Below, piece after piece: positions 1-64,000 of a stretch of 64,000 nucleotides of DNA (positions within the stretch are counted from its first letter, which is position 1; each line of letters begins with the position of its first letter). The notes under the pieces are model-generated. The model ran no database searches. It was not told where the DNA came from and was given only the letters and a program-made list of their open reading frames with translations. This DNA is from a bacterium (GTDB lineage: Bacteria > UBA8248): NCBI GenBank assembly GCA_965200245.1, contig CBDATS010000005.1:480001-544000 (forward strand), in the 5' to 3' direction. The translations under genes were made by a program, and so were the position numbers.

Positions 1-1
1 G

Positions 2-472
2 ATGCGGTCTAACTTCTTTCGCCTGAACGAGACCCAGCAGCTTCCCATCGAACTCGACGCCGCCTGGGAATTTTTCTCAAACCCACAGAATCTAAAAGAA
101 ATTACACCGCCCGAACTCCATCTGGTCGTTGAGAACGAATTGCCGTTGAGAATGCATCCGGGAACGCTCATCTGCTACCGTGTGAAACCCTTACTGGGAA
201 TTCCGGTCCACTGGGTAACCGAGATCACGCATATGGAGAAGTGTCGTTTTTTTGTGGACGAACAGCGATTCGGCCCCTATCGATTCTGGCACCACCAGCA
301 CCATTTTGCCCAAATCGAAGGAGGCGTCGAGATGCGCGATATCATCCACTACAAGTTGCCTTTGGGCCCCTTGTCGTTCCTGTTTGACAGCTTCGTGGTG
401 AGCAGGCAACTGCGACGCATCTTCTCATACCGCAAAGAGGCTCTCGCGCAGCGTTTCGGACGGATGAATTGA
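2..472 (+). CDS. SRPBCC/START-fold ligand-binding protein
   Basis: Motifs AWEFFSNPQNL..ITPP and WVTEI...FVDEQRFGPY.FWHHQHHF are typical of this SRPBCC subfamily. The start is at the window edge and cannot be verified. Confidence 0.8.
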   Translation: MRSNFFRLNETQQLPIELDAAWEFFSNPQNLKEITPPELHLVVENELPLRMHPGTLICYRVKPLLGIPVHWVTEITHMEKCRFFVDEQRFGPYRFWHHQHHFAQIEGGVEMRDIIHYKLPLGPLSFLFDSFVVSRQLRRIFSYRKEALAQRFGRMN

Positions 473-511
473 ATTTGCTTCATTGGGACTTAAAATACCT
501 GGCTATAAATA

Positions 512-557
512 CCACTATATGTGGCGCTTGTCAGGAATGACTATCGTCATATAGTGT
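512..557. promoter_or_regulatory. possible tandem NrdR-box-like operator
   Basis: ccaCtAtATgTgGcgc (512-527) and tatCgtcATaTaGtgt (542-557) partially match acaCwAtATaTwGtgt, 30 bp apart, in an AT-rich intergenic region. Confidence 0.25.
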
Positions 558-706
558 GGAATTATAGTTGAAAATATAATTTCTGCTTCATTTTACGGCA
601 AGATGATGTACCTGACAGCAACGAATACCCGAGCGGTTTCAATTGATCCGAGCCTTTCGGGAGACGGAAAAACCTACCTTGTCACGCAGCAACCCGGAGA
701 TCCGAA

Positions 707-1561
707 ATGAAAATTATGCTCGCAACTATCCTCTCGCTTTTCATAGCTGCCACAGCTTCTGCGCAGGTAATCACAAAGCCCGTCGCGCAGAAGTTGGAAA
801 AGGAAAAATCCACCAACCCGGTTCTTTTGATGAAGACCAACTTCGGAGACGTCTACATCGAGTTGTTCCCCGAAGAAGCGCCCAAGACCGTGGCGAACTT
901 CATGGGTCTCGCGACGGGCGAACGCGCCTTCGTCGACCACAAGACCCAAAAAAAGGTGAAACGACCGTTTTACGACGGCCTCAAGTTTCACCGCGTAATC
1001 AAAGAGTTCATGATCCAGGGAGGAGACCCAAAAGGAAACGGAACCGGGGGACCCGGTTACAACTTCGAGGACGAGATCAACGCAGACGCTCTGGGTTTGC
1101 ACAAAATGAAGGCCATCAAGGACGGCCGTCCCCATTCCTTTTTGCCCATAAGAAACCAGAACGATTTCCAGCGCACAATTGTACAACCCCTCTTCCGGAA
1201 AATGGGCATCCGCTCGCAGGCAGGCCTCGACAAACGTATGGAAGAGGCAAAAACGCGCCTCTCCAATCTCACGCTCAAGGACGCGTACGAGAATATAGGC
1301 TATAGCTTCAACGCGAAGCTCAAATCACGTCCACCCTTAAAAGGCGTCCTAGCCATGGCGAACTCGGGTCCCAATACGAACGGCTCACAGTTCTTCATCA
1401 ACCTGATTGATACACCATGGCTCACCGGCAAACACACGGTCTTTGGAAAAGTGGTCAAGGGAATGGAAGTAGTGGAGAAAATCGGAGAAACGCCAGTGGG
1501 AACGGGAAGTATGCCTGAAAAGGAGGTGCAAATCATCTCGATCAGGGTTCACATGCCCTGA
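707..1561 (+). CDS. exported cyclophilin-type peptidyl-prolyl cis-trans isomerase with internal insertion
   Basis: APKTVANF, FYDGLKFHRVIKEFMIQGGDP, GVLAMANSGPNTNGSQFFI and WLTGKHTVFGKV motifs; signal peptide ending ASA-Q; GGAG RBS. Confidence 0.93.
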   Translation: MKIMLATILSLFIAATASAQVITKPVAQKLEKEKSTNPVLLMKTNFGDVYIELFPEEAPKTVANFMGLATGERAFVDHKTQKKVKRPFYDGLKFHRVIKEFMIQGGDPKGNGTGGPGYNFEDEINADALGLHKMKAIKDGRPHSFLPIRNQNDFQRTIVQPLFRKMGIRSQAGLDKRMEEAKTRLSNLTLKDAYENIGYSFNAKLKSRPPLKGVLAMANSGPNTNGSQFFINLIDTPWLTGKHTVFGKVVKGMEVVEKIGETPVGTGSMPEKEVQIISIRVHMP

Positions 1562-1607
1562 TTCTCTTGCAAGGCAGCCTGAGTTAACGCAACGATCGCA
1601 CGCAAAA

Positions 1608-2216
1608 CTACATTTCCCTGCGGCCTTCAAGTGAGCGGATGAGCGTCATCTCGTCCGCGTATTCGAGATGGCTGCCCATGGGAAGACCATGCGCCAACTG
1701 CGTGACACGCACACCGAGCGGTTTGAGCACCTGGGCGAGATAAAGAGTAGTTCCCTCGCCCGCCATATTGGGGTTAAGGGCGAGAATCACTTCCTTCACA
1801 TTCCCGCCCTTTACGCGCTCAACGAGTCTGGCAATGGTAAGGTCTTCAGGCTCCACTCCGTCCAAAGGGGATATGACACCCATCAGCACGTGGTAGCGAC
1901 CCTTCACGCCTCCTGCGCGTTCCACGGCGAACACGTCTGCGGGTTCTTCCACCACACAGATGACGCTTGGGTCACGCGCACAGCAAACAGAGCAGGCATC
2001 CCCGCCAGCTTCGCCCTCCACAAGCATCGAACACGTGTCGCACAGGCCTACTTTTTTATGAAGCGCCTCGCATGAGGCAGCGATTTTGCCGGCTGCTTCG
2101 GGGTCTTTGCCCAGAAGATGGAAGACGATCCGCTGCGCGCTCTTTGGCCCCACGCCCGGAAGGCGGCGAAATGCCTCGATGCATTCTTCTATGGCGGGAA
2201 ACTGGTTCAACTGCAT
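1608..2216 (-). CDS. recR: recombination mediator RecR
   Basis: LPGVGPKSAQRI helix-hairpin-helix, CDTC...CSVC zinc finger, ICVVEEP..YHVLMGVISPLDG, LAHGLPMG.LEYADE; dnaX-ybaB-recR synteny. Probable start ATG 2216. Confidence 0.96.
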   Translation of the reverse strand: MQLNQFPAIEECIEAFRRLPGVGPKSAQRIVFHLLGKDPEAAGKIAASCEALHKKVGLCDTCSMLVEGEAGGDACSVCCARDPSVICVVEEPADVFAVERAGGVKGRYHVLMGVISPLDGVEPEDLTIARLVERVKGGNVKEVILALNPNMAGEGTTLYLAQVLKPLGVRVTQLAHGLPMGSHLEYADEMTLIRSLEGRREM

Positions 2217-2314
2217 GGCTTGACCTGAACAATTCCATAAAAACCGATAAATTTGCGAAGTTCGTGCGTAAACTAACGAATGTGAAAAGCGCGACACAGA
2301 GGCCGCGCATCGGC

Positions 2315-2632
2315 TCAGAACAGACCCGGAATGGGCAGTCCGCCTGTGAGCTTTTTCATCTCCTCAGACATCATGTCCTTTCCTTTTCGGGACGCTTCGT
2401 TGCAAGCGGCGCGCACCAGATCCTCAAGCATTTCCACGTCGTCGGGATCGACTACCTGCGGTTCTATCTTCACCGACACCACCTCACCCGCTCCGTTGGC
2501 GACCACGTTCACCATGCCACCGCCCGCGGACGCCTCTACCGTCTTTGCCGCCATCTCCTCCTGCAGCTTGGCCATCTTGTCCTGGAGTTGGCGAGCCTGC
2601 TTCATCAAACCGCCGATTCCGCCTTTCAACAT
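2315..2632 (-). CDS. ybaB: YbaB/EbfC nucleoid-associated protein
   Basis: LMKQA..LQ..M..LQEE, VEASAGGGMV, DDVEMLEDLV.AA.NEA; lies between dnaX and recR. Confidence 0.95.
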   Translation of the reverse strand: MLKGGIGGLMKQARQLQDKMAKLQEEMAAKTVEASAGGGMVNVVANGAGEVVSVKIEPQVVDPDDVEMLEDLVRAACNEASRKGKDMMSEEMKKLTGGLPIPGLF

Positions 2633-2662
2633 GAGACTCTCCCTGTGTGTACCTCAATCAAT

Positions 2663-4393
2663 CTAGGCGAATGAATTTTTACCTGATTTTCGCACCCGCC
2701 CCTGACGAGTGTCTAGTATCATCTTTCCATTGAATAAATCCACGACTTCCTGGATTACCGTCTCTTCATTCTCATCGGATTTCCTGGCCCGATTGTCAGT
2801 CGCCTCCCTGTCTTCTCCATCGCCAGCCTGGGAAGAAGTGCCGTTCTCCACCTCTGCTATCTCAATCTTCGCTGTCCAGGGGGAATTATCCCTGAAATAC
2901 GCCTCAAGTTCGGGAAGCATTTCCTGTGCCATATCCTGGCATTGGGGCGTCCTGTTCTCCCGAGCGAGAGTCACGCGAACGAGTTCCTGTGTTTCCAGAT
3001 CGAGTTCCACTCCAGAAAAAAGCGGACGTCTCATCGGGCGCAAGGCTTCTACCGCTCCAGTCCATACACGGCGCGCATCGACGGCGTTCCATTTCTGCAC
3101 TTTGGTCTGTGGAATGGGAGAAATACCCGAGGGGGTTTCGACCGAAGGAGAAGCAGGAGTGCTCGTTTCCCGAGGAGCCTGCGGCTGTGATCTGGCACCG
3201 GTTTCCGACCTCGACACAGAGGCACGCGTGGTATTTGTCGACGCTCCCCTGCCCATGGATTCAAGTTTCTCCATCAAGGCACCCAAATCCGCTATCGGTT
3301 CGATCTGGCACATCCTCAGAATCGCCACTTCAAGCGTCATACGGGGATGATCCGAGGTTTTCAGTTCGAACTCCGCTCCCTGCAGAATGGAGTACGCCTG
3401 ATGTGCCTCGGCGAAACTCATCTTCGAAGCCACCTGCTTGCGTTCTTCAATCTCGGACGCCGCCACATCGAAGAGCGTCTCCTCATCACCAGAAGAGAGG
3501 AGTACCATGCAGTCGCGCAGATATTCGAGCAGGTTCGCACAGAAGAGTTTGAGATCATGGCCCGCGTCGAAGACGCCCTTGAGTTCGATGAGCGCCCTGT
3601 TCCCGTCGCGCGCGACCACCGCTTCGACCAAGGCCTTGTGAATGCTGCCCGAAGGGACCCCGAGCACTTTTTCAACTTCATTACTTGATACCGGATCTTC
3701 GGCCGCGAAGGCCAACACCTGATCGAGCAGGGATTGCGCATCGCGGATGCTGCCCTCCCCCATGCGCGCCAACAGTTTGACGGCCGCCTCGTCCATCTTC
3801 CTGCCCTGCGACTCGACGATTCTCGAGAGGTGAGAGGCGATAACCGAGGTCGTGACCCTCCGGAACTCGAAAACCTGACAGCGACTCAGAATTGTGTCGG
3901 GGACGTTTTTGATTTCTGTTGTGGCCAGAATGAAAACCACATGAGGCGGCGGTTCCTCAAGAGTCTTGAGTAGCGCGTTGAAGGAACTCTTCGACAGCAT
4001 GTGCACTTCATCGAATATCACCGTTTTGTAGCGGCCACGCGCGGGTTGGTAGCGTAAACTCTCGCGCAACTCACGTACATTGTCCACCCCTGTATAGGTG
4101 GCGGCGTCGATTTCCATAATATCGGGATGACTCCCCCCGGTGATCTCCTCGCATGATGCGCATTTGTTGCACGGCTCAGGCCGAGTTCCTTCACTCGATT
4201 CGCAATTGAGCGCCTTGGCGAGAATGCGCGCAGTGGTCGTTTTGCCGACCCCCCGCGTTCCGCTGAATAGATACGCGGATGCAACACGCCCTGAGGACAG
4301 GGCGTTTGAAAGCGTTCGCCGGATATGCTCCTGGCCGATGAGTTCCCCGAAACACTGCGGACGCCATTGCCTGGCACTGCCGATGAAAGCCAT
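2663..4393 (-). CDS. dnaX: DNA polymerase III subunit gamma/tau
   Basis: RQWRPQ.F.ELIGQEH, Walker A GTRGVGKT, DEVHMLS...FNALLKTLEEPP, SRC motif, GS.RDA. True start ATG 4393; the ORF-track extension to 4495 overlaps the SRP RNA. Confidence 0.96.
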   Translation of the reverse strand: MAFIGSARQWRPQCFGELIGQEHIRRTLSNALSSGRVASAYLFSGTRGVGKTTTARILAKALNCESSEGTRPEPCNKCASCEEITGGSHPDIMEIDAATYTGVDNVRELRESLRYQPARGRYKTVIFDEVHMLSKSSFNALLKTLEEPPPHVVFILATTEIKNVPDTILSRCQVFEFRRVTTSVIASHLSRIVESQGRKMDEAAVKLLARMGEGSIRDAQSLLDQVLAFAAEDPVSSNEVEKVLGVPSGSIHKALVEAVVARDGNRALIELKGVFDAGHDLKLFCANLLEYLRDCMVLLSSGDEETLFDVAASEIEERKQVASKMSFAEAHQAYSILQGAEFELKTSDHPRMTLEVAILRMCQIEPIADLGALMEKLESMGRGASTNTTRASVSRSETGARSQPQAPRETSTPASPSVETPSGISPIPQTKVQKWNAVDARRVWTGAVEALRPMRRPLFSGVELDLETQELVRVTLARENRTPQCQDMAQEMLPELEAYFRDNSPWTAKIEIAEVENGTSSQAGDGEDREATDNRARKSDENEETVIQEVVDLFNGKMILDTRQGRVRKSGKNSFA

Positions 4394-4450
4394 CAAGAAT
4401 CCATCCCAAGGCCTTACACCATAAAGGGCCCCATACCCAATATGCGAAGT

Positions 4451-4595
4451 ATAGAACATGCGATGAAGTCGACCGGTCAGGCACCCTCGTGGCACCCGGG
4501 AGTATCCACTGACCGCTGCTTCCTTCCGGACCTGACGGGGTTCGCAGGCTCCCGCCGCACGAGACCCGACCGGCCGAATTCATGGCAAGTTCCAC
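4451..4595 (-). ncRNA. ffs: signal recognition particle RNA (core about 4475-4571, stem extends to at least 4451-4595)
   Basis: Minus strand reads GAACCCCGTCAGGTCCGGAAGGAAGCAGCGG, the conserved helix 8 of bacterial SRP RNA, within a long complementary stem. Located upstream of dnaX, a common position. Confidence 0.95.
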
Positions 4596-4971
4596 CGGGA
4601 AATCTTACCCCGTCCCCAGGTCTTTGGGAAGCCGGAGCATCGGCAATTTGAGGATTGCGACTCGCAAGTAAGGCAACCATGCTAACATCATGGCCTTAGA
4701 AGTATCCCATTCAAAAGGCCTGCGAAACGATGCGCAAAGACAATATCAGCGACTGAGCCACTTCTGGGGCGAGGGCGCAAAAAACTGCAAGATATATGGC
4801 AGGAATAGTTTGCGGCCTTTTCCAAAAGCACCGGAATCATTTTCCCGCTTCTCTAGCATTTGCGAATCGCTAATTCACAGCAAATAAGGTTAGAATGAAC
4901 CTTTCAAACATTTGGTCGAGTGAAGCTCCGGTTCTTTGTTTTGCAACATTTCAGGAAAGGCCATCGGAAGC

Positions 4972-5835
4972 ATGTCGTTTTCCAAAGTCGTCGAACTCAA
5001 AGAGGGGAAGGTCTACGCCCTCCACAACACGTTTCCCCTGGACGGGCGTATTAGCGCATACCCCATCAGTGCGCGCGGTCACAGCGTATCGAACTGCTAT
5101 CTCCTGAAAGAAGATAACGGAGCCCTCCTGCTCGACACGGGCTACGCCGCCCATGAAGCCGAAATTCTGATGCAACTCGAATCCATCCTCGAACCGACCA
5201 CGCCCCTGATAATGCTTCCGCTTCGCATCAACGAATTCATGTCGGTCGGCAACGCCATGGCGATTGCCAAGCGCTTCAATGTGGTGGAATGCCTGGCTCC
5301 GGTGCCGGAGATCAATGATTGGCTGGAGTTCGAAGCGCTGGAACCAGGCGGCAGGAACAACGGCAACCCCGTTCTTTCCACCACGATACTGAAGCCGCTC
5401 CATCCTATCGAACTTGGTGACAGATACATTGAGGTGATGAACGCGCCGATTCGCCTCATCAGCACGCGGTGGATATACGATGCGGCCACGCGCACCCTGT
5501 TTTCTTCGGACATGTTCAGCCATCTCTGGGCGGAAAAAACGGAGGGCCCCTGGATACTGGATGAGGATGAGGTAACGACGACATCTTTCGTTCGCTCGTT
5601 CCTGCTGAACACACGCTACTGGTGGCTTGAGGGCGCGCGGACAGATTCCATACGAAAAGGTATCGCAGAAGTTTTCGAGCGCTACGATATAGAAACCATT
5701 GCCCCGGGCTACGGCGCCATCCTGCACGGGCGCCATCTTGTCGAACAGCAATTCGCCGTGCTGGACGAGGTTCTGGCGGATCTTGATCGGAGTATTGTCA
5801 AGCCGGGGTACGTTGCACTTGGCCTGGAGAGATAG
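4972..5835 (+). CDS. MBL-fold protein (flavodiiron/ODP-like) with degenerate metal ligands
   Basis: NCYLL...ALLLDTG, TLFSSDMF, IETIAPGYG. The HxExDH motif is replaced by LRINEFMS and the PxHG His by Tyr. Confidence 0.65.
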   Translation: MSFSKVVELKEGKVYALHNTFPLDGRISAYPISARGHSVSNCYLLKEDNGALLLDTGYAAHEAEILMQLESILEPTTPLIMLPLRINEFMSVGNAMAIAKRFNVVECLAPVPEINDWLEFEALEPGGRNNGNPVLSTTILKPLHPIELGDRYIEVMNAPIRLISTRWIYDAATRTLFSSDMFSHLWAEKTEGPWILDEDEVTTTSFVRSFLLNTRYWWLEGARTDSIRKGIAEVFERYDIETIAPGYGAILHGRHLVEQQFAVLDEVLADLDRSIVKPGYVALGLER

Positions 5836-5843
5836 GAGCGAGC

Positions 5844-6602
5844 ATGAACCCACTGCCCCGTGAAATCTCTCCGGGCGTCTTCTGGCTCGGTGACTGCCTT
5901 GTGCAGCACTCGCAAGGGAAAATCTATCACTCCTACAACGCGGCCTTCCTCGTCATCGGCACTGAGGCATCCATGCTTGTAGAGACGGGACATCCCAAGG
6001 ACTTTCCCATCATCGAGCATCAGATGAGAGATATTCTCTCCAAAGGAGGAGGCCCGCTCAAACACCTGTTCCTTACCCATCAGGAAACCCCCCACTCGGG
6101 CGGTCTAGGCCGCGTTCTCGACAGATACCCCGACCTTACCATCCATGGGGACATGTCCGACTACCATCTGGCGTTCCCCCAACACGAGAACCGTTTCCAA
6201 GAGATGCGCGTCGGGGAGACCATAGACTTGGGAGACTCCCAGTTCATGGCCGTGGAACCCATAATCAGGGACCTGAGAAGTTCTCTGTGGGGTTTTGAAA
6301 CAAAAGGACGCGTCCTGTTCCCCGGAGACGGCTTTGCCTACAGCCACTACCATACGGACGGGCATTGTGGGATGTTTGCCGAGGAGGCCACCTCTCTGGA
6401 TCTGGTCGACGTGCTGGGTGTGTTCGCGGAACGCGCCCTGTTCTGGACCACCTTTACCGATATGAACATATACGCCGACAAACTGGAAGAACTGATGGAA
6501 TATCTGGGTGTCGAAGTAGTCGCGCCGACACACGGCCTTCCCATACGAGACATTGCACGCACGATGCCCAAGGTAAGAGAAGGCCTGATCCGGGGCGACT
6601 GA
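5844..6602 (+). CDS. MBL-fold metalloprotein (flavodiiron/ODP-like)
   Basis: PREISPGVFWLG, YNAAFLV, LVETG, FLTHQETPHSGGL, VLFPGDGF, VAPTHG. Confidence 0.75.
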   Translation: MNPLPREISPGVFWLGDCLVQHSQGKIYHSYNAAFLVIGTEASMLVETGHPKDFPIIEHQMRDILSKGGGPLKHLFLTHQETPHSGGLGRVLDRYPDLTIHGDMSDYHLAFPQHENRFQEMRVGETIDLGDSQFMAVEPIIRDLRSSLWGFETKGRVLFPGDGFAYSHYHTDGHCGMFAEEATSLDLVDVLGVFAERALFWTTFTDMNIYADKLEELMEYLGVEVVAPTHGLPIRDIARTMPKVREGLIRGD

Positions 6603-6634
6603 ATTCAGTAGAAATTCCGACTAATCAAGCAGCC

Positions 6635-7033
6635 CTAGACATCCTCCACCAGTTCCCAGAGCGTACCCATTGTGCTCTTGGGCTTGATGAAGGCGATGAG
6701 GTGCCCGCCAAAACCGGGCCGCGACTTTTCATCTATCAATTCGAAGCCCTGCGCCTTCATCTCGGCAAGAACACCGTCGATATTCTTGACGTCGAAGGCG
6801 ACATGATGGAGACCCTCGCCTCGCTCTTCGATGAATCTGGCGAGAGGCGAGTCATCCCTGATGGGTGAGATGGGTTCGATGAGATCACCTCCCAGGTCCA
6901 GCATGGCCAGATCAGTTGCACCGTCGGCAGAAGTTTCCCGCGCGAGCAGTTTCGCGCCCATGCTCTTATAGAGAGTGATAGCGGCATCCATGTCTTTCAC
7001 CGCGACGCCTATGTGATGAAATTTGTTGAACAT
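6635..7033 (-). CDS. methylmalonyl-CoA epimerase-like VOC family protein
   Basis: HHIGVAVKD, IEPISP, RFIEERGEGLHHVAF, IAFIKPKSTMGTLWELVE. Confidence 0.8.
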   Translation of the reverse strand: MFNKFHHIGVAVKDMDAAITLYKSMGAKLLARETSADGATDLAMLDLGGDLIEPISPIRDDSPLARFIEERGEGLHHVAFDVKNIDGVLAEMKAQGFELIDEKSRPGFGGHLIAFIKPKSTMGTLWELVEDV

Positions 7034-7254
7034 TTTTGAATTCCTCCCGACTCGGCTCGGCGTCGGGACACTCCCATCGCCGCATCGGCCATTCGATGAT
7101 TTAATGACAATCTGTTTAGCAGGCTTGCTTGAATTCTACAATCAAACCTACCGATTCCAAACACTCGAAACTATACTTGGCGCAGCATATGTCGTATCCT
7201 GCGCGAATCGACGCCATAATCAGCTCTGCTTATCCATATATGAGGAGAACATCC

Positions 7255-7818
7255 ATGCAAGAAGACCCCATCGACGGACACTCCACCTCCATCGTGCCTG
7301 GTGAGCGCGTCATCGACAAGCCGGAACTTCCCCGTGGAGGGCTTTATACCGACAACACCGTCCACACCGAGATGTATGAAGGCTCCCTGCAGTTGAAACG
7401 CGGCACGGCGGGCGATTTCGAGATTTTCTGTGACGAGGGGGCGCACATTGGCGGCACGGCCCAATACCCCACGCCGATGGCCTATCTCGCCATGGCGACG
7501 GGATTCTGACTGCTTACCCAGGTGTCGCGGTACGCGCACATGATGAAAATGCAGATCAAGGGAGCGAGCGTCTCGGTGCGTTTCCGAAAGTTGCTTGGCG
7601 GCTCGGTGCTTAAAGGCACCGTGTTCAACAAGTGGGAGGCTGTGGACACACATCTTAAAATCGAATCAGACGAGCCGGCAGAGAGGCTCGCTCACCTGAT
7701 AAAGAATGCCAAGAATGGATGTTTCGCCGAGAGTTTGATCACCGAGCCGGTGCCACTTCACTCCACCGTGGAGGTGAACGGCGAACCCTTCCAGATAGAG
7801 GGCGTCACGGCGGATTAA
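7255..7818 (+). CDS. OsmC/Ohr-family selenoprotein (Sec at TGA 7507-7509)
   Basis: GAGGAG RBS then ATG 7255. Track ORFs 7129-7509 and 7522-7818 are in one frame, separated only by TGA. Read-through gives DEGAHIGG...PTPMAYLAMATGF-U-LLTQVSRYA...KNGCFAE, with U at the first OsmC catalytic Cys and the second Cys intact. Confidence 0.88.
7522..7539 (+). promoter_or_regulatory. candidate bacterial SECIS element (OsmC-like gene)
   Basis: GUG(U)CGCG-GUA-CGCG-CAC hairpin starting 13 nt after UGA, with a bulged U and a GU-containing apical loop at about +20 to +23. Geometry resembles the E. coli fdhF SECIS. Confidence 0.7.
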
Positions 7819-7840
7819 CCCCCAGAATGGAGTTATTTTG

Positions 7841-8299
7841 ATGGAATACTTCAACGCATCAGATGACATCGCTTTCGGCTCGCAACCCGAACCTGCGGAT
7901 TTGAAGACCCTCGCCGAAAACGGGGTCAAGACCATCATCAACACCCGCTTCCCCGAGGAAGACCAGGGCGACCTCCCGCCCGAGCGTGCCAAAGTCGAAG
8001 CAAAGAAGCTAGGGATGCGCTATGTGAACATCCCTGTTTCGCCGGTCGAGTTCAGTCCAGCCTCACTTGCCGAGGTGAACCGCGCGCTCACGGAAGCGAA
8101 GGCCCACGGGCCCGCGTTCGTACACTGAAAGGCAACGGGGCGGGCCGGGATTTGCTCGCTGAATCATCTGGCGGACGAGAACGACTGGACAGCGCAGGAG
8201 ATGGAGCAGGCGGCCGACGCCACCGGTTTCGACTGGCGCGACGCGCCGCTCGCGCCAAAGTACCGCGAGTTCTTCTCAAGGAGACCCCAAGGGGAGTAA
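7841..8299 (+). CDS. DUF442/TIGR01244-like rhodanese (PTP-fold sulfurtransferase) selenoprotein (Sec at TGA 8126-8128)
   Basis: GSQP...DL..LA..GVKTIINTR...E and GMRYVNIPV, then PAFVH-TGA-KATGRAG, with U at the C of the HCx4R loop. The frame stays open 56 more codons including AADATGFDW (DUF442-like C-terminus) to TAA 8297-8299; 152 aa total. Confidence 0.82.
8136..8158 (+). promoter_or_regulatory. candidate SECIS element (DUF442 gene)
   Basis: CGG(G)GCGGG-CCGGGA-UUUGCUCG can fold into a G-U-rich stem with a G-containing loop at about +17 to +22 from UGA. Weaker than the OsmC hairpin. Confidence 0.4.
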
Positions 8300-8488
8300 C
8301 TCTCGCATATCCTCGCATTTGCAGTCATGATCGCGCCTGTAAATTCGTGTCTCCTCACCTTGTTTCCGGCGAGGGGGAAATATGTACCTTCGAACAAAGC
8401 AAATATTGATACTACTTGCCTTGGATATTTGAGGGTTCTATAATCTCTTAACTTTCCAGACTTTCCGGGTGGCCGAGGAGGCGAGTAC

Positions 8489-8692
8489 TTGATCCGTAAA
8501 GGTCGTATGTTTCTGCTTGGCGCACTTGTCTGTTTTCTCGTTTTTTTCAGCAGCGTGGCGATAGGCGCCGCGGGCTTCGGCGTAGTGCTCGACGACGTGC
8601 CGGAGATGCTGACCCTTTTGGTCGCTGTGCTTCTGTTCGTGGCCGCTGTTTTGATGCTGGAAACAGCAGAAAATCGCAGCACCGACATCTGA
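8489..8692 (+). CDS. small two-helix membrane protein upstream of TRAP operon
   Basis: GAGGAGG RBS, TTG start, two hydrophobic segments; co-oriented with dctP. Confidence 0.6.
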   Translation: MIRKGRMFLLGALVCFLVFFSSVAIGAAGFGVVLDDVPEMLTLLVAVLLFVAAVLMLETAENRSTDI

Positions 8693-8735
8693 TAACCGAC
8701 CAAAGCAACATCCATCAAGAAAAGGGGGAAGCAAC

Positions 8736-9890
8736 ATGGTGGATCAGAAGGTGAGAGAAGAGATCGCTTCAGTCGAACGCCGCAATTTCCTCAAGTTGGC
8801 AGGTGCAGGCGGTATAACGGCCGCGCTTGTGGCCGCCGGGACCGGGGTGCTCTCCTCAAGCAAGGCCTCGGCTTAGACGGCCAAGGAGGAAGCCCAGCGC
8901 AGGCGCACCGCGAAATACACGATGACCATGGCGACCGCCTATGTGCTTACGGCGGACCGCAGCTATCCTATCATGCAGCTCGACTTCAAGGAGAATATCC
9001 AGAACGCCACCAACGGCAAGGTTTACGTCAAGCTGGCGGCGGGCGGCCAACTGGGCGTCGGTTCGACGCTGGCCCAGAAAGTACAAAGCGGCACGATTCA
9101 GGCGGCCCAGCATTCGCTGTCGAATTTTGCCCCTTTCGCTCCTGTCGTCGACCTGATCAACCTGCCCTATCTTTGCGGCGCCAACCAGCGCTTCGTGAAT
9201 CTGGTGACCTCCGATCACTGGAAAAAAACCATTCACCCGAAGGTGGAGGCGAGAGGATTCAAGCCACTCTACTATATCGTCATCGATCCGCGTGTCGTAG
9301 CGGTCCGCAAGGGTGGGGCAGGCGCGGTCATTAAGCCAGCGGATCTGAAAGGTGTGAAGTTCCGGGTACCGGGCTCGAAAATGCTGCAGCAATACTATCG
9401 CCTGGTCGGCGCCAACCCGACACCGGTCGCCTGGGGAGAGACACCCTCGGCAATCAAACAGGGCGTGGCGGACGCGCTCGACCCGGCTGTCGGCGCGCTC
9501 TTCGTCTTCGGCTTCAAGGAGATATTAGGCCATGTGACCTTCACACAGGCGGTTCCGGATAGCCAGGTCTTCTCGTGTAATCTCAAATGGTTCAACTCGC
9601 TCCCCAGCGACGTGAAGGACGGAATCGAATTCGCATCGGGGATCACGTCGCAGCAGAACCTCGCCAAGGTGCCAGCGGCGCGCAATTATGCGATGGCGGA
9701 ACTCAGGAAGTCCGGCGTTCAGTTCCACTCGCTCAGCAAAAAGCAGTTGGCGGTCTGGAAAGAGGCGGGCGGATACCAGCGATCCGAGTGGGACGGCTTC
9801 AAGAAAAAGCTGGCTGGCTCCATGGATTCGTTCAATAAACTGGTCGAAGCCGCCGACACGCAGAGCCGCTATTACGTTCACGACGCCTAA
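8736..9890 (+). pseudogene. dctP: TRAP substrate-binding protein (DctP family, Tat signal) with in-frame TAG
   Basis: ATG 8736, Tat motif ERRNFLK, signal ends ASA, then TAG (8874-8876) at the first mature residue. The frame continues into GGQLG, PADLKGVKFRVPGS, GANPTPVAWGE. Confidence 0.8.
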
Positions 9891-9891
9891 T

Positions 9892-9931
9892 CAGCGCGGG
9901 CCCGGCGGCGGGTGCCGCCGGGCCCGCGCTG
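9892..9931 (+). other. perfect 18-bp GC stem-loop between dctP and dctQ (mRNA stabiliser or attenuator)
   Basis: CAGCGCGGGCCCGGCGGC-GGGT-GCCGCCGGGCCCGCGCTG directly after the dctP stop; no long U tract. Confidence 0.75.
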
Positions 9932-9961
9932 TTCTGTAAAACTCCGGGAGGAGCGGCGTCC

Positions 9962-10454
9962 TTGCTCACTTCACTGAACAGGAACATTGAGCGTCTGGCG
10001 CTGTTGTTTTTCTACGCCATGCTGGTGACCACTATGGCGGTTGAAGTCATGCGTCGTGAGGTCTTCGCCTACTCGTCAATCTGGGGCGAGGAGATAGTCC
10101 GCTACGCGTTCATTTATCTCGTCTGGATTGGTGCGGCTTCGGCGGTGCGGGAACGGGCACATATCCGCATCGACATCATCTTCAACTACGTCGGGGCGCG
10201 CACCAAGGCCTTACTTTACATTTTCGGCGACCTGGTGATGCTGGTCATCGCCGTCATCTCCGTTTGGTGGTCGTTCGAGACCGTTTCGGTTTCCTGGAAA
10301 TTCGGCTCGGTCAGCCATGGCCTTCGCCTGTCGATGGTCTGGTTTCTCGCCGCCGTACCAATTGGTTTTTCGCCTCATCCAGTCGCTCATTCGTGACATC
10401 GCAGACTTCCGCTCCGGTTCCTCCCTCTACGAGGGCACCCGGCTGTTCGACTGA
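9962..10454 (+). pseudogene. dctQ: TRAP small permease DctQ, frameshifted
   Basis: WGEEIVRYAFIYLVWIGA..AVRERAHIRID. The frame breaks at about 10366-10372; the C-terminus FRLIQSLIRDI...RLFD* is in another frame ending at 10454. Confidence 0.8.
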
Positions 10455-10474
10455 GAGACCTGGGAGAACCGCTG

Positions 10475-11792
10475 ATGCTCTGGAACCAGATGCAGCAAGC
10501 ACATCAGGAGATTGGCTGGGATTTCTACGGCCCGGTCATCTTCTTCGTCGTTCTGGTCGCGCTGGGCGGCAATCGGTGCCGGCGCGGTAGCGATGCTCCT
10601 TGTTTCGGGCGTCCTCCCCCTGTCACTACTCGGCGAGAGCCTTTTCGACGGAATCGACCATTTCGCCCTGACCGCCGTACCCCTGTTCATCCTGACAGGT
10701 GACGTGCTGGTGCGTACCGGGCTCAGCCGCAAGTTCCTTGATGTGGCGGACGCACTGACCTGCTGGGCTAGAGGCGGTTTCGGTTCCGCCACGGTGCTGG
10801 TCTGCGGGATGTTCTCTGCAATTTCGGGCTCGGATGCGGCAGGTGCCGCAGCGGTGGGCCGCATGACAATCGCGCGGCTGGTCGAATCGGGCTACCCGCG
10901 TCCCTATGCCTGCGCGCTCGTAGCGGCTGGTGCCTGCACGGGCATCCTCATTCCGCCTTCCATCGCCTATATCATCATCGGACTCGTGCTGGGAATATCC
11001 GCTGCCACGCTCTTCCAGGCGGCGTTGATCCCTGGCATCCTGATTCTTGCGTCCATTCTCATAACGAACATCATCGTGAACCGGCGCTATGCCTATGAGG
11101 GCGGTAAATTGATCTCGGCAGCCGAATGGGCCGCCGACCCCAGAAAGGCGCTCAAGAATGGCTGGTACGCCTTCATCGTGCCCGGCGTGATTTTCTGGGG
11201 AATTTTTTCGGGCCAGTTGACGCCGACCGAGGCGGGCGCGACCGCAGTGGTCGTCACAATAATCATGGGCTTCATTCTGGGGACCCTGAAGTTTTCGGAC
11301 TTCCCGGCGATGCTGGTGAGTTCAGCAAAGGTCAACGGCGTTATCCTTCCGATCATCGCCTTTTCCCTGCCGCTCGCCCAAACCATGGCGGCGCTCGGCG
11401 TACCCCAGGGTTTCGTCCATGCGGTCACGTCGATGACAGATAATCCCTATGTGCTGATCTTGCTGATGATCGATATCCTGATCGCAGCCGGATGCGTGAT
11501 GGAGACCACCCCGAACATCGTCATCCTGGCACCGATCCTCAAGCCCCTAGCCGATGAAATCGGGATGAACGAGATACAGTTCTGCGTGATGATGATCACC
11601 GCGCTCGGCGTCGGCTTCATCACGCCTCCGCTCGGTCTCAACCTGTTCGTCGTTTCCGGCCTGACGGGCGACTCGATTCTTGACATTGCCGCGCGCGCGG
11701 TGCCCTATGTCTTCTTCATGCTGCTAGTGGTATTGCTGATCGCTTATGTCCCGATGATCTCTACTGTGCTCCTTCCCGCAGCGTACAAGTAA
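10475..11792 (+). pseudogene. dctM: TRAP large permease DctM, frameshifted near the N-terminus
   Basis: N-terminus MLWNQ...VLVALG (frame of 10475) joins WAAIGAGA...AVPLFILTG...GILIPPSI...TPTEA...ITPPLGLNLFV (frame of 10512) at about 10562-10567. Confidence 0.82.
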
Positions 11793-12668
11793 CGCAGGCA
11801 ACCGCCGAGGCGAGCTTTCCTTTCACTTGAACCAGGACTTTGTGCCCATTACAAGACAACCTCCTGAGACCATAGGACTGGTTACATGACAGCGAGTTGC
11901 TCTCCGGTGGTGAAACAGCTTGCTGGGCAAGCCATATCCGCATGCACTTCGCCCCGCAAGATGGTTGGACAACACCGCGTTGTCGGCACAAATTTTGGGG
12001 AATTACCACAATCCCAGGAAACGAATTCCCCGGCCTGTGTCGTAGGGGTGTGACAAAACTCCGCGCATGATCGTCAGAAACCGGTGCGATTCGCAGGTGG
12101 AAAGTGTGCAGGAATCCGCCTTGCCCCCAGCACGCAAACGGTCGGTCTCCTCGAACAAACAGTTCGGCATCGAAGCAAAACCCGGCGCAATTCGATGACT
12201 GTTCAGTCGAACCTGGGGACAGGTCGAAGTCGCTGCCTCGGCCCACAACCTGGTTTCAAAATCTACCTGAGCGGTTTTACGGCCTCATTTTCAGATCGAA
12301 ACATGCGATTCGCGGGCCTCCTCGCAACAAAGCGGCAGTAGAGGATGTTGACAAATCCAGATATGAAGGATACGCATCAGACATTAACGAGTTAACCTGA
12401 ATCTATCGCACCCTCACGAATGGATCTCCGATGCGCACTTGCAATTCGCTCAGGGGAACCTCGAGAGCAAAACTGTCGACGCTCATCCGGAGCCTGACGA
12501 GCATCGCCTGTTTTCTAGCCGAAATTCGCCAAGGCACATCTTTACGACGTCCGGGCATATTATATGTGTACCGAAACCCGAGGCAAGAAAGGTGAACTCT
12601 ACAGTTGGTCAGGAAATCATCGACAATTCCAAAACTATTCCCAGGCCCTACTCATCGGAGAAATCATA

Positions 12669-14222
12669 ATGCACAGATTCATCTTGCGTGTCGTTCTGCT
12701 CCTTGTCGTAGCGGGCACGGCATTCGAGGCACTACCCGTCAAGTCATACGCAGGCAAGAAAGACGACACGCTGGTCGTCGCCCTCCAGCGGGGAGTTCGC
12801 TCGCTCGACAGGCTCTACACGAGAAGGCGCGAGGGGCTGATTTTCGCCCAACTCACGGATGACGGCCTGTTCTACGCCGACCCCAAGACACTCAAATTCA
12901 TCCCCCTGGCGGCAGAATCCTACAAATTCAAAGACCCGAAGACACTCGACGTCACCGTGCGCGAGGGAGTGAAATTTCACGACGGCAGCCTCCTGAACGC
13001 GGACGATGTTGTCTATACCTACAATTGGGTGCTCAACAAAAAGAGCAAATCGCTCAACACGAAGCGCATAAGGCGCTGGCTGAAGAGCGTCGAAAAAACG
13101 GGTCCCATGAAGGTGCGTTTCAAGCTGAAACGACCCTACCCCATGGCACTCAGGGATATGGCCATATCCATTTACCTGAGGAAAAAGAATACCTATCACG
13201 CGGGCGGCAGGAAAAAAGGAAACCGCAACGCGATGACGAACTCTCTCAATGGTTTGGGACCATACCGTGTGGTGGATTTCGAGCCGGGCAAACGCATCGT
13301 CCTTGAGCGTTTCGATAGTTATTACAAATCAAGCCCAAAGGGACGCCCCTCCATCAAGAGAATCGAGGCGCGAACCATCCCCGACTGGGGAACCCAGCAG
13401 GCGGAGTTGATGAGTGGCGGTGTCCAGTGGATGTACAGCGTGCCCACCGACATCGCGGAGAACATCGGGAAAACGCCGCTGGCCAAACACATTGCCGGCC
13501 CTTCGTTGCGCGTCGGATTCATCATCCTGGACGCCATCGGCTACACGGGACAAAACAATCCGCTGACGAAACTCGAGGTGCGCCGGGCCATGAACCACGC
13601 CATCAACCGCGAGGCCATCGTCAAGCACATCGTGAAAGGATCTTCGAAGGTCATTCATTCCGCATGCCATCCGGTTCAGTTCGGCTGCACACAGGATGTG
13701 AAAAAGTACGACTATGACCCGAAAATGGCGAAAGCGCTCCTGGCAACAGCCGGTTACAAGAACGGATTCGATTTCGACCTGTGGGCTTACAGGGAAAAAG
13801 GCGTGGCTGAGGCCATTACGGCCGATCTCAACAAGGTCGGCATCCGTGCCAAGCTGCGATACGTCAAACTTTCCACGTTATCAAGAGCTAGAAAGAGCAG
13901 GGAGATACCCGCGTACTTTGCCACCTGGGGTTCCGGTAGCACGGCGGACACCGCGGCCATCGCCGATTTTCACTTTACGCCGACTACCAATAGAAACCTC
14001 TCCCGGGACAAGGAAGTGGAAAAATACGTCCTGGCCGCTGGGGGAACGCTGGATCCCGAAAAACGGAATAGGGCTTACGCGCAAGCGCTCAAACTCATCG
14101 CCGAAAGAGCGCTCTGGATTCCCTTGTATTCATTTACGCTGAACTATCTGACATCGAAGGATCTGGTTTTCGAGGCTTCCAAGGATGGTTTGCCAAGGCT
14201 GTTTCTCGCCAAGTGGAAATAA
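12669..14222 (+). CDS. ABC transporter substrate-binding protein, family 5 (Dpp/Opp)
   Basis: Signal peptide, PLAAESY, VREGVKFHDG.LLNADDVVYT, GLGPYRV, VRRAMNHAINR. Confidence 0.92.
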   Translation: MHRFILRVVLLLVVAGTAFEALPVKSYAGKKDDTLVVALQRGVRSLDRLYTRRREGLIFAQLTDDGLFYADPKTLKFIPLAAESYKFKDPKTLDVTVREGVKFHDGSLLNADDVVYTYNWVLNKKSKSLNTKRIRRWLKSVEKTGPMKVRFKLKRPYPMALRDMAISIYLRKKNTYHAGGRKKGNRNAMTNSLNGLGPYRVVDFEPGKRIVLERFDSYYKSSPKGRPSIKRIEARTIPDWGTQQAELMSGGVQWMYSVPTDIAENIGKTPLAKHIAGPSLRVGFIILDAIGYTGQNNPLTKLEVRRAMNHAINREAIVKHIVKGSSKVIHSACHPVQFGCTQDVKKYDYDPKMAKALLATAGYKNGFDFDLWAYREKGVAEAITADLNKVGIRAKLRYVKLSTLSRARKSREIPAYFATWGSGSTADTAAIADFHFTPTTNRNLSRDKEVEKYVLAAGGTLDPEKRNRAYAQALKLIAERALWIPLYSFTLNYLTSKDLVFEASKDGLPRLFLAKWK

Positions 14223-14271
14223 ACGGAAGAACTCTGGCGGGAAAAGCCTTGCCCGGAAAAGTAAACCCGCC

Positions 14272-14302
14272 CCCATCCAGGAAGTACGCTTTCCTGGATG
14301 GG
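14272..14302 (+). other. intercistronic stem-loop after the Dpp-type SBP gene
   Basis: CCCATCCAGGAA-GTACGCT-TTCCTGGATGGG, 12-bp perfect stem. Confidence 0.65.
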
Positions 14303-14345
14303 CGAACATTCGTTCCGTGAACAATCAGGGAAAGAGGAGCACGCG

Positions 14346-15263
14346 ATGTTGAGATACGCGGTTCATCGCGGCGTCATGGCCATACTCGTGGCGTTCACCG
14401 TCTCTTTGCTGACGTTCATGCTCCTGCACTTTGCGACCGACCCCGCATCCGCCATCGCGGGTGAAGACGCGACACCGGACGAGATTGCGCAAATCAGGGA
14501 AAACTATGGCCTCGACAAACCTCTTCCTGTTCAATACTACAATTGGCTGGCTGGCGTCTTTCAGGGAGATTTCGGGGACAGTTACTATTGGAAAAAATCG
14601 GTCGGCACCCTCATCATCTCCCACGCGCCGGTCACAATACAACTGTCCCTGTGGGCATTTGCGGTCACTATCATAATCGCGCTTCCGCTCGGAGTGCTGG
14701 CCGCCATGCGTCCCAACAGCCTCATTGATCGCTTTGCACTCTCGGTGGCCGTCTCTGCACAAGCGGTGCCCAACTTCTGGCTGGGCCTGATGTTCATCAT
14801 CTTCTTTTCGGTAAAACTGGGGCTGTTTCCCGTATCGGGAGACGATACCTGGCTCCATTTCGTAATGCCCGCCATCGTGTTGGGTTCGAGTTCGGTGCCC
14901 GCGGTAATGCGCCTGACGCGTACGGGCCTGCTGGACGTCATGGCGTCGGATTATATCCGCACCGCCCGCTCGAAGGGTTTCAGGAGTACAAAACTTCTTG
15001 TCCGACATGCGCTCAGGAATGCCATTCTGCCCATCGTCAGTGTGTTGGCCGTACAACTCGGCAACAAGCTCGGCGGTTCCGTCATCACCGAGTCGGTATT
15101 CGCGCTGAACGGCCTGGGTCGCCTGACAATTGAATCCATCATCGGCGCGGATATCCCGACGGTTCAAATGCTCGTTTTCGTCTTCGCCGTTACCTTCATC
15201 GTACTTAATTATCTCGCCGACCTGCTGAACGCCTGGCTGGACCCGAGAATACGACTGGTCTGA
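14346..15263 (+). CDS. ABC permease (DppB/OppB family)
   Basis: GLDKPLPVQY..WL....GDFG.S, PNFWLG, DYIRTARSKG, HALRNA.LP. Confidence 0.93.
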   Translation: MLRYAVHRGVMAILVAFTVSLLTFMLLHFATDPASAIAGEDATPDEIAQIRENYGLDKPLPVQYYNWLAGVFQGDFGDSYYWKKSVGTLIISHAPVTIQLSLWAFAVTIIIALPLGVLAAMRPNSLIDRFALSVAVSAQAVPNFWLGLMFIIFFSVKLGLFPVSGDDTWLHFVMPAIVLGSSSVPAVMRLTRTGLLDVMASDYIRTARSKGFRSTKLLVRHALRNAILPIVSVLAVQLGNKLGGSVITESVFALNGLGRLTIESIIGADIPTVQMLVFVFAVTFIVLNYLADLLNAWLDPRIRLV

Positions 15264-15265
15264 AC

Positions 15266-16183
15266 ATGCAGCCCGACACGCCAACACAGGACCTTAACCT
15301 CTCATCCGGAGAAATGGCAGATTTTTTGAACCCGAGAGCTGCACTCAAACTCAGAATCAAAAACCATACAGGACTTCTTGTCGGATTCGGCGTCATCCTC
15401 TTCATGGCGGTCCTCGCAGTACTCGCCCCCTGGATTACCACGCACGGTCCATATGACCAGACGCTTGCAAACCGTCTGCTTCCTCCCGTATGGGAGTCAG
15501 GCGGAAGATGGGAGCATCTGTTGGGTACAGATCATCTCGGGCGGGATTATCTGAGCAGGCTTCTGTACGGCTCACGCATATCGCTGGTCATCGGCATGGG
15601 AGCCGCCACCATCGGTTGCCTGATCGGGGTGCCGATGGGAATCTGCGCGGGCTATTTTGGCGGCCGTGTGGACCATTGCATCAATTTCATCCTGACGTGC
15701 AAGCTCGCCATGCCGGGTCTCGTGCTTACGATGTCGTTGGTATTCCTCATCGGACCTTCGGTGTTCGTGGTGATGGGCATCATCGGCGTTCTGCACTGGT
15801 CTTACTATCTGGTGGTCACAAGAGCCGCCACGATGCAGATACGCCAGATCGACTACATTGCGGCGGCGCGCTCCATCGGCAGCAGCAGGAAACAACTGAT
15901 TTTCTATGAAATCCTTCCCAACCTCCTGAACCAGATAATCGTAATTTTCACTTTCGAGGTAGGAATCGCCATTCTCTCCGAGGCGGCGCTGTCGTTCCTG
16001 GGCGTCGGCATCCAGGCTCCGACCCCTTCGTGGGGGTTGATGATCGCCGAGGGGAAAAGCGCCATGTTCTACCGCCCCTGGCTCGTTGTCCTGCCCGGCG
16101 TATTTCTGTTCACCCTGGTCATCGGCACCAACCTCATGGGTGACGGCATCCGGGACGTCACTGCTCCGGAAAACAGGAACTAG
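15266..16183 (+). CDS. ABC permease (DppC/OppC family)
   Basis: HLLGTDHLGRD.LSRLLYGSRISL, DYIAAARSIG, EAALSFLGVG, SWGLMI. Confidence 0.93.
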   Translation: MQPDTPTQDLNLSSGEMADFLNPRAALKLRIKNHTGLLVGFGVILFMAVLAVLAPWITTHGPYDQTLANRLLPPVWESGGRWEHLLGTDHLGRDYLSRLLYGSRISLVIGMGAATIGCLIGVPMGICAGYFGGRVDHCINFILTCKLAMPGLVLTMSLVFLIGPSVFVVMGIIGVLHWSYYLVVTRAATMQIRQIDYIAAARSIGSSRKQLIFYEILPNLLNQIIVIFTFEVGIAILSEAALSFLGVGIQAPTPSWGLMIAEGKSAMFYRPWLVVLPGVFLFTLVIGTNLMGDGIRDVTAPENRN

Positions 16184-16186
16184 GCG

Positions 16187-18199
16187 ATGCGTAGCGCTTC
16201 CTCTTTTTTCGAGGTCTCGAACCTCAGCGTAAACATCCCACTCGGCTCAGGGGATCTTCACGCGGTGCGGAACGTGGATTTTTCTATAAGAGAGGGGGAA
16301 GTGCTCGGAATAGTGGGAGAATCCGGATCGGGCAAATCGATGACGGCACTGGCGATCATGGGTTTGCTGCCCAAACAAGCGCGCCGCACGGCGGATGCGA
16401 TGCGTTTGAACGAAAATAATCTGCTGGATATGTCCGACAAGGAGATGGCGGAGAAAATCCGTGGGAACCGGATCGCCATGATCTTCCAGGAACCGATGAC
16501 TTCGCTTAATCCCGTTTACACCATCGGCCGCCAGCTCACGGAAACCACCTTGCTGCATCAGGGAACGTCAAAAAAACAGGCTGGAGAACGCGCAGTCTAC
16601 CTGCTGGAGAAAGTGGGGATTCCGGACGCGGAGAGTCGGTTGCGTCAATACCCGCATCAACTCTCGGGCGGGCAAAGGCAGCGCGTGATGATTGCCATGG
16701 CACTCATGAACGAGCCGGAACTCATCATCGCGGATGAGCCTACGACCGCACTCGACGTGACGATTCAGGCCCAGATACTGCTCCTCCTCGTGGAACTCCA
16801 GAAAGAACTCGGCACCTCGATGATCCTGATCACCCACGATCTAGGCATCATCGCGAGAACGGCGAATGAGGTCGCCGTCATGTATGCGGGCGAAATCGTG
16901 GAGCGAGGCATGACGAAAGAAGTATTCGAGAACCCGAAACACCCCTATACGCAAGGACTCCTCTCGTGCATTCCCGAATCAGGCAGTTTGCGCACCGGGC
17001 GGCGTCTGGGCTCCATCCCCGGTGTAGTGCCTTCCATGATTGGCGATATCAGGGGCTGCGTATTCGCCCCCCGCTGCGGTTTTGCACGGGATGAATGCCG
17101 GACGGCTCCTCCGCCCCTTCAGGTCCTGGGTGCGGACATGAATTACCGCTGCGTGTTGACGGAAAAAGACCTGACCCGCAAGAAAGCAGGGAACACACGC
17201 CAGAACACGACGCAGACCGGGGACGTACCCTCCCGGAATGCTTCGAATGCCCCCGACCTCCTGCGCGTGGAAGAGGTAGAATGTGTTTTCCAGATCAAGC
17301 CGAACGTCTTCTCGAAAACCAGGCAACTGCGCGCGGTGGACGGCGTCTCGCTGGACATCACAAAAGGAGAGATTCTCGCTCTCGTGGGAGAGTCGGGATG
17401 CGGCAAGACAACCCTGGCCAAAATCCTGCTGGCCTTGCAATCCCCGAGTGCCGGAGAAGTCTTCCTCGACGGAGGGGGAATCGGCCAACTCGCGAGCCGG
17501 GACCGCGCACGGCGCATACAACCTGTTTTTCAGGATCCCTACTCTTCCCTGAATCCGCGCAAAACGGTGGGACAGATCATCCGCAGGCCTCTCGGTATCC
17601 ACGGGATTGGCACGAGTACCGAGAGACAATCTGAACTCGAGCGCATGATGGAACTCGTCGGACTGCCAAAACGACTGATGCACCGATACCCGAGCCAAAT
17701 TTCCGGCGGGCAGAGACAGCGCGTCGCCATCGCGCGTGCCATCATCATGAAACCCGAAATCCTGGTTTGCGATGAACCCACTTCCGCCCTGGACGTCTCC
17801 GTTCAATCACAGATCCTGAATCTTCTCCTGGAGTTGCGAGAAGAGTTGGAACTCACCTATCTCCTCATAACGCACGATTTATCCGTCGTGGAATACATGG
17901 CTACGCGGGTGGCAGTGATGTATCTGGGGGAAATCGTGGAGACAGGGGAAACGAGCCGCATCTTTCGCTCCCCGCAACATCCCTATACGAAAGCCCTGCT
18001 GAAATCCGTACTGTCGCTCAACACGGATGCGGGAATTCCCGACAATCGGATGGGACACAGCTATCCAAATCCACTGGATATTCCCTCAGGATGCCGCTTC
18101 CATCCGAGGTGTCCCGAAGCCATGTCACACTGCTCGGAGCAAACGCCGAAGTTGCAGCCCCTGGGTCCGGACACCGTACGCTGTCTGTTATATGAATGA
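16187..18199 (+). CDS. fused double ABC ATPase (DppD-DppF)
   Basis: Two Walker A motifs (GESGSGKS, GESGCGKT), LSGGQRQRV and ISGGQRQRV, DEPT twice, two HPYT and Cys-rich tails. Confidence 0.93.
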   Translation: MRSASSFFEVSNLSVNIPLGSGDLHAVRNVDFSIREGEVLGIVGESGSGKSMTALAIMGLLPKQARRTADAMRLNENNLLDMSDKEMAEKIRGNRIAMIFQEPMTSLNPVYTIGRQLTETTLLHQGTSKKQAGERAVYLLEKVGIPDAESRLRQYPHQLSGGQRQRVMIAMALMNEPELIIADEPTTALDVTIQAQILLLLVELQKELGTSMILITHDLGIIARTANEVAVMYAGEIVERGMTKEVFENPKHPYTQGLLSCIPESGSLRTGRRLGSIPGVVPSMIGDIRGCVFAPRCGFARDECRTAPPPLQVLGADMNYRCVLTEKDLTRKKAGNTRQNTTQTGDVPSRNASNAPDLLRVEEVECVFQIKPNVFSKTRQLRAVDGVSLDITKGEILALVGESGCGKTTLAKILLALQSPSAGEVFLDGGGIGQLASRDRARRIQPVFQDPYSSLNPRKTVGQIIRRPLGIHGIGTSTERQSELERMMELVGLPKRLMHRYPSQISGGQRQRVAIARAIIMKPEILVCDEPTSALDVSVQSQILNLLLELREELELTYLLITHDLSVVEYMATRVAVMYLGEIVETGETSRIFRSPQHPYTKALLKSVLSLNTDAGIPDNRMGHSYPNPLDIPSGCRFHPRCPEAMSHCSEQTPKLQPLGPDTVRCLLYE

Positions 18200-18232
18200 T
18201 TCTGGAAAACGACCAAGGGTGTGCTGCGCTCC

Positions 18233-19147
18233 CTACGGCGCGCCGACTAGTTCGAAAGCGCGCGAGGCCATGACGGAATTAGCGTGGCCGGCATTCTCGA
18301 CGACTTCAAGCTCCCATTCGAAGGAAAATCCCTTTTTTCTGGCGTATTCCTTCGCACGGGCGTAGAAATTCCGTCCCCTTGCCAGGCGGTGCGGTCCTTG
18401 GGCGACAGCTTCGTCTTCGATGTTGAGTGAGGGATGGTAAGGATCGTCGTCATCTTCACCCAGCAATATGGTCAGGCGGATGGTGAAGGATTTCTTGAGA
18501 CTTTCATCGCTCAGATTGATGTTGGATATCCCGTAGGGAATCTCCACGACCCTGTCGACCATGGTGTACCAGCCGGAATTCGCGGCGACGGCGCGCCCAA
18601 CTCGTGCCTCGGGGTGGAATAATACGAGGCGGTGCACGAACTGCCCGCCGGCCGAATGCCCGTAAATGTCATACCGCTCGGCTTTCAGACTGTTGGTGAC
18701 ACGCACGAAATCGAAGAGTTTTTCCAAAATCGTGAATGTCCACTCCTCCTTGGGCTTGCGCTCTCCGCTGGGTCTGTAGACGTTGCCCAGATGGTAGCGC
18801 CATGCGCCGGGGAAATAATCGTCCGAGAACTCGGGCGCCAGCAGGATGAATCCGCCCACATTCGCAAAGGGCCGCCATTCGTCCCTGTAGTCCTCGCCGT
18901 CGCGTCCGTTCCCGTGCATGACGAACACTACGGGCGCGGTTTCGTCCACACCGTCAGGCCAGTGATACCAGACGTCTAGAGACATCTCGGGATCATATTT
19001 CCTGTCCTTGAAAACGAAACTCCCCGAACCTACCTGCATTACGGGCTTTGCGCCCTTGACTTCCGCTTCCGCCATGTTGCCTCCAATCAAAATCAAGACC
19101 GCAGCGAAAACAGCGAACCAACTCGGCCAGACCTCCCATGCGCGCAT
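18233..19147 (-). CDS. exported alpha/beta hydrolase (esterase-like)
   Basis: VFVMHG, LLAPEF, nucleophile elbow GHSAGGQF, AANSGWY, QGPHRLARG, AGH. Confidence 0.8.
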   Translation of the reverse strand: MRAWEVWPSWFAVFAAVLILIGGNMAEAEVKGAKPVMQVGSGSFVFKDRKYDPEMSLDVWYHWPDGVDETAPVVFVMHGNGRDGEDYRDEWRPFANVGGFILLAPEFSDDYFPGAWRYHLGNVYRPSGERKPKEEWTFTILEKLFDFVRVTNSLKAERYDIYGHSAGGQFVHRLVLFHPEARVGRAVAANSGWYTMVDRVVEIPYGISNINLSDESLKKSFTIRLTILLGEDDDDPYHPSLNIEDEAVAQGPHRLARGRNFYARAKEYARKKGFSFEWELEVVENAGHANSVMASRAFELVGAP

Positions 19148-19482
19148 TTTTCTCTCCTAGCTGCGTTCGAATCGTTTTCCGCCCGTTTGAATACAATAGG
19201 CCATTTCCAAAGACGGTAAAATGATAACTCGCAGTTATCATGTGCGGCAGTTGCAAGAACGTATTCGGGAATTTCGCCGTCGCTCGCATATATAGAAAGC
19301 TACGCTTCTCCTTGATGCCGATAGACCAATTGAGCAAACCGGGAATGGCCTGGCGCAGGCGGAGTTCGATATGAAGATACACTCCCCATTCACGCCATCT
19401 CGCCCAACAATCGTGGATGGATTTCTGGTTCAGTCTCGCCCGGGAAAGGAGGGACGGCGAGCCCCTTCCGTAGCCTTGCTCC

Positions 19483-19528
19483 TTGACATCCCCCCCGCCC
19501 CTCGCTAATTTGCTTCAAGGGCAAATTA
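19483..19528 (+). promoter_or_regulatory. sigma70-type promoter of fhs with overlapping inverted repeat
   Basis: TTGACA (19483-88), 17-nt spacer, TAATTT (19506-11). The -10 is the left arm of TAATTTGC-N7-GCAAATTA (19506-19528). Confidence 0.6.
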
Positions 19529-19567
19529 CCGCCCTGCATCCCACGTTGCCGGTTCGGGAGACAGAGA

Positions 19568-21250
19568 ATGGCCATCGCATCGGATGTAGAAATCGCTCAA
19601 TCCGCGGAACTTAAACCCATCACGGAGGTCGCCGCAGGCTTGGGCCTTGCACCCGAGGAGATCGAACTCTATGGCGCGCATAAGGCCAAGATTGGCCTGG
19701 ACGCGCTTGAACGCCGCAAGGACGAGTCGGACGGCAAACTCATCCTCGTCACCGCGATGACACCCACTCCGCTCGGTGAAGGCAAGACACTCACTACGGT
19801 GGGCCTGGGCCAATCACTCGCGCGGTTGGGGAAGAAAAGCATCATCTGCGTGCGCGAGCCCTCGCTCGGCCCCGTGTTCGGCATCAAGGGCGGTGCTGCG
19901 GGTGGCGGCATGTCCCAGGTATTGCCGATGGAGGACATCAACCTGCACTTTACGGGCGACATCCACGCGGTCACCTCCGCGCACAACCTGCTCTCCGCCC
20001 TGCTGGATGCGCACATATTCCACGGAAACGAACTTAATCTGGACGTAAACCGCGTCACCTGGAAGCGCGTGCTGGACATGAATGACCGCGCGCTGCGCCA
20101 CATCCTCGTGGGCCTGGGTGGCAGGACGCAAGGCGTGCCGAGAGAAGAAGGCTTCATGATCACGGCAGCGTCCGAAATCATGGCCGTGCTGTGCCTCGCG
20201 AGCGACCCTCAGGATATGAAAGAGCGCATCGCGCGCATCGTGGTCGGCTTCACGAGAAAGGGCAAGCCCATCACCGCGGGCGATCTGAACGCCACGGGCG
20301 CAATGGCCCTGCTCCTGAAAGATGCCATCAAGCCGAACCTCGTGCAGACGCTGGAAGGCTCTCCCGCCCTCGTTCACGGGGGGCCTTTCGGCAACATCGC
20401 ACACGGCACGAACTCGATCATAGCGGACAAGCTCGCGCTAAAACTCGCAGATGTGATGGTCGTGGAGGCAGGTTTCGGTTCGGATCTGGGCGCCGAGAAA
20501 TTCTTCGACATCACCGCGCGCACCGGGGACCTCAACGTGGACGCGGTAGTGCTCGTTGCCACCGTCCGCGCACTCAAGCTTCACGGGGGTGTTCCTTTCG
20601 ATGTAAATGCGCTTGCGGAAGAAAACACGGATGCCCTGACGCGCGGCTTCGCCAACCTTCGCACCCATATCGAGAACATGCAGAAATTCGGTGCACCCGT
20701 GGTGGTGGCCTTGAACCGTTTCGCTTCGGATACGGATGCGGAAATCACGCGCGTAAAGGAGTTGGCCAAAGAAGTGGGCGCACAGTGTCATCCGCATGAG
20801 CTTCACGCGAGGGGCGGTGAGGGAGGACTCGAACTCGCTGAGGCGGCCTATAGCCTGGCGGAAGCGAACAATGCGCCCTATACGCCGCTATATTCGCTGG
20901 ACATGTCGCTTGCGGAGAAGATAGAGACCATCGCGAAGCGCATCTACCGCGCTGACGCTGCGCGTTTTGAGCCAGGCGCGGCGCGTAGCCTGAGAACCTT
21001 GACGAGACTGGGCTACGGCGAGCTTCCCGTCTGCGTCGCGAAAACCCAAGCCTCTCTATCCGACGACCCAAGCAAGCTCGGCGCGCCAGAGGGCTTTACC
21101 ATGAGCGTGCGCGAGGCGTACGTATCCGCAGGAGCGGGGTTCGTCGTCGCCATCGCGGGGAATATCATGCAGATGCCTGGCCTCGCCAAGACGCCCGCCT
21201 CGGCGGGAATGGACATCACCGCCGACGGAAAAATCACAGGGTTGTTCTAG
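19568..21250 (+). CDS. fhs: formate--tetrahydrofolate ligase
   Basis: TPTPLGEGKT, REPSLGPVFGIKGGAAGGG, PMEDINLHFTGDIHA, HGGPFGNIAHG, EAGFGSDLGAEKF, C.AKTQ.SLSD. Confidence 0.97.
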   Translation: MAIASDVEIAQSAELKPITEVAAGLGLAPEEIELYGAHKAKIGLDALERRKDESDGKLILVTAMTPTPLGEGKTLTTVGLGQSLARLGKKSIICVREPSLGPVFGIKGGAAGGGMSQVLPMEDINLHFTGDIHAVTSAHNLLSALLDAHIFHGNELNLDVNRVTWKRVLDMNDRALRHILVGLGGRTQGVPREEGFMITAASEIMAVLCLASDPQDMKERIARIVVGFTRKGKPITAGDLNATGAMALLLKDAIKPNLVQTLEGSPALVHGGPFGNIAHGTNSIIADKLALKLADVMVVEAGFGSDLGAEKFFDITARTGDLNVDAVVLVATVRALKLHGGVPFDVNALAEENTDALTRGFANLRTHIENMQKFGAPVVVALNRFASDTDAEITRVKELAKEVGAQCHPHELHARGGEGGLELAEAAYSLAEANNAPYTPLYSLDMSLAEKIETIAKRIYRADAARFEPGAARSLRTLTRLGYGELPVCVAKTQASLSDDPSKLGAPEGFTMSVREAYVSAGAGFVVAIAGNIMQMPGLAKTPASAGMDITADGKITGLF

Positions 21251-21603
21251 CGCGCGACGCCCGCCCATGACTTAATCCGATCCAGGGCTGATTTTCAATC
21301 ATGCAATCCCGTGGTTCGTCAAGTTGACTGGGAATGCCGCCTATCTTCCCTGATGTTCCCAAGGCAAACAAAGCCTGCGATCACTATCAACGGCGGGCAG
21401 CCATGAATATGGAAATGACTTGCAAGTGAAGTCCAATGCCCATTTGACCGCCCCACTCAAAGTCCTTCCGTAAAAGGTCTTTGTTCCCATCTCATTGGCA
21501 AACTTCGGCCTTGGCAACGGCACGGAACCCTACTCCCGACCCGGCTCACCCTGTTTGCTTTGGAGCATGTCGACAGCTTGGGTGGCACAAAGGACTCGGG
21601 CAG

Positions 21604-22998
21604 TTAGACCGTCTGCCCTGCCGCCTGCTCCCTTGTGCCAGCCCCACCCAAAAGCTCCATCAGGGATTCGATTCCTGGCTGGGTTTCGAGTGATTCGAGA
21701 CGTGCGAGTACGTCTTCATATTCCTCGGTTTTCAGGGTGGTCTTCGCGCAATCACGGAACTTGGACCTTATTTTTTCATCCTCCATAGGCCATACCGCGC
21801 AGCCGCGCGAGATGTCCGTTCTTTTCTTGAGTACGCGCCCGTCGTTCAGGCAAACACGCACCTCACTCGGTCTGCGCATACCGGGCTGCCAGCCCATGTC
21901 GTCCACCGTGACGCGGACTTTCTGCATCCATTCCTGAAGCAGGGGTTCGCGCACCGCCTCGTCCGTGAAGGTTTCGAGGCGCAGGTCCTTGTCCAGCAGC
22001 ATGCGTGCGAGGCAGTACTCAATGGAGAACTTGCCTTCAAGACCCGTCTGGGGCGCGTGGTAGCGGAGCACCTGCGCGGAGATTTCGAGCAGGGAAACCT
22101 CGATATACGCTACGTCCGCAGCCGCGAGACCGGATTCCTCCACGAGGTCGTAGAGTGCATCCACCGCCGGGTGCGTCGAGAGGCAGCACGGGTAGGGCTT
22201 CATATTCATGCCGGGATCGGCGAGCGAATATGGTCGCCCGAGGCTTTGGGCGATCTCGTCAGCATCTGGTGAACCGCCACCCGCGTATACTTGCAGGAAT
22301 CCGCGCGGCGCCTCCAGTATCGCCGTGTTCGCCGTGAGGCCCGCCGCCGCAAGTTCCGCCGCGCGAAGGCCCGCCTCAGGCGCGAGGCCCGCATGCAGGG
22401 GCTTCGTCATGGTGCCGAAGTTAGCGTGAACACCCGAGGCATGAGACGCCGCGATACCGAGCGCATGACGAGTGGTCTCCACATCGAATCCGCGCAGGTG
22501 GGCTGCAGCGCCCGCCGCGCCCATAGTCCCGAGCGTACAGGTGGAATGCCAGCCCGCGCCGTAGTGTTCGGGATTCATGCCCCGGCCCAGTTTGGTCGAA
22601 ATCTCATAGCCGATAACGAAGGCCTCCATTACCTCGCGGCCCGACGCCCCCTGCTTCTCTCCCTGGGCCAGGACGGCTGGCAGGACGACCACACTCGGGT
22701 GACCACTCAGCAGATAGCTCGAATCATCGAAATCGAGCGCGTGGCCTATCGCTCCGTTGACGAGGGCAGCCATCGGTGCTGCGGTGCGCGCACCTGTACC
22801 GATGATGCTCGCCTCCGGTGCTCCGCCCATCCTCTGTGCGAAATCGGCCACGATCCGCCCCACGGGCTCCCCTACGCCGGCGAGCGTCACGCCCACGGTG
22901 TCTATCATCGCCTTCTTCGCGCGCTCTATCACCAGTTCGGAGAAATCCGCCCACTTCGTCTCGACGATGAATTCCGCCATCCGTTCGGTAACACTCAT
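21604..22998 (-). CDS. MmgE/PrpD family protein
   Basis: AALVNGAIGHALDFDD, HPS, HYGAGWHST.TLG, FGTMTKPLHAG, KPYPCC..THP, KFSIEY. Confidence 0.92.
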   Translation of the reverse strand: MSVTERMAEFIVETKWADFSELVIERAKKAMIDTVGVTLAGVGEPVGRIVADFAQRMGGAPEASIIGTGARTAAPMAALVNGAIGHALDFDDSSYLLSGHPSVVVLPAVLAQGEKQGASGREVMEAFVIGYEISTKLGRGMNPEHYGAGWHSTCTLGTMGAAGAAAHLRGFDVETTRHALGIAASHASGVHANFGTMTKPLHAGLAPEAGLRAAELAAAGLTANTAILEAPRGFLQVYAGGGSPDADEIAQSLGRPYSLADPGMNMKPYPCCLSTHPAVDALYDLVEESGLAAADVAYIEVSLLEISAQVLRYHAPQTGLEGKFSIEYCLARMLLDKDLRLETFTDEAVREPLLQEWMQKVRVTVDDMGWQPGMRRPSEVRVCLNDGRVLKKRTDISRGCAVWPMEDEKIRSKFRDCAKTTLKTEEYEDVLARLESLETQPGIESLMELLGGAGTREQAAGQTV

Positions 22999-23491
22999 CC
23001 TGCGCCTCCTCGCTCGGGAACTCTGGGCTCCGCTCGATTGTTCATGAAATCGCTCTTCTTCAATCAGGCACATCTCTCGGGGGGTGTAGCAGTACCCGGT
23101 CGCTTGTACACCATTGGAGGTCTTGCGGAAAAGGAACGGTGGTGAAAAGGTATGGATTTACCGATAAACCCCGTTCCTGATCTCGCTGTCTCCGCTTTCT
23201 GGCGACATGCGCACAGCTGTCAGCAACAACCTGATGTCGAATGACGGCAATTCTCGAGAATTCCGATCCCCGGTCGTTTTCTGATTCCTCTCTGGGCCAA
23301 TGATTTCGCCTGCAAATTCTCGAAAACACCTCTTCGCTACACCCCGCAAGAGCCGGTCTTTTCGAGCCTTCTTTCGAAACTGCCATATCCGGTTTCAAGG
23401 CATCCACATTCCCGTAAAACGCTTCCTGCAATACCGAGAACCCGGAAAATCTCCGGCTTTTTCGTATATTCCTGCTGGAATTAACCAGAAA

Positions 23492-23506
23492 TGATATCAT
23501 ATATCA
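23492..23506. promoter_or_regulatory. palindromic operator-like site
   Basis: TGATAT-CAT-ATATCA inverted repeat in the divergent intergenic region; regulator unknown. Confidence 0.4.
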
Positions 23507-23739
23507 CATACTCAGCCGATGACGCGGTGCGGCGCCTGAACGATGGTTTCCTGTCCCCGCAGGTTTCAGATCGCGTGGCCAAGACAGCTTCCACGTTGTT
23601 GCGCCTCACCCTGAGCGGAACAAGCCTCTCCCGGCACCGGCGCGCTCACCGGAAATGCCAGGATATTCATTTACACCATTCATTTTTGAGGATACTCGGC
23701 CAGAACCGGGTGACCTCGTCATCAGCAAAGGAGCACGTC

Positions 23740-24915
23740 ATGCCAGAAGCACCCGCCAACACTCGATGGTTCACCTATTTCCCCGAAGATTACCGGTGGT
23801 CGTCAGGCGTCGTGAATTGCCTCTCCGTAGCCCCCTGGGGCGGGGCCGAAATCGGTGAGGTCGATCAGGTGGGCAGACGACTCAGGAAAGATGTCGGCAA
23901 CGATGCGCTCTGGTTCCGTGAGTGGGTACGCATGGCGAACAAGGTGCTCGCGCTCGCCCTGACGGAAGAAGACAACAACCACCGCCTGAGTGCCGCCTAC
24001 CACCACAAGCGCGCAGCGATGTACTACCAGATAGCCGAGCGCTTCAGAACGCCCAAGGACAAGCGTGCGAAAGAGGCCTACAGGCTGGCACTCGACAGCT
24101 TCCTGCGCTTCACGAAACTTACCGACGCACCCGAAATTGAGCGCGTGGAAGTACCCTTCGAAAACGGAGTAAATCTGCCGGGATATTTCGTGCACGCGCA
24201 GAACACGAACAAGGCCAAACCGCCTGTCATCGTCTATTTCGATGGTCTCGACATTACAAAGGAGATCCAGTACCTGAGAGGCGTGGAGGAATTCGTGCGG
24301 CGTGGAATGAGTTGCCTCGTTATGGACGGGCCGGGAACCGGCGAGGCCATCCGATTCCGGGAACTATACCTCCGCCACGACTATGAGGTCGCAGGCTCCG
24401 CCGCACTCGATTATCTCGAGACGCGTGGGGACGTGAACGCGAGAAAAGCCGCCGTAATCGGAATCAGCCTGGGCGGGTACTACGCACCGCGCATCGCCAG
24501 CATGGAGAAACGCTACAAGGCGTGCGTCGCCTGGGGGGCGTGCTGGGATTATCATGCGACGTGGAAAAAGCGCGTCGCTGCCTCGATGCAGACGGAACTG
24601 TCGGTGCCCGGCCATCATATCCTGTGGATTTTCAACACGACGAATTTTGAGGACACTTTCAGGAAGCTGGAAGATTTTCGCCTCGACGGCGTGGTGCAGA
24701 AGATGCGATGTCCGTTCCTGCTCACCCACGGAATCGACGACAAGCAGGTACCCACGCGGGACGCGAGAAAACTCTTCAATGCCGTGGGTTCGAAGGAAAA
24801 GACGCTCAAGATATTCACCGTCAAGGAGGGCGGATCCCAACATTGCCAGCGCGACAATCTCTCGCTCGGCGTTACATACATCGCAGACTGGTTGATGGAG
24901 AGGCTCAGACCGTGA
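23740..24915 (+). CDS. alpha/beta hydrolase, 2,6-dihydroxypseudooxynicotine hydrolase-like (FrsA/DUF1100 group)
   Basis: AAGGAG RBS then ATG 23740; ERVEVPFE, DGLD..KE, DGPG.GE, GISLGGYYAPR, GG..HCQ.DN. Confidence 0.82.
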   Translation: MPEAPANTRWFTYFPEDYRWSSGVVNCLSVAPWGGAEIGEVDQVGRRLRKDVGNDALWFREWVRMANKVLALALTEEDNNHRLSAAYHHKRAAMYYQIAERFRTPKDKRAKEAYRLALDSFLRFTKLTDAPEIERVEVPFENGVNLPGYFVHAQNTNKAKPPVIVYFDGLDITKEIQYLRGVEEFVRRGMSCLVMDGPGTGEAIRFRELYLRHDYEVAGSAALDYLETRGDVNARKAAVIGISLGGYYAPRIASMEKRYKACVAWGACWDYHATWKKRVAASMQTELSVPGHHILWIFNTTNFEDTFRKLEDFRLDGVVQKMRCPFLLTHGIDDKQVPTRDARKLFNAVGSKEKTLKIFTVKEGGSQHCQRDNLSLGVTYIADWLMERLRP

Positions 24916-24986
24916 GAATTGGTTTCGACCAATGCGGGATGGATTATCGCTGATCGCAGGGACAGGTCAAGACTTTTCCTGCAGGC

Positions 24987-25610
24987 TTACGCACCCTCCA
25001 GCCAAGCTTCCGCATCGGCGCGGACGGCAGCCTCTTCCACACTGTGCTGCAAGACGATGTCCCTGGCGGGCGGGTGGCCGATTTTCGCGTTTCGCCAGCA
25101 ATGGTAGCGAATGGCCGGGGGATAGCCTGTGAGGTCGATGGAGGCGAAAAACGAAGCAGGAACTTCGTCCGGTTTGTATGGATCCATTCGATCTTTTTCG
25201 TAGATGTTGGTCCGCTTCCAGATGCGCCATGCATCTTCCCGTTTTTCGAGCAGGGCCAGAACGCGGCTCCAGGTTGTGAAATCGAGTTCCACTCCGTCGA
25301 TGATTCTTCTCTGGTAGAGGATCAGGTCGTGCTCGGCCACTGCGCGCGGACCACCAAGGCGAACCCAGGGGTTCGTCACGGTGTGCTTCTGGCGCTCGCC
25401 GGGGTGGCGGGCGATCTTCATCTTCTTCGCTGCTTCGACGAATTCATCCCGCGTGCCGCTGAACCACGAAGTGGTAAGCGTGGCGTCTGCGTGATAGCAA
25501 TCGCGCCATTCCTCCCAGAGGCCAGCGTCGCGGGCGTAGTTCACTACCGAGAGAACATCCTTTATCTCGTTCCTCTCGACGCTTTCCTGAATTCTTCCCC
25601 CTGTTTCCAT
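24987..25610 (-). CDS. SnoaL/NTF2-like protein
   Basis: ARDAGLWEEW..CYH.DA....SWF.G, KR...WRI..R..IYEKDR.DP. Confidence 0.75.
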   Translation of the reverse strand: METGGRIQESVERNEIKDVLSVVNYARDAGLWEEWRDCYHADATLTTSWFSGTRDEFVEAAKKMKIARHPGERQKHTVTNPWVRLGGPRAVAEHDLILYQRRIIDGVELDFTTWSRVLALLEKREDAWRIWKRTNIYEKDRMDPYKPDEVPASFFASIDLTGYPPAIRYHCWRNAKIGHPPARDIVLQHSVEEAAVRADAEAWLEGA

Positions 25611-25619
25611 AGTACTTCC

Positions 25620-26036
25620 TCACACGAACTCGTGCACTTCGGCGAACATGCCTTTCACGATGCCCCCGCTCAGGTGGCCAACGAGCACTTCTCCGGGCTG
25701 ATAGGGGCCGCCGCTGAGCGCCAGGTGGAGGTGAATATAGGGTCGGGGTTCTTCCCACGTCTCATCACCTCGGACGGCAGGTGGCTTCTCGGGCCAAGAG
25801 ATGTTACCCACGGCGATGAGTTCGCGCCAGTCATGAAAATAGCGACGTGCCGAAGGGCCGATTACTTCCCGGAATCCCGTACGAATATCCGATTCCTTGA
25901 GCGCACCAAACACGATAAGCGAGGCACTGCGTATGTTCTTCTCTATCACGAAGCGTTCAAACTCCCCAGAAAAATCGTCGTCCTCTTCGAATTCCAGGTG
26001 AAAGACGCGGCCCAGCTTCTTTTCTTCCGCTCGCAT
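25620..26036 (-). CDS. PPC/DUF296 domain protein
   Basis: ELIAVGNIS, PYIHLH, VGHL metal-binding motifs. Confidence 0.75.
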   Translation of the reverse strand: MRAEEKKLGRVFHLEFEEDDDFSGEFERFVIEKNIRSASLIVFGALKESDIRTGFREVIGPSARRYFHDWRELIAVGNISWPEKPPAVRGDETWEEPRPYIHLHLALSGGPYQPGEVLVGHLSGGIVKGMFAEVHEFV

Positions 26037-26038
26037 AC

Positions 26039-26902
26039 TTAACCCTCCTTCACTTCCGCGTAGAGGTTCTCGATCCCCCGGCGGAAAGTCCGCCTTCTGT
26101 GCGCGATCCACGACTCACCACGCCCCGTGTCGGACCAGAAGAATTTCCCGAACGAATCGGCGGTGACGGCTTCTTCCCGAGTCATTCCCTTTCTCACCAA
26201 TCCTTTCATTATTCCCCACATCTCCTCGAGTTCGTTCCTGAATCGCCGCACCTCTCGGGTTCCACATATCTCGCCGTGGCCGGGGACGACATGCGCTACA
26301 GGCAGGCCCTCAATCCAGGCGAGCGCATCGATCCATTCCCGAAAACGCGCCTCGCGCATACCGGGGCCCGGTTCGTTGATCATCACGTCGCCCGTGAAGA
26401 TCACGCCTTCCTCGGGCACATACACCGAACTGCAGGCGGGCGTGTGGCCGCCCAGACGGTACACCTGAAACGTCAGTGGATAGAGATGGAGCGTAACCCC
26501 CTCATCGAAGCACACCTGCGGGAGGGGAAGTACGGCCTCCGCAATCTCTTTCGCTTCCCCATGCGCGCCGATTTCATTCAGAGTGTCGATGAAGGTATCG
26601 CGCCCGGCGAGAGAGCCTTCCCTTGCGGCGAGCGCATCGAACACGCGCCGGGGCGCGATGGAGATAACCCTGGCATCCTCGATGAACGCGGCACCGATGG
26701 TGTGGTCGCCGTGATAATCGGTCGAGATACTATAACGGATGCCCTTGGGGCTAAGCACCCTCATTTGCTCTTGCCAGCGGCGGGAATCCCGAGGCCGCAC
26801 GGGACAGTCGATGAGCACAACACCTGCCTCGGTAACGCCTGCGCCCACGTTCGCCCAGAGATATCCGGTCTCCGCCACCAGGTGTTCGCTCAGGTGACGC
26901 AT
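26039..26902 (-). CDS. MBL-fold hydrolase (cyclase-like)
   Basis: ANVG, VVLID, TDYHGDH, GGHTP, FTGD, VVPGHG. Confidence 0.82.
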   Translation of the reverse strand: MRHLSEHLVAETGYLWANVGAGVTEAGVVLIDCPVRPRDSRRWQEQMRVLSPKGIRYSISTDYHGDHTIGAAFIEDARVISIAPRRVFDALAAREGSLAGRDTFIDTLNEIGAHGEAKEIAEAVLPLPQVCFDEGVTLHLYPLTFQVYRLGGHTPACSSVYVPEEGVIFTGDVMINEPGPGMREARFREWIDALAWIEGLPVAHVVPGHGEICGTREVRRFRNELEEMWGIMKGLVRKGMTREEAVTADSFGKFFWSDTGRGESWIAHRRRTFRRGIENLYAEVKEG

Positions 26903-26978
26903 TTCCCATTCCGCCCATGCGAGAAACGCTGTGGCGGGGGCGCAATCCACGCCCCTGCCATGATTGAAGCTCCGGTTC

Positions 26979-27968
26979 CTAGCTTCTGATCTTCACTCCT
27001 GCGTTCTTGTAGATATCCTTATTGCTCTCATATTCCTGCTTTAACTGCTTCATGAGTTCCACCCCGACGACCGGTTCAGGCTTGACACCCATCTTCTTGA
27101 GCAGGCGCTTGAAGGTCTTGTCCTTTGCCATTTTGAGCAGGGCTTTCGTCAGGATGTCGATGCGATCCCTGGGCGTTCCCGCGGGCGCCATGACGATGCG
27201 CTTCGAAGACAATAGAAGGTCTACTCCCTGCTCCCTGAAGGTCGGTACGTCCGGGAACAACGGGAAGCGTTTGGCGGCGGCGACACCCAGAATGCGGATT
27301 TTACCGGACTTGTAGTTCGAGAGAACACCGCCCGTCGCCGGGTTGGCACCTGCCGTGTGGACATGCCCTCCAAGCATGGCGAGCATGGCCGGGCCGCCCC
27401 CTCGGTAGGGAACGTGGGGCAGCGGTGCCTTCGTGTCATAGGCGAGCTTGAGCATCATGGTGTGGCTCAAGCCGTATGTCCCCGTCGAGCCGTGCTTGAT
27501 CTTGCCTTTGCTCTTTTTCGCCGCAGCGATGTATTCCTTGAAATTCTTCCACGGTCTGTTCCCCAGCGTCACCAGCAAATAGGGGAGTTCGTTGATCTGG
27601 AACACGGGGATAAAATCCTTGAAAGGGTCGAAACCCATGTCCTTCACATGGGGCGACATGTAGAGATGGCTGTTCGCGCCCATCGCGAGCGTGTAGCCGT
27701 CGGGCTTGGCGCGCTTGAGCGCCCCCATCCCTATCTTGCCACTGCCACCCGGCATGAGTTGCACGAATGCGGGCTGGCCAATGTACTGGTGCAGGACACT
27801 GGCCACGGCGCGCGCATGGAGGTCATGCGAACCGCCCGCCCCCAGAGGCACGATGATCTTGATGGGTTTTGAGGGATACTTCTCCGCCGCATCAGACAGG
27901 GCGGCGAAAGCGAAGAGCCCGAGGGCCAGAACTGCCGCCAGGGCGATCTGCCATGTTTTGCGCATCAT
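26979..27968 (-). CDS. tripartite tricarboxylate transporter substrate-binding protein (Bug/TctC)
   Basis: YPSKPIKIIVP.GAGG..D, AKPDGYTL, HVPYRGGGPA..A.LGGHV, PDVPTF.EQG. Confidence 0.92.
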   Translation of the reverse strand: MMRKTWQIALAAVLALGLFAFAALSDAAEKYPSKPIKIIVPLGAGGSHDLHARAVASVLHQYIGQPAFVQLMPGGSGKIGMGALKRAKPDGYTLAMGANSHLYMSPHVKDMGFDPFKDFIPVFQINELPYLLVTLGNRPWKNFKEYIAAAKKSKGKIKHGSTGTYGLSHTMMLKLAYDTKAPLPHVPYRGGGPAMLAMLGGHVHTAGANPATGGVLSNYKSGKIRILGVAAAKRFPLFPDVPTFREQGVDLLLSSKRIVMAPAGTPRDRIDILTKALLKMAKDKTFKRLLKKMGVKPEPVVGVELMKQLKQEYESNKDIYKNAGVKIRS

Positions 27969-29503
27969 TTTGGTTCCTCCTTTGAATTGGGTGAATCGAC
28001 TGCCGTTTGCGGCCTCAAGGTCGCGGCCCACGGTCGCCTCCAGATGCTCAACGCCAACATCAATATGGTCATGCCGATGAAAAATGCTGCGATAGGACGG
28101 GTGAAGAAAATGGAATAATCGCCGTCAGAAATGATGAGCGCCTGCTGAAGCGCTTCTTCCGCCCGGGGCGCCAGGATGAACGCGATGACGAGCGGAGCCA
28201 GCGGGAATTTCAGTTTTCTCAACCCGTACCCGAACAGTCCTGCGACGAGCGCCAAGATAAGGTCGCCCAGATTACTGTGATAGACGTACGCTCCTACCAG
28301 ACAGGAAACGATAATGCCCGGTACCAGTATCGACTGCCGGATGGTGACTATCTTGGCGAACATGCCCGTGAGCAGCCAGCCCTGAATCAGCATGATGGGG
28401 TTCCCAATCAGCAACAGGGTGAAGATGGCGTACATGACAGGGGCGTGTTCCTGGAAAAGGCTCGGCCCGGGCCTGAGTCCCTGGGCAATGAACGCGCCCA
28501 TGAGAATCGCCGCGCTCGGGTCGCCCGGAATGCCGAACGTGAGGGTAGGTATCAGGTCCGCGCCCGCCACCGCGCTGTTGGCGGCCTCGGAGGCCGCAAC
28601 GCCCTCGTAGCTGCCATGTCCGTATTCTTCCGGTTTCTTCGACGCGCGCTTCGCCGCCGCGTAGCTCACGAAGGTGGCGATGGCCGCTCCCGTTCCCGGA
28701 ATCGCGCCGACGAAGGTGCCTATCATGGATGAACGCAGGATGGTGCGTGCCGAGTGCCAGACTTCGACGATTCTGAGTTTCCTGCCGCCCTTCAGGTGCA
28801 GGGTATCTGGCGGGCTCGCGAGGACGGAGGCCTTTTTTTCCGCCTGAATGAATACCTCGCTCACGGCGAAAAGCCCGATGAGCAGGGGAACCACCCCCAC
28901 CCCATCCGCCAGGCCGGGAAGACCAAACGTGAAACGCTCCCCGCCCGAAACAATGTCCGTGCCCACCATCCCGAGCTGGATCCCGATGAGGGCCGACAGC
29001 ACACCTTTCACCACGGAGGCGCCCGTCACGCTCGAGATGATGGCCAAACCCATGAGCAGAAGCCCGAAAAACTCTGCCGGCCCGAACAGGAGAGCCACCG
29101 CAGCCAGAGGAAGCGCCGCCAATATGAGAACGAGATCGCTGAACGTGTCGCCGATGGTCGAGGAATAAAGAGCCATCTGGATCGCGCTTCTCGCTTCTCC
29201 CTTTTGCGCGAGTGGAAACCCGTCCATACACGTCGCCGCGGCAGGCGCGGTTCCCGGCGTGTTCACCAGAATGGCAGGGATGGAACCGCCGAAGAGGGTT
29301 CCCTTATGAATCCCCAGCAGAAACGGGATACCCAGTACGGGCGGCATGAAAAAGGAAAAGGGAACCAGAATCGCAGTCGCCATCACGCTGGTGAGTCCCG
29401 GAATGGCACCGACCGTGATACCCACAAAGACGCCCACTGCAATCATGGCCAGACCCTGCCACGTGAGCGCCATTGCAACTCCCTGGAGTATCTGCTCGAA
29501 CAT
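27965..29503 (-). CDS. tripartite tricarboxylate transporter TctA
   Basis: GAIPGL, GGSIPAILVNTPGT, DGFPLAQKG, GVAASEAANSA, PTLTFGIPG. Confidence 0.93.
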   Translation of the reverse strand: MFEQILQGVAMALTWQGLAMIAVGVFVGITVGAIPGLTSVMATAILVPFSFFMPPVLGIPFLLGIHKGTLFGGSIPAILVNTPGTAPAAATCMDGFPLAQKGEARSAIQMALYSSTIGDTFSDLVLILAALPLAAVALLFGPAEFFGLLLMGLAIISSVTGASVVKGVLSALIGIQLGMVGTDIVSGGERFTFGLPGLADGVGVVPLLIGLFAVSEVFIQAEKKASVLASPPDTLHLKGGRKLRIVEVWHSARTILRSSMIGTFVGAIPGTGAAIATFVSYAAAKRASKKPEEYGHGSYEGVAASEAANSAVAGADLIPTLTFGIPGDPSAAILMGAFIAQGLRPGPSLFQEHAPVMYAIFTLLLIGNPIMLIQGWLLTGMFAKIVTIRQSILVPGIIVSCLVGAYVYHSNLGDLILALVAGLFGYGLRKLKFPLAPLVIAFILAPRAEEALQQALIISDGDYSIFFTRPIAAFFIGMTILMLALSIWRRPWAATLRPQTAVDSPNSKEEPK

Positions 29504-29511
29504 ACGCGGCC

Positions 29512-29988
29512 CTAACTGAACAAGCTGCCTTGAGGCAGCGCCAGCTTGAAGGCGAACCAGAAAAAATAGTTCACGAAGATGGGAAACAGGATGGACATCG
29601 AGGCGACGTAGCGCCAATCACGCGTGCCCATCATCATGATCAGGATCGCGAGAAAAACAGGAGTGCTAACCAGAAAACCGAAGTATGCCAGAGACTCGAC
29701 GTAGACATAGCAAAGAGCGAAAACGACGCAGACTTGCAGGAGTGCCTTTTTGCTCGTAATTGTTTGCCCACCCGCTTCACTACGCCTGAGAGCCCCGAAA
29801 AGGAACATCGCGCTCACCAATGCAAAGGTGGCAATGGTGGAATTGGGGAAGAAGGTAGGCAAAAAGACGGCGTTCGAAACTTCTTCCGGTGGGATGGAGT
29901 ATTGAATCTGCGTGGGAATAATGTAGAAAAAACCGACGGCACTGAAGACCAGAAAAACCACTGCTGTGTAGATATCGGCTTTCCGCAC
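29512..29988 (-). CDS. tripartite tricarboxylate transporter TctB
   Basis: Four to five TM helices, PTFFP, ends F...LPQG; upstream of tctA. Confidence 0.8.
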   Translation of the reverse strand: MRKADIYTAVVFLVFSAVGFFYIIPTQIQYSIPPEEVSNAVFLPTFFPNSTIATFALVSAMFLFGALRRSEAGGQTITSKKALLQVCVVFALCYVYVESLAYFGFLVSTPVFLAILIMMMGTRDWRYVASMSILFPIFVNYFFWFAFKLALPQGSLFS

Positions 29989-30286
29989 GTCCGGCCCTCT
30001 TGAAGGATGTGGAATTCGTACCGCCCTCACGAAATGCCGCAGGAGAGAAAACCAGATTCCGGGACCCTTCAACCGCCTCACATCTTTTCTATAAATCCTA
30101 TGAATAAACAAAAACTAGCAGGAATCGCCGCTCATGTCATCCCGGAGGGCACGCCTGGCGACTTCTGTTTGAACAGGAGTTTTCGAGAAGAAATCCTGCG
30201 CCCGCGTGAAAGATTGCGCCCGTTCTGGGAAGATGAATAATTCATGAGAAAAATACCGGAACTCGCATTCGATGAGGAATGATTCC

Positions 30287-30940
30287 ATGTCCAGGGTCCC
30301 GTTGCTCGAAAGAGAAAACGCCGGGGGCGAGATTGCGCGCACCTTTGACATCCTGAACAACTTTCAGCGAAGGCAGGTTAACTCCACTCGTGCAACGGCG
30401 CACTCCCCATTTCTGGCGCGTATCTTCTATCCCCTCGTCCAGACCCTCATGCGCGAAGGGCTGGGAACCGTGCTGTCTTCCAAAATCAAGGAGCTCGCCG
30501 TCATCAAGACCAGCCAGATAAACGGGTGCGACTACTGACTCGCCCACAACACCGCTCTCGGCCGGGTGCTGGGAATCACGGATGACCACGTTGCCGCCAT
30601 CGGATCGGATGTGTACATGGATTCGCCGCTCCTCACGCCCAGGGAAAAGTCAGCCGTCCTTTGGGCCGAACATGTGACGCGAAACACCGCCAGGGCCCGG
30701 GACGATGTGGCTGAAGAAGTGCAGAAACATTTCACGGACGCCGAGTTCGTGGAACTCACCTTCGTCATCAGCTACTTCAACATGAGAAACCGCTATCATG
30801 ACTCCTTGAAGTTGCCGAACGACAAGACGGAAATCGTCGAGGACATCAACCGCCTTCGGCCTGATCCGACGAAGCTCAAAAGGTTCTTGCAGGAAATTCT
30901 CGACCACTGGCCGGAAGCTTTCCCCGAACCCAATGAATGA
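30287..30940 (+). CDS. AhpD/carboxymuconolactone decarboxylase-like selenoprotein (CxxU; Sec at TGA 30536-30538)
   Basis: Track ORFs 30272-30538 and 30566-30940 are in one frame. Read-through gives KELAVIKTSQINGCDY-U-LAHNTALG, matching the AhpD NxCxYCxxxH motif, followed by LTPREK.A..WAE.VT and FTDAEFVEL...I..FN..NR. Confidence 0.9.
30543..30573 (+). promoter_or_regulatory. candidate SECIS element (AhpD-like gene)
   Basis: CCCA..CACC..GGUG.UGGG lower stem; upper part can form a GGCC loop at +22 to +25 from UGA. Confidence 0.45.
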
Positions 30941-31007
30941 GGCGCACACTCACGGTAGCGCAAAGCGAAGAACACCCATGAACCACCCCGGAGAGGAGGA
31001 GCAATAA

Positions 31008-31733
31008 ATGGACCGAGGAATCTGGGCGGTATGGTACGACCTTCCCGAAAAGGGGGCGGATGAATACATATCCTGGCTTCATGAGGTTCACATCCCGGAA
31101 GCTCTTGAACGTCCCGGCTACCTGTGGGCGGCGCACGTAAAAAATATCGTTACGCCCGAGCGTGAGGAGCGAATCCGGGGAGTCGTCTATCATACTGACG
31201 ATGAAAGTGTCCCCATCGGGGTTCAGTACCTCATGCTCTACGGTGCACTCTCGCCAAACGCTTTTCTAGACCCCAGTCCCGACCAGATGACGGAGAAGAT
31301 GACGGCGCAGACGCGTGCGAAGCTTGGGATGCGGCTGAACGCGCGATCCTGCATCTTCATGGAACACAACCGCATCGACGGTCCCGAGGCCAGGAACCGG
31401 GCACCAGGTATCACACCCGGCCCCGGCATCCAGTTCGGGACTTTCAACATCAACGCCGTCGAGAACGAGGACGAACTCGGCTGCTGGTACTCCCAGGTGC
31501 GTATGCCGCGCCTCACGAAAATGGAAGGCTGCGTAGGCGCGCGGAACCTCGTTTCGGTTTCGGGCTGGGCGAAGCACGGGATACTCTATGAATGGATATC
31601 CCTGGAGTCGCTCGAAAAGAATTTCACGACGGAGAAGATACCCCGCTCCCGCCAGGCCGTGAACACCCTTGTCCACGCGCCCAGTTCCCCGAGTCTCGGC
31701 GAGCGCATCTGGCCGCCAGTGGGGAGTGGCTGA
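31008..31733 (+). CDS. hypothetical protein, tandem EthD-like dimeric alpha+beta barrel
   Basis: GAGGAG RBS; two related halves (EYISWLHEVHIPE.L.RPG and ELGCWYSQVRMP.L..MEG). Confidence 0.55.
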   Translation: MDRGIWAVWYDLPEKGADEYISWLHEVHIPEALERPGYLWAAHVKNIVTPEREERIRGVVYHTDDESVPIGVQYLMLYGALSPNAFLDPSPDQMTEKMTAQTRAKLGMRLNARSCIFMEHNRIDGPEARNRAPGITPGPGIQFGTFNINAVENEDELGCWYSQVRMPRLTKMEGCVGARNLVSVSGWAKHGILYEWISLESLEKNFTTEKIPRSRQAVNTLVHAPSSPSLGERIWPPVGSG

Positions 31734-31761
31734 AGAGAAAGGTTTTCGCCGTCCCCACGAA

Positions 31762-33147
31762 TCAATATGTAAGTTTCGAAAAACTCTCGAAGAAGTGTGC
31801 GAGGAATTTCTCGGACTGGACAACGCCCGCGACCTGCGCGTATTCGTTCGCTGCGTGCTTTCGCATGGCGTTGCACGGGAGCCCGCCGATCCATGGCACG
31901 CCCAGTTCTTCGGTCCACATGGCAACGGGCATACCCGCCGGATGTACGGGCCAGACTTCCGGATCCGCCCCCATATCTGCATGGGCTTTCAGGAAGCACT
32001 GGACCAGAGGATGCGCCAGCGGCGTTCCGCCTCCCGCGTAGCGGTTGTTCACGACGAACTCGACATCGCCGTAGCCGCCCTCGGCCAGGATGTTGCGGAC
32101 GTTATCGATACGCTCATCAGGGTCTTCACCCGGCTGGAAACGCATGTTCACAACGGCCTGTGCTTCGGAGGGAATGCTGACCTTGACGGATTTACCCTCG
32201 CCCACGAAACCCGCATGAAGGCCCGTTAACGTGAACTCCGCCTTGAACAGATGCGAACGCAAGGCGGCGTGGAAATCATCCTGCTGGAAACGATTGACCC
32301 CCAGGCTCTGCTTCATTTTTTCGGGGTCCATGCGTTCGGCGAGCTTTCGGCACAAATCCTCTTCGGCCTCGCTCGGCGTCCAGCCTTCTCCTTTTTGGTA
32401 GATATCCTCGAGCCTTGCCTGCAAACAGGCTATCGCCTCCACGAGACGCTCCGCCGGATTGCCTATCCAGTTGGAGTTGAGCGCGTGAATCTCGTTGCCC
32501 ACAGGGCCGCCCCACTCCCCGGGACGGCAAAAGAGCCTGCCCATCAGGTTGCCCTTGAGACCCAACGGGACGATAGGCGTGCCGTCGGTCTGCCCCATTG
32601 GACAGAGCCAGTAGGCCGCGTTCGCCTTTTTCATCTTCTCCTTGTACCGCGGAAAAAAATCCTTGATGCCACCGCTGCCCAGTTCTGACGCCTCATGAAC
32701 GAACATCAAATTGAGCGGGAGCTTCTCCCCGGAGGCACGCGCCGCGTAAACGGCATTCATCACGCAGGCGATGCCTGTCTTCATGTCCTCCGCTCCCCGG
32801 CCCACGATGCAGGGCCCAAGGCCTTCCAGTTCGTGTATCTCCGGCTCGAAAGGAGGATTGATCCAGTTGGGCTCTTCAGCAGGCGTCACGTCGTAGAGAC
32901 CGTGGCAAAGCAACGTACGCTCGGCGCCTTCGTCAATCAGGCCGTAGACGACAGGGAACTCCGCAGTCTCCACCACTTCCGCATCACCACCGACCTCGAT
33001 GATCTCATCGGCCAGCATCTGCGCCATCTTGTCGTTTCCTAGACTGAGCGCCGAGACGCTCGGCTGGCGTATGTACTTGAGCAAACGCTCGACATGGGCG
33101 GATTCGAAATCCGCCTCGATCTGCGCGATGACTCTTTCGACATTCAC
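31762..33147 (-). CDS. M20/M25/M40 family metallo-hydrolase homologue, non-canonical active site
   Basis: PSVSA, PVVYG, YDVTP...W..PPF, GRGAEDMK, HAANEY. Confidence 0.8.
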   Translation of the reverse strand: MNVERVIAQIEADFESAHVERLLKYIRQPSVSALSLGNDKMAQMLADEIIEVGGDAEVVETAEFPVVYGLIDEGAERTLLCHGLYDVTPAEEPNWINPPFEPEIHELEGLGPCIVGRGAEDMKTGIACVMNAVYAARASGEKLPLNLMFVHEASELGSGGIKDFFPRYKEKMKKANAAYWLCPMGQTDGTPIVPLGLKGNLMGRLFCRPGEWGGPVGNEIHALNSNWIGNPAERLVEAIACLQARLEDIYQKGEGWTPSEAEEDLCRKLAERMDPEKMKQSLGVNRFQQDDFHAALRSHLFKAEFTLTGLHAGFVGEGKSVKVSIPSEAQAVVNMRFQPGEDPDERIDNVRNILAEGGYGDVEFVVNNRYAGGGTPLAHPLVQCFLKAHADMGADPEVWPVHPAGMPVAMWTEELGVPWIGGLPCNAMRKHAANEYAQVAGVVQSEKFLAHFFESFSKLTY

Positions 33148-33189
33148 CAGGAAAACCTCTCCATCCCCTGCGGGGGTATACGCGGGAAA

Positions 33190-33501
33190 TCAGGGAATCA
33201 TGAGACCGATCAGCGGGCCGTGCTGCTGCGCTCCGTATACGTCCCGGTCGCCCGGCGCGCCGGAAGTCGGTCCCTTTCTCGGTATGGTGATCTTGATGGC
33301 GTTGGCCGCGTCGAAATGGACGATCTTCACGTCCCCGGGCACCATCTCGTATAGATCCGAAACCACACCTAGCGTGAGTGCCTCGCTGTCGACCACGCGC
33401 CGGTAGGCCGTCTAGTCTGCAAACAGCAGATCGAACGTGATGTGCAGCGGGCCTGCGTTCTTGCTTCGAAACACCTCGGCGAGGTCGTAGAGCCGTTCCA
33501 C
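33190..33501 (-). pseudogene. DUF4387 protein with in-frame TAG at codon 30
   Basis: GTG 33501: ERLYDLAEVFRSKNAGPLHITFDLLFAD-TAG(33414-33412)-TAYRRVV...AIKITIPR...GDRDVYGAQQH. RSKNAGP and DVYGAQQH are the family motifs. Confidence 0.8.
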
Positions 33502-33503
33502 GC

Positions 33504-34868
33504 TCAGCCCACCTGCGCGAACTCGACCTCGAAGGGCGCTGCGGCATCTTCGAGTTCCACGAGGTGATAGATGTGGAACTCATATACCGGCCCGCCCTCG
33601 AAATCAGACGGCGAGAATGGAAAGGCAAGGTTCCCAGCGGTGGCCTTCCGGCCCTGGAAGCCCGCGTGCAGAAACGTGCTCCGCGCCAGCGAGAGCACTG
33701 CGTTCGCCGTCACCTGATCCCTGGCGATGGCCTCCATCACCATGCCGATCTCACAGGGCGCGCCCGGTTCGTCCGGCCCCGGCCTGCCGAGCACGCCGTC
33801 GCGTCCGTAAAAGATGAAACGCAACTCGTAGTCCTCGGGCGAGAGCGTTCCCCGAACCATATCTGCAACCGTGTTCTTCACGTTCGCCTCCACCTCGTCG
33901 AGACTCGCGATCAGGCGCGGATCCGCCATTCCCGCGACGGCGATGGTACGATAACCTCTCAGGCGCACGCCTTCGATCTTGATAGTGGGGGTCTGCGCCG
34001 CCGTGAATCGGCTGCCGCTCACCCGCACGCGGCGATCGCCCGTTTGCTCGAATTCCGAGTCCTTGAGATCGATCATGCCTTCGGGTTCATAGAACAGATA
34101 GGGGTCGGGCTGTTCGTACATCATGTGGGCCGCCACGGAGTTTGGCGTCACGCGCATCCCCTCGTTCATCGGTTCGAGTTCGAAGTGATCCTCGCGCAGC
34201 GTGCCCAGAATACAGTCGTTCGCCCCGATGGGGAGTGGGCACTGCGCACCACACTCGATGATCTTCGCCATGTGGAAGGCGAGGCCCAGGCCGAACCCGT
34301 GCATCGCGGCGTAGGAGGCATAGATGGCCGTGTCGCACGAGCGCCCGGCGAGCACGACTTCCGCACCACCTTCCAGAGCCGTCATGAAGGGCGCAAGCCC
34401 CATCTGGCCCACGATACGCACGCTCTCGTCCACCATCTCCTCGGTGAGTTCGGGGATATTGCCGAGGGTGCGCGTTTTCTTCTCTCTCACGGCGCGCTTG
34501 ATGAACTCCTTGTCCATCTCGGAGCGAATCACAGCGAGCCTGAAACAGTGCCCGTCGCGCCGCGCCAGTCTATGCATCACCTCCAGTACGCTGTCGATAT
34601 GGGGATTTCCGCCTGCCGTCCCGGCGGAGCCGATGATGTAGGGAATTTTCTTCTTTCTGGCGGCGGTCAGCGAATAGCCCAGATCGCGGAGAATCTGCTC
34701 GCGCTTGGTGAGTTGATTGCCGCTGCCGAGGTAATACGGACCCGCGTCGGTCGAGCCGTTGTCCGCCCCCATGATGTGGGGATCCCGGGCAAGTCCGTTA
34801 TCGAGTGAGGCCTTGGGAAATCCATAGCCGAGATTGCCACATACGGACAATACCCTGAGTTCATCCAT
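33504..34868 (-). CDS. AtuA/DUF1446 family protein
   Basis: GNLGYGF, D.GSTDAGPYYLG, IIGSAGTAG, IVGQMG, AGRSCDTA, HMAKIIECG, SVAAH.MYE..DP; adjacent to DUF4387 as is common. Confidence 0.87.
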   Translation of the reverse strand: MDELRVLSVCGNLGYGFPKASLDNGLARDPHIMGADNGSTDAGPYYLGSGNQLTKREQILRDLGYSLTAARKKKIPYIIGSAGTAGGNPHIDSVLEVMHRLARRDGHCFRLAVIRSEMDKEFIKRAVREKKTRTLGNIPELTEEMVDESVRIVGQMGLAPFMTALEGGAEVVLAGRSCDTAIYASYAAMHGFGLGLAFHMAKIIECGAQCPLPIGANDCILGTLREDHFELEPMNEGMRVTPNSVAAHMMYEQPDPYLFYEPEGMIDLKDSEFEQTGDRRVRVSGSRFTAAQTPTIKIEGVRLRGYRTIAVAGMADPRLIASLDEVEANVKNTVADMVRGTLSPEDYELRFIFYGRDGVLGRPGPDEPGAPCEIGMVMEAIARDQVTANAVLSLARSTFLHAGFQGRKATAGNLAFPFSPSDFEGGPVYEFHIYHLVELEDAAAPFEVEFAQVG

Positions 34869-34962
34869 GCGAGACTCCCGAGACGTTTTATATGGAAGAT
34901 ACTCGAAACCTACACGATCGCCCCAGCTTGGTAAACGCTGCGCAATTCGGAATATGGGGCGC

Positions 34963-35400
34963 CTATGGCTGGATGCGCAGCCGTTCGGGCTCGATGATGG
35001 CCTCCACCGTTATCTCGATCATCGCGTCGGGAGGACCGAGGCGCGATATCTCGATCAGTGTGCTGGCCGGGCGGACATCCTTGAAGTATTTGAAACGCTC
35101 ATCGGAATGCTTGTAGTACTCCATGATATCGGTCACATAGGTCGTTGAACTGACGATGTCGTTGAACGTCGCGCCCGCATGGGCCAGACCCTTGCCGATG
35201 TTCTCGCAGGTCACCCGTATCTGGGTGCGCATGTCGTTCACACCCACTACTTCACCACTCGGCTTGCGGGGCACCTGGCCGGAAAGATAGATGTGGGCGT
35301 GGTCTGCACCGTGAATCGTCACCACGGGCACGTATAGGAGTTCGCCGTTTTCAACGCGGGACCACATGTCGTCGGGCTGCATGAACTGTCTCTGGATCAT
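34963..35400 (-). CDS. RidA/YjgF family protein
   Basis: IYLSGQV, Q.R...ENI...L..AGATF.DIV, RPASTLIEIS.L..PDAMIEI. Confidence 0.85.
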   Translation of the reverse strand: MIQRQFMQPDDMWSRVENGELLYVPVVTIHGADHAHIYLSGQVPRKPSGEVVGVNDMRTQIRVTCENIGKGLAHAGATFNDIVSSTTYVTDIMEYYKHSDERFKYFKDVRPASTLIEISRLGPPDAMIEITVEAIIEPERLRIQP

Positions 35401-35426
35401 CTTCTCGTACCCCTTTTGGTTTTCGT

Positions 35427-36242
35427 TTAATCCGTCACCCATGCGGGCCGGCCGCCAGACTGCCCCATGAGGCCTGCAAGCGTCTCGGCTACCTTTCTTT
35501 CGCATTCAAGAAATTCCACCGAAAGAACGTCGCGTGGACGCGGCAGGTCAATTTTGATCTCCTCGGCGATTCGCCCGGGACGCGGCGACATCAGGAGCAC
35601 TCTGTCGGAGAGATAGGCCGCTTCGCGAACGCTGTGTGTCACGAAGAGAACTGTCTTGTGGGTTTCCATCCACACCTGCACGAGGAGCTGCTGGAGGCTC
35701 GAACGCGTCTGGGCGTCGAGGGCGCCGAAGGGCTCGTCCATGAGCATCACTTCGGGATCGAAGGCCAGCGCACGCGCGATGCCCACCCGCTGCTTCATAC
35801 CACCCGAAAGACGGTAGGGATATACGTCCTTAAAGCTCTCGAGCTCTACCAGCCTCAAGAGACGGTCCACCACGGGGTCGCGCTCGGCTTTGGGGATTCC
35901 CTTCATGCGCATGCCGAAGCGGACGTTTCCGGCGACCGTCAGCCAGGGAAAGACAGCGAACTCCTGGAACACGACGCCCCGGTCGAAACCCGTGTCGTTG
36001 ATGTGATGGCCGTCCAGGACGACTTCGCCCGAGGTTTTTTCATAGAGACCCGCCACGATCATCAGGAGTGTGCTCTTGCCGCAACCGCTTGGCCCGATTA
36101 GTGAGATGAACTCACCGCTTCGCACCTCGAAGTTCACCGATTCGAGAGCGGTGATGTCCGTAGTCCGCCCCCATCCCTCGTCGATGGTGAAGACCTTGTC
36201 CAGTTCCCTGACCTGTAGTTTTACGGGACCCTGTATCGCCAA
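35427..36242 (-). CDS. NitT/TauT family ABC ATPase
   Basis: GPSGCGKST, VFQEFAVFPWLTV, LSGGMKQRV, LMDEPFGALDAQTR. Confidence 0.93.
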   Translation of the reverse strand: MAIQGPVKLQVRELDKVFTIDEGWGRTTDITALESVNFEVRSGEFISLIGPSGCGKSTLLMIVAGLYEKTSGEVVLDGHHINDTGFDRGVVFQEFAVFPWLTVAGNVRFGMRMKGIPKAERDPVVDRLLRLVELESFKDVYPYRLSGGMKQRVGIARALAFDPEVMLMDEPFGALDAQTRSSLQQLLVQVWMETHKTVLFVTHSVREAAYLSDRVLLMSPRPGRIAEEIKIDLPRPRDVLSVEFLECERKVAETLAGLMGQSGGRPAWVTD

Positions 36243-36263
36243 GAGTATGCTCCTGTCGGCGCG

Positions 36264-37124
36264 TTATTCGCGCAGTGTTCCCCAGCGCTGTACCGTGGCC
36301 AACTCGATGCTCCGCAGGCAGACGCGCTCCACGATAACTCCCAGAATGCCGACGACCACCACCCCGCCGTACATCATGTCCGCCGCGAGGAAATCGCGCG
36401 CCGCGAAAATACGAAAGCCCAGGCCTGCCTCGAGCGCGACTATCATCTCCCCGGTCACGACGATGCGCCACGCGCGGCTGAACGCGATGCGGTAGCCCGC
36501 AATGAGATTGGGCAGCGCGCCCGGGACCATCACCTGGAAGAAAAGCGTCATGCCCTTCGCACCCATTGCCCTGCCCGCGCGTATGAGCGAGGCGTCCACG
36601 GTCTTCACGCCCGTCCATGCGTTCACCATGACTGTAATCATCCCTTCGAACCAGAGCACGGAGATCAGGGTGAAGTCGCTCAGCCCGAACCACAGGATGA
36701 CGATGGGAAAGAGCGCGAGACCCGGCACAGCCAGAAAAAAATACATCGGCGGCGCAAGAATCCGCTCGACCGTTTGATTCATTCCCATCACCAGACCGAC
36801 CACGGTTCCCGAAACGAGGGCAAGGGCCGCTCCAACCAGAAGGCGATAAAGCGAAACGTAGATGTCCAGCCAGAGGATGCCGGACTTCGCCTGATCCACC
36901 ATCGTCACCCAGATTTTTTCCAGCGGCGGAAACAGGACAGGATGAAGCGTGCCCGAGTGCGCGAGCAACTCCCAGAAGATGAGCAGCCCGATGAGAGGTG
37001 CCGCCATCAGGAAAAAGGCTTTGCCGGAGTTTCGGAAAACCACACCCCAGTTTGGAGGCCCGAGTTGTTTCCCGCTCCCCGGCGTTTCTCCGGCTTGCGT
37101 TCGCGCTTTATCGGCCGACGCCAC
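36264..37124 (-). CDS. NitT/TauT family ABC permease
   Basis: LFPP, SLYRL..G, P.LALFP..ILWFG, LIRAGRAMGA, GEMI...GLG. Confidence 0.92.
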   Translation of the reverse strand: MASADKARTQAGETPGSGKQLGPPNWGVVFRNSGKAFFLMAAPLIGLLIFWELLAHSGTLHPVLFPPLEKIWVTMVDQAKSGILWLDIYVSLYRLLVGAALALVSGTVVGLVMGMNQTVERILAPPMYFFLAVPGLALFPIVILWFGLSDFTLISVLWFEGMITVMVNAWTGVKTVDASLIRAGRAMGAKGMTLFFQVMVPGALPNLIAGYRIAFSRAWRIVVTGEMIVALEAGLGFRIFAARDFLAADMMYGGVVVVGILGVIVERVCLRSIELATVQRWGTLRE

Positions 37125-37138
37125 GAGAATTTCCTTTC

Positions 37139-38488
37139 TCAGTTTCCGAGAGCCGTTATTCGCCCGCTTCCGAGAGCTTCTATCTGTCCGGGCTCGGGCA
37201 GGTTCGCGTAGGGATCCGGCGCGATGTCGGAAGTGTCACGCTCCCGCATGCACAGTTCCAGTGCTGCGAGGGCGAATATTCTTGTCGTGTCCACCAGCGC
37301 GTCGATGTGGATGTGTTCGCCGATATCGGCATTCCAGCCGTAATCTGCCGTCGCCGTTCGTCCCGCCAACCCGTAAGTGATGGTCTGGATGCCGTAGCGG
37401 TTCATGTGGGCGGCGTCGAGATAGGAAGTCTTTACGATGATGTTGGGCTTTTCTCCTGTAACGTCCTCGTGCGCGCGGATCATCGCCCTGGAGGGCAATG
37501 AATCGACAGGGATCCCCGAGGGCGGATGCGAGGAGAATACCTCGACCCTGGCCCCGACATCGGGATGTTCCTCGTTCACCTGCTCGATGACACCCTTGAA
37601 CTCCGCCTGCACATCCTGAATCGTCTGCCCCGGTACCAGGCGAACGTCCACGAACAGACGACACTCGATGGGCGAACGCGCACAGCGGTAGGGCCATCCG
37701 CCCTCGATGGCCGCCACGTTCACGTGAGGGCGCTCGCCCAAGAACTCATTGCGTCCCCGGTATTCGGGAATCCACTTTCTTATGGCCGCCTGCACCCGCT
37801 CCATCCGCTCGATGGCACTTGCCGTGTAGTCGCCGTAGCACGTATGGCCCATCAGTCCCCGCGTGATGACCTTGAACCATACCGTGCCCCCGTGCCAGGG
37901 AGCGACCTGCATGCCGGTCGGCTCGCCGAGAATGCAGAAATCCGTCAGATAACCGTGAGAGATAAGATGCCGGGTGCCGACGCCGTAGCCGTCATAGAGC
38001 ACGTCCTGGTACTGGTCGATCCGGTTTTTCTCGATCTCGCCCGCGACGGAGGCCAGAACGATGTCACCTCTGAGCTTCACGCCCGCGTCTGCGAGGGCCT
38101 TCGTTGCACCGAGGTAGGAGACGTCGGCGCTTTTCATGTTGGCCGCGCCGTTTCCGATAATCCAGTCGCCCTCGCGAATCGCCTTGTTCTTGTAGCCTGG
38201 TTGTGTGAGTTCGGGTTCCTCGCCGGAATAGGAGGTGTCCAGGTGTCCGTTGAACATCAGGGAATAGCCGCCACCGGTTCCCGGTGATATGCCGACAGCG
38301 TTATAGCGGCCCTCGGCTACCTTTTGCAGGTGCGCCTCGAAACCGGCCTCCTCGTACTTCGCGTGCATGTAGCGGGCCGCCTCCTCTTCGTAGCCGGTAG
38401 GGCTTGGTATGTCCACGAGTTCCATGGTGGTTTTGATCAGGAATTCCTCATCCACCGCGTCGACGACTTTCTTTTGCAGCTCATCCAT
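37139..38488 (-). CDS. M20 family (ArgE/DapE-like) amidohydrolase homologue, non-canonical active site
   Basis: IPSPTG.E, LMFNGHLDT, G.GAANMK, VAGEIE, LGEPT. Confidence 0.82.
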   Translation of the reverse strand: MDELQKKVVDAVDEEFLIKTTMELVDIPSPTGYEEEAARYMHAKYEEAGFEAHLQKVAEGRYNAVGISPGTGGGYSLMFNGHLDTSYSGEEPELTQPGYKNKAIREGDWIIGNGAANMKSADVSYLGATKALADAGVKLRGDIVLASVAGEIEKNRIDQYQDVLYDGYGVGTRHLISHGYLTDFCILGEPTGMQVAPWHGGTVWFKVITRGLMGHTCYGDYTASAIERMERVQAAIRKWIPEYRGRNEFLGERPHVNVAAIEGGWPYRCARSPIECRLFVDVRLVPGQTIQDVQAEFKGVIEQVNEEHPDVGARVEVFSSHPPSGIPVDSLPSRAMIRAHEDVTGEKPNIIVKTSYLDAAHMNRYGIQTITYGLAGRTATADYGWNADIGEHIHIDALVDTTRIFALAALELCMRERDTSDIAPDPYANLPEPGQIEALGSGRITALGN

Positions 38489-38603
38489 GATCCGCGATTC
38501 TCCTCAAGTGCTTCATACCCACACAGTTAGACCCTCACCCCTCCGGAAGGCTGCGCAACGCCCTTCAGAGGGGCAAAAACGGTTCGGATATATCTCTCCC
38601 GTT

Positions 38604-39599
38604 CTACTTCATTAGTGCGAAGTAGGCGTTCTCCACCAATGTGATGTCGATGTGTTTGGTGACGTCGATGCGCTTGGGCAGCTTGCCCTTTTTCACACTT
38701 ACGTCCACGCCGTCCTGCACTTCCTTGATGTCTCTGTGCGTGATCATCGCGCGGTCCCAGCGCATGAACCTGTACAGATCGGTCTTCACCTTTTTCACGC
38801 TGAACTTGAATCCCTGGCTCTTCCAGAACTCATGCATCAGCTTCGCGGATTTATCTCTGTTCCGGTTCAGGAAGCGCATCGCACGAACATGGGCGTTGAT
38901 GAAACGCTGCGCGCCGTCGGGGTTTTTCTTCTTGATGTAGGACCAGGAAGTCGTCAGAAAGACCGGCGATGTGTAGCCGAGCAAATCATCGTAGTCCTTC
39001 GGCCCCATGACCATTCGGCCCAGGCCCTTGTCGACGATGATCGAGCCCCACGGTTCCCAGGTCAGGCCAGCGTCCAGCGCACCGCGCTCGAAGGCGGCGG
39101 GGAGCGAGCCGGTCTTGGTGTTGCGGAGCTTGAAATCCTTGTCCGACAAACCGATGCGCGAGAGATACGTCATCCAGGTGGCCCAGGTGCCGGTGCCCAT
39201 CTGCGCGCCCACGGTCTTGCCCTTCAAGTCCTTCACCGATTTGGTGGTCTTGTCCTTCACGGGCACGAGCACCATGTTCTGGTTACCGTAGCGGTTGAGC
39301 GCGATGCCCACGACATCCAGGCCGCGTGCCGCAATCTGGCCCACGCGGGAGCCTCGCGTGCTGATGATGTCGGCAGTGCCGCCGATCAGCGCGTCGATCA
39401 GCGCGCGGGGACTCGTGACCCGGCGCTGCACGTTGACGCCCTCGGCTTTGTAGAACCCTTTCTTTTCAGCGATGTAGGGGATTGCGGCGTGCGAGGTGTT
39501 GTCATGAATCAATTTGACAACGCCTTTTGCCGCCAATGCGTTCGGTGCCATTCCCAGGACAACGATAGTTGCGATTAAAAGCAGGCCGAACCTTTTCAT
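38604..39599 (-). CDS. NitT/TauT (SsuA/NMT1-like) ABC substrate-binding protein
   Basis: Signal peptide, YIAEKKGFY..EG, SVKDLKGKTVG, LDAGLTWEPW. Confidence 0.88.
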   Translation of the reverse strand: MKRFGLLLIATIVVLGMAPNALAAKGVVKLIHDNTSHAAIPYIAEKKGFYKAEGVNVQRRVTSPRALIDALIGGTADIISTRGSRVGQIAARGLDVVGIALNRYGNQNMVLVPVKDKTTKSVKDLKGKTVGAQMGTGTWATWMTYLSRIGLSDKDFKLRNTKTGSLPAAFERGALDAGLTWEPWGSIIVDKGLGRMVMGPKDYDDLLGYTSPVFLTTSWSYIKKKNPDGAQRFINAHVRAMRFLNRNRDKSAKLMHEFWKSQGFKFSVKKVKTDLYRFMRWDRAMITHRDIKEVQDGVDVSVKKGKLPKRIDVTKHIDITLVENAYFALMK

Positions 39600-39681
39600 C
39601 TTATCTTCCTCCACGATTGAGAAAACCCGTTGCCTCTGCTACGTCAGTCAAAGATAAAATAATCGGAACCGGCGAGGTGTT

Positions 39682-40029
39682 TCACTCTCTCGCCGGGTGA
39701 AATATGGCCAGCAGTTTTACGTCCCTCTCTCCTCCCGTCATGCTGCGGTGCATCGTCTTTCGGGGCAGGAAAATACAGTCGCCGCCGCGAAACTCGATAT
39801 TCCTGTCCTTCAGTTCGTATCGGCCCTCGCCCTCGATGATGTAGATGAGTTCATCCTCTTCGTGATCGTGCCATTCGTGGATCTCGCCGGGACGAAACAC
39901 GGTGAGCCACGCGTCGACGTCCCAGCCGTGGTCTTCCCTCGAAGTCATGCGCCAGGCTTGCGCCCCGCCGTCGAGCACCTTGTGCTTTCGGGCTTCGGGT
40001 CTTATCAGGCAGGTTTCGCGATCGCTCAA
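39682..40029 (-). CDS. cupin domain protein
   Basis: WHDHEEDELIYIIEGEG and GDCIFLP..TMH cupin motifs. Confidence 0.85.
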   Translation of the reverse strand: MSDRETCLIRPEARKHKVLDGGAQAWRMTSREDHGWDVDAWLTVFRPGEIHEWHDHEEDELIYIIEGEGRYELKDRNIEFRGGDCIFLPRKTMHRSMTGGERDVKLLAIFHPARE

Positions 40030-40167
40030 TTCCCCATCTCCAAGAACACCCGCCCCGTGCGCGAGATGAAGCCCTTGTATGAGATTTGAATGATATTCGG
40101 AGATGTTATGAACTTATTCCTGCAGTGTCAACCCCGGCAGACGGGCACCCCAAGATATTCCCGCGAC

Positions 40168-41649
40168 TCATGTCTTCTTAGCGCGTCCCCGGCGGAAGAT
40201 GCCGTCGTAGAAGGTGAACAGGGAGATAACCATCAAAAGCGTACCGATGGGGCTCGTAAGGAAATACCAGAACGGCTTGTTCTCGAAGGTGATGAGCGCG
40301 CGGCGCAGATTCTCGTCGGCAAGAGATCCCAGGATGACGGCCAGAACCATGGGTGCCAGCGGAAGGCCGAGGCATCTCAGAGCATAGCCGACGAAGCCTG
40401 CGGCCAGCATTACGTAGACGTCAAACATGCTCAGTCGCACCGCGTAAGCTCCCAATATACAGATGGGGATGATGATCGGCATCAACAGGGTGCGCGGCAG
40501 GCTGTAGAGCTTGATGGCGGGCTTCACCAACATGAGGCCGAACACGTACATCAGGAAGTTCGCCACGATGAGCGCCCCGTAGATGAAATAGACGAGACCC
40601 GGGTTTTCGACGTTGATGGTGGGGCCCATCACCACGTGCTTGAGTTCCAGCGCCGCCATGAAGGCGGCGGCGGGAGGGCTGCCCGGAATCCCGAGCGTGA
40701 GTGTGGGGAGGATGGTTCCACCAATACAGGCGTTGTTCGCCACCTCCCCGCATACGATCCCCTCGTAGCTCCCCTTGCCGAATTTCTCGCGCTCTTCGGG
40801 CTTCGCACGGCGTTTTCCCACGTCGTAGGCTACAAAGGCGGCAATGTTCCCGCCCGCGCCGGGGATAGCGCCTATCACCGTTCCGATGATACCTGAGCGC
40901 ACCGAGGAACGTGCGTAGCGCCACAGCATGGAGAAAGGTGGTATCACCCGGTCCACTCTTTCGGGGATCACGGGCGGTTCCTTCTGGGGTAACACCCAGA
41001 GCACCTCGGTCAGGCCGAAAAAACCGATGATCACGGGTATATAGCTGATACCGTCTTCCAGCAGCACGCTCCCGAAAGTGAAGCGCGGAACGCCGTATAT
41101 CTTGTCAAGACCTACGAATGCGATGAGAAGCCCCAGCCAGCCGGATATCCAGCCCTTGATGGGCGCCTCGCCCGACGTGAGCGTACCGCAGATCGCAATT
41201 CCCCAAAGCGCGAGGAGGAACATCTCCCACGAACGAAACTGCAGGGCGACGAGCAAAATAAGGGGAATGAACGACACCAGAAGCAGTATGCCCACCCAGT
41301 TGCCGAGAAAGGAAGACACCAGCGCAGTGCCGAGCGCCAGCCCGCCCTCTCCTCGTTGGGCGAGCTGGTAGCCCTCGATCATCGTGGGAACGGCGGCGGG
41401 TGTGCCCGGAATGTTGATGAGCACTGCGGTAATCGAACCACCGAATACGCTCGCCGTATAGACACCCAACAGGAACATGATAGCCACGTCCTGGCTCATC
41501 TGGGTGGAAAGCCCGATCAGGAGCACCATGGACATGGTTGTCGAGATGCCCGGCATCGAACCCCAAAGCAGTCCCAGAATAGTACCCAGAATGCAGATGA
41601 ACACCAGATACGGGTCCATCGCATGGATGAGTTGCTCGATGAAAAACAC
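40168..41649 (-). CDS. tripartite tricarboxylate transporter TctA
   Basis: G.MPG, GGSITAVLINIPGTP, GAIPGAG, E.ANNA, PTLTLGIPGS. Confidence 0.93.
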   Translation of the reverse strand: MFFIEQLIHAMDPYLVFICILGTILGLLWGSMPGISTTMSMVLLIGLSTQMSQDVAIMFLLGVYTASVFGGSITAVLINIPGTPAAVPTMIEGYQLAQRGEGGLALGTALVSSFLGNWVGILLLVSFIPLILLVALQFRSWEMFLLALWGIAICGTLTSGEAPIKGWISGWLGLLIAFVGLDKIYGVPRFTFGSVLLEDGISYIPVIIGFFGLTEVLWVLPQKEPPVIPERVDRVIPPFSMLWRYARSSVRSGIIGTVIGAIPGAGGNIAAFVAYDVGKRRAKPEEREKFGKGSYEGIVCGEVANNACIGGTILPTLTLGIPGSPPAAAFMAALELKHVVMGPTINVENPGLVYFIYGALIVANFLMYVFGLMLVKPAIKLYSLPRTLLMPIIIPICILGAYAVRLSMFDVYVMLAAGFVGYALRCLGLPLAPMVLAVILGSLADENLRRALITFENKPFWYFLTSPIGTLLMVISLFTFYDGIFRRGRAKKT

Positions 41650-41652
41650 GGT

Positions 41653-42285
41653 TTACCCCGAACCCGGCAGCGGAATGCGGAAGCCGTAGCGAAACGCAGC
41701 GGCCAGAACGAGCGTCGAAACAGCGGCGACAATGAAACACTGCAAAAAAGACTTCGGCCAGAACAGGCGCAGGGCGATGGCCAGCATGGGTATGGTGACA
41801 GCCTCGAAGCTGCTGAAGCCAATACGCAATCCCGCAATCCCCAGTGGAATCGCAAGGTCGAACGTCACCCAGTCAATGAGGACCACGTACACAACCACCA
41901 CGCCCATCAGGATGATCGCCCACTGGTTCTCGTAGTCGGCGAAATATCTTCCCAGCAATTCTCCCGGAGAGAGGCTCATTCTCGCACCGCTACCTCGTTT
42001 GAGCGCGCCTGCCCCCATGCCGATGGACATGACCAGCAGGCTCAAGCCGGTGAGAACGGGCATGAAGCCCGGAGCGGTGAAAATGTTCTTCTCGGGATTG
42101 GGCATGAGCAACCCGAGGATGATGGCGAGGACAGCGACGATGCCCACGACGCTCGCCGCCGCCAGATCCCTGCCGGGTGTAGTTGCCTCTCCCCCTTCCT
42201 CGGAAAGCAGGTGCGAACCGGTTGAGTCTTCCGGTTCATCCACTTGCGGGTGAGTGCTGCGATCACCGTCGTTCGAAGAAACCAT
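41653..42285 (-). CDS. TctB-like membrane protein
   Basis: TAPGFMP, multiple TM helices, ends F.IPLPG; lies between tctC and tctA. Confidence 0.75.
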   Translation of the reverse strand: MVSSNDGDRSTHPQVDEPEDSTGSHLLSEEGGEATTPGRDLAAASVVGIVAVLAIILGLLMPNPEKNIFTAPGFMPVLTGLSLLVMSIGMGAGALKRGSGARMSLSPGELLGRYFADYENQWAIILMGVVVVYVVLIDWVTFDLAIPLGIAGLRIGFSSFEAVTIPMLAIALRLFWPKSFLQCFIVAAVSTLVLAAAFRYGFRIPLPGSG

Positions 42286-42327
42286 GCAACTCTCTCGGCA
42301 TAGAACGAAACCAGGGAAACCGACCTC

Positions 42328-42367
42328 CCCGAGCGGGCCGCCCCGTCTCCAGGGCGGCTCGCTCGGG
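42328..42367 (-). other. intercistronic stem-loop after tctC
   Basis: CCCGAGCGGGCCGCCC-N8-GGGCGGCTCGCTCGGG near-perfect inverted repeat. Confidence 0.65.
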
Positions 42368-42393
42368 ATGAGAAGTATTATGCGATAAGGTGA

Positions 42394-43542
42394 TTAACTC
42401 ATTCGGGGCTTGTAGCCTTTCGGCGGCCACCAGGCGTCGAAATCCTTAGGGGCAGGAAGCCCGAGTTCCTTGGGTCCGCGCACCTTCTTGCCAATATGCT
42501 TCTGCAGCTTCAACAGGGTCGTGGCACTCAGGCTTTCGAGCTGCGCCGCGCGGCGGTCCGCATCCGCCCCCACGCGAATGTCGCTCTGGAAGTACTTGCG
42601 CTTCGCGATCTTCCCGAAGGCCTCGGACTTCGCAGCCGCGATCCAAGCGGGCTTGATTTTGTTGAGCACGTCGACGGGCGTCTCCCGCCGCACGGCGATG
42701 CTGTACGTCCCGCCCATCGGTGTCAGGGCCTTGAGCTTGGGAATGAAGTTGGCCACGGTGTACGCCTTCCCGTAGCCGGGAATGTCGAGATCCTTCGGCC
42801 CCGTGTGCATCAGGTTTCTCAGCTTGCCCGCGCGCAGGAATTCGACGTGCTCGTGCACGCCGCCGCCTGCAATGTCCACCTCGCCCTGCAAACCGGCGAC
42901 GGTCGCGGGTTTCCCGCCCTTATAGGGCACAAAGCGCAGTTCAATGCCCGCTGCGTCCGCTACGATGGCACCCACCTCATGCCAGATGCTGCCCACACCC
43001 GAAGTCGAGATGGTGAGCTTGCCGGATTTTTTCTTGGCCGCGGCGATGACGTCATTAAAGGTCTTGAAGGGAGAATCTGGCCGTACCGACCAACTTGCGA
43101 GTGATGTCGCCGCAGCGAAGTGTTGCCAGTCCATCCATGCCGCCGAATCCGTGTATCCCATCGGCCGTACGAACTTGTTATAGTTCGCTGCGCCCAGCCA
43201 GGTATAGCCGTTTGACGCCTTGTTGAGCACATAGCGGGTAGCGACGCCTCCCACCGAGCCCGGGCGGTTGATGGCGTTGATGGTCCAGCCGGTGGATCGC
43301 GCCATCTCTCCCACGAGGGTTCGAATGACGGTGTCCGTACCGCCACCCGCGGCGTACATGACCACCGTAGTGATCGGGCGCGCGGGCCAGTTCGCAGCAC
43401 TCGCCTTGCGCGCAGTGAAGACCGTCGGTGCCACGACTGCAGCACCGGCTACTCCAAGGGTCTGGATAAAACTTCTGCGTGTGAGATCGGATGATTCGGG
43501 AACGATGATTTCAGGCTGCTCATGAATCTCGTTGCTGGACAT
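42394..43542 (-). CDS. Tat-exported TTT substrate-binding protein (Bug/TctC)
   Basis: TRRSFIQ Tat motif, WPARPI, YAAGGGTD, VPYKGG.PA..A.LQGEVD. Confidence 0.88.
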   Translation of the reverse strand: MSSNEIHEQPEIIVPESSDLTRRSFIQTLGVAGAAVVAPTVFTARKASAANWPARPITTVVMYAAGGGTDTVIRTLVGEMARSTGWTINAINRPGSVGGVATRYVLNKASNGYTWLGAANYNKFVRPMGYTDSAAWMDWQHFAAATSLASWSVRPDSPFKTFNDVIAAAKKKSGKLTISTSGVGSIWHEVGAIVADAAGIELRFVPYKGGKPATVAGLQGEVDIAGGGVHEHVEFLRAGKLRNLMHTGPKDLDIPGYGKAYTVANFIPKLKALTPMGGTYSIAVRRETPVDVLNKIKPAWIAAAKSEAFGKIAKRKYFQSDIRVGADADRRAAQLESLSATTLLKLQKHIGKKVRGPKELGLPAPKDFDAWWPPKGYKPRMS

Positions 43543-43825
43543 GACACTCTCCTCCGGTTGAAATGAAACGGACTCTCAGGATTAATTGCGACCGGCTTCG
43601 ATCCCGCCTGGCGCACGATTCATCCAAAATCTTCTGTGGTCCCTCTATTCATTCTTTCAGACTGTGCGTCACCATAGCACATATGGAGTACGCCTCCAAA
43701 TTCCGGTTACTCGATTTCCGCCTTATCACGCGCGGAGGTTTCTTGTTGAATCGCGTTTTTCAGGGAACCGGGCGAAGCCGTTCATCCAATCGTAACGCGC
43801 TCAACACCTGATCGTAACCAAGCTG

Positions 43826-43834
43826 TGGTAAAAT
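43826..43834 (+). promoter_or_regulatory. extended -10 promoter element upstream of pfk
   Basis: TGgTAAAAT about 55 nt upstream of ATG 43889. Confidence 0.4.
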
Positions 43835-43888
43835 GTAGCGAGAACGAAAAACAGATGAATTCCATCAAAGCAGAAGGAAACGCGGGTT

Positions 43889-44917
43889 ATGAAGCTAGGC
43901 GTATTGACAGGGGGCGGCGACTGTCCCGGCCTGAATGCGGTCATCCGCGCGGTGACCGCATCGAACTTTCATCGCGGAAGCCATACCCTGGGCATCCGTC
44001 GAGGCTGGCGCGGTCTGGTGGACGGCGATTTCGTCGAGATTACGGGTCCGATGATATCGGGCATTCTCGACAAGGGGGGCACCATTCTGGGTTCTTCACG
44101 AACAAACCCCACCAAGGACCCGGCCATGCTCGAAAGCCTCAAGGAAAACTGGCGCGCCTCGCGCATCGATGGTCTCATCGCTATCGGTGGAGACGATACG
44201 CTCAGCGTCGCCGCCTGGCTCAGCAAGGAAGGCTACAACGTCATCAGCGTGCCCAAGACCATCGACAACGACATCGGCTTCACGGACTATTCGTTCGGCT
44301 TCCACACCGCCGTAGGTGTCATCACCGACGCCATTGACCGCTTGCGTACCACGGCGGAGGCGCATGATCGCGTCATCATCCTCGAAGTGATGGGACGACA
44401 TTCGGGCTGGCTCGCCACTTACGCGGGCATAGCCGGAGGGGCTGACCTCATTCTTGTGCCCGAGCGGCCCTTCAACATTGAAGAGGTCGTCGAGGTGCTC
44501 AAGGCGCGCTTCGCGCGGGGGCGCAACTTCGCCAACGTGGTCGTGGCCGAGGGAGCGAAGCCAGAGGGCATGGAAAACTACGTGACGCGCAGTCAGACAG
44601 TAGATGAATTCGGCCACGTACAGCTTGGCGGTGTCGGCGAATACCTCGCCAAGGAGATTGACGACCGCATGCACGTAGATACGCGCGCCGTCATCCTGGG
44701 TCATATCCAGCGGGGCGGCTCCCCCGTGCCCTACGACAGGGTGCTGGCGACGCGCCTTGGCGTGCGGGCGAGCGAATTCGCCCACGAGGGAACCTGGGGC
44801 GTCATGGCGGCGTTGCAGGGGCGAGACATCAACCCGATGCCGCTCGAGGATATGTTCGGACAGGTGAACACCCTGCGAGAGGATTTCTTCGACGCTGCGG
44901 AACTCTTCTTCGGCTAA
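43889..44917 (+). CDS. 6-phosphofructokinase, PPi-dependent signature
   Basis: GVLTGGGDCPGLNAVIRA, GGTILGSSR, GGDD, PKTIDND, EVMGR, LGHIQRGG. Confidence 0.93.
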   Translation: MKLGVLTGGGDCPGLNAVIRAVTASNFHRGSHTLGIRRGWRGLVDGDFVEITGPMISGILDKGGTILGSSRTNPTKDPAMLESLKENWRASRIDGLIAIGGDDTLSVAAWLSKEGYNVISVPKTIDNDIGFTDYSFGFHTAVGVITDAIDRLRTTAEAHDRVIILEVMGRHSGWLATYAGIAGGADLILVPERPFNIEEVVEVLKARFARGRNFANVVVAEGAKPEGMENYVTRSQTVDEFGHVQLGGVGEYLAKEIDDRMHVDTRAVILGHIQRGGSPVPYDRVLATRLGVRASEFAHEGTWGVMAALQGRDINPMPLEDMFGQVNTLREDFFDAAELFFG

Positions 44918-44990
44918 CCGCCCGCTCCTGCATGCGGGGCGAAGTCGCCGCGATACTGGTTCGCATCTGAATAATAAGGAAGGACAGTCT

Positions 44991-46002
44991 ATGCAAATCG
45001 GCCTGCGCATCGGCCCCCAGAACGAATTCACGCCGGTGCCTGAATATCTCGAATTCATAAAGCGCGCAGAAACCCTAGGTTTCAATCCGCTGCTGTTCTC
45101 TGACACTGTCTCCCTCTCCCATTTCCACCTGCGTGACCCCTTGGTCGTCATGGCACTCGCCGCAGGAGCCACCACGCGAGCGGAGTTGGGAACCGGCGTC
45201 ACAGTCCCCTTCATCCGCCATCCGGCGGTTATCGCCAACGCGTTCGGCTCGCTCGACGACGCCATCGCCCCGAGGAGAACCTTCCTGGGGGTCGGCTCCG
45301 GTGACACGGCGGTCTATCTTATCGGAAAGCGCGCCGCCCGTCTGGCCGAGATGCGTGAATACCTTGCGGCGCTCCGGGGTCTTCTGGACGGTGAGCCCGT
45401 GACCTATGAGGGCACACGAATGGAGTCGAACTGGCGCAAGCCGCACGTGCCCATCTGCCTCGCCGCAGACGGACCGAAAATGCTGGCCCTAGCCGGGGAG
45501 TTGGCCGAAGGCGTCATCCTCGGCGCGGGTGCAACGCCCGAAGTCATCAAGTGGGCGCGGGGCTGCATCGCCGAGGGCGAGGCGCGCGCCGGGGAGCATA
45601 CCCATCTGGTTCGACTTCATCGTGAACGTCGGTGCGGATCGCGGCACGGTGCGCCATGCGATCCGGCCACGCCTGTGCAACCGAGCGAACCATAATTTCC
45701 GTATGGGCTATTACGCGGTGCCCGAAGAGCATCTCCCCGGCGTGCGCGCTTTCCGTGAAAATTACGACGAGAAAGACGTGGGCCACAAGACGAAAAACGC
45801 GCGACTTATCACGGACTACATGATCGATCGCTTCGCCGTCGTCGGCGCACCCGAAGACATCGTCGCCCGCTTAGAGACGCTGCGTGCAATGGGGGTCGAG
45901 AACGTCATCGTGGCCATGCCGTTCCGTCTTGAGGAACGCTACGAAATCATCGAGACGCTCGCGCGCGAGGTCATGCCCCGCTTCGCGCAAACGGGGGCAT
46001 AG
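44991..46002 (+). pseudogene. LLM-class flavin-dependent oxidoreductase, frameshifted
   Basis: N-terminal half (RDP...LGTGVT.P..RHPAV.AN, LGVGSGD, AADGPKML.LAGE.A.GV) in the frame of 44991; C-terminal half (PIWF...DRFAVVG.PE) in the frame of 45529; break at about 45583-45594. Confidence 0.82.
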
Positions 46003-46609
46003 GCACGCAAGGCGCACGTAACATCGCCGTAGCGGTGGACGAGTGATACAGACCGCGAGAAATGAAGGCGTTTGCCAGACATGCCCGTATGAACGCGTGA
46101 GTCAGGTTGAATGTCCGTGACCATCCCGTGCTGTTCAAGTTGGTTGTCACGCAATTCACCAGTTCAAGATGCAAGAGTGAAATCAGCGTGAAGCAATCCG
46201 CTGCATCAACTTCACCCTTCCACAGTATCTCCGGTTCGCGTGCGCGGAGATTCCTGGCAGTCACCAACAACCCCTCAGGAGAATAGCAAACCCTTTTGTG
46301 CTCGTTTTTCTCCGTTTTGGTCTGTAGTGTATCAACTCCCAGGATCGGTTGACTGGTCGAAAAAACTCGATGCACCAGCGAAGACATCCCCGTCGACTCC
46401 AGACATTTCACGAATCCGCTGAGCCAGTCCCCTGTTGCTCTTACGAACCCTTCTTCCTTTTGCGTCCCTTCCTCATTTTTCAGGCTCCAGGAGATCAGCC
46501 CGGGGTTTCTCCCGGGTTTGTATCGGCTGTCGCTCCCGGAAGTAGCGGGCGAAGTTCCCTGCCATGCAAGCCATCTGGATACCTCGTTGCCGTGAGACGC
46601 AATGCGGCC

Positions 46610-47827
46610 CTAGAGCGCGCCTGCGAAGGCTTCGCCCGCCAGCAGCCTTCCCAGCTTCAGGCGCGTGGTGTCGTTCAGGCCATCAATGTGGTAGCACATC
46701 ATCGCATCGCGCAGATGGCGTTCTGCCGGGTGTGTGTCCATGTAGCCGTTGCCGCCGAAGATATTCATTCCCTTGATGCAGACCTGAGGCGCCATCTCGG
46801 AGGCGAACAGGGCGGCGCGCATGCCCTCTTTGTGGTCGTATTCATCTTCGCCCGCCGTATCCGCGTGCCACGCCGCGCGCCATACAGCGTCCCGCGCGAC
46901 GGTGATGTTCACGTACATGTCGGAGAGAATCTCGCGAATCCGATTATGCTCGATGATGGGTTTGCCTCCCTGCACGCGCTCTCTGGCGTAGGCGAGGGCA
47001 TCCTCGAAGGCGGCGCGCGCGATTCCAATGCCGAAAGTGGCCGTGGTCGGCGAGTGGCGCGAGAAGACGCGGGCCATGTAGGGCAGGCCGCCGTCCACCT
47101 CGCTGAGCCGCCATTTTTCAGGCACCTCGGCGTTCTCGTAGATGAGTTCCCCGTTCAGCAGAAGACGCGCGCCGAGCTTTCCGTGGATAATCCCGCGCCG
47201 AAAGCCGGGGATATCGTCCGTGGTGATGAACATGGTGGTTCCCTCGTTGACAGGAACTTTCGGGTTGGTCCTCGCGACCACGAAATTGATGTTGCTCATC
47301 GACGCGCAAGCGATGAAGTGCTTCTTTCCGTTCAGAATCCAGTTATCGCCCTGTCTGACGGCGGAGAGCCGCGCTCCACCGTCGATGTTCGTGGCAGGCA
47401 TGATGTTGTCCGTGCCCGCCTGGGGCTCCGTCATGCCGATGGCCATGGTTGAGGTGTCCACGTCCATGTAGCGGGGCAGAAACTCCGCGCGCTGCTCCTC
47501 GGTGGTGAAATCGCAGAGCATCTTGGCGAGCTTCCAGTTCTGGTGAATCACAGAGGCAAACCCTGCCTCACCCTGAAAAAGCTCCTCCAGCAAGACCACG
47601 TGCGCGAATATACCCAACCCCTCTCCGCCCATTTCTTTGGGCGTCGTGAGTGTCCGGATGCCCGCTGCCGAGGCCTTCTTCAAGGCTTCCATGGGAAAAG
47701 GACTCGTCGGGTCGATCCCGTTCTGACGATCCCACTCTGCCGCGTAGGGTTTCAATTCGTTTTTCGCGAATTCGGCGATCTTGCCTTGCCAAGCTTTCAG
47801 TTCGTCATCCAGAATGTAATTGACCAT
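46610..47827 (-). CDS. acyl-CoA dehydrogenase family protein
   Basis: GMTEPQAGTD, W.LNG.KHFI, YARERVQGGKPI, FGG.GY....P.E...RDA. Confidence 0.92.
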   Translation of the reverse strand: MVNYILDDELKAWQGKIAEFAKNELKPYAAEWDRQNGIDPTSPFPMEALKKASAAGIRTLTTPKEMGGEGLGIFAHVVLLEELFQGEAGFASVIHQNWKLAKMLCDFTTEEQRAEFLPRYMDVDTSTMAIGMTEPQAGTDNIMPATNIDGGARLSAVRQGDNWILNGKKHFIACASMSNINFVVARTNPKVPVNEGTTMFITTDDIPGFRRGIIHGKLGARLLLNGELIYENAEVPEKWRLSEVDGGLPYMARVFSRHSPTTATFGIGIARAAFEDALAYARERVQGGKPIIEHNRIREILSDMYVNITVARDAVWRAAWHADTAGEDEYDHKEGMRAALFASEMAPQVCIKGMNIFGGNGYMDTHPAERHLRDAMMCYHIDGLNDTTRLKLGRLLAGEAFAGAL

Positions 47828-47849
47828 CTCGGTTCCCCCGCATGAAGGT

Positions 47850-48818
47850 TTACGAACCCGATTTTCGATTCCAGTCCTCCGAAACGTTTTTCCGGTACAT
47901 TCGAATCAACTCCGCATCCCGCACCCGCGCCGCCTCCCGGGCCGACTCCTCCGTCCATTTATAAAACCCTTCGCCGCTCTTGAGACCAAGCAGGTTCTTC
48001 TCGACCATCTCGTCCATCAGGGGACTGGGATCCGGACGATGATCGAGAGAGGGCTGGATATGACGATGCACGTCGCGCAAAACGTCCATTCCCGAAAAAT
48101 CGTTGAGCTTGCAAACCCCCAGCGCCGGGAACAAAGGAGCGAGCGAGCGCCACACGGCGTCGACATCTTCCGGGCGCGCGTAGCCTTGTTCCACGATATG
48201 GAAGGCCTCGCGCCTGAGCGCCGTCGTGAGCCTCACCCCGATATGTCCGGGCACCTCCCGGCATACGATGGGCTCTTTTCCCGATTTTTCGAGCAACTCG
48301 CACGTAATCCGCGTCGTATCCGGACTCGTCCGGCGGCCCGCCGCTACCTCCACAACGGGAACGAGATGAGGAGGGGTATAGTTATGCGTGACGATGCAGC
48401 GTTCGGGATGCCTCGTTCGGGCAGAAATATCCGTCATACCCAGACCCGAGGTCTCGCTCGCCAAAATCACGTCCGGCGGGGCGATTTCGTCCATTTTCTC
48501 GAAAATTTCCTGCTTGAGCGATAAATCTTCACTCACCGCCTCGACAACGAAATCGCCCCCGCTCACAACTTCGCGGAAATCCTGTGTCTGGACGATACGC
48601 TCTGAAACAGCGCGCGCTTCCTTATCATCAAGCGCATCGGCATCAATCAGTATTCCAAGGCTTTTTTCAATTTCACCGCAAGCGCGAGACGCACTTTCCG
48701 GGCTTCGGTTGAACATGAGGACGCGAAAACCCACCATGGCGAACTGCAGGACCACACCCCGGCCAACATATCCACCTCCGATGACAGCGACGTTTCGAAT
48801 ATCGCCTGCCTCGCGCAT
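47850..48818 (-). CDS. 3-hydroxyacyl-CoA dehydrogenase family protein
   Basis: VAVIGGG..G, VVEAVSEDL..KQ.IF, ILAS.TS, H...PPHLVP.VEV, LG.KSG.GFY.W. Confidence 0.92.
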   Translation of the reverse strand: MREAGDIRNVAVIGGGYVGRGVVLQFAMVGFRVLMFNRSPESASRACGEIEKSLGILIDADALDDKEARAVSERIVQTQDFREVVSGGDFVVEAVSEDLSLKQEIFEKMDEIAPPDVILASETSGLGMTDISARTRHPERCIVTHNYTPPHLVPVVEVAAGRRTSPDTTRITCELLEKSGKEPIVCREVPGHIGVRLTTALRREAFHIVEQGYARPEDVDAVWRSLAPLFPALGVCKLNDFSGMDVLRDVHRHIQPSLDHRPDPSPLMDEMVEKNLLGLKSGEGFYKWTEESAREAARVRDAELIRMYRKNVSEDWNRKSGS

Positions 48819-48930
48819 AATGGCTCCCGGTATGGAACGGACTGGCTGTATGAGAGAAAATTTAACACAGGCGCGTTCACGAGACCATCAGGCAACTTCT
48901 TGCCAAGGCGATTTGAAGTCCGAGGGATGT

Positions 48931-50034
48931 ATGACGGGAAAACGAATTATTGCATGTCTTGTTCTGGGCATCGCCCTGTCCGCCTGCGGTGGCGAGGGCG
49001 ATTTTTCCCCGGCGGGAAACATGAGCGCCCCCCGTCACGGGCATACGGCCACAAGACTCGAATCAGGCGAAATATTCATGGCCGCCGGTCTCACGAAAAC
49101 TTCTCCCCTGAATGATTTCGAGATATTCAACCCGACCCAGGGAACCTTCAGCCCCTACAAGGTTCCGGGCCTGATGACCCGTGGCTGGCACAAGGCGCTC
49201 CTCCTGAAAAACGCTGTACTGATTACCGGAGGCTGGACGAATGGAGGGAAAGCGCTCAGGGATTCCTTTCTCATAAAACCCGGGGCGGGGATTCGCGCGC
49301 GCACCAAGATGAAGTATGGCCGCTATGATCACACGATGACAAAGCTGCCCGCCGGAGACGTACTCATCGCCGGCGGTAACGACGGGAAACGTGCGATCCG
49401 CCACCTGGAAATTTATGCACCGGACAAAAGGCGCTTCCTCCTCGCACGCAGGCCCATGCTCATGGCACGCCAGCAGCACACTGCCAACGCCCTGCCCGGA
49501 GGAAACGTCCTCATATTGGGCGGCGCGGAAGGAAAAGGGACACGCTACGCTGAGTTGTACCTGCCCTCAAGGGGAAGAACGCGTCTCGTTCGAAGCCTGA
49601 CGACGCAAAGAAGCCGCCACACCGCCACAAAACTCCTAAACGGAAAGGTGTTTATCGCAGGCGGTCTGGGCCAGGAAAAAACGCTGGACAACGCGGAAAT
49701 CTTCGATCCGGCAACGGAAAAATTCATCCCCCTCAAAAGCAGGCTACGCGTAAGGAGGCAGCAGCATACCGCCACGTTGATGCCTGACGGCAGGGTTGTC
49801 CTGATAGGCGGCTGGGGCGGCGAGGGACAAACCCTCGCCGATGCGGAAGTCTATGAGCCCGGGAAAGGATGCTTCTGGTCTATAGGGGTCGAAATGAAAT
49901 TTCCCAGACGCCTCCATACCACCACTCTCCTGGGAGGCGGGCGGGTGCTCATCGCAGGGGGCGCATCTGACAACGAAGTCCTGAATTCAGCGGAAATACT
50001 CACCATCCCGCACGATGGCAAAAGCAGATGCTGA
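48931..50034 (+). CDS. Kelch-repeat beta-propeller lipoprotein
   Basis: Lipobox LSAC; about seven repeats of R..HT.T.L..G.VLI.GG......AE.Y/F. Confidence 0.88.
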   Translation: MTGKRIIACLVLGIALSACGGEGDFSPAGNMSAPRHGHTATRLESGEIFMAAGLTKTSPLNDFEIFNPTQGTFSPYKVPGLMTRGWHKALLLKNAVLITGGWTNGGKALRDSFLIKPGAGIRARTKMKYGRYDHTMTKLPAGDVLIAGGNDGKRAIRHLEIYAPDKRRFLLARRPMLMARQQHTANALPGGNVLILGGAEGKGTRYAELYLPSRGRTRLVRSLTTQRSRHTATKLLNGKVFIAGGLGQEKTLDNAEIFDPATEKFIPLKSRLRVRRQQHTATLMPDGRVVLIGGWGGEGQTLADAEVYEPGKGCFWSIGVEMKFPRRLHTTTLLGGGRVLIAGGASDNEVLNSAEILTIPHDGKSRC

Positions 50035-50094
50035 ACTTCGCGATATCGCGATTGAAATGGATCTCATCCCACCTGATCAAGCGAGGATAATCGT

Positions 50095-51300
50095 ATGTCT
50101 TTGAAACACGTTCGCCGCCGTGACAACCAGCAATGGATTCTGGATTACATCGCCAAGACGGCCGGAATGGTCCAGAACTTTGAAGACGACAGGTTCGAGC
50201 TTCCCAAAGGTGTCAAGAACTACAAGATGATCAGCAAGCTCCAGGGCGAGGATGCGCAGCACAAGGAAGAAATCGCCCGTGCAGCCGAAGAGGACGGCTT
50301 GAGGGAGACGGCGCTCGAACTCTACATCCAGGCGTCGGAATCATATCGCAAGGGACAACACGTCATTTTTCAGGACGATCACCCGCAGAAGCTCAAACTG
50401 CACGCCGGGCTGATCCGCTGCTACGACCGCGCAATGGTTCTGGCCGACTATCCGATGGAACGCATCGAGGTTCCTTTCGGGGATCAGGAAATTCAAATCA
50501 TCCTCCATCTTCTGCCGGACAGAAGAAAAGCCCCTTGCATCATCTACATTCCGGGCATGGACCAGACGAAAGAATTCTATCCCTACATCCTGCAGAACGA
50601 CATGATCAGGCGCGGCATGCACGCGTGTGCCATGGACGGTCCCGGGCAAGGTATCTCCAACATGCGCAAGATCCGGGTCACCGAGAACAACTATGAGCGC
50701 GCTGTTTCTGCGGTGGTCGATTACCTGGTGACGCGCAAAGAAATCGACGCGGATAAAATCGGCGTCTTCGGCATCAGTATGGGTTCATACTGGGCACCGC
50801 TCGCCGCAGCGACAGACAACAGGATCAAGGCCTGCGCGGGAGGAAGCGCTACCTTCTCGGACAAGCATGTGATCTTCGGCGAAGCCTCGCCGCGTTTCAA
50901 GCAAATCTTCATGTACATGGCCGGATATACAGACGAAGACGCCTTCGACGAGATGGCTTCGAGGATGACGCTGAAAGGCTGCGGCCGGAATATCTCCTGC
51001 CCGACGCTGCTGGCCACCGGGGAGTTCGACCCGCTGAGTCACCTTGAAGATGCTTTTCGCTTTTTCGGGGAGATATCGGCCCCCAGGGAGTTATGGGTGC
51101 TGGAAAACGAGTTCCACAGGGTATGGGGTATGCAGGGGCTCGGCAACCTCGACCTGAACCCCTGGGCCGTGGATTGGCTGAAAAAAGCGCTGCACGGGGA
51201 AATCCCCGACAATCACGACAAGACCGTCTACATCAGGCAAAAATCGGGCCGCGGCGCCTTGAGCGGCCCTGTTCCCGAGGATCATCCGAGGCGCTGGTAA
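50095..51300 (+). CDS. alpha/beta hydrolase (DHPON hydrolase-like)
   Basis: ERIEVPF, PGMD.TKE, DGPGQG, GISMGSYW, GEFDPL. Confidence 0.8.
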   Translation: MSLKHVRRRDNQQWILDYIAKTAGMVQNFEDDRFELPKGVKNYKMISKLQGEDAQHKEEIARAAEEDGLRETALELYIQASESYRKGQHVIFQDDHPQKLKLHAGLIRCYDRAMVLADYPMERIEVPFGDQEIQIILHLLPDRRKAPCIIYIPGMDQTKEFYPYILQNDMIRRGMHACAMDGPGQGISNMRKIRVTENNYERAVSAVVDYLVTRKEIDADKIGVFGISMGSYWAPLAAATDNRIKACAGGSATFSDKHVIFGEASPRFKQIFMYMAGYTDEDAFDEMASRMTLKGCGRNISCPTLLATGEFDPLSHLEDAFRFFGEISAPRELWVLENEFHRVWGMQGLGNLDLNPWAVDWLKKALHGEIPDNHDKTVYIRQKSGRGALSGPVPEDHPRRW

Positions 51301-51316
51301 CCAGGTTTGAAGGGGT

Positions 51317-51576
51317 TCAGGAAACCGCTGGAAACTGTTTCACGGCAGCGCCGGGCAGTTGCGAGAGCGAGAGTGTCACTTCCACGACGGCTTCCACATG
51401 TTCGGTCCATCGAGTTCCGCTCATCCGGAAAGCGGGGGCAGTTGTGCTGATGGCGCCCGCCACCTGCCCCATGGCACCGGAAATCGGAGCGGCGAAGCCG
51501 CATACGTCCTCTCGGAACTCCCCTTGTTAAGCGCGTAGTCGAACATTTGTATCGCTTTCATGAGCGAACGATTCAT
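51317..51576 (-). pseudogene. IclR-family regulator remnant (large internal deletion plus frameshift)
   Basis: GGAG RBS and MNRSLMKAIQMFDY (IclR first helix) fused directly to YALNKG/EFREDVCGFAAPISGAMGQVAGAISTTAPAFRM (IclR C-terminal signature). Absent from the ORF track. Confidence 0.75.
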
Positions 51577-51817
51577 GTCTCCACACCTGCGTCATTCGCC
51601 AGTTCAAATCCTTGCGTCTGCTCGTTCACAACATCCCATGTGTGCGATTCGATATCCGTTGACTTCCGGCAGCAAATCCATCATTTTCGTCCTGACCATC
51701 TTATGCAATCAGCGTCATTATCCAGAGTTGTGGCGCTGGGGAATTCCCCGAAAGCGGGGCCCCTCCAATTCAGCGCCGGCAGCAAATCCGGTGCGCATTC
51801 GACATGCAGGAGCAGAC

Positions 51818-52909
51818 TTGGCCGTTCAGTTTCATTGGGCTTTGTGTTCATTCAACGCGGGAGATGGCCATCAAATCAGCCCCGCCGTGCCCGAACGTCC
51901 CGCCACACTGGATTATCTGGCGCAGGTCACGATGGCGGCCGAAGACGCCGGGTGCGTCAACATTCTGGTACCGACCGGCACGCACTGTCTCGATGCCTGG
52001 CAGACAGCCTCCGCACTGGCGACACGAACGAGGAAAATCAGGTTTCTGGTCGCCTTCCGCCCCGGTCTGGTGGGCCCGGTCTATGCCACCCAGCAGGCGA
52101 ACACGCTGGATTACTTCACAAAAGGCCGCCTGTCGCTGAACGTCGTTTCGGGAGCGAACTCCACAGACTTGAGGCGCTACGGCTACCACGCGCCTCATGA
52201 TGAAAGATACGAGGTAACCGAGGAGTTTCTGGAAGTCGTGCACCACCTCTGGCGGGAAGATGGCCCCGTGGATTACAAGGGGCGCTTTTTTCACTTGGAA
52301 GACGCCCACGTCTGGCCGAAACGTTACTCAAAACCACATCCCACCATCTTCCTGGCGGGCAGTTCTCCCGGTGGAAAGCGAGTTGCCGCGCGTTATGGAG
52401 ACGTTCACGTCTACTTCGCCTACGAGCCCGAAACCGTGGCGAAAGAAATCGAGGAAGTCAAAAGGATGGAAGACCATTTTGAGCGCGAAGCTCCCCTCGA
52501 ATTCGGTGTGCGTCACTGCGTCTGCATACGGGAGACAAAGCGGGATGCGAGACGCGCCGTGGAGGGCTGGCTGAGCGGCAGCGACATCGCCAACACCCCC
52601 ACTTGGGCAGATTCGGTTCACCTGAGTGAATCCACCAGCCAGTCACGCATCAACGAGATGGCGTCGCGGGAATCCCTTTGGCTCACCGACACCATATGGA
52701 TGGGCGTGAACAAGGTGCGCGCAGGTGGGGCCACCACGTTCGTGGGTACGCCGGAGATGGTGGCGAACCAGTTCCGCCAGTACATCGATGCCGGCGTGAC
52801 GCATTTCATCATGCACGGCTGGCCTTATCTGGAGGAGGCGGAAATTTTCGGTCGCGAGGTCTTGCCCCTGCTCGAGGATGTGGCGCCGATGATTCTGCCC
52901 GATCCCTGA
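51818..52909 (+). CDS. SsuD-like FMNH2-dependent monooxygenase (LLM family)
   Basis: AGGAG RBS then TTG 51818; GDG, LDYLAQV..AAE, LVPTG..CLDAW, FLVAFRPG, GRL.LNVV.G, HDERY..T.EFL, AGSS. Confidence 0.85.
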   Translation: MAVQFHWALCSFNAGDGHQISPAVPERPATLDYLAQVTMAAEDAGCVNILVPTGTHCLDAWQTASALATRTRKIRFLVAFRPGLVGPVYATQQANTLDYFTKGRLSLNVVSGANSTDLRRYGYHAPHDERYEVTEEFLEVVHHLWREDGPVDYKGRFFHLEDAHVWPKRYSKPHPTIFLAGSSPGGKRVAARYGDVHVYFAYEPETVAKEIEEVKRMEDHFEREAPLEFGVRHCVCIRETKRDARRAVEGWLSGSDIANTPTWADSVHLSESTSQSRINEMASRESLWLTDTIWMGVNKVRAGGATTFVGTPEMVANQFRQYIDAGVTHFIMHGWPYLEEAEIFGREVLPLLEDVAPMILPDP

Positions 52910-53358
52910 AAGATTACAGGAACATGAGGCGGCTTTTCCGGTGGGACTCCCTGAAGTCAGGATTGATGCGAGGTTCCCGTTTTCATCGACACCCCGTCGG
53001 CGATGATAATCCATACGAGCAGGTTGTCATGCAGGCTGTCCCGTGAACGGCATTTCGGAGCCCCCCACCGGGATCCGGCAGGATATAACGCCACTTCTAC
53101 CCGGAAGAAATCCGCTCGAAGATGTCATTCCTGTTCATTTGTGTTCATCGGTGGAATCGCTGCGCGCTGTAACGATTCGCTTGCATTTTTCAGTCCTGCA
53201 TGACACCCTTTCCGGTTCATGAATCATTGTTCCACCGATAGTCGAGACAGCGCATTCTCCGCCGCCTCATGGATTTCCGGGAGACAGGACTCTGCGAGTT
53301 ATTGGCGCAAACAAAGAAAACCGAATCCGGAATGTCACCTATTCGAGAGGAAACCGCC

Positions 53359-54516
53359 ATGAACCTGCCCTTTGATGACCAGAAACTCAGCACCTTGATG
53401 GAAGACCAGGGAGCGGATGTCGTTCTCGCCACTTCGAAGGAAAACGTTCGCTACCTGCTCGGCGGCTATCAATTCTTCTTCTTCGCCCACAAGGACGCCA
53501 TCGGCGTAAGCCGATACCAGCCGATGGTGGGTCTCCCGAAGGGCGCGCCCGACAAGGCGTTCTATATCGGTAACATCATGGAAGGCTGGCAGCAGGAAGT
53601 CGAACCCGTGTGGGTGCCCGAGAAGAAAAACAATCAGTGGCACAGCGATCAGGCCGGCAAGGACGCGGCCGAATTCATCCGCAGGCTCGGTCACGAGAAA
53701 GGCACCGTGGCGGTGGAGAAATGTTTCCTGCCGGCGGACTCTTACGAGGCGCTTCAGGAAGAATTGCCCGACGCCAGGTTCATCGACGCCGTCTACCTGC
53801 TCGAGGAACTCCGGGCCGTGAAGCAGCCCCACGAACTCACATTACTGAAAGAGGCTTCGGAAACCATTGTGGAGTGCATGCTGGACGTCATGAAGGGCAC
53901 ATCTCCGGGTACCACAATGTACGAGGTCGCAGACGAGATGAAGAAACTTGAGACCCAAAGGGGGCTCGATTTCGAGTACTGCCTTACCTGCACGGGACCA
54001 AGCTTCAACCGCGCTCCCTCGAACGCCACCTGGGATGAGGGGAACATTCTCTCGCTCGACTCGGGCGGGAACAAGCAGGGATACCTGGGCGATCTTTGCC
54101 GCATGGCCGTCATGGGCGAACCTACGCCGCTCATGGAGGATCTGCTCGGCGAGATACAGGCCGTGCAGGCGGCCGCGCGCGCGGTCGTGCGTCCGGGAGT
54201 CACGGGACAGGAAATCTATGAGGCTGCCCTGAAGGAGCAGGCCAGATGCGAACATGACGATCAGATGGTCTTTCTGGCGCACGGCATGGGCATCATCCAG
54301 CATGAAGCGCCGCACCTCACCTCCTCGGGTGTCGTGCCCTACCCCGCCACCTATGAGACCAGGGGTCTCGAACCCGGAATGGTGGTTTCCATTGAAACCG
54401 ACATGAAAAACCCCGAAGTCGGTTTCGTGAAACTCGAGGACACAGTGGTCGTTACCGAAGACGGCTTTGAAGCCTACGGCGACAGTGGACGAGGCTGGAA
54501 CATCGGCAGCGCGTAG
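53359..54516 (+). CDS. M24 (Xaa-Pro peptidase/creatinase fold) hydrolase
   Basis: ENVRYL.G, LRAVK, metal ligands in LDSGG...YLGD, AHGMG...HE.P, SIET, KLEDT. Confidence 0.87.
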   Translation: MNLPFDDQKLSTLMEDQGADVVLATSKENVRYLLGGYQFFFFAHKDAIGVSRYQPMVGLPKGAPDKAFYIGNIMEGWQQEVEPVWVPEKKNNQWHSDQAGKDAAEFIRRLGHEKGTVAVEKCFLPADSYEALQEELPDARFIDAVYLLEELRAVKQPHELTLLKEASETIVECMLDVMKGTSPGTTMYEVADEMKKLETQRGLDFEYCLTCTGPSFNRAPSNATWDEGNILSLDSGGNKQGYLGDLCRMAVMGEPTPLMEDLLGEIQAVQAAARAVVRPGVTGQEIYEAALKEQARCEHDDQMVFLAHGMGIIQHEAPHLTSSGVVPYPATYETRGLEPGMVVSIETDMKNPEVGFVKLEDTVVVTEDGFEAYGDSGRGWNIGSA

Positions 54517-54548
54517 GTCCCATTTCGCAAACGGCAAGGAACCGGCAG

Positions 54549-55724
54549 GTGGATTTTCGAATCAACCCTGAAAATGAAGATTTGCTCGACCGCGCGAAAA
54601 TCTACGCGAAGGAAATCCTGGCCCCGAGAGCCGGGCAAGTAGACGAGGAGGGAATTTTCCCCCGCGAGAATTTCAACGATCTGGCAAGGGAAGGTTTCAC
54701 CTCGCTTACGATCCCGAAAGAACTCGGCGGCAGGGACCTTTATGAAGACACGGCCACCTATTCGATGATCCTCTACGAACTCTCCAAGGGCTGCACGAAC
54801 ACGGCTATGCTCTTCCACATGCACAGTTCCATATCGCATGTCATCACGTACCTGGGAACCGGGGAGCAAAAGCGCAGGTACGGCGAAATCATACGAAGCG
54901 GAAAAATCATCGCGAGTTACGCGAGCGAGAACACCTCGAGCCTCCACGGCGTCTGGCGCATGGAAACGAAGGCGATCCGGGACGGCGACGTCTACAGGAT
55001 CAACGGCAGGAAATATTTCTGTTCCATGGCCGGCGAGGCGGATTACTGCGTACTCTGGGTACAACTTGAGGAGGAGGAAGACCTCACGAAAAGCCTGGGC
55101 CTTCTCATCGCGCCCTCGGACAACCCCGGCTTCAGGATTGACCAGTTGTGGAATTCCTTCGCCATGCGCGGAACGGTGAGCCACTCGATGATATATGACG
55201 ACGTGAAGATACCGGTGGAGGATCTCGTGGGCCGGGGCGGAGACCCGATACGCCCAGATGTGCTGCCCAAGTTCGGTTTCGGCTATTCCGCTGTCTACCT
55301 CGGAGCCGGTGGGGGTGCCTTTGACTGGGTCGTCAACTACGCGCAAAACCGGAAGCTTATGCCCGACAACGTGCCCATTGCCTCATATCCCGCCATACAG
55401 CGCCAGATCGGGGAGATGAAAATTTCGCTTGAGGGCGCGATCCTCATGCTCCAGAGAGCCGGCTGGATGATCAACGCCTACGGTGCGGACAAGGCCTACA
55501 GTGCCATCAACGAGGCGAAATACGTTTGTGCGGAAGCTGCTGCCTTCATCACGGAAAAAGCGCTCAAGGTGGCCGGCGGACCGGGGCTTTTCCGGCATAA
55601 TCCGCTCCAGCGTTTTCACCGCGAGGCGAGAGCGGGCCTCATCATGCCACCCAACACGGAAAAGTGCCTGGAACTCACGGCCAAAACCGTGCTGGAGGGC
55701 AGCGCAAACGTCCTGGGATCATGA
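54549..55724 (+). CDS. acyl-CoA dehydrogenase-fold flavoprotein (paralogue A)
   Basis: IPKELGG, INGRKYFCS, W...AMRGT.SH, AVYLG, GG.G.....PLQRFHREARAG. Confidence 0.87.
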   Translation: MDFRINPENEDLLDRAKIYAKEILAPRAGQVDEEGIFPRENFNDLAREGFTSLTIPKELGGRDLYEDTATYSMILYELSKGCTNTAMLFHMHSSISHVITYLGTGEQKRRYGEIIRSGKIIASYASENTSSLHGVWRMETKAIRDGDVYRINGRKYFCSMAGEADYCVLWVQLEEEEDLTKSLGLLIAPSDNPGFRIDQLWNSFAMRGTVSHSMIYDDVKIPVEDLVGRGGDPIRPDVLPKFGFGYSAVYLGAGGGAFDWVVNYAQNRKLMPDNVPIASYPAIQRQIGEMKISLEGAILMLQRAGWMINAYGADKAYSAINEAKYVCAEAAAFITEKALKVAGGPGLFRHNPLQRFHREARAGLIMPPNTEKCLELTAKTVLEGSANVLGS

Positions 55725-55743
55725 TAGTGGAGGAACATCGCCA

Positions 55744-57315
55744 ATGAGTGAAAGCCTGAGACTTCCTCCCTATTTCCGTCCCCCGCTCGAATATCCTGGC
55801 TACGCTTTCCACGGCTTGCTCAAGACCGCGTGTGCGCGCCGCCCCGACGCCGTCGCCTTGGTCGACGGGGACATTCACATGACCTTCCGCGAGCTCGACG
55901 CACTCTCGAACGCCTGCGCCCGCGCGATGCTCGCAGAAGGTATCGAGACAGGGGACCGCATCGGCCTGTTTCTCCCCAATTCGGCTGAATTCGAAATCGC
56001 CGCTTTCGGTGCATCGAAGATTGGCGCCGTCTTCACGCCCATGAACCCCGCCTATAAAGAAGCCGAGGCCGCGTATCAGCTCAATGATTCGGGTGCCAGG
56101 ATACTGATTACCACGGCCGGAGGCGCCGCCTTGCTTCAAGGAGTGCGGCGAGACCTCAAGACGCTCGAAACCGTCGTCGTCACGGATGAGGAAGGAGACG
56201 ACACCTGTTTCGGGGAATGGGTAGGCGCGCACTCGCCGGAAAATCTGCCCGAGCCTGAAATCGACACTGCAGAGGATATAATCGCCCTGCCCTATTCGAG
56301 CGGCACGACAGGTCTGCCCAAGGGCGTTATGCTTACCCACAGGAATCTGGTGTCGAACTACCATCAGTGCGTGGCGAACCATCAAATCACGGACCGGGAC
56401 TCGGGTCTCCTGTTTTTGCCGCTTTACCACATCTACGGCGCGCTGATTATGGGTTCGCTGATTCTTGCAGGTGCCACCCATGTGCTAATGAAGCGTTTCA
56501 CCGTGCCCGATGCCCTGCGTCTCGTGGAAGAACACAGGCTCACGCTCTTCTACGGCGTGCCACCCGCGCTCCTGGCCATCGCCCACCATGAGAACCTGGG
56601 CGATTACGACCTCTCCTCCCTCAGGTACATCATGAGCGGGGCCGCACCCCTGCCGGCCGAGGTGAGGCGTGTCGTGCAGGAGAAGACAGGTGTGCTCACC
56701 TTCATGGGCTACGGTCTCACAGAAGCCTCGCCGCTCACGCACATGAACCCGCCCGTGGAGGCTCTCATTCAGGAAGAATCCGTGGGGCCTCCTGTCTCTG
56801 ATCAGCAGCAGAAAATCGTCGATGTCGAGACGGGAACAAGGGAGTTACCCGTGGGCGAGGCCGGCGAGCTGGTAATCAAGGGACCCCAGGTCATGAAAGG
56901 CTACTGGAACGCGCCTGAAGCTACGGCCGAGACCCTGCGCGACGGCTGGCTCCACACGGGCGATATCGGGCGGGTGGACGAGGAGGGCTACGTCTACCTG
57001 ATGGACAGGAAAAAGGAGATGATCAAGTACAAGGGCTTCGCCGTCGCGCCCGCCGAACTCGAAGCATGTCTGCACCAACACCCCGACGTGGCGGACGCGG
57101 CCGTCGTCCCCCGGGAAGACGCTGAGGCGGGCGAGATTCCCGTGGCCTTTGTAGTGCCCAGGGAAGGTGTCCGGATCGACAAGGATGCCCTGATGGAATT
57201 CGTGAACGGAAAAATCGCGGGCTACAAGCACATTCGCGCCATTGCCTTCATCGACGCCATCCCGAAGTCGGGCAGCGGAAAGATACTGCGCCGTTTACTG
57301 AAAGAAAAAACATAA
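55744..57315 (+). CDS. AMP-forming acyl-CoA ligase (4-coumarate/long-chain type)
   Basis: YSSGTTGLPKGV, GYGLTE, GPQVMKGYW, GWLHTGD, DRKKEMIKYKG, PKSGSGKILR. Confidence 0.94.
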   Translation: MSESLRLPPYFRPPLEYPGYAFHGLLKTACARRPDAVALVDGDIHMTFRELDALSNACARAMLAEGIETGDRIGLFLPNSAEFEIAAFGASKIGAVFTPMNPAYKEAEAAYQLNDSGARILITTAGGAALLQGVRRDLKTLETVVVTDEEGDDTCFGEWVGAHSPENLPEPEIDTAEDIIALPYSSGTTGLPKGVMLTHRNLVSNYHQCVANHQITDRDSGLLFLPLYHIYGALIMGSLILAGATHVLMKRFTVPDALRLVEEHRLTLFYGVPPALLAIAHHENLGDYDLSSLRYIMSGAAPLPAEVRRVVQEKTGVLTFMGYGLTEASPLTHMNPPVEALIQEESVGPPVSDQQQKIVDVETGTRELPVGEAGELVIKGPQVMKGYWNAPEATAETLRDGWLHTGDIGRVDEEGYVYLMDRKKEMIKYKGFAVAPAELEACLHQHPDVADAAVVPREDAEAGEIPVAFVVPREGVRIDKDALMEFVNGKIAGYKHIRAIAFIDAIPKSGSGKILRRLLKEKT

Positions 57316-57352
57316 AATCCGTTTTCATTTTCGAACTTTTTGACGAGGATTC

Positions 57353-58528
57353 ATGGACCTGCGCACCAACCCGAAAAACGAGGCCCTGATCGACAGGGCC
57401 AGGGATCTCGCCCGAAACGTGCTGGCCCCCCTGGCTGACCAATACGACCGGGAACAGCGCTTTCCGAGAAAGAGTTTCGACGCCTTGATTCGCGAGGGCT
57501 TCACGCGCCTCACGTTGCCCGTTTCCTATGGCGGGCTGGCGCTGTGGAGGGACCCGGTTTGCTACACCATGGTGTTCCACGAACTGGGCAAGGGCTGCGC
57601 AAACACCGCCATGACCCTCCACATGCACTGCACAATTCTATATTTTCTGCTCACGCTCTCGGATGAGGAGCAAAAAGACCGCTTCGCCGGTGCAGCTGCA
57701 AACGGGGCCATCTTCGGCAGCCACGCAGGCGAGGCGTCCTCAAGCCCCCAGTGGAACCGAACCGTCTCCACGCGCGCGCGCAAGGAGGGCGATGAATACG
57801 TCATCAACGGCCGCAAGTATTTCTGCTCCATGGCCGGGGAGGCGGACTATTACGTGCTCTGGTGCCTGCTTGAGGGTTTCGAGAAACTGCAGACTGGCCT
57901 GCGCTGGGCGGTGGTGGACAGGAACCTCCCCGGCATCACAATCCCGGACCGCTGGGATTCTTTCGCCATGCGGGGCACGGCCAGCCACTCGCTCGACTAT
58001 GAGGACGTAAGGGTTCCCGAGCACAATTTCGTGGGCTCGGGCGAGGACATTCTCCAACCTGATTTCGTGCCCCGGTTCGGCCTGGGCTACGCCGCCGTCT
58101 ATCTGGGTTCGGGCGCCGCCGCGCTGGACTGGATCGTGGACTATTCACTCAAGCGCAAACTCCTCCCCGACAACGTGCCCATCGCGAGTTATCCGGCAAT
58201 TCAGCGCCAGATCGGGGAGATGCACATTGCACTTCAGACCGCGCTCATCATGATCCATAAAGCCGCCTGGGTGCTCGAAACCCGGGGTGCAGAACAGGCC
58301 ATTCCCTGCATCAACGAGGCGAAATACAGTGCTTCCGAAGCGGCGGCTTTCATGACGGAAAAGGCACTCAGGATCGCGGGCGGACCCGGCCTGCTGAATG
58401 ACAAGCCGCTCCAGCGGTTCCATCGCGACGCCAGGGCTGCGCTCGTGATGCCACCCAGTACGGAGAAGTGCCTGCAAATGGCGGCGAACTACGTTTTGAA
58501 TCAAAATGAGGCGAAAACCATCTTCTGA
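57353..58528 (+). CDS. acyl-CoA dehydrogenase-fold flavoprotein (paralogue B)
   Basis: Same motifs as 54549-55724, with long identical blocks (INGRKYFCSMAGEADY, PDNVPIASYPAIQRQIGEM). Confidence 0.87.
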   Translation: MDLRTNPKNEALIDRARDLARNVLAPLADQYDREQRFPRKSFDALIREGFTRLTLPVSYGGLALWRDPVCYTMVFHELGKGCANTAMTLHMHCTILYFLLTLSDEEQKDRFAGAAANGAIFGSHAGEASSSPQWNRTVSTRARKEGDEYVINGRKYFCSMAGEADYYVLWCLLEGFEKLQTGLRWAVVDRNLPGITIPDRWDSFAMRGTASHSLDYEDVRVPEHNFVGSGEDILQPDFVPRFGLGYAAVYLGSGAAALDWIVDYSLKRKLLPDNVPIASYPAIQRQIGEMHIALQTALIMIHKAAWVLETRGAEQAIPCINEAKYSASEAAAFMTEKALRIAGGPGLLNDKPLQRFHRDARAALVMPPSTEKCLQMAANYVLNQNEAKTIF

Positions 58529-58560
58529 CCAACCCTGAAACTTCTCGCGAGGGAGAGCTC

Positions 58561-60237
58561 ATGAAAAGCGGAAACGGCTCGGACCTGTTTCTGGAAACAC
58601 TCATCGACGAGGGTGTCGACTGTATGTTCGGCAACCCGGGCACAACCGAACTGCCTCTTATGGACGCGTTGGTGAACGAGAACAGGCTCGACTACATCCT
58701 CTGTCTTCAGGAGTCCGTCACCATCGGCGCGGCGGAGGGCTACGCCTACGCCACAGGAGGCGTGGGCGTGGTGAACCTCCACGTAGCACCCGGTCTCGGC
58801 AACGCCATGGGGATGCTCTACAACATCAAGCGGGCGGGCACCCCTCTCCTCGTCACGGCGGGCAACCAGGGCCAGCGCGGCCAACTCTCGGAACCCGTGC
58901 TATGGGACGATTTGCCGCGCATGGCGGACCCGCTTGCCAAGTGGTCCTACGAGGTGCGCCGTGTGGAGGACCTGGAGCAAAGCGTCCGCCGGGCGATCAA
59001 GCACGCGCTCTCGCCACCCACGGGTCCGGTATTCCTCTCGCTTCCGGGCGACGTTATGTTGGCGGAAACTTCAGGCCTCGCGGGTCGTCCCACACGGCTT
59101 TCGAGCACCTTTCCCGCGTCTGCAGAATCCATCGAACGGGCAGCACAGATGCTCGCAGAAGCCGGAAATCCCTATATCGTCACCGGCTCGCGTGTCACCC
59201 GCTCGGGTGCGGTGGGCGAAGTCGCCAGGCTTGCGGAACGCATCGGCGCGAAGGTGTTCTCCGACAACCGCCCGAACTCGCTTTCGTTCTCCTTGACCCA
59301 TCCGCAGTATGCGGGAGAACTCCTGAACACCATCGAGCCGCTGCTGGATCAGATTGAAGACGCGGATGTCGTGTTCTTCATTGGCACAGAGACCTACACC
59401 TTTTCCTTTCCGCCGGAAATTCCGCTGGCCCCCCGCGGTGCGCGAATCATTCATCTGGATCTGGACCCTTGGGAAATCGGCAAGAACTTCCCTGTCGATG
59501 TCGCCATGCTCGGAGACCCGAAGACGACGCTGCCCGAACTCACCGAAGCAGTGGAGAGAAAACTGGGTGAGGCGGGCATTAAAAGTGCAAACGAGCGCCG
59601 CACGTGGATCGAGAAGGAACTGGCGGCATCAAGAAACGAGATCGCCCCGGAAGCAGGGGAGGATGACGGACCCTTGACCAGGGAAACTTTCCAGGCCGCT
59701 TTCGGCGAGGCCCTGCCTCAAGGGACAGCGCTGGTCGATGAATCCCTTACCATGGGGCACGGGGGCGGTCTCAAGAGCGCGATCGCAGGGAAGGTAGATT
59801 CGATTTTCGGCATGAAGGGAGGAGGCATTGGCCTCGGCCTGCCAAGCGCCCTGGGCGTCAAGAAAGCCCTGCTCGATGTGCCCGTGGTCTGTCTCTCGGG
59901 AGACGGCTCCGCAATGTACGCCATCCAGGCACTGTGGAGTGCTGCGAAATACGATCTCGACGCCGTGTTCGTGATTTTGAACAACAAGAGCTACCGAATT
60001 CTCAAGGAAAGAGTCTTGCGGCTCGATGGCAAAACGCAGGAACACCGGAAATTCATCGCCATGGATTTCAAGGAGCCCGAACTCGACTTCATCCAGATGG
60101 CGCACTCCATGGGCGTGGATGCCACCCGGGCGAGGACGCCTGCAGAATTCAAAGAGGCGATGGGGCAAGCACTCGCAAGCGGAAAGCCGCATCTCATCGA
60201 CGCCCACATCGAATACGAACGCCTGGAGAACCAGTAA
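58561..60237 (+). CDS. ThDP-dependent enzyme, benzoylformate decarboxylase-like
   Basis: FGNPGTTELP, LQE, VNLH.APGLGNAMG, GG.G.GLP.ALG, GDGS.MY.IQALW...NN.SY.IL. Confidence 0.88.
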   Translation: MKSGNGSDLFLETLIDEGVDCMFGNPGTTELPLMDALVNENRLDYILCLQESVTIGAAEGYAYATGGVGVVNLHVAPGLGNAMGMLYNIKRAGTPLLVTAGNQGQRGQLSEPVLWDDLPRMADPLAKWSYEVRRVEDLEQSVRRAIKHALSPPTGPVFLSLPGDVMLAETSGLAGRPTRLSSTFPASAESIERAAQMLAEAGNPYIVTGSRVTRSGAVGEVARLAERIGAKVFSDNRPNSLSFSLTHPQYAGELLNTIEPLLDQIEDADVVFFIGTETYTFSFPPEIPLAPRGARIIHLDLDPWEIGKNFPVDVAMLGDPKTTLPELTEAVERKLGEAGIKSANERRTWIEKELAASRNEIAPEAGEDDGPLTRETFQAAFGEALPQGTALVDESLTMGHGGGLKSAIAGKVDSIFGMKGGGIGLGLPSALGVKKALLDVPVVCLSGDGSAMYAIQALWSAAKYDLDAVFVILNNKSYRILKERVLRLDGKTQEHRKFIAMDFKEPELDFIQMAHSMGVDATRARTPAEFKEAMGQALASGKPHLIDAHIEYERLENQ

Positions 60238-60240
60238 GGC

Positions 60241-61491
60241 TCAGACCATGCCCAGTTTCTCGCCATAGGCTTCGAGCGCCAGTTCGAAACAGGCGAGCGG
60301 AGCGCGCACCACGCCCGCTCCCACCTGGCCGACGCCGGGTTCCTTGTGTGCGATGCCTGTGTTGATGACAGGCGTGACGCCCAGCTTTACCACCTTCATG
60401 ATGTCAATGCCCGTGGGAACACCCTGAAAATCAAGAGCGGGAATCGTCCACTCGGGGTTCCGACCCTGGGTGATCTCGTACATGGCACGCGAATATCCGA
60501 GCGCATCCGCTGCGCTGCCCGCCCCTACGAACCCGACGACGGCGGGTGCGGCGGCCATGGCGAATCCCCCCAGCCCCATCGTCTCAATGATTGTGGAATC
60601 GCCCATGTCCGGATTCGCGTCGCCCTCGCCGAAGCCAGGGAAATACAGCCCCTCGGGCATCTCCACCGGTGCCGTGAACCACGCATCCCCCGTCGCGCTG
60701 ACCCGGATGCCGAAGTCCGTTCCGTTGCGACACATCGCCGTGACGATGCTCGACGCCTCGATGCCGCACACCGGATCCATCACCGCCTTGCCGGTAGCCA
60801 TCGCGACGTTCAGGAAAAACTGGTCGTTCCCGCCGATGAAGGACAATATCTCTTCAAGTGCTTTGCCGCCTTCCGCGATACGCGCCAGCGCGGGTGCCAT
60901 CTCACGCATGAACAGGCTCGTGCAGGCCACGTTGCGCTGGTGCATCTCATCTCCCATCGAAAGGCCCCGCGCGACGATGTTCTTGAGCGGCAGGCCTCCC
61001 ATGGACTGCAGTGCGCCGGAAAGCACGGGAGCCAGGAACTCCGCGAGCCATCGCAGCCGGTTCAGCACCTCCTCGTCGTTTCCCCCGAAGCGCATTACCT
61101 TCCCAAGGCCTTCGTTCAAGGTACAGTACGCCCGGTTCCCGAATTTTCCGTTCTCCACGATCATCACTGGCATCGAGCGCGTGGTGATACCCGTCATGGG
61201 ACCTACGGCTTCGAAGTGATGATTCGGATGAAAAGCGAGCCCGCCCGAGGCGGCGAGCGCTTCGCCCGACGTCAAATCTTCCGCCCAGCCTTCCAGGACC
61301 GCCGCTCCCGCTATCGCCCCGCGGAGGGGACCGCACATTCGCTCCCACTCAATCGGGGGCCCGGCGTGGAGGAGCACACCCTCCTCAAGAACCGGTATCA
61401 CATCGCCTGCCGGGCACACATCCACCAGAACGGGTTCCGCCTGAGCGATGCGGGAAAGCGCCTCCGTGTTCGCAGCCGTGATAATGCCCAT
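60241..61491 (-). CDS. DUF1116 (YlbE-like) protein
   Basis: LLHAGPPI.WE.MCGP, AVGPM.G, NEGLGKV.RFG, MGDEMHQRN.A, RNG..FGI, D.GDS.I.ET.G.GG, INTGIAH...G.GQ.GAG. Confidence 0.9.
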   Translation of the reverse strand: MGIITAANTEALSRIAQAEPVLVDVCPAGDVIPVLEEGVLLHAGPPIEWERMCGPLRGAIAGAAVLEGWAEDLTSGEALAASGGLAFHPNHHFEAVGPMTGITTRSMPVMIVENGKFGNRAYCTLNEGLGKVMRFGGNDEEVLNRLRWLAEFLAPVLSGALQSMGGLPLKNIVARGLSMGDEMHQRNVACTSLFMREMAPALARIAEGGKALEEILSFIGGNDQFFLNVAMATGKAVMDPVCGIEASSIVTAMCRNGTDFGIRVSATGDAWFTAPVEMPEGLYFPGFGEGDANPDMGDSTIIETMGLGGFAMAAAPAVVGFVGAGSAADALGYSRAMYEITQGRNPEWTIPALDFQGVPTGIDIMKVVKLGVTPVINTGIAHKEPGVGQVGAGVVRAPLACFELALEAYGEKLGMV

Positions 61492-62753
61492 CAGTCCATC
61501 TCCCGCCAGGTCGTTTCCGTGACGTTCTCCACGACGATGCGTCCACCTTTCACCACGAATCGCTTCTCGGGCTGATCGATGAGGATGTCACCTAGATTCA
61601 CGGAATCGAGCACCACAAAATCGGCCGCGCATCCGGGTCTCAGGCCGTAGTCACCCTCCACACCTAGCGCCCTGGCGCCGTTTGTCGTAAAAAGACGGGA
61701 AACCACGTTCCTTTCCGACGCGCCGCTCATGTGGAGAACATGGGCAAGGAGCAGGCCGATTTCCAGCAAATCACCGCTGCCTGAGGGCGTAAAGGCGTTG
61801 CGGATGTTGTTCGATGATATGGCGACGTTGACGCCCGCGTTCAACAGGTCCCTGACGGGCGCGAGGCTTCTGAATCGGGGCGGCGCATCTCCCCTGCCTC
61901 CCAAGAACAAATCGGTCGCCGGCAAGGGCAGGACGGAGATGCCTGCCTCAAGAATCTGCCCTGTGATTCGCGCGGCATCATCCGACGGCATGGCCCCCAG
62001 GGAGGTGAGGTGACCGACAGCCACCCGGCCCTGCAGGCCTGCGGCCATCGTGCGGGCGGCTACGGATTCGATGTGCCGTACCCGGGGGTCATCCGCGAAA
62101 TCGAGATGAAAATCCAGGCCGCAACCGAACGCCTCGGCCATCTCGAAGACGATGTCCAGGTGGCGCTCGGGGTCAAGGTCATTATACGGGATTCCGCCCA
62201 CGAGGTCCCCACCCATCCGCATGGCCTCGCGCATCAAATCCTCCGTTCCCGGCTGTTGATCGATACCTTCTTGCGGAAAGATGACGAGTTGAAAATCAGC
62301 CAGGCCGGCGTATTTCTCCTTGAGCGCAAGGGCAACTTCCAGCCCCATGAGGCCGACGATAGGATCGACCTCCACCTGCGCGCGAAACCACGTGGCACCG
62401 TGCCGGATGCACATACGAAGTGCTCGCTCGGCGCGTTCCATGATGTCTTGTTTTGTAACGCTTTTCTTGAGTGCCAAGGTAATGGATATGGCGTCTTCGA
62501 GCGTGCCGGAAAGATTGGGCTCGCGCTCTTCCAAAAACGCCTTGTCCAGATGAATGTGACTTTCAACGAAAGCGGGCAGCACGACGCGTCCGCCAAGGTC
62601 TATCTCCTCGGCTCCCGTCTCGTTATCGATTCGCGGCGACATGTCCGAAAACCGCCCGCCGCCAACGCGCAGGTCCACCAACGCATCGCCCGAGGAGTCG
62701 ATCCTGGCGTTTCTGAAAATTCTGTCGTCTGGAATATCTGTACCCATGACCAT
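61491..62753 (-). CDS. amidohydrolase, cytosine/creatinine deaminase-like
   Basis: PAFVESHIHLDKA, FPQEG, GG.P, DFHLD, VAVGH.TSL, LPATDL.L.GR. Confidence 0.88.
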   Translation of the reverse strand: MVMGTDIPDDRIFRNARIDSSGDALVDLRVGGGRFSDMSPRIDNETGAEEIDLGGRVVLPAFVESHIHLDKAFLEEREPNLSGTLEDAISITLALKKSVTKQDIMERAERALRMCIRHGATWFRAQVEVDPIVGLMGLEVALALKEKYAGLADFQLVIFPQEGIDQQPGTEDLMREAMRMGGDLVGGIPYNDLDPERHLDIVFEMAEAFGCGLDFHLDFADDPRVRHIESVAARTMAAGLQGRVAVGHLTSLGAMPSDDAARITGQILEAGISVLPLPATDLFLGGRGDAPPRFRSLAPVRDLLNAGVNVAISSNNIRNAFTPSGSGDLLEIGLLLAHVLHMSGASERNVVSRLFTTNGARALGVEGDYGLRPGCAADFVVLDSVNLGDILIDQPEKRFVVKGGRIVVENVTETTWREMD

Positions 62754-63046
62754 CTCACCAAAACGAAACATCATCCCAACAACAACGAAACGCACATCTC
62801 CCATTTATGGAAATGGAAAAGATCGACACTGCAAACTCTATCGTTCCGCGCCGGTTTTCGCCAGTAATTCAGGAGCAAGCCGGGAAAAAGCCGCTCTGCA
62901 TCAGCTTGACCGACACCCGGAATCGTGAACATAATGAAAACTCTGATTCATGTTGCATCGGAGTTCTTATACGGCTTGACAACCCGGTGACGCGTACGGG
63001 GGACCGGATTGTAAAATACGGTTCCCCCGAAATGAAAGAAACCTGA

Positions 63047-64000
63047 ATGACCACTCTGAGTTTCACGAATATTCTCATTCTCAGCTATAATTCGCTCTCC
63101 TACGCCGCGATCCTGTTTCTCCTGGCAAGCGGGCTCTCGCTCATTTTCGGCGTGATGCGCATCGTGAACCTCGCACACGCCGCCTTTTTTCTCTTCGCCG
63201 GCTATCTCGCCCTGGAATTCTACAACATCATTTTCGGCTCCTTGAGCTTGATGCCGCGGATCATTCAACTCGTCTCATGGGCACTGCTGTATTTTGTATG
63301 GCGGGGACTCACGACCTACTTCGCTCCCAGGATTGTAGCTCTTGCAATGCTGCTCGCCTACATCGTGCTGGAAGTGTTGACCAGTCTGATATGGGGCTAC
63401 AAGTTCTTCGAACTCTTTTTCCCGCACGTGCCCGTCCAGCCCGTCGACAGGATCAATTTCGCGGGTATGTTGACCGCCATCGTCGTCGCGCTGGCCATCG
63501 CGGCGCTTTGCGGGATGTTTATCGAGCGCTTTTTCCTGCGCCGCCTCGGGCAAGACACGCTCTCCCAGGTGCTGGTGACCATCGGCTTCGCGTTCATCCT
63601 GCAAGACGGCTCGCTCTACACCTGGGGCGGGGACAACTTCATGCTCAAACAGCCCTGGCCCCTCAACTTCAGCACCGTCGTCTGGGGTCTTTCGCTGCCG
63701 CAGTACCGCGCCTTCATGATCGTTATCGCCGTCGTGGTGGCCACAGCCCTGTTCCTCGGAATTGAGCGCACCCGCCTCGGCGCGATCATGCGCGCGGCGG
63801 TGGACGACCCCGAGATGGCGCGCGGCATCGGCATCAACACCAATGTCGTGCAAATGGCGATTTTCGCCATCGGGGCACTGCTGGCCGCCACGGGAGGCGT
63901 GGTGGGCGGCGCCTTCTTCGGGGTCTACCCAGGCCTCGACTTCGAGATTCTCCCCTATGCGTTCGCCGTGGTAATCATCGGGGGACTCGGCAGCCTGGGC
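63047..64000 (+). CDS. branched-chain amino acid ABC permease (LivH family), partial at window end
   Basis: Translated by hand from ATG 63047: LFLLASGLSLIFGVMRIVNLAH...RTRLGAIMRA..DD.EMA...GIN...AFAVVIIGGLGSL. Missing from the track because no stop falls in the window. Confidence 0.9.
   Translation, partial: MTTLSFTNILILSYNSLSYAAILFLLASGLSLIFGVMRIVNLAHAAFFLFAGYLALEFYNIIFGSLSLMPRIIQLVSWALLYFVWRGLTTYFAPRIVALAMLLAYIVLEVLTSLIWGYKFFELFFPHVPVQPVDRINFAGMLTAIVVALAIAALCGMFIERFFLRRLGQDTLSQVLVTIGFAFILQDGSLYTWGGDNFMLKQPWPLNFSTVVWGLSLPQYRAFMIVIAVVVATALFLGIERTRLGAIMRAAVDDPEMARGIGINTNVVQMAIFAIGALLAATGGVVGGAFFGVYPGLDFEILPYAFAVVIIGGLGSLG

Follow-up and report, generated by a model that had tools for sequence, protein, structure and literature searches.

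Here we describe two adjacent genes in a 64,000-nt stretch of DNA (hereafter the window) from a sponge-associated Nitrospinota bacterium, both of which very probably encode selenoproteins. Each gene contains exactly one in-frame TGA, and neither frame has any other lesion. The features of the locus are as follows.

7242–7247, + strand: Shine–Dalgarno sequence GAGGAG of gene 1, 7 nt 5′ of the ATG, read from the sequence
7255–7818, + strand: gene 1, OsmC-related selenoprotein, 187 amino acids, stop codon TAA at 7816–7818
7507–7509, + strand: UGA codon 85 of gene 1, read as Sec85, aligned with the first (peroxidatic) OsmC Cys
7522–7541, + strand: SECIS-like hairpin of gene 1 with stem GUGU-CGCG and loop GUA; its start lies 15 nt past the U of the UGA
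7720–7722, + strand: Cys156 of gene 1 (NG-C-FAE), the second (resolving-type) OsmC Cys, invariant in the gene 1 alignment
7819–7840, + strand: spacer of 22 nt between gene 1 and gene 2
7829–7832, + strand: Shine–Dalgarno sequence GGAG of gene 2, 8 nt 5′ of the ATG, within the spacer
7841–8299, + strand: gene 2, Sec-containing DUF442 (BLH_phosphatase-type) sulfur-transferase-like protein, 152 amino acids, stop codon TAA at 8297–8299
8126–8128, + strand: UGA codon 96 of gene 2, read as Sec96, in place of the catalytic Cys in the HCx4R loop
8139–8160, + strand: SECIS-like hairpin of gene 2, stem GGCGGGC/GCUCGCU, 8-nt loop CGGGAUUU, at +13

A preliminary description of this DNA had placed two co-oriented genes 22 nt apart, with TGAs at 7507–7509 and 8126–8128 and with frames that run on, free of other lesions, to natural ends. 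The coordinates were confirmed, and the frames continue to the TAA codons at 7816–7818 and 8297–8299. Its expectation that standard gene callers would fragment both genes was borne out as well: translation table 11 breaks the region into four ORF pieces, and the databases hold 95-amino-acid stumps of gene 2.

The genome that contains the window (3.68 Mb in 15 contigs) carries the Sec machinery that the same description had named as a check. The selA (572.7 bits), selB (391.9 bits) and selD (338.6 bits) genes and a tRNA-Sec (75.9 bits, anticodon tca; tRNA-SeC(tca) in the ARAGORN reading) all score above curated cut-offs. The selD gene of this genome itself has one TGA. TGA is also the commonest stop codon of long ORFs in the genome (855 of 1,791), so read-through would be site-specific and TGA is not a sense codon in general.

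Both TGAs are conserved. In a genus set of 20 loci, which includes the window's own and in which every locus has both genes, TGA occupies both columns in all 20. By the Nei–Gojobori method, dN/dS in these loci is 0.114 downstream of the TGA in gene 1 (0.158 upstream) and 0.187 in gene 2 (0.164 upstream), which is the purifying selection beyond the TGA that had been anticipated. Across 51 genomes of the phylum, all 57 near-full-length matches to gene 2 hold the TGA; three further rows comprise one contig-end fragment and two weak partial hits. Among the matches listed for gene 1, about 150, every one has the TGA. The Sec column of Sec-containing DUF442 proteins (hereafter DUF442-Sec) is TGA in 41 of the 41 copies examined, with no replacement by TAA or TAG. 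In homologues the Sec sites of both genes are Cys (P0033 and 131 of 149 relatives for gene 2; P0189–P0194 and the structures 3cje and 2onf for gene 1). The TGAs are not sequencing or assembly errors, the other check that had been proposed: besides their presence in 20 of 20 genus loci, contigs from the runs of two further studies and from two RNA libraries show both of them with 0 differences.

A hairpin follows each TGA, as had been noted from the letters. In bacterial SECIS elements a stem-loop stands shortly after the UGA and has a G in its apical loop; both predicted hairpins fit this rule (+15, loop GUA; +13, loop CGGGAUUU) and lie under synonymous-site constraint. Their folding energies are no better than those of shuffled sequence (z −0.40 for the gene 1 hairpin and +0.66 for that of gene 2; −0.40 to +0.70 over all comparisons). 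Stability alone therefore proves nothing and was rejected as evidence for a SECIS; the support lies in conservation. In the genus loci, synonymous diversity is about 0 at codons 90–97 of gene 1 and codons 100–107 of gene 2, and 0.2–0.3 elsewhere. We compared the gene 2 hairpin across 41 DUF442-Sec copies (31 distinct), whose protein identity goes down to 36%. Codons +4, +6, +7, +9 and +10 are GGG, GCC, GGG, UGC and UCG in 39–41 of the 41 copies; genome-wide these codons account for 19%, 36%, 19%, 71% and 25% of the usage for their residues, respectively. The sole variable stem position alternates between CGG and CGA, that is, between a G·U and an A-U pair, and variation is free at the loop codon and at the third base right after the stem. 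Fixed stem codons with a free loop are what would be expected of a SelB-binding element that lies within a coding sequence. The peptide encoded there, G-R-A-G-x-C-S-L, is conserved too, and part of the codon signal is thus shared with protein-level constraint. Rfam gave no match in 6900–8600. On the proposed mechanism, SelB and tRNA-Sec would read each single in-frame UGA as selenocysteine, guided by the hairpin 13–15 nt downstream.

Gene 1 had been presented as hidden, a view that does not survive comparison with known families. Its product scores 167.2 bits against NCBIfam NF041052, ‘OsmC-related (seleno)protein’ (cut-off 95), and 47.3 bits against Pfam OsmC, and its motif GF-U-LLT (U-L-L-T) corresponds to the published UxxT. 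Sec85 and Cys156 align with both conserved Cys of the OsmC-like structures 3cje and 2onf, in which the second is the Cys of GCF/YCF; the first TGA does, as proposed, fall on the catalytic Cys of the family. The full-length Cys forms P0189–P0194 have Cys at the Sec column of the alignment and also share the second Cys, opposite Cys156. Zhang et al. reported an OsmC-like selenoprotein with the motif UxxT from the Sargasso Sea in 2005 (PMC1088965), and the family also appears in a catalogue, published in 2026, that comprises 119 families and subfamilies of prokaryotic selenoproteins (PMC13188914). Gene 1 is therefore already known, its score and motif marking it as a member of the NF041052 OsmC-like UxxT selenoprotein family. 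In score, UxxT motif and second Cys it is the same as that family and nothing essential differs; what is peculiar locally is that the genome has three copies and that a DUF442-Sec gene follows 22 nt downstream. The most likely activity of the protein is that of a hydroperoxide reductase: Sec85 would attack the peroxide, and Cys156 would then resolve the selenenic acid.

The product of gene 2 matches PF04273 (BLH_phosphatase/DUF442) at 43.2 bits (gathering score 26.1), and Pfam also gives PTP-NADK and PTP-SAK matches. It falls below the curated cut-offs of TIGR01244 (45 versus 85.85 bits), of which it is a relative and not a member by NCBI's rule, and of Blh NF040641 (56 versus 625 bits), a bifunctional protein with a fused metallo-beta-lactamase (MBL) dioxygenase domain, of which only the N-terminal domain is matched; no NCBIfam selenoprotein model matches. 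Its motif is FVH-U-KATG-R-AG, with the loop H-U-K-A-T-G-R-A-G, or U-x4-R. Among the best 149 relatives (top representatives, with P0040 left out), the residue at U96 is Cys in 131, Ser in 7 and Asp in 2, and 9 lack coverage, giving Cys in 131 of the 140 that cover the column; here too the TGA sits at the catalytic Cys, as had been claimed. Four of the nine non-covering relatives end precisely at ...FVH or ...FIH. The full-length Cys form P0033 is 49% identical to gene 2 and reads VFVHCKAIGRAG at the Sec site. In a collection of 5.8 billion proteins, 38 of 40 hits to gene 2 are 95-amino-acid stumps, and the other two are P0033 and a 112-amino-acid frameshifted call. One stump carries the name ‘sulfur transferase domain-containing protein [Nitrospinae bacterium]’.

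Searching the PDB with the gene 2 sequence alone gave no match at E ≤ 0.01; a profile search found 2f46 at 2.6e-19. We modelled the protein with AlphaFold2 from a 60-sequence alignment (mean pLDDT 93.5), and the top Foldseek matches are the DUF442 crystal structures 3gxg/3gxh and 2f46 (TM 0.74 for 3gxg/2f46), followed in fold and profile matches by TpbA, VHR/DUSPs and PTPMT1. The predicted fold is that of a protein-tyrosine phosphatase (PTP)/dual-specificity phosphatase and places the nucleophile where the HCx4R loop begins. The label ‘rhodanese-like’ that gene 2 had been given thus holds for function and not for fold. On the functional side, experiments have shown the DUF442 domain in the SQR of Cupriavidus pinatubonensis (SQRCp) to be a rhodanese-type sulfurtransferase whose catalytic residue is Cys94 (PMC9163753). 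The closest fused Cys relatives of gene 2 join DUF442 to MBL and rhodanese domains, with one fusion to AhpC/TSA and one to YHS; among 19 fused relatives no OsmC–DUF442 fusion, sought as a ‘Rosetta stone’, was found.

The description that fits gene 2 best is a lineage-restricted selenoprotein family, not catalogued before, in which Sec stands in for the catalytic Cys of a Cys enzyme. Table 1 of the 2026 catalogue has no PF04273, TIGR01244, DUF442, Blh or phosphatase-fold entry (PMC13188914), and full-text literature yielded no description of a DUF442/PF04273/TIGR01244 selenoprotein, a mention in supplementary tables being possible. Full-text searches for Nitrospina together with selenoproteins found no description of such a gene; the sole match was BSepDB, whose text does no more than list selenoprotein-rich genomes under the labels Nitrospinota, Nitrospinaceae or Nitrospinae. 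The word stem ‘seleno’ is absent from a 2024 comparative study of Nitrospinota. A Geobacter ‘sulfur transferase’ selenoprotein is paired in a table with a Wolinella ‘sulfur transferase precursor’ (PMC1242214).

With the DUF442/TIGR01244 sulfur transferases (the Blh N-terminal domain in Xylella and Agrobacterium; the SQR of C. pinatubonensis), gene 2 shares the Pfam family, the fold, the HCx4R(A/S)G loop and a length of about 150 amino acids. It differs in having Sec for Cys, in standing alone, in lacking an SQR, PDO or BigR context and in scoring below the TIGR01244 and Blh cut-offs. The rhodanese-like selenoproteins of forms 1–5 (PF00581, NF041203, NF045694) follow the same logic, with Sec for the persulfide-forming Cys of a sulfur transferase; their fold is unrelated (rhodanese versus PTP-type), and none of those models matched gene 2. 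The Wolinella ‘sulfur transferase precursor’ is the rhodanese-type Sud, so the Geobacter selenoprotein would be rhodanese-like form 1 of the catalogue. The Cys94 of SQRCp is the residue replaced by Sec in gene 2 (PMC9163753).

DUF442-Sec has a narrow distribution. Among the 51 phylum genomes it occurs only in the family of the window, in six of its nine genera, with one or two copies per genome where present. Scanning one genome for each of 185,579 species for the exact TGA-plus-SECIS pattern returned 41 stretches, all in metagenome-assembled genomes, of which 14 are labelled Nitrospinota/Nitrospinaceae, 2 ‘Candidatus Tectomicrobia’ and 25 simply ‘bacterium’. Since the pattern describes the gene 2 SECIS alone, the scan would miss DUF442 Sec forms with another hairpin. 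Unlike the DUF442/TIGR01244 Cys proteins, the DUF442-Sec clade is thus confined to one Nitrospinota family in the collections searched. OsmC-Sec is far more widely spread, being found in 48 of the 51 phylum genomes, with mostly 3–13 copies in the family of the window (range 2–13; 3 in the window's genome) and 0–5 in the rest of the phylum.

The two genes had been described as an operon, and this holds within the genus and not beyond it. The pair is adjacent in 20 of 23 genus genomes, with a gap of 22 to about 210 nt; G009 has 0.7 kb between the two genes and G015 has 6.8 kb, which contains about five ORFs, and G017 was placed outside the adjacency judgement because its gene 2 match is a fragment at a contig end. 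Synteny upstream is kept in the genus (an MBL-fold gene, then a divergent methylmalonyl-CoA epimerase gene), and the downstream genes differ. In other genera, no OsmC gene lies within about 4 kb of DUF442-Sec (0 of 14 loci), and no DUF442 gene lies at the loci of the closest OsmC orthologues (72–78% identity; 0 of 5). The tandem is an arrangement limited to one genus. A co-oriented Transglut_core2 (SirB1-like) gene lies upstream of DUF442-Sec in 11 of the 16 loci whose neighbours were examined, directly in 10 and with one gene between in L060, and most of these loci are beside ilvD. The second DUF442-Sec copy of the window's genome (C5:285646–286089) is of this Transglut_core2-linked type. Given that the tandem is limited to one genus and that DUF442-Sec follows Transglut_core2 elsewhere, a joint ‘relay’ function is conjectural.

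In a maximum-likelihood tree all DUF442-Sec copies and P0033 form one clade (support 100/96), within which the OsmC-adjacent copies group with those that are Transglut-linked in other genera (100/98). One DUF442-Sec paralogue thus seems to have moved next to an OsmC-Sec gene in the genus ancestor; the tree is rooted at its midpoint, so the direction of the move is itself an inference. Neither SQR nor persulfide dioxygenase was found near the pair. A nearby persulfide dioxygenase was dropped as a candidate, the two upstream MBL-fold genes matching ODP/flavodiiron (flavorubredoxin-type diiron) domains instead of PDO.

Two metatranscriptome libraries contain 0.86–0.90 of the words of the two-gene stretch. 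One RNA-library contig spans 7244–8198, bridging both genes and both TGAs with 0 differences; such contigs may include DNA carry-over and cannot prove a single RNA. The RNA-library contigs start at 7221 and 7244, and DNA contigs extend further upstream. These contigs hint at co-transcription of the pair and at a 5′ end. Upstream of gene 1 no sigma-70-like promoter was found on the + strand, and there is no terminator-like site between the two genes.

Taken at face value, public gene calls, which end at the TGA and account for the 38 of 40 gene 2 hits at 95 amino acids, would make the TGAs true stops in a genome where TGA is a normal stop, leaving pseudogenes or short products (84 and 95 amino acids) with separate downstream ORFs. 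This is highly improbable, given that purifying selection downstream of the TGA equals that upstream, that the TGA keeps one column in 41 of 41 deeply diverged copies and never becomes TAA or TAG, that the short products would be without the second OsmC Cys and the whole P-loop, and that the full Sec machinery is present. We therefore conclude with considerable confidence that both are genuine selenoprotein genes, probably on one transcript in the genus. The analysis established the recoding signals, the conservation, the fold, the Sec machinery and the occurrence in RNA libraries; Sec insertion itself we infer. For gene 2 the PTP-type fold raises a different alternative, a Sec-dependent oxyanion enzyme of the PTP superfamily, either a phosphatase or an arsenate/selenite-type reductase. 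TpbA, VHR/DUSPs and PTPMT1 follow DUF442 in the fold and profile matches, PTP-NADK and PTP-SAK appear in Pfam, and Table 1 of the catalogue includes a Sec arsenate reductase family (PMC13188914). We nevertheless consider this reading unlikely: by structure and by sequence the protein matches DUF442 proper (2f46, 3gxg) best, relatives that are fusions carry MBL and rhodanese domains, and no Asp that could serve as general acid is found among the nearly invariant residues of the 60-sequence alignment. PTPs have a Cx5R loop, and the C/U-x4-R loop of gene 2 is one residue short of it. The loop, the DUF442 best matches, the DUF442 sulfurtransferase data and the MBL/rhodanese fusions together favour transfer of sulfane sulfur (or selenium) through an Se–S adduct on Sec96. 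In this chemistry Sec96 would most likely take up sulfane sulfur (or selenium) as an Se–S(H) adduct and would pass it to an acceptor, either a thiol or sulfite.

Whether the two proteins act together is a separate matter. There is close to an even chance that they are real selenoproteins of unrelated pathways whose adjacency in one genus is accidental, the true partner of DUF442-Sec being the Transglut_core2 protein. The absence of the pairing from all 14 DUF442-Sec and all 5 OsmC-orthologue loci outside the genus points this way, as do the Transglut_core2 gene upstream in 11 of 16 DUF442-Sec loci, mostly beside ilvD, the grouping of OsmC-adjacent with Transglut-linked copies in the tree and the inserts of 6.8 kb (G015) and 0.7 kb (G009) between the pair. 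Accident is harder to square with a 22-nt spacer that has its own Shine–Dalgarno sequence and no terminator, with retention of the pair in 20 of 23 genus genomes though downstream neighbours change, with the RNA-library contig that bridges both genes, and with P0072, a related DUF442 protein that carries an AhpC/TSA peroxidase domain as a fusion. Pairs and operons of selenoprotein genes such as grdA–grdB, prdB–prdC, Prx with a SelW-like protein, Prx-like with an AhpD-like protein, Tso and SAO likewise place two co-oriented genes in a short unit (PMC13188914). The pairing of gene 1 and gene 2 is absent from the catalogue's list of such pairs (PMC13188914); it is restricted to one genus, and coupling at the level of a pathway is therefore conjectural. 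Cooperation between the two proteins is accordingly a tentative reading, to which we give a minority weight below that of accidental adjacency, and a joint sulfur/selenium relay is conjecture. In its fullest form, which we consider unlikely, DUF442-Sec would be the first natural selenoenzyme of PTP-type fold, recruited beside an OsmC-Sec peroxidase as a two-selenoprotein relay in which a selenopersulfide on Sec96 would act as a source or sink of sulfane sulfur and so recycle or protect the Sec85/Cys156 centre.

As a selenoprotein family, gene 2 would add a fold unrepresented among the 119 catalogued families, and it points to a possible role for selenium in DUF442-type sulfane-sulfur handling. 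In the databases searched, gene 2 is present almost exclusively as 95-amino-acid stumps and gene 1 as fragments, which is a systematic annotation error, and the very conserved gene 2 SECIS offers a ready search pattern for DUF442-Sec genes. Nitrospinota are major marine nitrite oxidisers, and lineage-wide Sec-based peroxide and sulfur chemistry would bear on their trace-element needs and stress physiology. If the relay were true, peroxide and persulfide detoxification would be linked in sponge-associated nitrite oxidisers.

The OsmC-related selenoprotein gene (gene 1) and the DUF442-Sec gene (gene 2) of the window are flanked by the following features:

4936-5835, forward strand: MBL-fold gene
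5844-6602, forward strand: MBL-fold gene, adjoining the preceding one
6635-7033, reverse strand: methylmalonyl-CoA epimerase gene, divergent to gene 1 (115.7 bits vs 114.95)
8489-8692, forward strand: 67-aa hydrophobic ORF, between gene 2 and the TRAP transporter operon
8922-11792: TRAP transporter operon DctP/Q/M, downstream of the 67-aa ORF

The block formed by the two MBL-fold genes and the epimerase gene is syntenic across the genus. Both MBL-fold proteins resemble the diiron ODP/flavorubredoxin domain, a likeness through which the pair may have a role in O2 or NO. Of the 20 genus loci, the window's is the sole one with the 67-aa ORF, for which no family match was found.

OsmC-Sec genes are expanded in the window's family, in which most genomes have 3-13 copies (range 2-13; three in the window's genome), compared with 0-5 copies in phylum members outside it. 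Some OsmC-Sec genes in the phylum genomes are arranged in direct tandem, and every OsmC-Sec gene among the matches listed has one TGA. Example loci in three phylum genomes are:

G035:C46:2944-4071
G034:C69:5538-6683
G028:C4:50678-51839

Among the matches to selenocysteine machinery genes in the window's genome (G000) are the following two:

C8:72779-73741, reverse strand (locus L010): selD, with one in-frame TGA
C4:226231-227400, reverse strand (L003): EF-Tu-like match to the selB model

Judged by its sequence, the selD product is a Sec-type selenophosphate synthetase. The EF-Tu-like match adjoins a tRNA-like match (C4:226155-226226) and contains one TAG; the selB-model alignment probably extends beyond a gene end.

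The database protein P0072 (265 aa) is a DUF442 relative fused to an AhpC/TSA domain, the match to which starts at profile position 45, presumably just beyond the peroxidatic Cys site; a Sec-peroxiredoxin-DUF442 fusion may have been split at a TGA of its own, leaving this ORF as the tail. In another database protein, P0195 (196 aa, OsmC family), the Sec column reads GF-W-LL and similarity is lost thereafter, which looks like a call under a TGA=Trp code combined with a frameshift.

The genome has a second DUF442-Sec gene outside the window:

C5:285646-286089, reverse strand (L044:4147-4590): DUF442-Sec gene

This copy carries an additional in-frame TGA (context FD*ENS) in a column that is Trp (FDW/NW) in the other 40 examined DUF442-Sec copies. 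A truncating TGG>TGA mutation, an error in the assembly or a further site of recoding could account for the additional TGA.

Directly 5' of DUF442-Sec in several genera (loci L044, L047-L053, L057 and L059-L061, with one intervening gene in L060) is a Transglut_core2 (PF13369) gene, the product of which is weakly SirB1-like. The resulting cassette, of which one phylum genome (G024) has two, is usually adjoined by ilvD. The Transglut_core2 protein may be the true functional partner of DUF442-Sec.

Follow-up and report, generated by a model that had tools for sequence, protein, structure and literature searches.

A Putative Selenoprotein of the DUF442 Family with a Phosphatase-Like Fold in Marine Nitrospinota

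Gene and Reading Frame

The gene described here lies on the forward strand of a 64-kb stretch of DNA, the whole of which was analysed and is called the window throughout. A coding sequence at 7841..8299 (+) runs from an ATG at 7841-7843 to a TAA at 8297-8299 and encodes a putative selenoprotein of 152 aa with the DUF442/PTP fold. Its 152 codons are interrupted only once, by an in-frame TGA at 8126-8128 (+, codon 96), the candidate codon for selenocysteine (Sec, U96), which falls on the nucleophile position of an H-U-K-A-T-G-R P-loop. A GGAG ribosome-binding site could be read from the sequence at 7829-7832 (+), 8 nt before the ATG. Translation with table 11 stops after ...GPAFVH and gives an ORF of 96 aa at 7838..8128, counted from a TTG. 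We prefer the ATG at 7841 to this TTG at 7838, as the aligned ATG is used in all of the 21 related loci described below.

When the TGA is read as U, the protein continues as U96-K-A-T-G-R-A-G-I-C-S-L... for 56 residues before the TAA and ends in QAADATGFDW. The original prediction had claimed that the frame goes on past ...GPAFVH through an HCx4R-type loop, with a Cys nine residues after U, 56 aa up to the TAA and a GFD tail, and each of these features was found. The segment 7841..8299 is an intact gene for one single-domain protein, which belongs to the DUF442 (PF04273) branch and has a phosphatase-like fold. In public annotation, GenBank included, wherever a source gives the product a name, the relatives of this gene appear as a 95-aa 'sulfur transferase domain-containing protein'.

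Family Assignment and Predicted Fold

Three family models align with the 152-aa read-through product and all three alignments cross the TGA at codon 96, so that the coverage of both sides of the TGA expected from an HMM scan was indeed obtained. PF04273 (BLH_phosphatase, formerly DUF442) reaches 43.2 bits, above its cut-off of 26.1, with residues 7-102 aligned to positions 6-99 of the 110 in the profile. TIGR01244 (NCBIfam) aligns with residues 8-131 at 45 bits, below its curated cut-off of 85.85; the protein is a divergent relative of TIGR01244 and not a member by the NCBI criterion. In the case of the Blh model NF040641, the N-terminal domain (profile 3-130 of 423) aligns with residues 6-135 at E 2.8e-15, while the whole-model score is 56 bits against a cut-off of 625 and the two-domain architecture of DUF442 plus ETHE1-type dioxygenase is absent from the 152 aa. 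A Pfam scan at E up to 1 revealed no PF00581 rhodanese domain in the protein.

His95 and Arg101 of the active-site loop are present, and the nucleophile codon is the TGA. In our alignment A4 the loop Arg is kept in all 15 Sec rows and in 54 of the 58 Cys rows. The loop Gly, on the other hand, is displaced by one position downstream relative to most Cys forms, i.e., the motif is H-U-K-x-x-G-R in the Sec forms against H-C-x-x-G-x-R in the Cys forms. Four residues lie between U96 and R101, which corresponds to x4 and not to the C-x5-R of the P-loop in classical Cys-based protein tyrosine and dual-specificity phosphatases.

The AlphaFold2 model, obtained with a 73-row alignment, consists of one compact α/β domain (mean pLDDT 94.8, pTM 0.90), in which residue 96 is located between strand 92-95 and helix 100-114. 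Comparison of this model with the PDB by Foldseek gave 3gxg (E 1.5e-8, TM 0.73) and 2f46 (E 3.5e-8, TM 0.73/0.78) as the best matches, along with 3gxh. These DUF442 structures match with TM 0.70-0.78 over ~141-145 aligned columns at 18-21% identity and are followed by a second tier of DSP/PTP structures, the dual-specificity phosphatases. A profile search of the PDB sequences found 2f46 at E 6.6e-20 and 3gxg at E 9.5e-17; a single-sequence phmmer search of the PDB with the 152-aa protein gave no match. NMA1982 of Neisseria meningitidis (2f46) and a putative phosphatase of Shewanella putrefaciens (3gxg/3gxh) are the best matches by both profile and fold, and they differ from the present protein in being Cys proteins of the low identity just mentioned.

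Conservation of the TGA

A genome scan with one genome per species provided 71 loci (L001-L071). The first 21 of these (L001-L021) come from MAGs titled Nitrospinota, Nitrospinaceae or 'bacterium', represent different species and show 49-89% identity, while the other 50 (L022-L071) are more distant and belong to Acidobacteriota, Planctomycetota and others. Direct comparison of codon 96 revealed TGA in 21 of the 21 near loci, or 22 of 22 counting the window sequence, and a Cys codon in all 50 distant loci. The 21 near loci are co-linear, with an ATG start at the aligned position and a frame open over 148-155 codons, and in none of them was a frameshift or a second stop found inside the domain; a second TGA serves as the terminator in five (L001, L005, L006, L013 and L021). 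In alignment A4, position 96 is Cys in 53 of the 58 Cys-form rows and Ser or Asp in the remaining five. The frame of L015 is open for 293 codons upstream, and a reading of this locus as a fusion was not supported, as Pfam finds the DUF442 part only.

The ratio dN/dS (NG86 median, 136 pairs from 17 close-clade sequences) amounts to 0.172 upstream of the TGA (codons 1-95) and to 0.166 downstream of it (codons 97-148); the latter becomes 0.155 when the codons of the hairpin described below are excluded. This means that selection at the protein level constrains both regions to the same degree. A single base change is enough to turn a Cys codon, TGC or TGT, into TGA, and the gene might on that ground be taken for a pseudogene with a nonsense mutation. 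Against this stand the downstream dN/dS of 0.17 and the occurrence of the TGA in 21 of 21 loci of different species, down to 49% identity, with their frames intact. Since the 21 loci differ at many positions, they are not one contaminating sequence. The pseudogene reading is effectively refuted, and the TGA in the near loci together with Cys in the 50 distant ones disposes of a singleton nonsense mutation, which the original prediction had named as the danger to its claim.

The same truncation recurs in protein databases. In the first protein search, 38 of the 40 matches, the window's own product among them, are 95-residue proteins ending in FVH; those other than the window's own show 72-87% identity, and the two of the 38 that carry a source name are both Nitrospinae. 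Another of the 40 matches is the full-length Cys protein P0035, at 49% identity. An exhaustive search of representatives gave 1417 relatives at E up to 1e-3, and the best 150 of these include the truncated forms P0045, P0049 and P0087 (43-52% identity) as well as P0055, a 53-residue ORF whose match is limited to residues 98-148. A search with a profile of P0045, P0049 and P0087 found 47 proteins. With lengths of about 89-95 residues, 31 of these terminate in [FY][VI]H, and both named proteins among the 31 are again Nitrospinae. Independent homologues with TGA at the same codon, the existence of which had been expected, are thus represented by the 21 Nitrospinota loci and by the 38 of 40 and 31 of 47 database clusters ending in [FY][VI]H.

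It could be argued that the TGA is a true stop, that the 95-aa product is functional, and that the 56 downstream codons are kept as a separate piece or as an RNA element. The gene callers give 95-aa-type proteins in just these 38 of 40 and 31 of 47 clusters, some relatives have an ATG after the TGA, and the 53-aa downstream ORF of P0055 has been called. We regard this as very improbable. A product stopping at residue 95 would end one residue before the nucleophile and, judged from the structural model, would be without the active-site P-loop and three helices, and the window holds no in-frame start codon between the TGA at 8126-8128 and the P-loop. Moreover, the downstream codons align to the family models and are under protein-level purifying selection equal to that on the upstream codons.

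Candidate SECIS Hairpin

A candidate bacterial SECIS hairpin is located at 8139-8160 (+), with the 5′ arm at 8139-8145, the loop at 8146-8153 and the 3′ arm at 8154-8160. Its 5′ end lies 10 nt after the UGA, and the spacing from the UGA to the loop is 17 nt. The loop has 8 nt, CGGGAUUU, and begins with C-G-G. RNAalifold, applied to 22 sequences over a stretch of 60 nt beginning with the TGA, yielded one hairpin with a 7-bp stem at columns 14-35, which was predicted in all 22. The hairpin is nearly invariant even between sequences that are only ~50% identical in protein. At the sole variable stem position G is replaced by A in 3 sequences, by which G-U becomes A-U and the pair is kept; compensatory changes were observed in 0 of the 7 stem pairs among the 22 sequences.

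Four constraints on bSECIS elements were taken from the legend of Fig. 2 in PMC13188914. The corresponding values of the present hairpin are a loop of 8 nt, a stem of 7 bp, G at loop position 2 and a spacing of 17 nt, and the constraints are satisfied in 22 of 22 Sec forms at the identical position. These constraints are permissive, as 15 of 49 controls of the Cys form also satisfy them by chance, with positions that are scattered; one more control locus was too short to be included. The hairpin alone folds with −9.7 kcal/mol (z = −2.2), while single-sequence folds of the region after the UGA, compared with shuffles, gave z-scores of +0.70 (81 nt), +0.38 (50 nt) and −0.52 (40 nt). No Rfam family matched the hairpin when the entire window was scanned at the gathering level or 7450-8350 at E values up to 10.

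A trace of the hairpin was also found in the codons. We considered the alignment columns in which the amino acid is invariant but could be written with two or more codons. Inside codons 100-107, 5 of 7 such columns show one and the same codon in all 22 sequences; elsewhere the figure is 1 of 30 (p = 2.7e-4 in a one-sided Fisher test; p = 5e-4 in a Mann-Whitney test of codon entropy). As this contrast is drawn within one set of related sequences, relatedness alone does not explain it; by the same token it compares parts of a single gene and does not amount to a series of independent events. The case for the SECIS element rests on its position, its invariance and the frozen synonymous sites, and not on the structure score. 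It was only the alignment and the codon analysis that brought out the hairpin, which single-sequence folding did not. The region is a clean example of codons that are bound by protein and RNA constraint together.

Decoding of UGA in the Host and Other Selenoprotein Genes

The 42 Pfam-supported ORFs of the window end in TGA (18), TAA (13) or TAG (11). With TGA as the terminator of 18 of 42 ORFs, this codon is not generally reassigned. Two further genes of the window belong to known selenoprotein families and have a TGA at a known Sec position. The upstream neighbour at 7255..7818 (+), separated by a gap of 22 nt, is an OsmC-related selenoprotein gene with its own Sec-TGA at 7507-7509 (G-F-U-L-L-T), and its product scores 166.4 bits with NF041052 (OsmC_like_Se) against a cut-off of 95. 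An AhpD-like candidate selenoprotein gene at 30272-30937 contains C-D-Y-U, i.e., C-x-x-U, and matches AhpD-type models below their cut-offs. A scan of the window for TGA-bridged ORFs gave 237 candidates, which are mostly spurious; NCBIfam, run on 10 of these 237 and on 5 ordinary ORFs without a Pfam match, added family support, beyond what table 11 translation already gives, for the AhpD-like ORF only. A bacterial SRP RNA is also present in the window.

Neither selA, selB and selD genes nor a tRNA-Sec were found within the 64-kb window, so that the Sec machinery is one that we infer for this host. In the BSepDB report (PMC13326102), three UBA8248/Nitrospinota MAGs are among the ten bacteria richest in selenoprotein genes, and the MAG FO_M_Nitrospinota_01, the source of our locus L019, is listed with 54 such genes.

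The UGA might instead be read through with a standard residue, Trp, Cys or Gly, by near-cognate suppression or a local recoding signal. This reading could draw on the sel genes missing from the 64-kb window, on the lack of covariation in the hairpin and on the ease with which consensus-fitting hairpins arise by chance. It is improbable, however, in view of codon 96, which aligns with the catalytic Cys of the family in the classic Sec/Cys pattern, and of the OsmC-related and AhpD-like genes with their TGA at known Sec positions. The Sec-rich status of the L019 MAG, as given in PMC13326102, and the use of TGA as an ordinary stop in 18 of 42 genes argue in the same direction. With these points weighed, the DUF442 gene at 7841..8299 is very likely a genuine selenoprotein gene, and the recoding mechanism that it employs is the ordinary bacterial one.

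A Clade-Specific Cysteine

Cys105 sits 9 residues after U96, and its codon (8153-8155, +) is TGC in 22 of 22 clade sequences. In alignment A4, column 105 is Cys in 15 of 15 Sec-clade rows against 1 of 58 Cys-form rows, the single exception being P0035. This clade-specific residue may be a resolving or partner residue for U96. The last two bases of its codon belong to the 3′ arm of the hairpin (8154-8160), and hence the RNA constraint may add to the conservation of Cys105.

Gene Neighbourhood

In 15 of the 21 loci the DUF442 gene is immediately preceded by the OsmC-like selenoprotein gene, and 13 of those 15 share the arrangement of two MBL-fold genes, a methylmalonyl-CoA epimerase gene on the other strand, the OsmC-like gene and the DUF442 gene. 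The adjacency is absent in the other six loci, which are L015, L017-L020 and L021. The neighbours are isoprenoid genes and ilvD in L015 and L017-L020, and transporter genes in L021; squalene/phytoene synthase, amine oxidase, a transglutaminase-like gene and IlvD were seen at the loci without the OsmC-like gene. A link to sqr or to a persulfide dioxygenase was not found in the gene context of the window and the 21 loci. A persulfide-dioxygenase role was considered for the two upstream MBL-fold genes and was not supported, as one has no family match and the other is weakly of flavorubredoxin type. The gene context does not sharpen the function of the DUF442 selenoprotein.

Function and Proposed Mechanism

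The biochemistry of the family points to sulfur transfer. In the study on the Xylella enzyme (PMC5823870), the DUF442 domain of Blh by itself catalyses the transfer of sulfur from thiosulfate to either cyanide or GSH. Among the relatives of the present protein, P0046 (37% identity) is a fusion in which one MBL-fold domain and two rhodanese domains are combined with DUF442 at the C-terminus, and P0047 has the rhodanese-DUF442 part. The Blh biochemistry and these rhodanese fusions favour a sulfur-transfer cycle through a Se-S adduct at U96.

In the mechanism that we propose, the UGA at codon 96 would be decoded as selenocysteine under the direction of the stem-loop at 8139-8160, which would recruit SelB with Sec-tRNA(Sec) as in the standard bacterial mechanism. 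Sec96 would take the place of the nucleophilic Cys in the H-C-x4-R loop of the homologues and accept sulfane sulfur as a Se-S adduct from a donor, e.g., thiosulfate or a persulfide. The sulfur of the adduct would then be passed from Sec96 to a thiol acceptor, and Cys105 may serve to resolve that adduct or may pair with U96 in a selenenylsulfide. In this scheme the insertion of Sec, the chemistry of sulfur transfer and the part played by Cys105 are inferred, whereas the intact gene, the conserved TGA, the Cys in the homologues, the fold and the conserved hairpin were shown. For the reading as a whole, namely that the TGA is decoded as Sec in a DUF442 protein, that the decoding is SECIS-directed and that sulfur transfer is the most likely activity, the comparative evidence suggests to us a probability of about 0.8. 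That sulfur transfer is the main activity of the protein is, by analogy with the family, a proposition with roughly even chances.

A true selenoprotein with another chemistry is the less probable possibility. U96 and C105 could form a selenenylsulfide pair, and the activity could be the recycling of the OsmC-like Sec peroxidase, arsenate reduction or phosphoester hydrolysis. The occurrence of Cys105 in 15 of 15 Sec-clade rows against 1 of 58 Cys forms, the score below the TIGR01244 cut-off and the shifted P-loop glycine speak for such a departure. So does the OsmC-related selenoprotein gene 22 nt upstream, an adjacency kept in 15 of 21 loci, as selenoproteins sharing an operon often share a pathway (PMC13188914, section 9). 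This adjacency is, however, missing in 6 of the 21 loci, and sulfur transfer is the only known biochemistry for the DUF442 family in the sources covered. Phosphatase chemistry in particular is disfavoured by the loop, which is C-x4-R and not the C-x5-R familiar from phosphatases.

A bolder proposal, which we consider doubtful, is that the protein is a phosphatase-fold selenoenzyme, the first natural one, with a U96...C105 selenenylsulfide cycle, and that it and the co-transcribed OsmC-like selenoprotein act as a relay, peculiar to Sec-rich Nitrospinota, by which peroxide or persulfide is detoxified. If the relay exists, catalysis and the SECIS hairpin encoded in the same codons would together have shaped the loop G-R-A-G-x-C-S.

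Comparison with Known Systems

Sulfur transfer by a Sec form of DUF442, which remains our preferred reading, has its closest counterpart in Blh of Xylella fastidiosa and Agrobacterium tumefaciens (NF040641). Both have PF04273, and the His and Arg of the His-nucleophile-x4-Arg loop lie at the same place. Blh, however, has a Cys nucleophile, an ETHE1-type dioxygenase domain and a bigR-type operon, whereas the present gene has a TGA (Sec), encodes a stand-alone protein of 152 aa and has none of these. The Nitrospinota form furthermore adds the conserved Cys105 and the shifted loop glycine.

The Sec rhodanese-like forms 1-5 (PF00581/NF041203/NF045694; PMC13188914, Table 1) resemble the DUF442 form in that Sec replaces the persulfide-carrying Cys of the loop. 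They are also alike in status, since they too are predicted from genomes alone (PMC13188914). They differ in fold, as the DUF442 form is without PF00581 and its structural neighbours are DUF442 proteins and dual-specificity phosphatases.

The original prediction had held that this may be a new selenoprotein family, and no catalogue covered here lists it. Table 1 of the May 2026 review (PMC13188914) gives domain identifiers for 119 families or subfamilies of prokaryotic selenoproteins. There is no PF04273, TIGR01244 or phosphatase-fold entry among these 119, and the sulfur-transferase entries are all rhodanese, i.e., PF00581 or models derived from it. The sulfur-transferase entries in the accessible part of the GOS selenoprotein table are of rhodanese-type COGs only, and no DUF442 is found there. 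NCBIfam release 20 contains many selenoprotein-specific models but none for the DUF442 protein, which gave two generic matches only. In the full-text literature, apart from BSepDB Table S2 and subscription-only papers, nothing was found that ties DUF442, PF04273, TIGR01244 or Blh to selenoproteins. The Sec form of DUF442, which is conserved across the marine Nitrospinota, probably represents a new family of selenoproteins, one unreported in the catalogues covered.

If this is true, the DUF442/phosphatase-like fold joins the classes in which the catalytic Cys has been swapped for Sec. There would then be a second, unrelated sulfur-transferase scaffold with Sec beside rhodanese, and the benefit of Sec in persulfide chemistry would be comparable across folds. 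Catalogues built from known families only will undercount the selenoproteomes of Nitrospinota, in which the gene is mis-annotated as 95 aa.

Origin of the Sec Form

A quick IQ-TREE phylogeny was calculated from 60 rows, comprising the 22 Sec forms, 3 truncated forms and 35 Cys forms; the latter were drawn from the top-ranked relatives, with fused or much longer proteins left out. The 22 Sec forms make one clade together with P0045, P0049 and the Cys protein P0035 (SH-aLRT 96). Within it P0035 is sister to the truncated P0049 (SH-aLRT 96); the sister of the entire clade is P0087 (SH-aLRT 91). A single change from Cys to Sec with a later reversion fits this tree, which is unrooted and carries no bootstrap support. 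The possible revertant P0035, a protein of 162 aa from a 1-kb metagenome contig, is the nearest full-length Cys homologue. It resembles the Sec forms in its 49% identity over residues 1-151 and in its loop H-C-K-A-I-G-R-A-G-V-C, including the Cys at +9, is nested within the Sec clade, and differs in having Cys at position 96.

Genomic Context of the DUF442 Gene

Directly 5′ of the DUF442 gene in the window lies an OsmC-related selenoprotein gene (7255–7818, plus strand), the product of which scores 166.4 bits with NF041052 (cut-off 95). Its in-frame TGA (7507–7509) falls within the Sec motif G-F-U-L-L-T, and a small GUA-loop hairpin lies 3′ of the UGA. The OsmC-related and DUF442 genes are adjacent in 15 of the 21 related Nitrospinota loci, and the pair therefore looks like a two-selenoprotein operon.

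Two adjoining MBL-fold-like genes, also on the plus strand, occupy positions 4936–5835 and 5844–6599, and this pair is kept 5′ of the two selenoprotein genes in 13 loci; a further locus has a partial copy. A family search of the first gene returned no match, while the second matched Lactamase_B with 33 bits and bears a weak likeness to the MBL domain of flavorubredoxin. An identity as ETHE1-type persulfide dioxygenase is not recognisable for either gene. In the same region, a bacterial small SRP RNA (RF00169, 74.9 bits) was located at 4472–4571 on the minus strand, just 5′ of dnaX.

Variation among DUF442 Relatives

In five of the 21 orthologues (L001, L005, L006, L013, and L021), the DUF442 gene stops at a second TGA, about 53 codons past the Sec-TGA at codon 96. 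Thus, TGA carries two meanings within one short gene.

The DUF442 gene is single-copy within the 64-kb window. Further truncated DUF442 products, comprising the database proteins P0049, P0191, and P0198 with their relatives, form a second group; many of these end in YVH, and their identity to the DUF442 protein of the window is only about 39–44%. The contig listed for P0198 measures 3,941,598 nt, which is also the size of the chromosome behind locus L008, and a contig size of 2,145,923 nt is listed for both P0191 and another related protein, P0028. These matching sizes suggest that two Sec DUF442 paralogues may be present in some genomes.

In the relative L015 (1456–2619, plus strand), the frame is open for 293 codons 5′ of the DUF442 start. 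Since Pfam places a domain in the DUF442 part only, the extension is probably a chance open frame rather than a fusion. In the 94-residue database protein P0111, the N-terminal 55 residues of P0049 type pass straight into a C-terminal tail with homology to residues ~115–150; this protein is an internal deletion or assembly variant from which the active-site region has been removed.

A Third Candidate Selenoprotein

An AhpD-like candidate with a C-D-Y-U motif is present at 30272–30937 on the plus strand, the TGA being at 30536–30538. No family support was found for the minus-strand ORF that overlaps it (30242–30586). The candidate itself scores 56 bits with TIGR01926, under the cut-off of 81.8, and also matches NF053654 (YciW-related (seleno)protein) and AhpD_rel NF041238, both below cut-off.
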